A program made the position numbers and the translations under genes. Positions 1 through 32,000 of a DNA stretch of 32,000 nucleotides are shown here, piece after piece; within the stretch, counting starts at the first letter, position 1, and every line of letters starts with the position of its first letter. This stretch comes from Acinetobacter wanghuae (GTDB taxonomy: Bacteria > Pseudomonadota > Gammaproteobacteria > Pseudomonadales > Moraxellaceae), in assembly GCF_009557235.1 (NCBI RefSeq), contig NZ_CP045650.1:30001-62000 (forward strand), in the 5' to 3' direction. The notes under the pieces are model-generated. The model saw only the letters and a list, made by a program, of their open reading frames with translations, was not told the origin of the DNA and did not search any database.

Positions 1-246
1 TTGCTCATGACGGGTAGCTTTATGCTGCTCTTTGCATTGTATCGTCGTCCAAGTGGCTATTTAAAAAATCCTATATTGTTCTTAAGCTTATTTATTTTAT
101 GTTTGAGTTTAAGATCATTTTTTGCTGTACCTTTTTTATATAGTTTATTTACGAATATCTCGTGGCTTTGGGGGACACGTGCAGAATATTTATTAAACCG
201 AATTCGCTTGTTTATTCTTTATCTTATATCTTTATTTATTGCCTAA
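1..246 (+). CDS. window-truncated multi-pass membrane segment; probably the upstream part of the GGDEF gene below, but in a different frame
   Basis: Frame-1 ORF is open to the window edge and has about 3 hydrophobic helices (FMLLFALY, ILFLSLFILCLSL, LFILYLISLFIA). It stops at TAA 244-246 inside a T-rich tract that overlaps the frame-2 ORF. Confidence 0.4.
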   Translation: MLMTGSFMLLFALYRRPSGYLKNPILFLSLFILCLSLRSFFAVPFLYSLFTNISWLWGTRAEYLLNRIRLFILYLISLFIA

Positions 247-1225
247 AAATTTAATCCATCGTTATATTTTTAATATTTCTATTGGTCTCATTCTATGTAA
301 TATTTTAATTACATTTACTCAGCAACCTCTAATTTTTCAGGATTTTTTCTTTAAAGGTTTTGCTTTTAGTGGGGTTATATTTCTCAATCTTCTTTACTCA
401 ATTTATCGAATTTTTAAGACACGTACTCCATTTTCAAAGTTAAATGCTTTTGCAATTACTTTGCTTTGCCTGACATTTTTACATGATTATTTGCTGGGTT
501 TAAAGTTGATCGATTCTGTCGAAATTTCTTTTTATTCATCATGTATTTACTTTATTTGTGTGACATTCCAATTAAGTCGTGATTATGCAAATAAAAGCTT
601 TGAGTCGGAACGTTTAAACCATAAATTACTTCAACTCAATAAAAGCTTAGATAATAAGGTTTTAGAACGTACACAAACGGTGAACGAATTAAATCGAAAG
701 CTTGAGTTACAGGTACGTACGGATGCATTAACTGGAAGTTTTAATCGTCATGCTTTAAACCATGAGATTCAAAAGCGATATGAACAAGCACTTGCGCAGC
801 ATCATAGCTTGGCATTTTTTATGATCGATGTGGATTATTTTAAAAATTATAATGACTATTATGGGCATTTGAAGGGCGATGACATCCTAAAAAATTTGGT
901 TCAGGCATTAAATAAAATCTTACCTAAAAATGCCTTTTTTGCCCGTTATGGGGGTGAAGAATTTGCCATTATTTTAAGCGGGATTCCATTAGAAAATGTA
1001 CATGCTGTTGCGAATCAGTGTCTCATGCAAGTACGCCGAAAAATGTGGGAACATGCGAATCGACCTGATCATAAATCGATAGTGACCATCAGTATTGGCG
1101 CAGCCGTGATGGATGAACAGTATGTGTATAGCAATTTATATGATTTGATGAAAATAGCTGATCAGCAATTGTATCAAGCAAAAAATCATCGAGATTCAGT
1201 CTCTATCCATTCATATAGGGATTAA
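239..1225 (+). CDS. membrane-anchored diguanylate cyclase (GGDEF domain); start uncertain, possibly frameshifted
   Basis: C-terminal GGDEF domain with RYGGEEFAII active-site motif and IDVDYFKNYND. About four TM helices and a coiled-coil linker lie before it. The only start candidate is TTG 239 with no Shine-Dalgarno; the first ATG is codon 195. Confidence 0.8.
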   Translation: MPKNLIHRYIFNISIGLILCNILITFTQQPLIFQDFFFKGFAFSGVIFLNLLYSIYRIFKTRTPFSKLNAFAITLLCLTFLHDYLLGLKLIDSVEISFYSSCIYFICVTFQLSRDYANKSFESERLNHKLLQLNKSLDNKVLERTQTVNELNRKLELQVRTDALTGSFNRHALNHEIQKRYEQALAQHHSLAFFMIDVDYFKNYNDYYGHLKGDDILKNLVQALNKILPKNAFFARYGGEEFAIILSGIPLENVHAVANQCLMQVRRKMWEHANRPDHKSIVTISIGAAVMDEQYVYSNLYDLMKIADQQLYQAKNHRDSVSIHSYRD

Positions 1226-1354
1226 TAAAAATAAAATATTTCAAACATTCAGAATGTGTCCTTTATTTACGATTTATAACGTATTTATACCCTGAGTAAG
1301 GATATGGAATGCTAAATTATTAATGATCTAATTTTATAAACGTGAAGAATAATA

Positions 1355-2551
1355 ATGAATCATTTCTATGTAGGTGCAATGTTATGTCTGGGTTTGACTT
1401 CTTATCAACTGACAGGCTGTCAGGCACAGGACAAAACCGCTAAAGAAAAAATTGTGAACCAAGAGCAGGCAAAACCAATCCAGCAATCTAATGCTGCTTC
1501 ATCTGTCACTCAAACACAGCAAACTTATAAAGTCAGTAATATCGCGCAATTTAATGAACCATGGGCAATGGCTGCTTTAAAGGATGGGCGATTACTGATT
1601 ACTGAGCGAAAAGGCACATTACAATTATTTAATCCACAGACGCGTCAAAAAGTCGAAGTAAAAGGTGTGCCTAAAGTTGCTTATGGTGGACAAGGTGGTT
1701 TGGGCGATATTGTATTACATCCTCAATTTGCACAGAATCATCAAGTGTATATCAGCTATGCAGCAGCAGGGCAGGCAGGCTATGGCGCTGTCGTCGCACG
1801 TGGTGAATTAGATTTATCGAATTCCACATCGCCACAACTCAAAAATGTAAAAACCATTTGGGAACAAGTGCCTAAGGTAGATGGTCAGGGACATTATTCG
1901 CATCGAATGTTATTTGGTAAAGATGGCAAACTTTGGATCAGTTCTGGCGAGCGTCAAAAATTTGAGCCTGCACAAGATTTACAATCGAATTTAGGCAAGG
2001 TTTTAAGTTTAAATGATGATGGTACACCTGCAGCGGGCAATCCATTTGTACAGCAAGGTGAGATCGCAAAACAAGTTTGGAGTTTGGGTCATCGTAATCC
2101 TTTAGGGATTGCACTCGATCATAAAGACCAACTTTGGGTGGTTGAAATGGGACCTAAAGGTGGTGATGAGCTAAATGTAATCGTAAAAGGCGAAAATTAT
2201 GGTTATCCGCTGGTTTCTGATGGTGATCATTATGATGGCAAGGGAATCCCAGATCATCATACACAACCGAAGCTGAAAGCGCCTGAAATGACTTGGACCC
2301 CCGTTATCTCACCCTCAAGCCTGATCTTTTATAAAGGCAATCAATTTCCTGCATGGAAAAATAAGGCACTGATTGGCGGTTTGTCTTCGGAAGCCATTAT
2401 TGTTGTGGATACAGAAATGAAGCCCGTACAGGAAGTTCAGCGTTTAAATATGCAACAACGTATTCGTAGTTTGCTTGAAGCAGAAGATGGTTCAATTTGG
2501 GTATTAGAAGATGGTAAAAATGCTCAATTACTTAAAATGACGCCGCAATAA
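1355..2551 (+). CDS. PQQ-dependent sugar (glucose/sorbosone-type, YliI-like) dehydrogenase, lipoprotein
   Basis: Lipobox LTGC after a signal peptide. Beta-propeller family motifs GHRNPLGIA, GPKGGDELN and NYGYP are typical of soluble aldose sugar dehydrogenases. Confidence 0.85.
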   Translation: MNHFYVGAMLCLGLTSYQLTGCQAQDKTAKEKIVNQEQAKPIQQSNAASSVTQTQQTYKVSNIAQFNEPWAMAALKDGRLLITERKGTLQLFNPQTRQKVEVKGVPKVAYGGQGGLGDIVLHPQFAQNHQVYISYAAAGQAGYGAVVARGELDLSNSTSPQLKNVKTIWEQVPKVDGQGHYSHRMLFGKDGKLWISSGERQKFEPAQDLQSNLGKVLSLNDDGTPAAGNPFVQQGEIAKQVWSLGHRNPLGIALDHKDQLWVVEMGPKGGDELNVIVKGENYGYPLVSDGDHYDGKGIPDHHTQPKLKAPEMTWTPVISPSSLIFYKGNQFPAWKNKALIGGLSSEAIIVVDTEMKPVQEVQRLNMQQRIRSLLEAEDGSIWVLEDGKNAQLLKMTPQ

Positions 2552-2572
2552 ATTTTCTAATTTGATTAATCA

Positions 2573-2604
2573 GCCCTTATTTTTATCGAAAAGTGGGGCT
2601 TTTT
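2573..2604 (+). terminator. rho-independent terminator of the dehydrogenase gene
   Basis: Imperfect hairpin gcccttatttt/aaaagtggggc followed by TTTT. Confidence 0.6.
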
Positions 2605-2684
2605 AAATCATTTGTCTTAATGATGCTGCATCACGTGGCATCCTGTTTTGAATATTCAGTTTCTTTAGATAAGAGCTAGATAAG

Positions 2685-2809
2685 AAAAAACCCCGACATC
2701 CTGTCGAGGTTTTTCAGATCTTTTGTTTAGAGATATAACTCCTGTCATATCCATCAGCATCCTGCTGCCTTATTTATTGTTTTTATTTCAAGACATCCTG
2801 TCTTGCTAT
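2685..2809 (-). ncRNA. Csr/Rsm-type (CsrA-sequestering) small RNA, copy A, about 125 nt
   Basis: Minus-strand hairpins at 2789-2805, 2755-2767, 2732-2751 and 2691-2709 display ACAGGAUGU, GCAGGAUGC, ACAGGAGU and ACAGGAUGU at their tips. The last hairpin is followed by U6 and acts as a terminator. A TATATT -10 lies at 2816-2821 and a GacA-like box at 2866-2883. No ORF is present. Confidence 0.75.
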
Positions 2810-2815
2810 GAAACT

Positions 2816-2883
2816 AATATAATATTTTATATGAGATACGTATAGCCTCAAATGTCGGCGTGTGATGTAGGTAAATGCTTACA
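2816..2883 (-). promoter_or_regulatory. promoter of sRNA copy A: -10 TATATT plus upstream GacA/UvrY-type palindrome
   Basis: The minus strand reads TGTAAGcatttaCCTACA (2866-2883), an 11/12 match to TGTAAG-N6-CTTACA. It is followed 44 nt later by TATATT (2816-2821). The predicted TSS is the A at about 2809. Confidence 0.65.
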
Positions 2884-2946
2884 CTATTGTTTGATTACTG
2901 TGCAACATAGCAAAATTTTAAAAAGCTTAGATACTATTCATGATGC

Positions 2947-3085
2947 AAAAGAAAAGCCCCAACATCCTGTTGAGGCTTTTCTGGATTTGCTTTGCAGATT
3001 TGACTCCTGTCGAATCTGTGAACATCCTGTTCAATGACGCTTTTTATTATGATTTGATCGCTTAGCTAACATCCTGTTTGGCTAT
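2947..3085 (-). ncRNA. Csr/Rsm-type (CsrA-sequestering) small RNA, copy B, about 139 nt
   Basis: Minus-strand hairpins at 3064-3083, 3019-3033, 2995-3018 and 2956-2976 display ACAGGAUGU, ACAGGAUGU, ACAGGAGU and ACAGGAUGU at their tips. The last hairpin is followed by UUUUCUUUU. The promoter layout is the same as for copy A. Confidence 0.75.
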
Positions 3086-3091
3086 GAAGCT

Positions 3092-3159
3092 AATATAATC
3101 ATTTAACCCTGTATGCCATAGCCGATATATACGGTAGCCAATGTAGGTTAAAGCGTACG
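3092..3159 (-). promoter_or_regulatory. promoter of sRNA copy B: -10 TATATT plus degenerate GacA/UvrY-type palindrome
   Basis: The minus strand reads CGTACGctttaaCCTACA (3142-3159), a 9/12 match to the consensus. It is followed 44 nt later by TATATT (3092-3097). The predicted TSS is the A at about 3085. Confidence 0.55.
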
Positions 3160-3174
3160 AGAGTGTCAGCTTTT

Positions 3175-3717
3175 TTAGGCACTCACATATTGAATGAGTT
3201 TATCGACCGATAACTTTAAGGCTTTATTATCAAAATCATTAGCTTGGAAAGTCTGATCTTTATTACGTGAGAAAATATCTCGAATCTCAATCACGGCATT
3301 GGTATCTACTAAGCCGAGTTGAGTGCCGACCTGACGAATTTGGTCAATAGAACGCGATCCATTGGTTGCGCCATAACCAACATAAGCCGCGGGTTTACCC
3401 TGCCATTCTTTGCCTAAGTAATCGAGTGCATTTTTAAGCGCAGGGCTATAGCCATGGTTATATTCAGGACTAATGAAAATAAATGCATCTGCTAATGCAA
3501 TTTTGTCCGCCCATGCTTGTTGTTTGGGTTGATCATAAATGCCAGTCAGTGGTGGATTAGCACCGCTAAAAATCGGTAGATCCCACTCTTTTAGATCGAT
3601 TATTTCAGTTTCAATAGTGGCAAAGCCATAACTTTGGATTTGATTGAGTACCCAATCTGCAACTTTAATAGCAGTACGACCCTCACGGATACTGCCGACC
3701 ACAATATAAATTTTCAT
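3175..3717 (-). CDS. NADPH-dependent FMN reductase family protein
   Basis: MKIYIVVGSIREGR flavodoxin-like N-terminus and ISPEYNHGYSPALKNALD motif. Start moved to ATG 3717, preceded by AGGAAAA; the longer ORF (to 3804) lacks an RBS and runs into the upstream terminator. Confidence 0.85.
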   Translation of the reverse strand: MKIYIVVGSIREGRTAIKVADWVLNQIQSYGFATIETEIIDLKEWDLPIFSGANPPLTGIYDQPKQQAWADKIALADAFIFISPEYNHGYSPALKNALDYLGKEWQGKPAAYVGYGATNGSRSIDQIRQVGTQLGLVDTNAVIEIRDIFSRNKDQTFQANDFDNKALKLSVDKLIQYVSA

Positions 3718-3804
3718 GTCTTTTCCTAAAGGTATTATGATGTTTTTACAGTAATTGTTTTTATAAAATGAATGTAGATGCAATTTGTATCGAAAAATCA
3801 GCAC

Positions 3805-3828
3805 GAAAAAAGCACCCGAAGGTGCTTT
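3805..3828 (-). terminator. rho-independent terminator after fkpB
   Basis: Minus strand: AGCACCUUCGGGUGCU hairpin followed by a U-run. Confidence 0.8.
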
Positions 3829-3854
3829 GATTTGTCATGAAATCACATCATGAT

Positions 3855-4337
3855 TTACATAATTTTGATGCCTTGCTGACCCGCAGGTGTCACTTTGAAG
3901 ATTTCGACTTCAAAGCTGATATTTTTACCCGCTAATGGATGGTTAAAATCGACTTCAGTGATATCTTCACCCACCGTTTTCACCACGCCATAGAGGCTTT
4001 GTTTGGCTTTGTCTTCAAACTCAATCATGTGTCCTTCGATTGGGCGTTCAGCAAATTTTACCGTATCAAATTTTTGTACGTTTTCAGGGTTCCACGGACC
4101 GAAAGCATCTTCAGGTGGAAGGCTGACGGTACGACGGTCGCCTGCACGTAAACCAAACAAGGCTTTTTCAAAGCCCGGTAATAAGCTGCCATCGCCCATT
4201 ACAAGGCTGACTGGGGTTTCACGGTTACGCGTGTTGTCAATTTCAACACCATCTTCAATGGCCACAGAAAAGTGTAAATCTACTTTTGAGCCCGCTTCGA
4301 TGCGTGTGTCTTCGTTGGGATTGATAAAATCAGTCAT
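3855..4337 (-). CDS. fkpB: FKBP-type peptidyl-prolyl cis-trans isomerase (FkpB/SlpA type)
   Basis: FKBP motifs LLPGFEKALFGLRAGD and HPLAGK. Position downstream of lspA matches the conserved ileS-lspA-fkpB operon. ATG 4337 overlaps the lspA stop. Confidence 0.85.
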   Translation of the reverse strand: MTDFINPNEDTRIEAGSKVDLHFSVAIEDGVEIDNTRNRETPVSLVMGDGSLLPGFEKALFGLRAGDRRTVSLPPEDAFGPWNPENVQKFDTVKFAERPIEGHMIEFEDKAKQSLYGVVKTVGEDITEVDFNHPLAGKNISFEVEIFKVTPAGQQGIKIM

Positions 4338-4869
4338 GTTGTTTTTCCGCAGCTTGAATACGCCTTTTCTCAAGGAAAAAGGTATCAATCAAGAGCAAGA
4401 TAGTCCCTAAAGTGATGGCACTATCTGCAATATTAAAAGCAGGGAAGTGGCTGTTGTTGTAAAACACGTGAATGAAATCGACCACGTAACCAAGGCTGAC
4501 GCGATCAATTAAATTACCGATTGCACCACCCAAAATAAGAGCAACTGCAAGAGGCAATACTTTCACGTTTTTTGGCATACGCATGAGCCAAAAGACAAAA
4601 ATAACAGACACTAAACCTGCAAGCGAGGTAAAGAAGTAACGTTGCCATCCACCGGCATCGGACAAGAAACTAAAAGCAGCGCCATAGTTATGTAGCAATG
4701 TCCAATTTAAAAAGGGCAGTACAGGTACTGGATCTGCATAATTCAGACTGGTACTTGCAATCCATTTAGTCCATTGATCCAAAATGATCGCGACAATGGA
4801 TAAGCCCACCCACACTAAATTGTGTAGGTAGAATTGGAATAAACCCTTTTTAGGTTGTGGATTAGGCAT
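4330..4869 (-). CDS. lspA: lipoprotein signal peptidase (signal peptidase II)
   Basis: Four TM helices and motifs [10 protein letters not shown] and [11 protein letters not shown] 4869 overlaps the ileS stop (ATGCCTAA). Confidence 0.9.
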
Positions 4870-7708
4870 ATTTTCTCTCTTCGCCTTGGCCAGAAGGTAA
4901 GTTAATAATACAACGACCACATAAACCTGGGTGTGACGCATGGGTATTCACATCAGGCAATACATGCCAGCAACGGACACATTTTTCACCATCAGCCGCT
5001 GATACTTTCACATTCAAGCCTTCAAGATCAGACGCTTCACCTTGCGCTGCATCGAAGTCATTCACAATCACTTGAGAGGTAATCAGTACAAAACGAAGTT
5101 CATCGCTGAGCTTATCAAGGACTGCTTTCAGTTCAGCATTTGCCCAAAGTTCAACTTTAGCGGATAAGTTCGAGCCGACTGTTTTCGCGGTACGTGCAGC
5201 TTCAATAAACTTGTTCACTGCAGATTTTACAGAGATCAGCGTTTGCCATTCAGCTTCAGAAATCACATTCGCAGTGGATGCCACAGGAATGTCATACCAT
5301 TCTGCAGTAAACACATATTTCTCTGATTGTTCAGGAATCAGTGGCCATGCTTCTTGAGCTGTGAAGGTCAAGATAGGTGCCATCCAACGTACGAATGCTT
5401 GTACCAAGTGATACAAGGCAGTTTGTGCCGAATGACGCGCAGCTGAATCCGCTTTCGTAGTGTATTGACGGTCTTTGATGATGTCTAAGTAGAAACCACC
5501 CAAGTCGTTGATACAGAAGTTGGTCAATGCATTCGTCACGATATGGAAGTTCATATCTTCGTATGCTTGTTGAATGGTTTTTTGCACTTCCGCAGCACGT
5601 TGCAAGATGTATTGATCAAGTGCAATCAATTGATCCACAGGCAAGGCGTCTGTAGAAGGTTTAAAGCCATTTAAGTTCGCAAGCAAGAAGCGAAGCGTGT
5701 TACGGATACGACGGTAACCGTCTGATGCACGGCTAAAGATTTCTTTACCCGCAGTCATTTCGTAACGGTAGTCCGCAGATGCAATCCAGAAACGTAAACC
5801 GTCTGCACCCATATCTTTAATGATGTCTTGCGGTGTAATCACGTTACCGATGGATTTCGACATCTTACGACCTTTTTCATCGACCACGAAGCCGTGAGTC
5901 AATAAGCCTTTGTACGGTGCGCGTTCGTTAATCGCAATAGACGTTAACAATGACGACTGGAACCAACCACGGTGTTGATCTGAACCTTCAAGGTATAAAT
6001 CCGCAGGGTCTTGCAGATCTTCACGTTCGCGAAGCACTGCATAATGCGTTGTACCAGAGTCGAACCATACGTCTAAGGTATCGCGTACTGCATTGTATTG
6101 ATCCGCATCATCACCGATAAATTCACGTGCATCACGGTTATACCAACCATCGATACCTTCTTTTTCAATCAGTTTTGCTACGATTTCAGTCAGTTCAGGC
6201 GTACGCGGATGTAGCTCATTGGTATCTTTATGTACGAAGAACGGAATTGGCACGCCCCACGTACGTTGACGTGAGATACACCAATCTGGACGACCTTCGA
6301 TCATCGCCTCAATACGGTTTTTACCCCAATCTGGCACGAAGCTGATGTCATTTTCAATGGCATTGAGTGCTTTTTGACGTAAGCCTTTTGCATCCATGCT
6401 GATGAACCATTGTGGTGTCGCACGGAAGATAATTGGGGTTTTATGACGCCAGCAATGTGGGTAGCTATGTTTAATCACCACATGTGCCCAAAGTTTGCCT
6501 GCTTCGGTCAATGCTGCAATAATTTTCGGGTTGGCTTTATAAATATGCTCGCCAGCAAACAGTGGAGACGTTGGTAAATAGACACCGTTACCACCGACTG
6601 GGTTTTCAACTTTTAAGTTGTACTGTAAGCCAACTTTGTAATCGTCCACACCATGACCTGGTGCTGTATGTACTGCACCTGTACCGCTGGTTGCAATCAC
6701 GTGTTCGCCTAAAATCACCGGCACTTGACGCTCAGAAATTAAAGGATGTTGCAGAACTAAGTTTTCAAGTTTTGCACCCACAAAATCAGCAATAACTTCA
6801 AATGCGGTAAAGCCATAACGTTGAGTTGCAGACTCAACTAAATCTCTTGCAAGAATGAAGTTTTGCGCTGCTTTGTCTTCGCCTGTTGCTTTCACAAGTT
6901 GATATTCGATATCCGCATGTAGCGCAACCGCTTGGTTCGCAGGCATGGTCCAAGGAGTAGTTGTCCAAATCACGATATCTGTTGAATCTTTGACGTCAAC
7001 ACCAACACGTGCAGATAAATCTGTAAGATCAACAACCGTGAAACCAACGTCGACTGCATCTGATTTTTTATCTTCGTATTCAACTTCAGCTTCAGCCAAC
7101 GATGAACCACAATCTAAACACCAGTTGACTGGTTTAAGACCCGGCTCAATGTGACCTGCTTTGGCAATTTCACCGAGTGAACGAACAATATTCGCTTCTT
7201 GTTGGAAGTTCATGGTGAGGTAAGGATTGTCCCAATCACCGAACACGCCCATACGCACGAAGTCTTTCTTTTGAAGTTCAACTTGGGTGTACGCATATTC
7301 GCGGCAAGCTTTACGGAAAGTTGATGCATCCACTTTTACGCCAACTTTACCGACTTTTTCTTCAACTTTAAGTTCGATTGGCAAACCGTGACAGTCCCAA
7401 CCCGGTACGTAGGGTGCATCAAAGCCATCCATGACACGGCTTTTAATAATGATGTCTTTAAGAACTTTATTGACTGCGTGACCTAAATGGATTTGACCAT
7501 TCGCATACGGAGGGCCGTCATGAAGCACATATTTTTTCTTGCCAATACGCGATGCACGAATCTGCTGATAAATGTCATCGGCATACCACTCTTCTAACCA
7601 TTTCGCTTCACGTACTGCAAGATTTGCTTTCATCGCAAATTCAGTACCGGGGAGGTTTAGCGTGGCTTTGTAATCCACTGCATTTTCAGGAGTTTGCTTA
7701 TCGCTCAT
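4862..7708 (-). CDS. ileS: isoleucine--tRNA ligase
   Basis: 948 aa. HIGH-type motif [16 protein letters not shown] motif, and a C-terminal Cys4 zinc cluster (CVRCWH...CGRC). Confidence 0.97.
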
Positions 7709-7772
7709 GCAAGTTGTCTTCCAATTTAATCAGTCTTTTCGCTGACACGTTTTACAATAAAAATATGAGATA

Positions 7773-8774
7773 TTAAAAGGGAAATGTTGGGGTATTCCGA
7801 CGAAACTCAAGGAGCTTGTCGACGTCATCATCAATTCCAGCTTTCAAAGCTTCAAGCGAAGGATAATTCTTTTCGCCATGTAAATAGTTTAAGAACGTCA
7901 CCCGCATTAACAGGCCATACAGATTAGCAGAAACATCGGGGAAATGTACTTCTAATCGCCATTCTGGATGCTCTTGTTTGATGGCAGGACGCGTTCCGAC
8001 ATGACCTGCACCAAATAGCGCAGTCGGGGCGTAACCCATAATGCCATGTTGAGTCGAATCATTGGCTTGAACTTTCGCGCTTAACGATTCAGTCTCGCAG
8101 ACAACGTCCACTGCATAAATGCCATGCAAGCAGGGTTTATGTCGGTTTAAACGCACATTAATGGTCGGGAAATTAATGGTTCGACCAATTTGATCGCCGT
8201 ATTGTACTCGACCAGTAATACTATAAGGACGACCCAATAATTGTGCTGCAAGTGCTAAATCGCCTGCTTGCAAGGTTTGACGAATACGGGTTGAACTGAC
8301 ACGCTCACCATCTAAACGAATCGTCGATAAATTCGTCACGTCAAAACCAAATTCACGTAAAAATTCACTATTGCCCTGACGGTTTTTACCAAAGTGAAAA
8401 TCATCGCCTAAGACCAGATGTTCTGCATTGAGTTTGTCTTTTAAAATGTCGGCAAATGCTTCTGCAGTGAGGCTACGGAACGTATGATCGAACTTTGCGA
8501 CTGCAATATAGTCCACACCGAGTTCCGTTAAGTATTCGACTTTTTCACGTAACGATGAAATACGAGGCGGGGCATCATAAGCTTTAAAGTATTCAAGTGG
8601 TTGCGGCTCGAAAATCATGACCACAGTTTTTAATTTTTGTTCATCTGCCACAGCTTTCAGCTGTTTAATCATGGCCTGATGACCCAAATGTACACCGTCA
8701 AAATTGCCAATCGTCACGGCAGTTTTTTCTGACAGCGAATGGGTGTTTAAAGCATTCAGGCGGAGCAGCTTCAT
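7773..8774 (-). CDS. ribF: bifunctional riboflavin kinase / FMN adenylyltransferase
   Basis: GNFDGVHLGHQ nucleotidyltransferase motif, a C-terminal riboflavin kinase domain, and a conserved position upstream of ileS. Confidence 0.95.
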   Translation of the reverse strand: MKLLRLNALNTHSLSEKTAVTIGNFDGVHLGHQAMIKQLKAVADEQKLKTVVMIFEPQPLEYFKAYDAPPRISSLREKVEYLTELGVDYIAVAKFDHTFRSLTAEAFADILKDKLNAEHLVLGDDFHFGKNRQGNSEFLREFGFDVTNLSTIRLDGERVSSTRIRQTLQAGDLALAAQLLGRPYSITGRVQYGDQIGRTINFPTINVRLNRHKPCLHGIYAVDVVCETESLSAKVQANDSTQHGIMGYAPTALFGAGHVGTRPAIKQEHPEWRLEVHFPDVSANLYGLLMRVTFLNYLHGEKNYPSLEALKAGIDDDVDKLLEFRRNTPTFPF

Positions 8775-8981
8775 GGGCGAATCAAGTGCTTAGAAAGATC
8801 GAGAGGCTATATATTGCCATAATCTTAGCGTTTCGTCTTGTTGTTGTGTTTTTAGACAATAAAATTAATGAACTCAGGATATTTATATCAATTAAAATGA
8901 TATAAATGATAAATATTAATCAATTTTATTTATATAAATAGCTTTGTATGATGTGCTTATAGTCTTTGATGAGCAACTGCG

Positions 8982-10115
8982 ATGAAAAAGCCTTTTCAGC
9001 AACTGAAACAGCGTGGTGACATAATCCGTCAATTTACCCCAAATTGGTTTACCGTCACTATGGGAACTGGGGTTGTGGCACTGATTATTGCAGAATTACC
9101 CATCGCATCAGCGTTTTTTTGGCAGCTGGGTAATGGACTTTGGCATTTTAACATACTGCTTTTTATCTTTTTTACTGTGTTATACGCATTACGTTGGATT
9201 AAATATCCAACCGAAGCCGCACAGGTGTTGAGTCACCCAACCATGAGTTTATTTTTGGGTGCAATTCCGATGGGGCTTGCAACCATTTTAAATGGTTTTC
9301 TTAAATTTGGTGTAACTCTTTATGGTGATGTCGCGGTTCAGATTGCTGAAAGCTTATGGTATATCGATGTGATTTTGGCAGTGCTCATTGCGTGGGCTGT
9401 GCCATTTTTAATGTATAGCCGCCAACAACATCAATTACACAGCATGACTGCAGTATGGTTACTCCCCATTGTGGCGTGTGAGGTTGCAGCAAGTAGTGGT
9501 GGCTTATTGCTACAACATTTAGAAGTGAGCCAACATGCGGTTATGATTTTACTGGGTAGCTATGTGTTGTGGGGCATTTCAGTTTTACCTGCCTTTGCCA
9601 TTTTAACCATTCTGATGCTGCGTTTAGCGATGCATCAATTGCCTGCAAAGGATATGGCCATCAGCAGTTGGCTTGCCCTCGGTCCAATTGGAACAGGTGC
9701 TTTGGCATTGCTGCTTTTAGGTCAGCAAGCGCCTCAAGTCCTTGCTGTGGTTGAGCTGAAACAGGTGGGTGAGTTCTTTCAATATGCAGGTATGTTTGGC
9801 AGTTTAATTTTATTGGGCTTTGGTGTGTGGTGGTTAGGTATTGCGATTTTGACCACTATTCAGCATCTAAAAACAGGCTTGCCGTTTAATTTGGGTTGGT
9901 GGGGACTGACTTTTCCGCTGGGTGTATTTACGCTTGCCGTACTCAATGTTGCTGCGCAAACAGGTGTCAATGGAATTACCCAGATAGGCTATGCCTTAGC
10001 AATTTTACTCATTGGGCTTTGGTTCATGGTCATGGCAAAAACAGTGCACGGTTTTTATTGCGGTACATTGTTCTTTTCACCTTGCTTAAAGCGTTACTTA
10101 GAACAAAAAGCATAA
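8982..10115 (+). CDS. TDT family (TehA/Mae1-like tellurite-resistance/dicarboxylate) transporter
   Basis: About 10 TM helices and an N-terminal NWFTVTMGTGV motif characteristic of the TehA/SLAC1/Mae1 family. Confidence 0.75.
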   Translation: MKKPFQQLKQRGDIIRQFTPNWFTVTMGTGVVALIIAELPIASAFFWQLGNGLWHFNILLFIFFTVLYALRWIKYPTEAAQVLSHPTMSLFLGAIPMGLATILNGFLKFGVTLYGDVAVQIAESLWYIDVILAVLIAWAVPFLMYSRQQHQLHSMTAVWLLPIVACEVAASSGGLLLQHLEVSQHAVMILLGSYVLWGISVLPAFAILTILMLRLAMHQLPAKDMAISSWLALGPIGTGALALLLLGQQAPQVLAVVELKQVGEFFQYAGMFGSLILLGFGVWWLGIAILTTIQHLKTGLPFNLGWWGLTFPLGVFTLAVLNVAAQTGVNGITQIGYALAILLIGLWFMVMAKTVHGFYCGTLFFSPCLKRYLEQKA

Positions 10116-10137
10116 AGGCTCAATAAAGAAATGCGTC

Positions 10138-10164
10138 AAGCTGAGATGATTCTCAGCTTTTTTC
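10138..10164 (+). terminator. rho-independent terminator of the transporter gene
   Basis: aagctgaga-tgat-tctcagctt hairpin followed by a T-run. Confidence 0.85.
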
Positions 10165-10228
10165 TATTTGCAGTTTGATTCAGCTTAATTTTTAATATGT
10201 CGTTAATATCGAGCTAACGAGAATATGA

Positions 10229-10795
10229 ATGTCTGATTTTGCTTTAATTATGGCATTGCCCAATGAATCGAAAGGCTTATTTGAAGCTGAAGGGATTGAA
10301 GTCCATTACAGTGGCATTGGTAAAGTCAATGCAGCATTTAAAGCTTTTGAAATTATTCAAAAAACCGGCTGTAAAACTTTAATCAATTTAGGCTCGGCGG
10401 GCAGTTCGTATTTTGATGCGCATTCATTGGTTGAAGTAAGTGAGTTCGTACAACGTGATATGGATGTATCACCGCTTGGATTTGAGGTGGGTGTGACACC
10501 CATGGATGATGAGTATCCTGCTGGAATTCAGCTTGAAAGTTTCTTTGAATATTTACCGAAAGGTATATGCGGTACTGGAGACAGTTTTGAAACGGGTCTG
10601 CCTAAAGTACCGTGTAACTTAGTCGATATGGAAGGCTACGCAATCGCTAAAGTGTGTAAAAAACTCGGTGTTCGATTTGTCTCGGTCAAATATATTACCG
10701 ATGGTGCGAACGACACGGCACATTTAGATTGGGAAGAAAACTTATTATTGGGTGCAAGGAAGTTATTATCGTTATATCAAACGGTCAAAATCTAG
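10229..10795 (+). CDS. MTA/SAH-nucleosidase-like nucleoside phosphorylase (PNP_UDP_1 family), short form
   Basis: GSAGS and VDMEGYAIAKVC...ITDGAND motifs resemble Pfs/MtnN, but at 188 aa it is shorter than canonical Pfs. Confidence 0.7.
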   Translation: MSDFALIMALPNESKGLFEAEGIEVHYSGIGKVNAAFKAFEIIQKTGCKTLINLGSAGSSYFDAHSLVEVSEFVQRDMDVSPLGFEVGVTPMDDEYPAGIQLESFFEYLPKGICGTGDSFETGLPKVPCNLVDMEGYAIAKVCKKLGVRFVSVKYITDGANDTAHLDWEENLLLGARKLLSLYQTVKI

Positions 10796-10858
10796 AATAA
10801 ACAACAGTGATTCGGCGACCATAAATGCTATGGTCGTATGCCAAGTATTCGCTCAAAA

Positions 10859-11479
10859 TTACTTTTCAGGACGTGGAATCACACCGTAAAGCATCATATG
10901 TACCGTATGTTGAATAATACGTTGTTGCATGCTGCGATTACGTAAAGTTTTACCTGTCACCATTTCCATCTGTGTCGAAAAATCGGCATAGTTTTGGGTA
11001 AGTGCCCAAATGTTTAAAATGAGCAATTCAGGGTCAATATCTTGCGAAATTTTACCTTGTTCTTGCCAATTACTAATCACTTTAGCTTTGCGCTTCACCA
11101 ATTTCTTGAGTGGACCTTTTAAGATCTCAAGAATATGCGGTGCACCTTGAATTACTTCCAAAGCAAATAAACGTGATGCTTTTGGTTGAGTGCGTGATAC
11201 CTCAATTTTTTGCAGTAAGTAATTGGTAATGGCTTCTTCAGGCTCAAGTTCAGCTTCAAGGGTTTGCAAAGGCGCAAGCCATTTTTGTAGAACCGTTGTT
11301 AAAACTTCGACATAAAGTGCTTCTTTATTTTCATAGTAATAGAAAATATTCGACTTATGCATTTCTGCAATTTGTGCAATTTCATCGAGACTTGCCCCAC
11401 TAAAACCATAGAGAGAAAAGACATCGAGCGCAGCACTCAGCAGCTGGTTGCGTTTTTGGGTACTCTTTTTTTGTTCCAT
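10859..11479 (-). CDS. rutR: TetR-family regulator, RutR-like
   Basis: Close resemblance along its length to E. coli RutR (LSAALDVFS..GF.G..L..IA, KEALY, EVSR..P.ASRLF, W..TQ.YADF). The start is uncertain: I chose ATG 11479, with alternatives at 11512 and 11515. None has a good SD. Confidence 0.7.
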   Translation of the reverse strand: MEQKKSTQKRNQLLSAALDVFSLYGFSGASLDEIAQIAEMHKSNIFYYYENKEALYVEVLTTVLQKWLAPLQTLEAELEPEEAITNYLLQKIEVSRTQPKASRLFALEVIQGAPHILEILKGPLKKLVKRKAKVISNWQEQGKISQDIDPELLILNIWALTQNYADFSTQMEMVTGKTLRNRSMQQRIIQHTVHMMLYGVIPRPEK

Positions 11480-11754
11480 CGGCAATTTAAAAGCAAGGAA
11501 AAAGGGAATCATCAATTGTACGGCAAATCATCAGATTTGTGCATAAAGTCTAAGTGCAATTTTCTGAATAATCGTGATTTATTCTGTAGATTGGCTATTA
11601 AATTACGATAAATTCGACAATTATTCTATAAAAAATCAAGTTGATGAAAAATCTAAGATTATTTAAAAAATTTTGATATTCAATACATTAAACTAAAAAA
11701 TGAGAAATTCATCACATTTTAGGGGTTATACGTAATATGCACGAATGACTTAAA

Positions 11755-11798
11755 TGAAAAGAAAAGCAGTGATTTTGATTGATAAAAATACACTGCTT
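11755..11798 (-). terminator. possible terminator after ssuB
   Basis: 8-bp stem aagcagtg/cactgctt with a long 19-nt loop, followed on the minus strand by UUUUCUUUUC. Confidence 0.4.
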
Positions 11799-11829
11799 AA
11801 GCTTATAGAATTTTTTGAATAGCTGAAGT

Positions 11830-12639
11830 TTAGGTCGCTAATACAGCATTTAGCACTTGTTGTTCAAGTTCAGCGAATTGGACATTTTTCTGACGAGGAC
11901 GTGGCAAATTCACGCTAAATTCTTTTGCAATATGCCCTTTATCAAGCAAAATAATACGATCGGCAAGTTGTACCGCTTCACTGACATCATGCGTCACCAA
12001 AATGGCAGTAAAGCCTTGTTCAGTCCATAATTTTTCAATTAATGCCTGCATATCTAAGCGGGTCAAAGCATCGAGTGCGCCTAAAGGCTCATCCAATAAT
12101 AGAATACGTGGCTTATGTGACAAAGCACGGGCAAGTGCAGTGCGTTGACGTTGACCGCCTGATAACTGCGATGGCCAAAGCGCAGCTTTTTCTGCTAAGC
12201 CGACTTTTTTAAGCAGCTCAGATGCGTTGCCGTGTTGTTCTTTTTGCAGACCCAATTGCACGTTTTGCTCAATGCTACGCCAAGGGAGTAAACGTGGATC
12301 TTGGAACATGACTCGAATATCATCTGCGCTAATGCCTTCGCGAATATGACGCGCAGACTTAAAGCGAATTTCACCGTAACTTTGCTGTTCAAGATCAGCA
12401 ATTAATCGGAGTAAGGTGCTTTTACCACAACCACTACGACCCACAATGGCAAGAAATTCACCCGGCTGAATATGCAGGTCTAAATCTTCAAGGATTTTGA
12501 CTGAGCCATAAAATTTATGCAATTGCTCAATAATAATTTCTGCACCAATCACTGCATGTGGATTGATATCTGCGGTTGAAGGGCTTTTACCTACCGTTTT
12601 TTCTTCATTGGCGTGACGGCTTAAACTTAAATCTGTCAT
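11830..12639 (-). CDS. ssuB: aliphatic sulfonate ABC transporter ATP-binding protein
   Basis: Walker [10 protein letters not shown], signature LSGGQRQR, Walker B LLLDEP, and operon context. ATG 12639 lies 6 nt after AAGGAG; GTG 12642 is too close to it. Confidence 0.9.
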
Positions 12640-12664
12640 CACATGCTCCTTAATGTATTTTCAA

Positions 12665-13480
12665 TTATTTTTGGTAACCGGCATGCCAGCGTAGAAGGAA
12701 ACGTTCAAGCATTACGGCAAATACATCTGCTAATTTACCCAGTAATGCGTACAGTAAAATACCAACCAAGACCACATCGGTTTGCAAGAACTCACGTGCA
12801 TTCATGGTCATATAACCAATACCTGATTGTGCCGAAATGGTTTCTGCCACAATGAGAAGCACCCAAACGAGACCAAGCGAAAAGCGTAAGCCAACCAAAA
12901 TAGAGGGCATTGCACCTGGTAAAATAATTTCTCTATACAGCTGCCAACGGGTCAAACCATAGCTTTTACCCATTTCAATGAGTTGTGGGTCAACCGAGCG
13001 AATCCCATGATAGGTATTGATATAAATCGGGAAAAATACCCCAATAGCAACCAAGAATAATTTGGCTGATTCATCAATCCCGAACCATAAAATTACCAAT
13101 GGAATTAAGGCTAAAGCCGGAATATTACGAATCATTTGTAGGGTGGTATCAAGCAGGGTAGATGCCAGTTTTGATGAACCATTGAGTAAGCCCAAAAGTA
13201 GACCTAAACCACCACCGACCAATAAGCCACTGATAGCACGTCCTGCACTGACTTTGACATGTGTCCACAGTACGCCTGACACCAATAAATCCCAAAACGC
13301 AATTGCAACAGCACTCGGGGCGGGCAAAATACGGCTTTCTAATAAACCGGTACTCGACGCAATTTGCCAAAGTAAAATGAGCACAACCGGAACTAACCAA
13401 GGCAGCAAACGCTGCCCGAGTTGTGTTCCACGTGAAACCTGTTTTTCTTTGATGGTTTCAATTGAAACGACCTTTGACAT
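12665..13480 (-). CDS. ssuC: aliphatic sulfonate ABC transporter permease
   Basis: BPD-type permease with 6 TM helices. Its start overlaps the ssuD stop (TAATG). Confidence 0.9.
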   Translation of the reverse strand: MSKVVSIETIKEKQVSRGTQLGQRLLPWLVPVVLILLWQIASSTGLLESRILPAPSAVAIAFWDLLVSGVLWTHVKVSAGRAISGLLVGGGLGLLLGLLNGSSKLASTLLDTTLQMIRNIPALALIPLVILWFGIDESAKLFLVAIGVFFPIYINTYHGIRSVDPQLIEMGKSYGLTRWQLYREIILPGAMPSILVGLRFSLGLVWVLLIVAETISAQSGIGYMTMNAREFLQTDVVLVGILLYALLGKLADVFAVMLERFLLRWHAGYQK

Positions 13481-14655
13481 TAAGCCAGCTCCTGAATATT
13501 TTCAGCCTTCTTATTTTCTTCAGGTGTGTAGTTATTTGCTACGATTTCACCAAAAGGACCTGTGAGGTTTGGCTGTGCTAATTTTTGTTGTGTTTCAAGC
13601 GGAAGAAGAGGGAAGACCAATTCTGCAAAACGAATTGATTCTTCAAGGTGTGGGTAACCCGAGAAAATAAATGTACTAATACCAAGGTCGGCATACTCTT
13701 GAATACGTGCTGCAACAGTTTCAGGGTCGCCCACCAGCGCAGTACCTGCACCACCACGAACTAAGCCGACACCTGCCCAAAGGTTAGGCGACACTTCAAG
13801 TTTAGTACGATCACCATTGTGCAGCTCTGCCATACGACGCTGACCAACAGAATCCATTTGTTTGAATTTCTTCTGTGCTGCTGCAATAGTTGCATCATCC
13901 ACATATTGAATCAGTTCTTCAGCTGCAGCCCATGCTTGTTCGTTAGTCTCACGCACAATCACATGTAAACGGATACCGTAATTGAGTTCACGACCTTTTG
14001 CTGCTGCTTTTTGACGAACCACGTCAATTTTCTCTTTCACTGCTGCAGGTGGCTCACCCCAAGTTAAATAGGTATCGACTTGTTCTGTAGCCAACTCAAT
14101 AGCATCATCCGATGAACCACCGAACCAAAGTGGTGGATAAGGTTTTTGAATAGGTGGATACAATAATTTCGCATTGTCGACGCTGAGACGTTCACCATGG
14201 AAAGTAAAGCTTTCACCTGTATGTGAACGAGTTAAAATCTCACGCCAAATTTTGGTGTATTCATTGGCTGTTTTATAACGTGTTGAATGGTCTTCATAAA
14301 CGCCATCGCCTTTTAATTCTTCTTCATCGCCACCTGTCACAAGGTTCAGTAACACACGGCCACCAGACAAACGGTCAAAAGTTGCTGCCATACGCGCAGT
14401 CAGTGCAGGCGTGGTTACACCTGGACGAAGTGCCACAAGGAATTTTAATTTTTTCGTTGCATCAATCAAGCTTGCTGCAGTTAACCATGGATCTTCACAT
14501 GAACGTCCTGTTGGAATCAGTACACCCTCATAGCCTAGGTTATCTACCGCAACAGCAATCTGCTTCATATACGCATGATCGACTACACGTGCACCTTTAC
14601 TTGTGCCAAGGTAGCGACTGTCACCATGTGTTGGAATAAACCAGAAAATTTTCAT
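13480..14655 (-). CDS. ssuD: FMNH2-dependent alkanesulfonate monooxygenase
   Basis: Luciferase-like monooxygenase with the [18 protein letters not shown]-terminus typical of SsuD. AAGGAA RBS. Confidence 0.92.
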
Positions 14656-14690
14656 GTGATGTTCCTTTATTTAAAAGATAGTGCTCGGTA

Positions 14691-15692
14691 TCAATTTGAT
14701 GATGGAATAGACCAGACAATTGGCTGGATGTTCAATTTGTTAGGAATCAGTCCCAATGTTTGGAAACTGTCTGCAATATTTTGTTGTGCTTGAATCTGTT
14801 CAGTGCCTAAGGCGTGAATAGGCGAAGGTTTGTTACGACGCTCAAATGCACGTTCTGCAACAGCTTTATCCAAGCCCGTATTTTTTTGATAAATTTCTAA
14901 AGCGACTTTTTGGTTTTTTAAAATCCATTGGTCGGCATTATTTAAGGCATTTAAAAACTGAGCTGTGGCTTGTGGATGTGTATTGATAAATTTTGGACTG
15001 GCGACATAGAACGAGTAGGTTTGATCAAAGTCACCTGTTTTCGTGAGTACACGTGCTTGATCTTGTATTTCTACTGCCGCAAGGAACGGATCCCAAATTA
15101 CCCACGCATCGACTGATTTCTTATCGAAAGCTGCACGCGCATCAGCAGGCGGTAGCCAAATCGGTTGAATATCGGTCCATGTTAAGCCTGCACGTTGCAA
15201 TACTTTTGATAACAACTCATGTGCATTGGAGCCTTTTTGCAGTGCAATCCGCTTGCCTTTGAGCTGTGTCAATTGGGTAATGGCGCTGTTGTCATGAACC
15301 ACCAAAGCAAGACTGTGAGCAGGTGTTACTTCATATGCGACATAGTTCAAATCTTTCTTGGCAGCTTGTGCAAAAATAGGCGGTGTATTGCCTACAGAAC
15401 CATAGTCCACTGCGCCCACTGCCAAAGCTTCTAACATTTGGGGACCCGCAGGAAATTCAATCCACTCGATTTTTGCATGTGGAAATTGTTGTTCAATTAA
15501 TTTTTCATCACGTGCGACCAATAAATTGAGTGAGGATTTTTGAAATCCAATGGCAACTTTTTTTACGTCTTTCGCTACGCTGCTTTCAGCAGCAGCGGCA
15601 TCAAGCTTATTCTCTTGCTTTTGCTGACATGCGCTCAATCCTAAACCAAGGGCGGTCAGACTGAGCACTGAAAGTATTTTTAATGTTGCCAT
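14691..15692 (-). CDS. ssuA: sulfonate ABC transporter substrate-binding lipoprotein
   Basis: Lipobox LSAC, an NMT1/SsuA-like periplasmic binding fold, and operon context. Confidence 0.88.
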   Translation of the reverse strand: MATLKILSVLSLTALGLGLSACQQKQENKLDAAAAESSVAKDVKKVAIGFQKSSLNLLVARDEKLIEQQFPHAKIEWIEFPAGPQMLEALAVGAVDYGSVGNTPPIFAQAAKKDLNYVAYEVTPAHSLALVVHDNSAITQLTQLKGKRIALQKGSNAHELLSKVLQRAGLTWTDIQPIWLPPADARAAFDKKSVDAWVIWDPFLAAVEIQDQARVLTKTGDFDQTYSFYVASPKFINTHPQATAQFLNALNNADQWILKNQKVALEIYQKNTGLDKAVAERAFERRNKPSPIHALGTEQIQAQQNIADSFQTLGLIPNKLNIQPIVWSIPSSN

Positions 15693-15709
15693 GGGAAAAT
15701 CCTCATTTT

Positions 15710-16666
15710 TTATTTAATAATGGCGGCTTCAATATTGAGTTTTTGTGGAATTAGTTGTTGACCGTAGAATGCGTCAGCCACTTGTTGTTGTTTTTGCACC
15801 ACATCACTTGAAAGTGGTTTGACACCAAAGCCCATACGCGAAATGGATGTTTCCAGTACATCTAGGGCAAGTCCTGTTGGTTTTTCTAATAATTTTGCCG
15901 CTTCAGCTTGATTCTGTGAGACCCACTCAGTTGTTAAGTTCAATTCATTTACGACTGCTGAAATCACCTCTGGATGTGCTTCTGCAAATTTACGATCGGC
16001 TAAATAGAATTGGTGGTTATTGACTAAGTTTTCACCTGTCGCAATGACACGTGCGCCAATTTGGTGTTCTGCTGCGGCAAAGAACGGATCCCAAATGACC
16101 CACGCATCGACTGCGCCACGTTCAAATGCCGCACGTGCATCCGATGGGGGTAAGTAAACTACTTCAATATCGCTAAGTTTTAAGTTATTGGCTTCGAGTA
16201 CTTTAAGAAGCAAGTAATGTACGTTTGAACCTTTGTTCAACACCACGCGTTTGCCTTTTAAGTCTTTTACCGATTGGATATTTGAGTCTTTCTGCACAAT
16301 TAAAGCTTCAGCTTTTGGTGCTTGTGGCTGGTTTGCGACATAAACTAAATTGGCATTGGCCGCTTGTGCAAAAATAGGCGGTGCTTCACCTGCTTCACCG
16401 AAGGAAACGCTACCGACATTTAAGCCTTCAAGTAGTTGTGGTCCTGCAGGAAACTCCACCCATTTCACATTCACATTTTGTGCTTTTAACGCTGTTTCTA
16501 AGTTGCCACGTTCTTTTAAAATCGGCAGTACGCCGTATTTTTGGAAGCCAATATTTAAAGTAAGGTCTTGTTCTTGTTTTGAGCAAGCTGAAAGCATCAT
16601 GACGCCAGCAATCGCAGCGCTAAGTACAGCTGTTTTTGCTAATAATTTAATATGAGATTGGCGCAT
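15710..16666 (-). CDS. second sulfonate/taurine-type substrate-binding lipoprotein (SsuA paralogue)
   Basis: Lipobox LSAC. Clearly paralogous to the adjacent SsuA (shared blocks EFPAGPQ.LE.L.VG, PPIFAQAA, VDAWVIWDPF). Confidence 0.85.
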   Translation of the reverse strand: MRQSHIKLLAKTAVLSAAIAGVMMLSACSKQEQDLTLNIGFQKYGVLPILKERGNLETALKAQNVNVKWVEFPAGPQLLEGLNVGSVSFGEAGEAPPIFAQAANANLVYVANQPQAPKAEALIVQKDSNIQSVKDLKGKRVVLNKGSNVHYLLLKVLEANNLKLSDIEVVYLPPSDARAAFERGAVDAWVIWDPFFAAAEHQIGARVIATGENLVNNHQFYLADRKFAEAHPEVISAVVNELNLTTEWVSQNQAEAAKLLEKPTGLALDVLETSISRMGFGVKPLSSDVVQKQQQVADAFYGQQLIPQKLNIEAAIIK

Positions 16667-17085
16667 GAAACAAAGCTCCTAAACAACCCAATGGGATCTA
16701 TAAATAAGTTAGACACACGCTAATGGATTATGCTTTCCAAAAAAAATAACAATTCAGGAATTTCTAATGAGAAAAAAAGATAAATAAAAAAGCGCAAAAG
16801 ATATGCGAAAAAGTGATTAAGCGAATGAATTTTTATGCATGCGAATTGATTGCAAATTAATGAAATTATTAATAATTTAACTAAATATAGATAAGTGATA
16901 AGTTTAGCTTTGGAAAAGAAATAGAAAAGTGCTTAGAACAATCTTTTTCTCAGATAAATATATTCAAAATGAAGATAATGCAAATTAAAAAAATCAGGTG
17001 ATGATCAGCATCTAATTCAACATTAAATTACAAAGTAATGTTCTTTTAGCTAATGAGTACGCTTGTTTTAAGATGAAAAAAGCCG

Positions 17086-17117
17086 CAAAAAAAAGCCCAT
17101 ATTATTCAATATAGGCT
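17086..17117 (-). terminator. rho-independent terminator after argA
   Basis: Minus strand: AGCCUAUAU...AUAUGGGCU hairpin followed by U8. Confidence 0.75.
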
Positions 17118-17139
17118 GATGTATTTTGATTGTTTTAGA

Positions 17140-18486
17140 CTAAATCCTTTTCTTACAGACTAAGGAATTACGCTGATAGTTATAGAGTTCCTGACGCGCA
17201 CTTGGTAGATCATCTACGCTTGCCTGCTCAAAACCATGTTCTAAGAACCAATGCGCAGTGCGCGTGGTTAAAATAAACAATTGTTGAATGCCCAAGCTAC
17301 GTGCTTTTTCTTCCAGATAATGCAAAATTTGGCTACCACGATTCGATTTTCGATAGCTTGGATGCACTGCAACACAGGCGATTTCTGCAGATCTTAACTC
17401 ATCACCTGTGGCTGGAATCGGGTAGAGTGCCGCACATGCCAAAATCATACCGTCACGTTCAATTACAGCGAATTGTTCAATTTCACTTTCGAGACGTTCA
17501 CGTGAGCGATAGACCAAAATGCCTTGTTGTTCTAGCGGGCGCAGTAAACTGATTAAACCGCGGACGTCTTGAATATTGGCCATACGCACTTCTTCATAAT
17601 GCGCATCGGTAATCATCGTACCGCAACCATCACGGGTAAATAGTTCCTCAACCAATGCACCATCATGTGCATAAGACAATAAATGCACCCGATTAATGCC
17701 TTTCATCGACGCTATTTGTGCTGCACGTAGTAGCATCACCCATTGCGGCTGTTGTTGCTGATACTGCTCAATATATTGATCGAGTTGTTGTGAGCTAATT
17801 TCACGTAGCATGTCTTGATGCTGATTAAATAATCCGGGTTGTTCTCCCAAGAAAATTAATTTATCTGCTTGAATGGAAATGGCGGTTTTTGTTGCGACTT
17901 CCTCCGTCAGCAAATTAAAGACTTCACCTGTGGTCGAATAGCCGCTTGGACCGAGGAGCACAATATTATGATTATCTAAATGGCGTTGAATGGCGTCAGT
18001 ATCGACACTACGAACTTCACCTGTGAGCTGAAAATCCACACCATCACGAATACCGTAGGGTTTTGCGGTAATAAAATTACCTGAGACCACATCAATACGT
18101 GCACCATACATCGGTGAGTTGGCAAGTCCCATCGACAGTTGTGCTTCGATTTGCAAACGAATTGCACCGACTGCACTCATGACGCTATTTAATGATTCGC
18201 GTGTTGTGACCCGAATGTCTTCATGGAACGGTGTTTCAATTTTGCTTTGTGATAGTTGTGCGTTAATTTGTGGACGTGCGCCATGGACTAAAATCAAACG
18301 AATGCCAAGTGAATGTAACAGGGCGATATCATGAATAATGTGCTGAAAATTTTCATGTTGCACAGCTTCGCCATCGAACATAATGACAAAGGTTTTATTA
18401 CGATGCGCATTGATATAGGGTGCAGAATGCCGAAACCAATGCACATATTGTAATGGTGTGCTTTGTGTCATATCAGCTGAATTCAT
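17140..18486 (-). CDS. argA: amino-acid N-acetyltransferase (N-acetylglutamate synthase)
   Basis: 448 aa. N-terminal amino-acid-kinase fold plus C-terminal GNAT domain (ACVAVHPSYRKSNRGSQIL), collinear with ArgA. Confidence 0.93.
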   Translation of the reverse strand: MNSADMTQSTPLQYVHWFRHSAPYINAHRNKTFVIMFDGEAVQHENFQHIIHDIALLHSLGIRLILVHGARPQINAQLSQSKIETPFHEDIRVTTRESLNSVMSAVGAIRLQIEAQLSMGLANSPMYGARIDVVSGNFITAKPYGIRDGVDFQLTGEVRSVDTDAIQRHLDNHNIVLLGPSGYSTTGEVFNLLTEEVATKTAISIQADKLIFLGEQPGLFNQHQDMLREISSQQLDQYIEQYQQQQPQWVMLLRAAQIASMKGINRVHLLSYAHDGALVEELFTRDGCGTMITDAHYEEVRMANIQDVRGLISLLRPLEQQGILVYRSRERLESEIEQFAVIERDGMILACAALYPIPATGDELRSAEIACVAVHPSYRKSNRGSQILHYLEEKARSLGIQQLFILTTRTAHWFLEHGFEQASVDDLPSARQELYNYQRNSLVCKKRI

Positions 18487-18563
18487 GCGTTGACCTATTT
18501 AAAGAGAAAATTTTTCTTAAGTTTGATTCTAATGCAAAAAATGACAAGTGGAAGTGCAGACAT

Positions 18564-18594
18564 AAAAAAACACCTGAAACTTTGGTTCAGGTGT
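18564..18594 (-). terminator. rho-independent terminator after the first RcnB-like gene
   Basis: Minus strand: ACACCUGAA...UUCAGGUGU hairpin followed by U7. Confidence 0.85.
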
Positions 18595-18635
18595 AAGTGG
18601 AGAACTTTTAAATAGCGATGATGTGACTGACATCA

Positions 18636-19013
18636 TTAATTCATAATGCGAATGATCTTGTTATTACGTTCATTCACAAGGACATAGTCACCATTTACTT
18701 TATACCATTGCTGATAACGGCCAGCATTTGGCAAACGACGTGCATCACGGTCGCTGACTTTGAAGCTTCGTGAATCATATTGACGCGGTAAAGTTTGACC
18801 TACTCGCCAATCACGACTTGGATTTACACTACGTTGTTTATAGCGCTGTGCATCATTCCATTTTTGATTGTTTTTATGATCCCAATGCGCTTTTGGCGGA
18901 TGTTGGTTATTGAAACGTGGATCATGTTGAGGTGCTGCCATTGCAGAACTTGCAATGAATGCACTCATCGATAAAGCCACAGTAGCGAACAACGTTTTAA
19001 GTGTAGTTTTCAT
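18636..19013 (-). CDS. RcnB-family (YohN-like) periplasmic protein with a His-rich N-terminal region
   Basis: Signal peptide ending AMA. The C-terminal pattern G.TLP..Y....FKV.D...LPNAG...WYKVNGDYVLV......I matches the RcnB fold signature. ATG 19013 is preceded by GAGGTGAAGG. Confidence 0.75.
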   Translation of the reverse strand: MKTTLKTLFATVALSMSAFIASSAMAAPQHDPRFNNQHPPKAHWDHKNNQKWNDAQRYKQRSVNPSRDWRVGQTLPRQYDSRSFKVSDRDARRLPNAGRYQQWYKVNGDYVLVNERNNKIIRIMN

Positions 19014-19161
19014 AGCCTTCACCTCAGCATATAAATGATCTATTCGATAGGAATACATTAGCCAATGAGTGGTGAGAAAGCGTGAGCAGTCTGAAGTAGA
19101 TGTGTTAAATGTATGGAGAAATTACAGAGAAGATGAGTTAAGAGGGCGCAGTATTATCTAC

Positions 19162-19188
19162 AAAAAAAGACCCACATTGGGGTCTTTT
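19162..19188 (-). terminator. rho-independent (bidirectional-looking) terminator after the second RcnB-like gene
   Basis: aagaccc-acattg-gggtctt hairpin flanked by an A-run and a T-run. Confidence 0.85.
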
Positions 19189-19205
19189 GATCAGGTCACA
19201 CAGGG

Positions 19206-19592
19206 TTAATTGGCAATACGAACAATACTGTTGCTATCAGAGTCGACTAAAATAAAATCGTTGTTCACTTTGTACCATTGCTGCTTGCGATCAGGTCGTG
19301 GCAAATTGTGTTCTTTAAAACCCACTTTGTATCCACTGCTGCGATAATGCTGCGGCATCACATAGCCAGGCTGCCATTTAATTTGTTGTAAGCGTTTAAC
19401 ACCGCGCTCTTCACGCATACGACGTTTATCCGCGTTCTGATCACTGTTGTAATCGCGAAATTCGCGCGACTTTTTGCCATTATCATGATGATCAGCACGT
19501 GAATCATGCTCAAAATGAGGGGCAGCTGTCGCAACATTGGTCAGTGTCAATGCACTTAGCGACATGACTAACATCATTAAAGCTTTTTTCAT
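19206..19592 (-). CDS. RcnB-family periplasmic protein, paralogue 2
   Basis: Signal peptide ending ATA, His/Asp-rich segment HFEHDSRADHHDNG, and the same C-terminal signature (W.PGYVMP..Y...GYKV......LP.P....QWYKVNNDFILV). Confidence 0.75.
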   Translation of the reverse strand: MKKALMMLVMSLSALTLTNVATAAPHFEHDSRADHHDNGKKSREFRDYNSDQNADKRRMREERGVKRLQQIKWQPGYVMPQHYRSSGYKVGFKEHNLPRPDRKQQWYKVNNDFILVDSDSNSIVRIAN

Positions 19593-19842
19593 TCTGAACC
19601 CTCATTCAATTGTTCATTTTCTAGAATACTAATGTACGTAATAAATGCAGAGAAACTGTGAAGATCAATCAAGAGTTTTTTTAATAAATCAGCAATCATG
19701 AAGATTATGACATGATTTTAGAGCATTTTTAAACGCTAGAGCGACTTTAAAATCTGATCAGCGGCTAAAACTCAATATGCTGTAAATAACGTGTTAAAAG
19801 CCGAATACAACGACTTAGCCACTGAATTCGATTCTACGTGGC

Positions 19843-19998
19843 TTAATTCCAATGTTCAGATAAACATTGTAAAGATTGGATCGCTGTGACAATAGATTCA
19901 GCTTGAATAGCATCATCTAAACCTTTAATGAGGCTATCAGAGAGTTGTAAACGTTGAATGCGACGAATGGTCTCTGTTTTACGAATTTGATCAGTCAT
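19843..19998 (-). CDS. candidate small protein, 51 aa, unknown function
   Basis: ATG 19998 is preceded by AAGGAA at 7-nt spacing. The ORF reads MTDQIRKTETIRRIQRLQLSDSLIKGLDDAIQAESIVTAIQSLQCLSEHWN and ends at TAA 19843-19845. It is below the ORF-track length cutoff. Confidence 0.45.
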   Translation of the reverse strand: MTDQIRKTETIRRIQRLQLSDSLIKGLDDAIQAESIVTAIQSLQCLSEHWN

Positions 19999-20173
19999 GG
20001 CGTGTTCCTTAGCGCGTATTTCTTGAATGCCCTGACTATAGAGAAAATAATATAATTTATAAAACCGAATATATTTATGATTTAAATATGAAAAACCGAT
20101 GATCAGGGTTTTAAAAATGAGCGCAAAAAAAGCACACCCATGAAAGATATGCTTTTTTATGAAAATGAGTAGC

Positions 20174-20593
20174 TCAATAGGCGTAATTAAAATCTGTATA
20201 ATCAGTCAGTGATTTTTGAATATGGGCTTGAATAAAACTGCGAATGTCATCTGTGGTCATGGCTTTGCCCTGATTTGAAACAATATGTTCAATTTCTGGC
20301 TGACCATCAATTTTAATTCGATAAGCAAAATTTTTAGCTAAGCGATAGCCGTCATCTAATTTTTCTACGCCAGTCACGTAGTAATAAGAATGCTCAAAAT
20401 TAAGATCGGTATGAGAAAAAATAAATTGATCGAAGAGTTTCAGTTTTTGACCATTTTCGAGTGCCTTGATGTCATCCACGATACTCGTTTCAAATTTCAT
20501 CCCGAATTTTTCAGAAATCGGTTGTTGGTCAATCAGTAGCGATACCATGCCATCGTCTAGGATGGTGACAGTGATGTTATTTAAATCAGCCAT
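20174..20593 (-). CDS. hypothetical acidic cytoplasmic protein, 139 aa
   Basis: Clean ORF with no signal peptide or TM helix and no motif I can assign. Flanked by its own terminator-like hairpins. Confidence 0.6.
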   Translation of the reverse strand: MADLNNITVTILDDGMVSLLIDQQPISEKFGMKFETSIVDDIKALENGQKLKLFDQFIFSHTDLNFEHSYYYVTGVEKLDDGYRLAKNFAYRIKIDGQPEIEHIVSNQGKAMTTDDIRSFIQAHIQKSLTDYTDFNYAY

Positions 20594-20716
20594 GATTTAC
20601 TCGAATCAAAAAATATAGGGCTTAGTATGGATATATTTTGATTAAACTCAATCTTGGGTTTTGATGTTTGCTGAATATTTGCGCAGAAACTTAAGCTGTA
20701 ATGCAAGGTTGCAAAT

Positions 20717-20744
20717 AAAAGCCAGTTCACTTGAACTGGCTTTT
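20717..20744 (-). terminator. rho-independent terminator after the SDR gene
   Basis: aaaagccagttc-actt-gaactggctttt perfect hairpin with flanking A/T runs. Confidence 0.85.
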
Positions 20745-20763
20745 ATTCATTTAGCAAAAGATT

Positions 20764-21510
20764 TTAATCTTGGGCATCAATGCTTTGACCATTTAAATGA
20801 TTGCTATCTTCACCCATCAAATACAAATATGCCGGCATAATCGATTCAGGTGTCGGTAATGTTAATGGATCTTCATTTGGATAGGCTTTAGCGCGCATAC
20901 CAGTACGTGTTGCACCGGGATTAATACAGTTAAAGCGAATATTTGGATGCATGTTTTCTTTAGCAAATAGGGTGCTCACTGCTTCGATCGCAATTTTTGA
21001 AACCGAATACGCGCCCCAATTTTCCCGTGCTTCACGTCCTACACCAGAACTGGCAAATACTACTGAGGCATTTTCAGATTTTTGTAGCAAAGGCAGTAAT
21101 TCTTGCGTCAGCACAAAAGGCGCACGTAAATTAACCGCCATCACATCGTCCCAAACTTCAGGCGAATAATGCGCGAGTTGTGTACGATCACCCAAAATAC
21201 CCGCATTATGCAAAATGCCATCTAAACGTCCGAATTGACGATCGAGGGTATCGACCAATAATTCATAATCGCGCTCAGAGGCGCTTGAAAGCTGTAAAGG
21301 TAAAATGGCAGGTTGCGGTGCACCTAAACTCTCAATTTCATCATAAATGACTTCAAGTTTGTTCAAGGTACGCCCATGCAGCACCACTGTTGCACCATGC
21401 AGGGCATAGCTGATGGCAGCTGCACGACCAATACCATCGCCCGCACCTGTAATTAGGATGATGCGATCTTTGAGTAGATCGGGGCGAGGTTGATATTCTG
21501 AATATTTCAC
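20764..21510 (-). CDS. yciK: short-chain dehydrogenase/reductase, YciK-like
   Basis: TGAGDGIGRAAA cofactor motif and YSVSK catalytic motif. Position after ubiG and the HAD phosphatase matches the arrangement in other gammaproteobacteria. Confidence 0.8.
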   Translation of the reverse strand: MKYSEYQPRPDLLKDRIILITGAGDGIGRAAAISYALHGATVVLHGRTLNKLEVIYDEIESLGAPQPAILPLQLSSASERDYELLVDTLDRQFGRLDGILHNAGILGDRTQLAHYSPEVWDDVMAVNLRAPFVLTQELLPLLQKSENASVVFASSGVGREARENWGAYSVSKIAIEAVSTLFAKENMHPNIRFNCINPGATRTGMRAKAYPNEDPLTLPTPESIMPAYLYLMGEDSNHLNGQSIDAQD

Positions 21511-21556
21511 AATCTACCTCCTCAATTATTATTGTTAATAAAAATTTAAATCAGCT

Positions 21557-22240
21557 TTAAACCGATGCTTTCGCAAAAAGCAAAGCTTCAAGCTGTTGTT
21601 GTAATTCGGGTACTGTGTTGACTATACAATCTGCTTGCCACGCTGTTAAGTCATCTTTGTACTGGAGTGGTAAGTATCCGTAAGCAGCCAAAATGGTATA
21701 CATACCTGCGGCACGACCTGCATCAATATCACGTGGATGGTCACCCACATAAATACAATCCTCAGCCGCAAGATGGATCTGTTTGGCTGCCAAATACATC
21801 GGCTCAGGATCGGGCTTGGTTTTTGTGACATCTTCAGGGCAGACTAAAACGGCACAACGTGCAGTTAAATTCAGTGCTTGCAATAATGCTTCACTCAACC
21901 AACGTGGTTTATTGGTGACAATACCCCATGGAATTTCCTGTGCTTCTAAAGCTTCAAGTAGTGAGTACATGCCAGAAAATAAATCAGTATCGACGGCAAT
22001 ATCTGCCCCATAACTGTCTAAGAAACGCTGACGATGCGCAAGGAAAATCGGATCATCTACGTCAAGTTCGGGATAAACCAATTTCACCATCGCACGTGCA
22101 CCTTCCGATACTTGGGTACGAATAAGATCAGCTGCAACGACTTCACGACCTTCTTCACGGCACATGTGTTGAATGATACGAATAAAGTCTGCTGCGGTAT
22201 CAATTAAGGTGCCATCAAGGTCAAAGAGAACTGCTTTCAT
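21557..22240 (-). CDS. HAD-superfamily phosphatase (phosphoglycolate phosphatase / MupP-like MurNAc-6-P phosphatase)
   Basis: DLDGTLIDT motif I, VTNK motif II, and [14 protein letters not shown] motifs III/IV. Its ATG overlaps the ubiG stop (ATGA). Confidence 0.85.
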
Positions 22241-22965
22241 TCAGCAGTCTCGTTTTGGCTTTCTTTTTGTGTATAGACCATATAGTTCACATCTACATTC
22301 GGTGCTAACCAATAACGTTTGGTGAGTGGATTGTAGTGTAACCCTGTCATATCTTTCAGTTTAAGACCTGTCTCACGAATATCATGTGCAAGTTCAGACG
22401 GCTTAATAAATTTGCTGTAATCATGGGTGCCTTTGGCTAACATGCGTAGCACATATTCTGCACCGACAATCGCAAATAAATAGGCTTTTGGATTACGGTT
22501 AATGGTCGAGAAGAACACATGGCCATTTGGTTTTACCAATTTATAACAAGCTTGAATAATAGAAGCCGGATCTGGAACATGCTCTAACATTTCCATACAG
22601 GTTACGACGTCATATTGACCGGTTTGTTCTTCTGCGAGCTGTTCGACTGTAATTTGACGATATTCAATATTGTGAACGCCTTCTTGCTCCGCATGAATAC
22701 GCGCAACATTTAAAGGCGCTAAGCCCATGTCAATGCCAAGCACATTCGCGCCACGACGCGCCATACTTTCTGCCAAAATGCCGCCACCGCAGCCAACATC
22801 AAGGACTTTTTTGCCTTGTATGCCGCCTGCATGTTCATCAATCCAATTCAGGCGCAGTGGATTAATCATATGTAGTGGGCGGAACTCAGAATGCTGATCC
22901 CACCAGATAGCAGCAAATGCTTCAAATTTAGCAATTTCTTGTGGATCAACATTCAGTTGCGACAT
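22237..22965 (-). CDS. ubiG: bifunctional 3-demethylubiquinol 3-O-methyltransferase / 2-polyprenyl-6-hydroxyphenol methylase
   Basis: SAM motif [13 protein letters not shown] and collinearity with UbiG. Start moved to ATG 22965, preceded by GAGGTGA. Confidence 0.92.
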
Positions 22966-23186
22966 CGGTGTCACCTCAATCAGGTTTTTATCATTTAAAA
23001 TAGGGTCGAGCTTTGGCTGATCACCGATTAAATCAAGTGAATCAGCAGCATTGTTTAGTGTAGCGATTCTGTCAGAAAAAGCGATAAAAGCAGTAAAAAA
23101 CTTCACAGAATGAAAACGAAATCGGCATATTTGATTTATAGTATCGGCATAAGCTAATCATAATGATGTTGAGGACTATAAGTTCA

Positions 23187-23804
23187 ATGAAAAAATTCCT
23201 TTTCAGTGGCGTTGCAGCTGCTCTTTTTGCTTTTTCTGGCAGTTCAATGGCTGCCAACTTTGTGGCAGGTCAAGACTATCAAGTCGTTCCACACCCAGTC
23301 AAAGTTGAAAAACCAGGTAAAATCGAAGTTCGTGAATTTTTTTGGTATGGCTGTCCGCATTGCTTTACATTAGAACCGCATATGCAAACTTGGTTGAAGA
23401 AAATTCCTAAAGATGTCCGTTTTGTACGTACACCTGCAGCGATGAATCCGCTTTGGGAACAAGGTGCGCGTGCTTATTATGCATCTGAGCTATTAGGTGT
23501 GCGTCAAAAAGCGCATATTCAATTGTTTGAAGAAATTCATAAGCGTCAAAAGAATATTTTAGAACAAGCAGCATTTGCGAAGTTCTATACGCGCTACGGT
23601 GTATCTGAAGCGAAATTCAACTCAACTTTTAAATCATTCCCTGTGACCTCAAAAGTGGCGCAAGCAAAACGTTTAGCACAAACCTATCAGTTAAGTGGTG
23701 TGCCAGCAGTTGTGGTAAATGGTAAATATATTGTTCAAGGTGAAGATCAAAAAGTGATTCAAGTGATGAATTATTTGATCGAAAAAGAACGTAAAGCCAA
23801 ATAA
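23187..23804 (+). CDS. dsbA: thiol:disulfide interchange protein DsbA
   Basis: Signal peptide ending SMA and the thioredoxin active site WYGCPHCF. ATG 23187 lies after GAGGAC. Confidence 0.92.
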   Translation: MKKFLFSGVAAALFAFSGSSMAANFVAGQDYQVVPHPVKVEKPGKIEVREFFWYGCPHCFTLEPHMQTWLKKIPKDVRFVRTPAAMNPLWEQGARAYYASELLGVRQKAHIQLFEEIHKRQKNILEQAAFAKFYTRYGVSEAKFNSTFKSFPVTSKVAQAKRLAQTYQLSGVPAVVVNGKYIVQGEDQKVIQVMNYLIEKERKAK

Positions 23805-23818
23805 AGTCATGTCACTTT

Positions 23819-23847
23819 AAAAAAGCCCGTGTTAAGCGGGTTTTTTT
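23819..23847. terminator. bidirectional terminator shared by dsbA and the convergent TetR gene
   Basis: A-run, gcccg-tgttaag-cgggt hairpin, then T7. The last codons and stop of the minus-strand TetR gene lie inside the hairpin. Confidence 0.8.
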
Positions 23848-24473
23848 ATATTCATACTTTCATATAAAAATTGAATTTTAGCTAAAGAGAAGTCCTCTAG
23901 TGCTTTTTGTTTTTGCTGTTGTATTTCTTCTGAATAGAGCAGTTGAATATTTAAGCATTCAGTTGCAAAACTCAGCAACAATTGTAGAAATAACTCAGCA
24001 GCCAGTTCAATTTTTTTAGGGTCTTTTAATGCGTAAAAATCGGGTAGATCGGCTAAACGAGATACGATATCTTGTAATAAAAAATCATATTCACGCTGTA
24101 ATGCATGTCTGATTTCAAACGGTCCATTTGAGCGACCTGAAATAAAAAAATGCCATGTCTCTTTAGAAGCAATCACAGATGTAAAGAAAAAATCTGCGCG
24201 CTGTTGGATGTTGGCTGCGGGCTGTTGAATCATCATTTTACCAAGATGATGTATGACGTGACGGACATCGTGGGATGCTTGATCAACCAGTTCTAAACCC
24301 AGTTGCTGCATATCGTCAAAATGTCGATAAAACGCAGTAGGTACTCGGTCAACAGTTTGACTTAGTTCTCGTAAGCTCACGCACGAAAAGCTGCCTTTTT
24401 CATAGCAAAGCTTCAATGCAGCATTAATAAATGCCTGATGTGTCTGTTGTTTTTTCTCATCACGGACAGACAT
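23832..24473 (-). CDS. fabR: TetR-family regulator, FabR/DesT-like
   Basis: The N-terminal HTH block SLRELSQTVDRVPTAFYRHFDDMQQLGLELVD closely parallels E. coli FabR ([32 protein letters not shown]). Confidence 0.65.
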   Translation of the reverse strand: MSVRDEKKQQTHQAFINAALKLCYEKGSFSCVSLRELSQTVDRVPTAFYRHFDDMQQLGLELVDQASHDVRHVIHHLGKMMIQQPAANIQQRADFFFTSVIASKETWHFFISGRSNGPFEIRHALQREYDFLLQDIVSRLADLPDFYALKDPKKIELAAELFLQLLLSFATECLNIQLLYSEEIQQQKQKALEDFSLAKIQFLYESMNIKKPA

Positions 24474-24637
24474 ATTTCCCCCATTTTTTATGCCATATAG
24501 TCTAACAAAAATGCCAAGCTAAAACTGTATTTTCATGAATGTATCCTTTTGCAAAAGCACAACGACTCCACGCCTGTTTAAACATGGCATCTGATATACT
24601 ATGCTCAGTTAAATTTAGCCATTATTTAGGACACATT

Positions 24638-25354
24638 ATGCGTATCGACCAACGAACTTTAGATCAATTGCGTGACGTTAAAATCACCCGTAACTACACA
24701 CGTTATGCAGAAGGTTCTGTATTGGTTGAATTTGGTCATACCAAAGTTTTGTGTACTGCAAGTATTGATCATTCAGTACCACGTTTCTTAAAAGGTCAGG
24801 GTCAAGGTTGGATCACTGCGGAATACGGCATGTTGCCACGTTCAACACATACGCGTAGCGATCGTGAAGCTGCACGTGGTAAACAAAGTGGTCGTACTCA
24901 AGAAATCCAACGTTTAATTGGCCGTAGCTTACGTGCCATGGTCGATTTGAAAAAATTGGGTGAAAACACGATTACAATCGATTGTGATGTGATTCAAGCG
25001 GATGGCGGTACACGTACTGCATCTATTACGGGTGCAGCAGTGGCATTGATTGATGCGATGAATGTTTTGCTTGAGAAGAAAAAAATTAAACAAGATCCAC
25101 TAAAAGGTCTCGTTGCAGCCGTGTCTGTCGGTATTTTTAAAGATGAAGTGTTGTTAGACCTTTGTTATGAAGAAGATTCAAACTGCCAAACTGACTTAAA
25201 TGTGGTGATGACACAAGCAGGTGAGTTCATTGAAATTCAAGGTACTGCGGAAGAAAAACCATTTACCCGTGCTCAATCTAATGCAATGCTTGAAATGGCT
25301 GAAAAAGGTATTCAAGAGTTGATTAAGAAGCAACAAGAAGCTTTAGGTTGGTAA
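24638..25354 (+). CDS. rph: ribonuclease PH
   Basis: MRIDQR...[28 protein letters not shown] and [19 protein letters not shown]. The start is the internal ATG 24638. Confidence 0.95.
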
Positions 25355-25370
25355 TCACTCATCGTCTTCA

Positions 25371-25397
25371 AAAACGCATCTTCGGATGCGTTTTTTT
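25371..25397 (+). terminator. rho-independent terminator of rph
   Basis: aaaacgcatc-ttcg-gatgcgtttt hairpin followed by a T-run. Confidence 0.9.
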
Positions 25398-25497
25398 ATG
25401 CCCAACATCTGCTCACAAAACCCACACAATATGCGACTACTGCGTAGCGCTTTTTTCACAAATAGTAAGGAGCATAAAAAACGAAAAGGAGTTGAGC

Positions 25498-25704
25498 ATG
25501 AAATATTATGGCATTGGCTTGGCAATGATTGCAGTTCTAGGTTTAAGCGCATGTGATCGCTCGAATCAGGATGATGAAGCACGTGATCGTTCGGTGTTGT
25601 CGCAAGATCGAGATGATGATGAACGCGATGAGCAAAAGAATGATCGAAATGATGATGACCGTGACGACCGTCAAGACAAAAACGACCGCGATGACGACGA
25701 TTAA
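25498..25704 (+). CDS. small lipoprotein (68 aa) with an Asp/Arg-rich low-complexity tail
   Basis: AAAGGAG RBS lies 5 nt before ATG 25498. Signal peptide with lipobox LSAC, followed by about 48 residues of almost only D, R, E, N, Q and K. Confidence 0.7.
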   Translation: MKYYGIGLAMIAVLGLSACDRSNQDDEARDRSVLSQDRDDDERDEQKNDRNDDDRDDRQDKNDRDDDD

Positions 25705-25769
25705 GGCTGAATTTTAGGTTTTTAACGAAAAATAGTGCAAAAAAATGCGCTAAAAAAATCGAAAAAAAT

Positions 25770-25792
25770 AAAAAAGGGTGCTTCGCACCCTC
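25770..25792 (-). terminator. rho-independent terminator after nadC
   Basis: Minus strand: AGGGUGCGAAGCACCCU hairpin followed by a U-run. Confidence 0.85.
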
Positions 25793-25816
25793 TAAGGTCA
25801 TGTGATTCACGGCAGT

Positions 25817-26662
25817 TTAAGCATTAAATCGCATCGACAAATCGACAGCTTTCACGTCTTTAGTCAGTACACCCATCGAAATATAATCAACGCCAGAACT
25901 TGCCACTTCACGCAAATTTTCAATGGTGATATTACCTGATGCTTCAAGTTTGCAACGTCCTGCGACATGTTCCACTGCATCAATCATTTGTTGCTGACTA
26001 AAATTATCGAGCATGACAATATCGGCTTTTGCAGCTAAAGCTTGATTCAGTTCATCCCATGTTTCAACTTCAACTTCGACCAATTTTCCGGGCGCAATTG
26101 AATGCGCTTTTTCAATGGCTTGTTGAATCCCACCTGCTGCCATAATATGATTTTCTTTAATCAAAAAAGCGTCAAATAGACCTAAACGATGGTTTTGACC
26201 ACCGCCAACAGCCACCGCATATTTTTGTGCAATACGCAGTCCAGGAATCGTCTTACGCGTATCCAATAATTTGGTATTGAGTCCCTCGAGTTCTTTGACG
26301 TAAAGCGCCGTCTTGGTCGCAACAGCCGATAATGTTTGAATAAAATTCAGTGCTGGGCGTTCAACAGTAAGTAGACTACGTGCCGATCCTGCTAGTTTTA
26401 AAAAAGCCTCATTGGCAGCAACACGATCGCCTTCCTTTTTCAGCCACGTGATTTCAACAGAAGCATCATAAGCCTGAATAAGCGCGTTGACCCAAGGTTG
26501 ACCGGCAAGCACCATATCATCACGGCTAATAATAGTGGCAGTGGCTTGTTCGGTTTCAGGCGTCAAAAGTGCAGTGATATCACCATCGCCAATATCTTCA
26601 GCGAGGGCGTGTTGAATATTGATTTGAATCGACTGTTCTAGCAAAGCTTGAGATATGCTCAT
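25817..26662 (-). CDS. nadC: nicotinate-nucleotide diphosphorylase (carboxylating)
   Basis: 281 aa with the VGGGQNHRLGLFDAFLIKENH motif typical of quinolinate phosphoribosyltransferase. Confidence 0.93.
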   Translation of the reverse strand: MSISQALLEQSIQINIQHALAEDIGDGDITALLTPETEQATATIISRDDMVLAGQPWVNALIQAYDASVEITWLKKEGDRVAANEAFLKLAGSARSLLTVERPALNFIQTLSAVATKTALYVKELEGLNTKLLDTRKTIPGLRIAQKYAVAVGGGQNHRLGLFDAFLIKENHIMAAGGIQQAIEKAHSIAPGKLVEVEVETWDELNQALAAKADIVMLDNFSQQQMIDAVEHVAGRCKLEASGNITIENLREVASSGVDYISMGVLTKDVKAVDLSMRFNA

Positions 26663-26840
26663 GAGTATTTCCGTATCTTTTTTAGCCGTATAAATTGCGC
26701 GCTATATTAGCATTGTTACAGAAAAATGAGCGATTTTTCATACAGCTTGCTCAGTTGAATTGAGATTCAGGCTTGAAAGTTTTAGCATGGGGCTGCTGCA
26801 GTTGAAATCTGCGGTTATTTTTTAAAACTAGGATGAATGT

Positions 26841-27413
26841 ATGCAACAGCGAAAAGCTTTTCAGGTTAAGGATGGGGTACTGATTGGGGCAAAGCAAATT
26901 CCATCTCCGAACTTTAATCAGCGACCTGAACATACTGAGATCCAGCTGATTGTCATCCACAATATTAGTTTGCCACCGTCTCAATTTGGGGGTGGTTATA
27001 TCGAACAGTTTTTCCAAAATCAGCTGGATTGGTCAGCACATCCTTATTTTCAAACCATTGAAGGAATGCAAGTTTCTGCACATTTACTGATTTTACGTTC
27101 AGGTAAAGTGCTGCAATTTGTCAATTTTAATGACAGAGCATGGCATGCGGGGCGCTCAAGTTATTTGGGTAAAAAAGAATGTAATGATTATTCAATCGGG
27201 ATTGAGCTTGAAGGCAGCGATGATTTAGCTTTTGAAGCTACCCAATACGAAGCTTTGGTTCAAGTCACGGCTTGTCTACAGCATCATTACGATAAAATTC
27301 AGCAACATATTGCAGGGCATTCCGATATTGCACCGGGACGTAAAACCGATCCGGGTCCATTTTTTAATTGGACTGAATTCCGTACAGCACTACAGCATTA
27401 TAAAAATACATAA
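26841..27413 (+). CDS. ampD: 1,6-anhydro-N-acetylmuramyl-L-alanine amidase AmpD
   Basis: Amidase_2 motifs VIHNISLP, AWHAGRS, IGIELEG and GHSDIAPGRKTDPG. Divergent from nadC, as in many gammaproteobacteria. Confidence 0.92.
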   Translation: MQQRKAFQVKDGVLIGAKQIPSPNFNQRPEHTEIQLIVIHNISLPPSQFGGGYIEQFFQNQLDWSAHPYFQTIEGMQVSAHLLILRSGKVLQFVNFNDRAWHAGRSSYLGKKECNDYSIGIELEGSDDLAFEATQYEALVQVTACLQHHYDKIQQHIAGHSDIAPGRKTDPGPFFNWTEFRTALQHYKNT

Positions 27414-27499
27414 ACATCGAATCTGAGATGTAATAAAGCAATCAACTTTAGCTCGCAGTTTCATTACAATAGGCTCAAATTAATCATTAGGTGAATAGG

Positions 27500-29041
27500 A
27501 TGGCGCTTTGGCGTTCGACCGTCATAGTCAGTGCGATGACCATGTTGTCACGGGTACTGGGATTGGTCCGCGATGTGGTATTACTGAATGTGTTTGGTGC
27601 AGGGAAAGATTTCGATACGTTCGTCGTTGCTTTTCGTATTCCCAATTTCTTTCGGCGCTTATTTGCCGAAGGGGCATTTTCTCAGGCTTTTATTCCAGTT
27701 TTAACCGAATATAAAACTACGCGAACCCATGCCGAAGTTCAGATTCTGATTAGTCGAGTCTTTGGTTGCTTAGCGACGTTTATGACCACGCTGACCGTGA
27801 TTGCGATGGTAGCAGCCCCTGCAATTTTGTATATCTATGCACCGGGTTTTCATAATGATCCTGAGAAATTTGCTTTAGCGACCGATCTATTTCGTCTGAC
27901 CATTCCATACTTATTGTTTATGTCGCTTACGGCATTTGCGAGTAGTATTTTGAACAGTTACGGTTCATTTAGTACGCCTGCTTTTGCACCTGTTCTTTTA
28001 AATATTGCCATGATTGCAGGTGCTTGGTGGCTGACACCGTATATGGCTGAGCCAATTATGGCGCTCGGCTGGGCAGTGGTCATAGCCGGTCTATTACAAC
28101 TGGTGATTCAGATTCCTGAATTGTGGCGCAAGAAACTACTGATTCCACCAAAAGTCGATTTTAAACATGAAGGTGTGGATCGAATTATGAAATTGATGTT
28201 GCCTGCACTGTTTGGTGTATCGGTGACACAAATTAATTTATTGCTCAACACCATTTGGGCGTCGTTCATGCAAGATGGTTCAGTGTCATGGTTATATAGT
28301 GCTGAACGCATGACGGAATTACCATTAGGCTTAATTGGTGTCGCAATTGGTACCGTCATTTTACCATCATTGTCTGCGCGGCATGCCGAACAAGATCAGT
28401 CTAAGTTCCGCGGTATGATCGACTGGGCTGCTAAAATTATTATGATGGTGGGTATACCGGCAAGTATTGCATTGTTTATGCTTTCGACTCCTATTATTCA
28501 AGCCTTGTTCCAACGCGGTCAATTTGATTTAGAAGATACGCAAATGACGGCTTTGGCACTGCAATGTATGAGTGCGGGTGTTATTTCCTTTATGTTAATT
28601 AAAGTGTTTGCACCAGGCTTTTATGCGCAGCAAGACACCAAAACACCGGTTCGTGTTGGTTTAATGGCGGTCGCAGCGAATGCGATTTTAAACGTCATCT
28701 TTATTGGTTTCTTTAAGCTGATTGATTGGGAAGCTGAACATATGGCACTGGCTTTAGCCTCTTCAGGTTCGGCTTTGGTCAATGCGGGGATGCTGTATTT
28801 CTATTTGCATAAACGTAATATTTTCCGTTTTGGTGCGCACTGGAAGAAGCTTGCACTTCAATTTGCCTTTGCCAATGCGGTCATGATTGCCGCGCTATAT
28901 GCAGGTTTACAATGGTATAACGGTGAGGTATCGCAGTGGATTCGTATTGCTGAAGTGGCAGGACTCTGTGTTGTCGGCGTCGCTGCATATTTAGTTGCTT
29001 TGGTTATTGCGGGCTTAAGACCGCGTCATTTAAAACCTTAA
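27500..29041 (+). CDS. murJ: lipid II flippase MurJ (MviN)
   Basis: An N-terminus starting at ATG 27500 (MALWRSTVIVSAMTMLSRVLG...FRIPNFFRRLFAEGAFSQAFIPVL) aligns residue for residue with E. coli MurJ. AGGTGA SD lies 5 nt upstream; the GTG at 27491 is rejected. Confidence 0.93.
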   Translation: MALWRSTVIVSAMTMLSRVLGLVRDVVLLNVFGAGKDFDTFVVAFRIPNFFRRLFAEGAFSQAFIPVLTEYKTTRTHAEVQILISRVFGCLATFMTTLTVIAMVAAPAILYIYAPGFHNDPEKFALATDLFRLTIPYLLFMSLTAFASSILNSYGSFSTPAFAPVLLNIAMIAGAWWLTPYMAEPIMALGWAVVIAGLLQLVIQIPELWRKKLLIPPKVDFKHEGVDRIMKLMLPALFGVSVTQINLLLNTIWASFMQDGSVSWLYSAERMTELPLGLIGVAIGTVILPSLSARHAEQDQSKFRGMIDWAAKIIMMVGIPASIALFMLSTPIIQALFQRGQFDLEDTQMTALALQCMSAGVISFMLIKVFAPGFYAQQDTKTPVRVGLMAVAANAILNVIFIGFFKLIDWEAEHMALALASSGSALVNAGMLYFYLHKRNIFRFGAHWKKLALQFAFANAVMIAALYAGLQWYNGEVSQWIRIAEVAGLCVVGVAAYLVALVIAGLRPRHLKP

Positions 29042-29050
29042 CATCCACAT

Positions 29051-29083
29051 AAAAAATAAGCGCCTTTAAGGCGCTTATTTTTT
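29051..29083. terminator. bidirectional terminator between murJ and the convergent small membrane-protein gene
   Basis: aataagcgcc-tttaa-ggcgcttatt hairpin flanked by A6 and T6. Confidence 0.9.
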
Positions 29084-29111
29084 AAATTTAGATTCTCATC
29101 ATGGAGAATGA

Positions 29112-29270
29112 CTAAACTTTACCGCGTGATAAGAAACCAACAATCGCAAGAATAACTGCAATCACCAGTAAAATAACGGCGAAGTCTTTTGATAAGCCTG
29201 CAACGCCACCAAAACCTAACAAACTGGCAATGAGTGCGATAACTGCAAAGATAATAGCCCAACGAAACAT
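29112..29270 (-). CDS. DUF1328 / UPF0391-family small membrane protein (YtjA-like), 52 aa
   Basis: [52 protein letters not shown] has the family hallmark LGFGG(V/I)AG between two TM helices. GGAG RBS. Below the ORF-track cutoff. Confidence 0.8.
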
Positions 29271-29460
29271 TTTTAATCTCCATGTGTTTTTATTTTCAGT
29301 GCTCAGTATATAAATGACTTGAATATTAAGCTGTTATTCTTTTGTTGATCTTCTGTCTATTAGTTAACAATAACTTATCGCAAAGTTATATAAAAAAGCA
29401 CAATGAAGCAGGCAATTGAAGGCTGCTATAATGGCATATTCTCGCTAATTTACTGTTGAT

Positions 29461-29913
29461 ATGACTGACACCTTGCGCCACGAATTTTGGAAACATTATG
29501 CATTGGATGAGTTAACCCAAAATGAATGGGAAGCCTTATGTGATGGTTGTGGTCTATGCTGTTTAATTAAATTAGAAGATGAAGAGACCCGAGAAGTTGC
29601 CTATACCAAGGTGGCATGCAAGTTATTAGATTGTTCGACTGCACGATGTTCGGATTATCCAAACCGATTAAACTTTGTGCCTGACTGTATTCAGTTGAGT
29701 CAGAGTAAATTAGATGAATTGCATTGGCTACCGCCAAGTTGTGCCTATAAAAGGCTCAATGAAGGGAAAAGTCTACCTAGATGGCATTATTTAAATACAG
29801 GCACACGCGATACAGTACAAAAAGCCAAAAAATCTGCGGCAGGGCGTTGTATCAGTGAAACCGAAATTAATCAGGACAATATTGAAGATTATATCGTCCG
29901 TTGGATACGTTAA
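29461..29913 (+). CDS. ycgN: YcgN-family (UPF0260, Cys-cluster) protein
   Basis: CDGCGLCCLIKLEDEET...VACKLLD..T.RCSDY and the overall length match YcgN. A possible extended -10 (TGCTATAAT) lies at 29424-29432. Confidence 0.85.
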   Translation: MTDTLRHEFWKHYALDELTQNEWEALCDGCGLCCLIKLEDEETREVAYTKVACKLLDCSTARCSDYPNRLNFVPDCIQLSQSKLDELHWLPPSCAYKRLNEGKSLPRWHYLNTGTRDTVQKAKKSAAGRCISETEINQDNIEDYIVRWIR

Positions 29914-29932
29914 TTTTGAAGATGCTTCACGT

Positions 29933-31963
29933 TTAGCACGGCAAGGTATTTAACAATTGTTGTGCTGAATGACTGGCCATCGGGCGATAGAAATAGAAGC
30001 CTTGACCGATCTTACAATCACAATTGATTAATGTTTTGAGTTGGTCCGTATTTTCAATACCTTCGACTAAAACATCGAGTGAAATACTAGAACCAATCTG
30101 CGTGATCGCTTTCACAATGGCTAAGGCAGATGGGTCTGTATTCAGACGCTCTACGAAATTACGATCAATTTTAATACAATCGACAGGATATTCTTGCAGA
30201 CGCGTTAATGACGAATGACCTGTGCCAAAGTCATCGAGTGAAATATGAATCCCTGCATCTTTGAGTAAATTCAGTGCGCGTACGACATAATTAGCACCGC
30301 GTTCAGACAAGCTTTGTTCAGTAATCTCAAGTTCGACTTTATTGGCAGGAATATCAAAACGAGCCAAGCGTTCTAACAGCTTTTCCGCATAATCATCACG
30401 TAAAAATTCAACTGGTGCCGCATTAATGGAAATCGGCATAATGTCTAAGCCTTGAGCCTGCCAACGGGTCATATCTTCAAAGACTTTAAGCTGCATGGTT
30501 TCACTAATACGTGAAGCAAGTTCGTAGTCTTGAAAGGCACAGAAAATATGTGAAGGCAGTTGAATTTGATAATGATGATCTTGCCAACGTAGTAAGGCTT
30601 CAAAACCAATCACTGCACCGTCAGATAGGCGCACTTTCGGTTGATAGTACGGCAAAATTTGCCCCGCTTTAATGATTTTACGCGCTAAGGTCAGTTGCTT
30701 GGTCATATCATCAAGGGTTTTAAACATGTCCTGATTGAACATGCGAATGCCACCACGACCGCTATTTTTCAAATCATTTAGGGCAATATCGGCACATTTT
30801 AGTAAATTTGAGCTACTCAGTCCGTCGCGCGGATAGATAGCACAGCCAATACTCATACCGCCATTGATGGTTTTACCCGTGTAGTTAATCGGGGTATCCA
30901 TTTGTTCACAGGCACGTCGTGCGACTTCAAACAACTGTGCTTCATTTTCTAGATTCTTCACTAGAATCACGAATTCATCGCCACCTAGACGGGCAACAAT
31001 GGTATTTTTGCCAAACACCTGTTGAAAACGTTCACCTAAAACATGCAATAAATGATCACCAGCAATATGCCCCATGGTGTCATTAATATGCTTAAAATAA
31101 TCTAAATCAATCAGCAGTAATCCGACTTCAGTCTGTTGTTGTTTGGCTTTGAATAACGCGCGTTTGAACAGTTTATAAAAGGTACGACGATTATACAGAC
31201 CCGTGAGTTCATCCTGTTCAGTAACAATTTTTAAACGGGTTTCTGCGAGTTTTTGTTGGCTGACATTACGTGATACACAAAGAATATTTTGAGTGACGTT
31301 ATTCTCATCTAGGATTGGGGTCAGCAAGTTATCCCAATATTGGATCGGCTGATTATCGAGTTTACTTTTACCGCCAAACCGTGCATTTAACCCTTGAGCT
31401 GCGCGTTTTAAGGCACGTTGTCCTGATTTTCGAACTTCAGGCGGAAGTAACTTCAACCAAGGCATGCCAAAACCAGTTTCTGAATCGACGCCTAAGGCTT
31501 CACAACCTGAGCGATTCATATGGCTCAGTTCCCCTGTAGGTGTCACAATTTTGATGCAATCGACACTGGCATCGAGCATATTTTTTTGTGTAGACACGAC
31601 ATGGGAAAGCTGTTGTTGAATTTCAAAATAGTCATGCACGTCGGTTAAAGAGACCGCCCATTGCAAAATCGCATCCGCTTCATTGTGAAACTTCATAGAC
31701 AGTAAACACATCCGATAATCATCGTTGGGTTGCTTAATGCGACACTGAATTTCGACATTTTGATAGAGTTCAAGCGCATCGTGCCATTGCATTAAAAACA
31801 GTTGCAAATCATCAGGATGAATAAAGCTTTGCCAACTACGACTGTCATTTTCATTCAGGTTGACCCCGAGATAATCAGTCATCGCACGGTTGAAATATTC
31901 AACATTGTTTTGTGTGTTTACCCACATCGCATGCGGCAAACTATCAATAAGATTCTGAATCAA
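29933..31963 (-). CDS. PAS-GGDEF-EAL signalling protein (diguanylate cyclase / c-di-GMP phosphodiesterase)
   Basis: N-terminal PAS-like repeats, GGDEF domain (RLGGDEFVILV), and EAL domain (GFEALLRW, DDFGTGHSSL, QGFYFYRP). Confidence 0.9.
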   Translation of the reverse strand: MIQNLIDSLPHAMWVNTQNNVEYFNRAMTDYLGVNLNENDSRSWQSFIHPDDLQLFLMQWHDALELYQNVEIQCRIKQPNDDYRMCLLSMKFHNEADAILQWAVSLTDVHDYFEIQQQLSHVVSTQKNMLDASVDCIKIVTPTGELSHMNRSGCEALGVDSETGFGMPWLKLLPPEVRKSGQRALKRAAQGLNARFGGKSKLDNQPIQYWDNLLTPILDENNVTQNILCVSRNVSQQKLAETRLKIVTEQDELTGLYNRRTFYKLFKRALFKAKQQQTEVGLLLIDLDYFKHINDTMGHIAGDHLLHVLGERFQQVFGKNTIVARLGGDEFVILVKNLENEAQLFEVARRACEQMDTPINYTGKTINGGMSIGCAIYPRDGLSSSNLLKCADIALNDLKNSGRGGIRMFNQDMFKTLDDMTKQLTLARKIIKAGQILPYYQPKVRLSDGAVIGFEALLRWQDHHYQIQLPSHIFCAFQDYELASRISETMQLKVFEDMTRWQAQGLDIMPISINAAPVEFLRDDYAEKLLERLARFDIPANKVELEITEQSLSERGANYVVRALNLLKDAGIHISLDDFGTGHSSLTRLQEYPVDCIKIDRNFVERLNTDPSALAIVKAITQIGSSISLDVLVEGIENTDQLKTLINCDCKIGQGFYFYRPMASHSAQQLLNTLPC

Positions 31964-32000
31964 TTGGTACTCTGAAATAGGTATAGCGTGTGAAACATTG

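Follow-up and report, generated by a model that had tools for sequence, protein, structure and literature searches.

The window, as we call the whole 32-kb stretch of Acinetobacter wanghuae DNA analysed here, contains a 623-bp spacer (2552-3174) that is bordered on one side by a gene for a PQQ-dependent sugar dehydrogenase (1355-2551, plus strand) and on the other by an FMN reductase gene (3804..3175, minus strand). Within it lie two units, A and B, which read as small RNA (sRNA) genes co-oriented with the FMN reductase gene, so that the gene order of the locus is ileS-lspA-fkpB-FMN reductase-RNAs-PQQ dehydrogenase. A preliminary description of this DNA had seen no credible open reading frame in the spacer, and this was borne out: the tblastn matches of the longest one (61 aa, 2852-3037) were all short, fell in several frames of either strand and covered the RNA sequence, and it was rejected as a gene because the protein is not conserved. 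Neither csrA nor gacA lies in the 32-kb window, and we presume from the genus that A. wanghuae has both; tblastn found no csrA in the window plus 17 Acinetobacter loci, which is uninformative since the gene is located elsewhere in the genome.

The 9-mer ACATCCTGT occurs five times in the 32-kb window, always on the plus strand and always in the spacer (at 2696, 2793, 2962, 3022 and 3069), which compares with about 0.15 copies expected and with shuffles none of which (0 of 100) reached five. Read on the minus strand as ACAGGAUGU, the five copies (0.15 expected) are those that the preliminary description had reported, each where it had placed them. The minus strand has seven copies of CAGGAKG from 2639 to 3076, with three other matches in the rest of the window, and GGA itself occurs ten times on the minus-strand RNA of the spacer (2552-3174) versus once on the plus strand, with five copies in the 132 nt of unit A and four in the 142 nt of unit B. 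The motif, earlier given as CAnGGAnG, has to be corrected: CA directly abuts GGA, and what is present is the CsrB-type heptamer CAGGA(U/G)G, which Liu and colleagues reportedly set out in 1997 as the CsrB repeat.

Folding of the minus-strand RNA gave four hairpins for unit A (2680-2812; -38.9 kcal/mol, z -5.6) and four for unit B (2942-3090; -44.7 kcal/mol, z -4.7). Those of unit A, a predicted sRNA of ~125 nt (2684..2809), lie in order at 2789-2805, 2755-2767, 2732-2751 and 2691-2709, and those of unit B, predicted at ~139 nt (2947..3085), at 3064-3083, 3019-3033, 2995-3018 and 2956-2976, each presenting a GGA in its loop. All four motif GGAs per unit are in hairpin loops in the minimum-energy as well as the centroid folds, and with slightly different ends the first GGA of unit B is paired in the minimum-energy fold; across the family introduced below, single-sequence folds put 108 of 153 GGA triplets in hairpin loops. 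Hairpin 4 has a GC-rich stem that runs into UUUUUUCUU in unit A (U tract at 2682-2690) and into UUUUCUUUU in unit B (U tract at 2947-2955), and this terminator helix is 98% paired across the family; a simple terminator scan reported the terminal hairpins on the plus strand only. The folds thus match the hairpin coordinates that had been proposed, place the GGA of every proposed hairpin in a loop and agree with the idea of four hairpins per unit, the last of which doubles as a U-tract terminator.

Each unit is preceded by the hexamer TATATT in the position of a -10 element, at 2816..2821 for unit A and at 3092..3097 for unit B (both minus strand). The latter emerged from a promoter scan (ATGGCA-16-TATATT, 3119..3092) and would set the start of unit B near 3085, while the former shares invariant columns with it and would set that of unit A near 2809-2810. 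Further upstream sits a predicted box of the GacA/UvrY type, UvrY being the GacA orthologue: the palindrome TGTAAGCATTTACCTACA (2866..2883, minus strand), which starts 82 nt before the first ACAGGA of unit A, and the 18-bp palindrome CGTACGCTTTAACCTACA (3142..3159, minus strand), likewise 82 nt upstream of the first ACAGGA of unit B. In the 32 kb the unit A box is the sole match to TGTAAGN6CTTACA with at most one mismatch (0.11 expected by chance; 11 of 100 shuffles gave one match). The unit B box has three mismatches to it and is not significant within the window alone; from the genus consensus, TGTA(A/C)G-N6-C(T/G/C)TACA, it deviates at the first base only. The A-to-C and T-to-G changes in that consensus are symmetric. 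Of the 34 family copies, 32 have a box 80-83 nt ahead of the first ACAGGA, as do 17 of 17 re-checked copies, and most family upstream sequences have, as judged by eye and uncounted, a TATAnT-like hexamer at the -10 place. Units A and B are themselves homologous over the RNA and ~70 nt of promoter, with a mean column identity of 78% in their alignment. With a -10 hexamer and a box for each, the claim of two head-to-tail units with promoters of their own stands, at the level of predicted elements. As a separate observation, many family copies carry a semi-conserved yTGCrG a few bases past the box (2845-2865 and 3120-3141 in the window) and a CTAT near the -35 position, and yTGCrG/CTAT may be a second regulator site.

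Searches with Rfam 15 at the gathering threshold returned no match in the window, nor in nine other Acinetobacter loci. The preliminary description had proposed comparison with the CsrB, CsrC, RsmX, RsmY and PrrB_RsmZ models, and none of these reached its threshold: RsmY (RF00195) aligned with unit A only, over the full model (2687-2809, minus strand) and at a sub-threshold 20.1 bits against 57 (E 0.014), CsrB, CsrC, PrrB_RsmZ and RsmX gave nothing at E up to 10 in 2500-3300, where overlaps within clan CL00106 were reduced to the best match, and within the CsrB/RsmX/RsmY/RsmZ group nothing matched unit B at E up to 10. Hits at E up to 10 such as those by ctRNA_p42d, Thr_leader and MicC simply fall on the terminator hairpin and were dismissed as chance matches. 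Since no Rfam family matches at threshold, the RNAs lie outside the curated RsmX/Y/Z and CsrB/C families.

Relatives were sampled in two ways. A three-motif pattern scan over one genome per species contained, among the matches listed, at least 17 Acinetobacter loci with the same layout; those matches also include many unrelated repeat arrays in other phyla and are not a family census. Seven further loci, from A. lwoffii, A. indicus (two), A. schindleri, A. towneri, A. cumulans and one further species, were fetched via the ileS protein, so that this sample is free of selection for GGA content. A covariance model, R1, was made from 21 aligned copies with units A and B included; a first RNAalifold run had returned hairpins 1 and 4 only, and because MAFFT had misaligned hairpins 2 and 3, the four-hairpin structure was written by hand. 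R1 scores 119.3 bits on unit A (E 7.5e-19, 2682-2813) and 106.4 bits on unit B (E 1e-16, 2948-3089), values that are partly circular as both units are among the 21 training sequences. With it, 34 strong copies were recovered from 18 sources (the window and 17 Acinetobacter loci among the matches listed), of which exactly two are in the window, and both of these give a full-length match with the four CAGGA loops in order and the box at about -82 from the first GGA. Copies beyond the training set, 13 in the pattern-selected loci and 17 in the ileS-anchored ones, score 78-116 bits, and by R1 the four-hairpin RNA is present in every Acinetobacter genome sampled.

Two observations on motifs outside these copies may be added. 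The window holds an extra minus-strand CAGGATG (2639-2645) past the unit A terminator, in a hairpin (2622-2645) that reads as a terminator-like site on the plus strand downstream of the PQQ dehydrogenase gene; a third, decayed sRNA copy near 2639-2645 was considered and rejected, R1 giving none there with its filters off over the whole 32 kb. In loci outside Acinetobacter (Colwellia, Thalassotalea, Psychromonas, Marinobacterium, Motiliproteus, Rheinheimera and others) a unit of ~50 nt that starts with ACAGGATGTACGGTA and has further GGA/GGAG is repeated two to five times directly after a terminator-like hairpin (for example L059 1142-1261, L104 3668-3779 and L106 3506-3807 in our numbering of loci, with many more among L002-L121). 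These repeats have no Rfam match, no obvious promoter was seen with them, and they could be a different GGA-rich RNA or another type of repeat.

All seven ileS-anchored loci carry copies, 17 strong ones in total and one to three per locus, directly after the FMN reductase gene or, in A. towneri, which is without that gene, after fkpB. In the alignment of the 34 copies 93.7% of cells are paired, as against 81.5% in shuffles and 35-48% in slid controls, and 20 of 31 stem pairs show compensatory change; for the 27 copies from the syntenic locus the figures are 91.5% versus 82.2% in shuffles, with 17 of 31 pairs compensatory. As these alignments were fitted to R1, they are biased toward the structure, and the case for a genuine, strand-specific signal is made from the slid controls together with G-U stem pairs that are valid on the GGA strand alone. 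A terminator pair may serve as an example, being UG in 16, CG in 11 and UA in 6 of the 34 copies. It is here that one has to consider DNA repeats that are never transcribed, be they of the REP/MITE kind or places where a DNA-binding protein recognises ACATCCTGT. Copies are indeed multiple, clustered or in tandem and variable in number between species, and the three-motif pattern matches unrelated repeat arrays in other phyla as well. Against this stand compensatory changes that keep RNA-type hairpins with G-U pairs valid on a single strand, an orientation to the -10, the box and the U tract that never changes from copy to copy, positions that are orthologous across species, and terminal inverted repeats and target-site duplications, of which inspection showed none; to our minds, repeats of this sort are hardly credible as an explanation.

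Loss of the GGA loops from the orthologous spacers of relatives, which the preliminary description had named as a threat to its claim, was not seen in 11 Acinetobacter genomes, where the stems compensate. CAGGA is kept in nearly all loops of the ileS-anchored copies and the base following GGA is variable. This pattern bears on whether the units might be base-pairing (Hfq-type) sRNAs, or RNAs whose protein partner is not CsrA, in which the GGA loops have some other purpose. A pairing seed would be expected as a conserved unstructured stretch, whereas here the single-stranded parts that are conserved coincide with the CAGGA loops, and the variation in the stems is compensatory; moreover, the upstream box is of the GacA/UvrY type that defines Csr/Rsm sRNA promoters, and sRNAs acting as CsrA sponges are reported in Acinetobacter. 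Four sites are admittedly few next to the 18 in E. coli CsrB (PMC12247646) and the Rfam Csr/Rsm models all stay below threshold, but such a role seems quite improbable.

At the ileS-lspA-fkpB-FMN reductase locus the number of copies ranges from one to four between species. Unit B clusters with those copies of A. lwoffii (81% identity) and A. schindleri that are nearest the FMN reductase gene, unit A clusters with copies farther away from it, and the two units are 69% identical to each other; from this clustering and the A-B identity we conclude that the pair predates the separation of A. wanghuae, A. lwoffii and A. schindleri and that both members were retained. An opposite-strand gene of the tautomerase family lies between two sRNA copies in A. 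lwoffii (L122 10802-11140) and A. cumulans (L128 10772-11179) and is absent from the spacers of A. wanghuae, A. indicus and A. schindleri. Third copies in A. bouvetii (L024 5971-6100) and A. pragensis (L032 6918-7036) retain the box, hairpins 1 and 2 and the terminator, have lost hairpin 3 and the GGA of the terminator loop, and may be decaying or specialised two-site variants.

The family extends to other surroundings. The A. baylyi copy sits between a rarA-like gene and a GGDEF-EAL gene, and other copies adjoin genes for SLT lipoproteins. At a second locus, beside cysK, a module made up of one family sRNA and one gene for an SLT-domain lipoprotein occurs as a tandem duplication (L045 2991-4674; period ~885 bp); pairs of copies ~880 bp apart are present in L014, L031, L067 and L102, and A. 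pittii, a close relative of A. baumannii, has a single module (L130 1303-2124). The CysK encoded at L045 1923-2924, in a record of A. calcoaceticus strain E0281EDON, is identical to A. courvalinii proteins, and the species label may be wrong. The sRNA at the cysK locus is downstream of, and co-oriented with, a gene of the FMN_red/flavodoxin family (L045 4755-5572; L130 2203-2986), as in the window (3175-3804). This shared neighbour may reflect coincidence or an old segmental duplication.

These contexts bear on the view that there are no separate sRNA genes at all and that A and B form a structured 3' untranslated tail and terminator region of the FMN-reductase mRNA, acting in cis, for instance by binding CsrA or by stabilising the message. 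Both units do lie directly downstream of that gene on the same strand, by eye no terminator hairpin was seen between its stop codon and unit B, relatives have the same gene order, and at the second locus, too, an FMN_red-family gene is upstream of a copy. Yet A. towneri keeps the RNA though it is without the FMN reductase gene, a tautomerase gene has been inserted between the two A. lwoffii copies, and further copies occur in contexts as unrelated as those of A. baylyi (rarA-like/GGDEF-EAL) and of the SLT lipoprotein genes. Nor would a cis-acting tail account for a conserved box and -10 at a fixed distance from each unit, or for a terminator belonging to unit B that precedes unit A. We regard a tail of this kind as very unlikely.

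The reading that we favour instead, at a probability of roughly 85%, is that A and B are two independently transcribed, paralogous Csr/Rsm sRNAs which would be controlled by GacA and would titrate CsrA; it was also that of the preliminary description and is supported here, with transcription, GacA dependence and CsrA binding being what we infer from it. Its support consists of sequence features, conservation, covariation and synteny. The five features by which Kulkarni et al. 2006 recognised the Csr-sRNA class (PMC1488887) are all found in both units: an intergenic position, a high density of GGA, GGAs displayed in hairpin loops, a terminator of a GC-rich stem followed by a U tract, and an upstream 18-bp site of the UvrY/GacA type, here as predicted sites.

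In the mechanism that we envisage, phosphorylated GacA would bind the 18-bp palindrome centred ~65 nt upstream of each start site and would activate a weak sigma-70 promoter (-10 TATATT, poor -35). Each transcript of ~125-140 nt would then fold into four hairpins displaying CAGGA(U/G)G and would end at the fourth, serving as an intrinsic terminator. One CsrA dimer binds two GGA sites, so that a four-loop RNA should have room for about two of them. By far most of the full copies folded have 17-20 nt between the GGAs of hairpins 2 and 3, near the distance that is reported to be best for a single CsrA dimer bridging two sites. Titration would relieve CsrA control of target mRNAs, and the presence of two copies might offer dosage or redundancy, possibly with different inputs.

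As for known systems, the pair invites comparison, above all, with RNAs from its own genus. Kulkarni et al. 2006 predicted rsmX, rsmY and rsmZ in A. baylyi ADP1 (PMC1488887), a gacA/gacS phenotype of A. baylyi depends on csrA (PMC12455638), and the sponge sRNAs CsrB, CsrC and CsrD of A. baumannii (Singh et al. 2025, mBio) are cited in PMC13516227 and PMC13643297, according to which CsrB is enriched in a CsrA pull-down. The RNAs so described share with units A and B the genus, the GGA-rich CsrA-sponge class and an upstream GacA-type site. In addition, R1 finds a 110-bit copy in A. baylyi DSM 14961 that resembles ADP1 rsmX in its rarA-like and GGDEF-EAL neighbours and their orientation (-> <- -> as listed), and a 105-bit copy in A. 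pittii, the close relative of A. baumannii. From these two copies the published RNAs are presumed to belong to one family with units A and B, those of A. baumannii by way of the A. pittii copy. The A. wanghuae pair differs from the ADP1 and A. baumannii RNAs in species, in locus and in having two copies head to tail. The question, posed at the outset, whether the locus has already been named can thus be answered in two parts: the kind of RNA is known in the genus, from the 2006 prediction and the 2025 work on A. baumannii, and the literature searched offered no name for the A. wanghuae genes.

Beyond the genus, Pseudomonas RsmY, RsmX and RsmZ (RF00195, RF02144, RF00166) are likewise ~120-140 nt long; they too form multiple GGA hairpins, with GGA displayed on the terminator as well, follow a TGTAAGN6CTTACA box and occur as several redundant paralogues in one genome. 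The Acinetobacter RNAs differ in having a fixed set of four hairpins and a box consensus shifted to TGTA(A/C)G-N6-C(T/G/C)TACA, and the Pseudomonas models stay below threshold on them (unit A with 20.1 against 57 bits for RsmY, unit B without any match at E up to 10). Enterobacterial CsrB and CsrC (RF00018, RF00084) have in common with the units the loop heptamer CAGGA(U/G)G, and they sequester CsrA and depend on UvrY for transcription; however, they measure ~250-370 nt with 9-18 sites (PMC12247646), as opposed to ~125-140 nt and four sites in the A. wanghuae units, to which their covariance models give no match. The arrangement itself has a counterpart in csrB1/csrB2 of Colwellia psychrerythraea (CPS_3528/CPS_3529), which Kulkarni et al. 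2006 (PMC1488887) predicted as Csr sRNA genes sharing one spacer and one orientation; those were assigned to the csrB class, are unrelated in sequence and were compared by description only. Judged by their sequences, then, the A. wanghuae RNAs would work like Rsm/Csr sponges yet form an Acinetobacter family that is without a model in Rfam 15.

One may go further, if tentatively, and see in them a distinct Csr/Rsm family, uncurated in Rfam, with a fixed design of four hairpins for two dimers that was locally duplicated into a cluster of one to four copies at the ileS-lspA-fkpB-FMN reductase locus. The A. wanghuae pair might then be old, separately retained paralogues whose diverged promoters would feed different signals into CsrA titration; this extended version we hold with rather more doubt than conviction.

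The A. wanghuae pair had been left unannotated and does not represent a new kind of system; it fills an annotation gap without bringing in a new mechanism. Modest novelty lies in a design that always has four hairpins, in the way the copies are kept in tandem or in clusters next to ileS-lspA-fkpB-FMN reductase, and in copy numbers that differ from one species to another. In A. baumannii, growth in rich media requires CsrA, and a virulence switch is under its control (PMC13643297, PMC13516227); the RNA antagonists of CsrA are the output of the GacS/GacA pathway. As the family has no Rfam model, Rfam-based pipelines probably leave its genes blank throughout the genus, and R1 together with the coordinates given here would permit their systematic annotation. 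For a species other than A. baumannii, the pair would also provide defined targets for genetic tests in the form of two genes with their two boxes and a total of eight GGA loops.

Follow-up and report, generated by a model that had tools for sequence, protein, structure and literature searches.

Conserved GacA/UvrY-type upstream palindromes at two tandem putative CsrA-titrating sRNA genes of Acinetobacter wanghuae

In E. coli (csrB/csrC with UvrY), Vibrio (csrB/C/D with VarA) and Legionella (rsmY/Z with LetA), a BarA/GacS kinase acts through a UvrY/GacA regulator on sponge sRNAs and, through these, on CsrA (partly described in PMC1488887). GacA's upstream activating sequence (UAS) is TGTAAG-N6-CTTACA, and it lies at about -75 in the case of P. 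aeruginosa rsmY (PMC4950607). In P. brassicacearum NFM421, the tandem genes rsmX-1 and rsmX-2 are 75% identical and each have their own UAS, and differences between the two UASs have been proposed as the cause of an 8-fold difference in expression; tandem rsmX genes also occur in P. fluorescens F113, P. stutzeri and P. syringae (PMC7911923). Within the genus Acinetobacter, Kulkarni et al. 2006 predicted rsmX, rsmY and rsmZ with a conserved 'rsmY upstream site' in Acinetobacter sp. ADP1 (PMC1488887). A. baumannii has GacS/GacA (PMC5295007) as well as the CsrA-binding sRNAs CsrB, CsrC and CsrD, and its CsrB was enriched in CsrA immunoprecipitation (PMC13516227, PMC13643297). In the literature that we reached, control of the Acinetobacter sRNAs by GacA has so far the standing of a hypothesis (bioRxiv 10.1101/2021.08.11.455981).

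We analysed a 32-kb stretch of A. wanghuae DNA (the window), in which the minus strand of positions 2400-3400 was read directly for promoter elements. The locus found there very probably comprises two tandem, anciently duplicated genes for CsrA/RsmA-titrating sRNAs with rsmY-type promoters, and GacA is their likely activator.

Two tandem GGA-hairpin RNAs on the minus strand

Two units, a gene-proximal sRNA B and a distal sRNA A (Table 1), lie between an FMN reductase gene and a convergent PQQ-dependent dehydrogenase gene downstream. The RNAs are ~125-135 nt in length, and folding gave four hairpins each, the last of them a strong stem with a U-run after it on the minus strand. The preliminary description had assigned three GGA hairpins and a GGA terminator to both copies. 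This proved correct for copy A, which carries GGA in all four hairpin loops (fold z = -6.0), whereas the minimum-free-energy fold of copy B (fold z = -3.9) shows GGA loops in three hairpins; the first hairpin of sRNA B is absent from that fold and is defined by homology, with a mismatch. Read on the plus strand, the loops would give UCC. A terminator scan also returned plus-strand sites at the sRNA hairpins, which we rejected as the same palindromic GGA stems, with U-runs 3' of them on the minus strand (folding).

Table 1 Features of the sRNA locus in the window and multi-copy loci of the same family in other Acinetobacter
Feature	Position	Strand	Remarks
sRNA A	2685..2809	minus	predicted start A2809; terminator stem-loop 2685-2715
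sRNA B	2951..3085	minus	predicted start A3085; terminator stem-loop 2952-2980
Box A	2883..2866	minus	TGTAAGcatttaCCTACA (= TGTAAGCATTTACCTACA); upstream palindrome of distal sRNA A
Box B	3159..3142	minus	CGTACGctttaaCCTACA (= CGTACGCTTTAACCTACA); upstream palindrome of gene-proximal sRNA B
-10 hexamer TATATT, sRNA A	2821..2816	minus	direct reading; conserved column in family
-10 hexamer TATATT, sRNA B	3097..3092	minus	direct reading; also listed by promoter scan
GGCTAT block, promoter A	2842..2847	minus	about -38..-33
GGCTAT block, promoter B	3118..3123	minus	about -38..-33
NADPH-dependent FMN reductase gene, 180 aa	3175..3717	minus	99% identical to A. wanghuae protein
Family sRNA genes, locus L033	5636, 7437, 9264, 9967		multi-copy locus
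Family sRNA genes, locus L035	5636, 7950, 8677		multi-copy locus
Family sRNA genes, locus L001	5635 and 6436		multi-copy locus
Family sRNA genes, loci L048, L053, L054, L056	near 8600-9250		multi-copy loci

A covariance model (R1) was built from the RNA part alone of 34 units of many species, with both window copies in the seed. It predicts 22 base pairs; compensatory changes occur in 15/22 of these, and the GGA loops hardly vary. Within the window, sRNA A matched it with 120.6 bits and sRNA B with 117.1 bits, scores that are partly circular because both copies are seed members; relatives outside the seed score 52-145 bits, and nothing else in the whole 32-kb window scored above 22.3 bits on either strand. 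These matches lie on the minus strand, and together with the minus-strand U-runs they bear out the order of box, -10 hexamer, GGA hairpins and terminator that had been proposed for that strand.

Searches at the Rfam gathering thresholds gave no match anywhere in the window. RsmY (RF00195) aligned with copy A only, over 2687-2809, at 20.1 bits (E = 0.021) against a gathering threshold of 57, a score below that for membership in RsmY or the Csr/Rsm clan CL00106; since this weak RsmY match is all that was obtained and nothing reached gathering level, the RNAs are filed under no Rfam family. At permissive E-values, ctRNA_p42d, Thr_leader and MicC also appeared and were discarded as chance, terminator-driven matches. 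As judged by folds, covariation and the covariance model, what lies downstream of each box is an intergenic sRNA gene whose product repeats GGA in its loops and ends in a rho-independent terminator. We infer from these sequence features that the RNAs bind CsrA, which would make both of them sRNAs of the CsrA/RsmA-sponge type.

Units A and B are about 56-61% identical, and their RNA parts are 61% identical in the family alignment. By comparison, the closest match of sRNA B is the gene-proximal (first) copy in A. lwoffii, at 83% identity, and sRNA A reaches 73% identity with the distal A. schindleri copy. A close or recent duplication was ruled out by this low identity and by the closer orthologues elsewhere, and the identities indicate that A and B are old paralogues, each nearer to its orthologue than to the other copy. 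Because each copy has orthologues in several species, the duplication predates speciation. The B-then-A order is common to A. thermotolerans, A. schindleri, the metagenome-assembled genome (MAG) L036, A. lwoffii and A. pseudolwoffii, with extra sequence between the B and A copies in the last two.

Upstream of the reductase gene lie ribF-ileS-lspA-fkpB, and farther along the window the ssu operon, argA, ubiG, dsbA, rph, nadC and ampD complete an ordinary Acinetobacter chromosome. None of gacA, gacS and csrA lies within the 32-kb window, and their presence in this genome is therefore assumed from the genus. On the minus strand, the first terminator reached after the FMN reductase stop codon at 3175 is that of sRNA B (stretch 2952-3175), so the reductase mRNA may extend across box B and have the GGA hairpins in its 3' UTR.

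Several smaller features accompany the locus. A 42-aa ORF is called over sRNA A in two A. wanghuae assemblies (L084 2459-2587; L086 2138-2266), and a 61-aa plus-strand ORF (window 2852-3037) lies opposite the sRNA locus, in antisense orientation; the two are apparently spurious ORFs called where the DNA encodes non-coding RNA. At window positions 2622-2650, the hairpin GATGCTGCATCACGTGGCATC is followed by a T-run on the plus strand and has the appearance of a terminator for the convergent PQQ-dehydrogenase gene; its minus-strand reading, ACAGGATG, is another GGA motif just downstream of sRNA A. Beyond the dehydrogenase gene, about 1.5 kb from the sRNA pair, lies a gene for a GGDEF diguanylate cyclase (239-1225, plus). 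In Pseudomonas, the c-di-GMP and Gac/Rsm pathways are linked.

Promoter elements and their conservation across the genus

Measured against TGTAAG-N6-CTTACA, box A matches at 11/12 positions and box B at 9/12, and against the genus consensus TGTAnG-N6-CnTACA the counts are 10/10 and 9/10. In copies A and B alike, the gap between the box and TATATT is exactly 44 nt, and after each hexamer comes the common block AG(T/C)TTCATAGC, in which the A 7 nt downstream of the hexamer is the predicted start; relative to it the box spans -74 to -57 in both copies. Box B begins 16 nt past the FMN reductase stop codon. Direct reading thus confirmed what the preliminary description had reported of the two boxes and their match counts, of the hexamers and their 44-nt distance, and of the shared block with its A, the start itself being a prediction.

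Allowing at most one mismatch, TGTAAG-N6-CTTACA occurs once in the 32 kb, as box A, against 0.11 expected. At up to three mismatches, 15 matches were found and 15.5 expected in the 32 kb, which is chance level for this Pseudomonas consensus, so that the sequence of box B carries no significance by itself; its support is its position and its orthologues. Two further palindromes with 2 mismatches, TGTAATATTTTAATTACA and AGTAAGTGAGTTCGTACA (296-313 and 10435-10452), are located in the GGDEF gene and in a nucleosidase-like gene. We rejected them as boxes: they lie within ORFs, no sRNA-like sequence follows them, the covariance model is silent there, and about one match with ≤2 mismatches is expected from base composition.

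Neither promoter had been credited with an obvious -35, and this held, the -35 hexamers proposed by a promoter scan not being conserved. The candidate ATGGCA for promoter B was dropped because it lacks conservation in copy A and in other species, and the pair TTGAGG-16-TAAAAT for promoter A, 8 nt upstream of TATATT, because it is conserved neither in copy B nor in other species. Ungapped comparison of the two promoters gave 14/18 identical positions in the box, 6/6 in the -10 hexamer, 6/7 in the discriminator and 6/6 in a GGCTAT block, against 12/38 (about 32%, close to random) over the other 38 nt between them. Such identical patches amid otherwise randomised sequence resemble functional sites. 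The GGCTAT block is the same in A and B, and its C-T columns are conserved across the family in an alignment of 41 promoters. Its distance of 20 bp to the -10 hexamer is not that of a canonical -35, and it may be the site of a second factor or an unusual polymerase contact.

We examined conservation with the FMN reductase gene as anchor, in 80 loci from about 50 Acinetobacter species; A. wanghuae is absent from these 80, and six A. wanghuae contigs were compared separately. Synteny across the 80 loci identified the reductase gene as the conserved upstream neighbour of the sRNA locus. Nearly all of the loci have a palindrome of the same form after the reductase stop codon, and in nearly all species the box start is 14-36 nt past this codon; in orthologous loci the first GGA hairpin comes 83-84 nt after the box start. 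When 41 non-redundant promoters were aligned without gaps, anchored on the box, information was high only at TGTAnG, CnTACA, TATA(G/T)T, CATA, the first hairpin and the C-T block near -36. The family -10 consensus, TATA(G/T)T, occupies a fixed column, and since the ungapped alignment keeps the hexamer in register, the spacing from box to -10 is constrained.

Over 54 loci, the covariance model returned 73 plus-strand genes, 69 of them non-redundant. A palindrome with ≤3 mismatches lies 72-75 nt upstream of the RNA start in 65/69 genes, whereas the same test at random positions in the same loci gave a background of 0.7%. Eleven of the 65 boxes are perfect, 24 have one mismatch, 19 two and 11 three. 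Measured from the box start, the RNA start lies within the 72-75 nt range in all 69 genes and at exactly 74 nt in 47/69. Box and sRNA thus co-occur across the genus. The identical 44-nt spacing to which the preliminary description had drawn attention is real, but it is a family-wide constraint and not peculiar to this pair. Conservation of the palindrome in orthologous loci, which that description had left as a check on its reading, is established by the same 65/69 genes from about 50 species. The set also takes in family paralogues at other positions in the loci, such as the four copies of L033 (A. amyesii), and the palindrome therefore marks further sRNA genes in the anchor loci of other Acinetobacter species. 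These results, together with the rsmY-like position of the boxes, strongly support the original proposal that GacA/UvrY-type upstream activating sequences probably stand at fixed spacing before both putative CsrA-sponge sRNA genes, transcribed on the minus strand from a probably activator-dependent promoter.

In many Acinetobacter species, the 5 kb or so downstream of the same reductase gene hold two to four family genes, all with a palindrome of their own (multi-copy loci, Table 1); the window holds only two. Among loci L003-L028 (A. lwoffii and relatives), many draft contigs stop 2.5-3.1 kb downstream of the FMN reductase gene, and these fixed contig ends suggest a repeat or an assembly break in that clade.

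Within A. wanghuae, boxes A and B are invariant in the six contigs, while their flanks carry SNPs. The closest other species, Acinetobacter sp. NCu2D-2 (L087, CP015594.1, 2044-2480), has copy A only, with the perfect box TGTAAGCATTTACTTACA, and unrelated sequence in place of the absent copy B.

Box B had been described as the weaker of the two, from which different expression of the copies was suggested. A genus profile built from 55 distinct family boxes showed that this was overstated. Position 5 (A/C/G = 0.45/0.36/0.18) and position 14 (T/G/C = 0.50/0.29/0.20) are nearly free, so two of the three mismatches of box B are tolerated variants, and on this profile box A scores 21.4 bits and box B 21.8 bits, both near the family median. 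What stands is that the change of T1 to C, the sole unusual one in box B, is rare: C occupies position 1 in 4/55 boxes. All four belong to B-type orthologues, and C1 of box B is therefore a lineage trait and not recent decay; like box B, the boxes of the B-type genes in A. thermotolerans, A. schindleri, L036 and A. pseudolwoffii begin with CGT.

Alternative readings and the proposed mechanism

Could the palindromes be chance matches, or RNA or DNA hairpins such as the terminator of the upstream gene? Matches with ≤3 mismatches do occur at chance frequency in the window, and palindromes can in principle form hairpins. As RNA, however, the boxes fold at only -1.7 and 0.0 kcal/mol and have no U-tract, the box of copy A follows an sRNA terminator and not a coding gene, and 65/69 family members have their box at 72-75 nt as against the 0.7% background. 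Positions 5 and 14 are complementary in 28/54 boxes (20.3 expected by chance) and positions 4 and 15 in 41/54 (39.6 expected), counts that argue against any pairing constraint on the boxes. Conservation together with the folding and pairing tests leaves this reading a negligible probability, and it is effectively refuted. A conserved operator could also be bound by another regulator, a LuxR/NarL-type response regulator or a genus-specific factor, perhaps with a partner that recognises GGCTAT. Such a regulator would suit the departure of the genus consensus from the Pseudomonas one at the degenerate positions 5 and 14, and the presence of GGCTAT as a second conserved block at about -38 to -33, where no canonical -35 exists. 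Moreover, the A. baumannii "GacA" adjoins a different sensor kinase, GacS being thought to have co-opted GacA (PMC5295007), and we found no GacA-dependent sRNA expression in Acinetobacter in the literature reached. On the other side, 10/12 consensus positions are kept, the position at -74 to -57 and the GGA-loop sRNA target are those of GacA/UvrY sites in other Gammaproteobacteria, and box A agrees with a Pseudomonas rsmY UAS even within the spacer. Given this match in sequence, position and type of target, another regulator is unlikely.

A further reading concerns copy B alone: its box would be a decaying relic and sRNA B mainly a read-through RNA derived from the reductase 3' UTR, leaving only the copy A promoter GacA-dependent. 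Box B does lie 16 nt past the stop codon, and the first terminator after the gene is that of sRNA B; its three mismatches to the classical consensus are at chance level by themselves, copy B is lost in the close relative NCu2D-2, and the first hairpin, mismatched by homology, is missing from the minimum-free-energy fold. Against this, promoter B still has its box, GGCTAT, TATATT and discriminator amid sequence that is otherwise only about 32% identical to promoter A, box B is invariant in the six A. wanghuae contigs and equals box A in its genus-profile score, and the distance of the box is unchanged in B-type orthologues of at least five species. We therefore regard this reading as very improbable. 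Read-through from the FMN reductase gene may add to sRNA B expression.

In the preferred reading, that of two GacA-activated sponge sRNA genes, each promoter would lack a usable -35 and consist of an 18-bp palindrome (about -74 to -57), a TATA(G/T)T -10 hexamer and a start on the A of CATA. A dimer of phosphorylated GacA (UvrY/SirA/VarA-family) most likely binds each palindrome and, from its fixed distance, would recruit or activate sigma-70 RNA polymerase. A GacS/GacA signal would thus raise both sRNAs, and their GGA loops would sequester CsrA and relieve the mRNAs under its control.

A and B may also be an ancient sub-functionalised pair and not redundant copies, a possibility that we find doubtful. 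B may then respond at a different GacA~P threshold or receive a GacA-independent read-through input, since C1 is kept in the B lineage of at least five species and no terminator separates the FMN reductase gene from sRNA B; the A lineage has retained a near-perfect box. If this were true, and GGCTAT were the site of a second factor, CsrA titration in Acinetobacter would be under graded, multi-input control.

Significance and comparison with known systems

We regard the locus as an ordinary, if well-supported, case of a regulatory design already known, which will not surprise the specialist and leaves the understanding of the Gac/Csr system unchanged. What it would add is a sequence-level anchor in Acinetobacter for the proposed GacS/GacA-sRNA-CsrA cascade. 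A genus-specific box consensus, TGTAnG-N6-CnTACA at -74, has been gained, as has a covariance model for a family of sRNAs missed by Rfam 15, over which gene callers sometimes place a spurious 42-aa ORF. With these, the genome-wide annotation of Csr sRNAs and the design of gacA-dependent reporters become straightforward.

The regulatory logic proposed here is that of the E. coli, Vibrio and Legionella systems, which differ in having longer RNAs (CsrB) or boxes of other sequence or at another distance. Closer in phylogeny are CsrB, CsrC and CsrD of A. baumannii, reportedly the subject of Singh et al. 2025, which share with the present sRNAs the genus and the CsrA-titrating role, here predicted, a likeness by description and not by sequence. 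The same kind of likeness, extended to the upstream site, holds for ADP1's rsmX, rsmY and rsmZ, whose reported flanks differ from the FMN reductase and PQQ-dehydrogenase context found here (PMC1488887).

The closest resemblance is to Pseudomonas rsmY and rsmX, which have the same 18-bp palindrome at about -75, lack a good -35 and give a short sRNA with GGA loops whose terminator also contains GGA. With the rsmY UAS of P. fluorescens SS101, TGTAAGCATTCTCTTACA, box A agrees at 15/18 positions, some of them in the spacer (PMC4353343). Unlike Pseudomonas rsmY, the Acinetobacter RNA stays below the Rfam RsmY threshold (20.1 bits against 57), and its promoters have a consensus that is degenerate at positions 5 and 14 and an extra GGCTAT-like block near -36. 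As with rsmX-1 and rsmX-2, the locus carries two tandem, diverged Rsm-type sRNA genes, each with its own putative UAS. In contrast to that pair, the copies described here are more diverged (about 56-61% identity), their duplication precedes speciation, and their boxes score alike on the genus profile.
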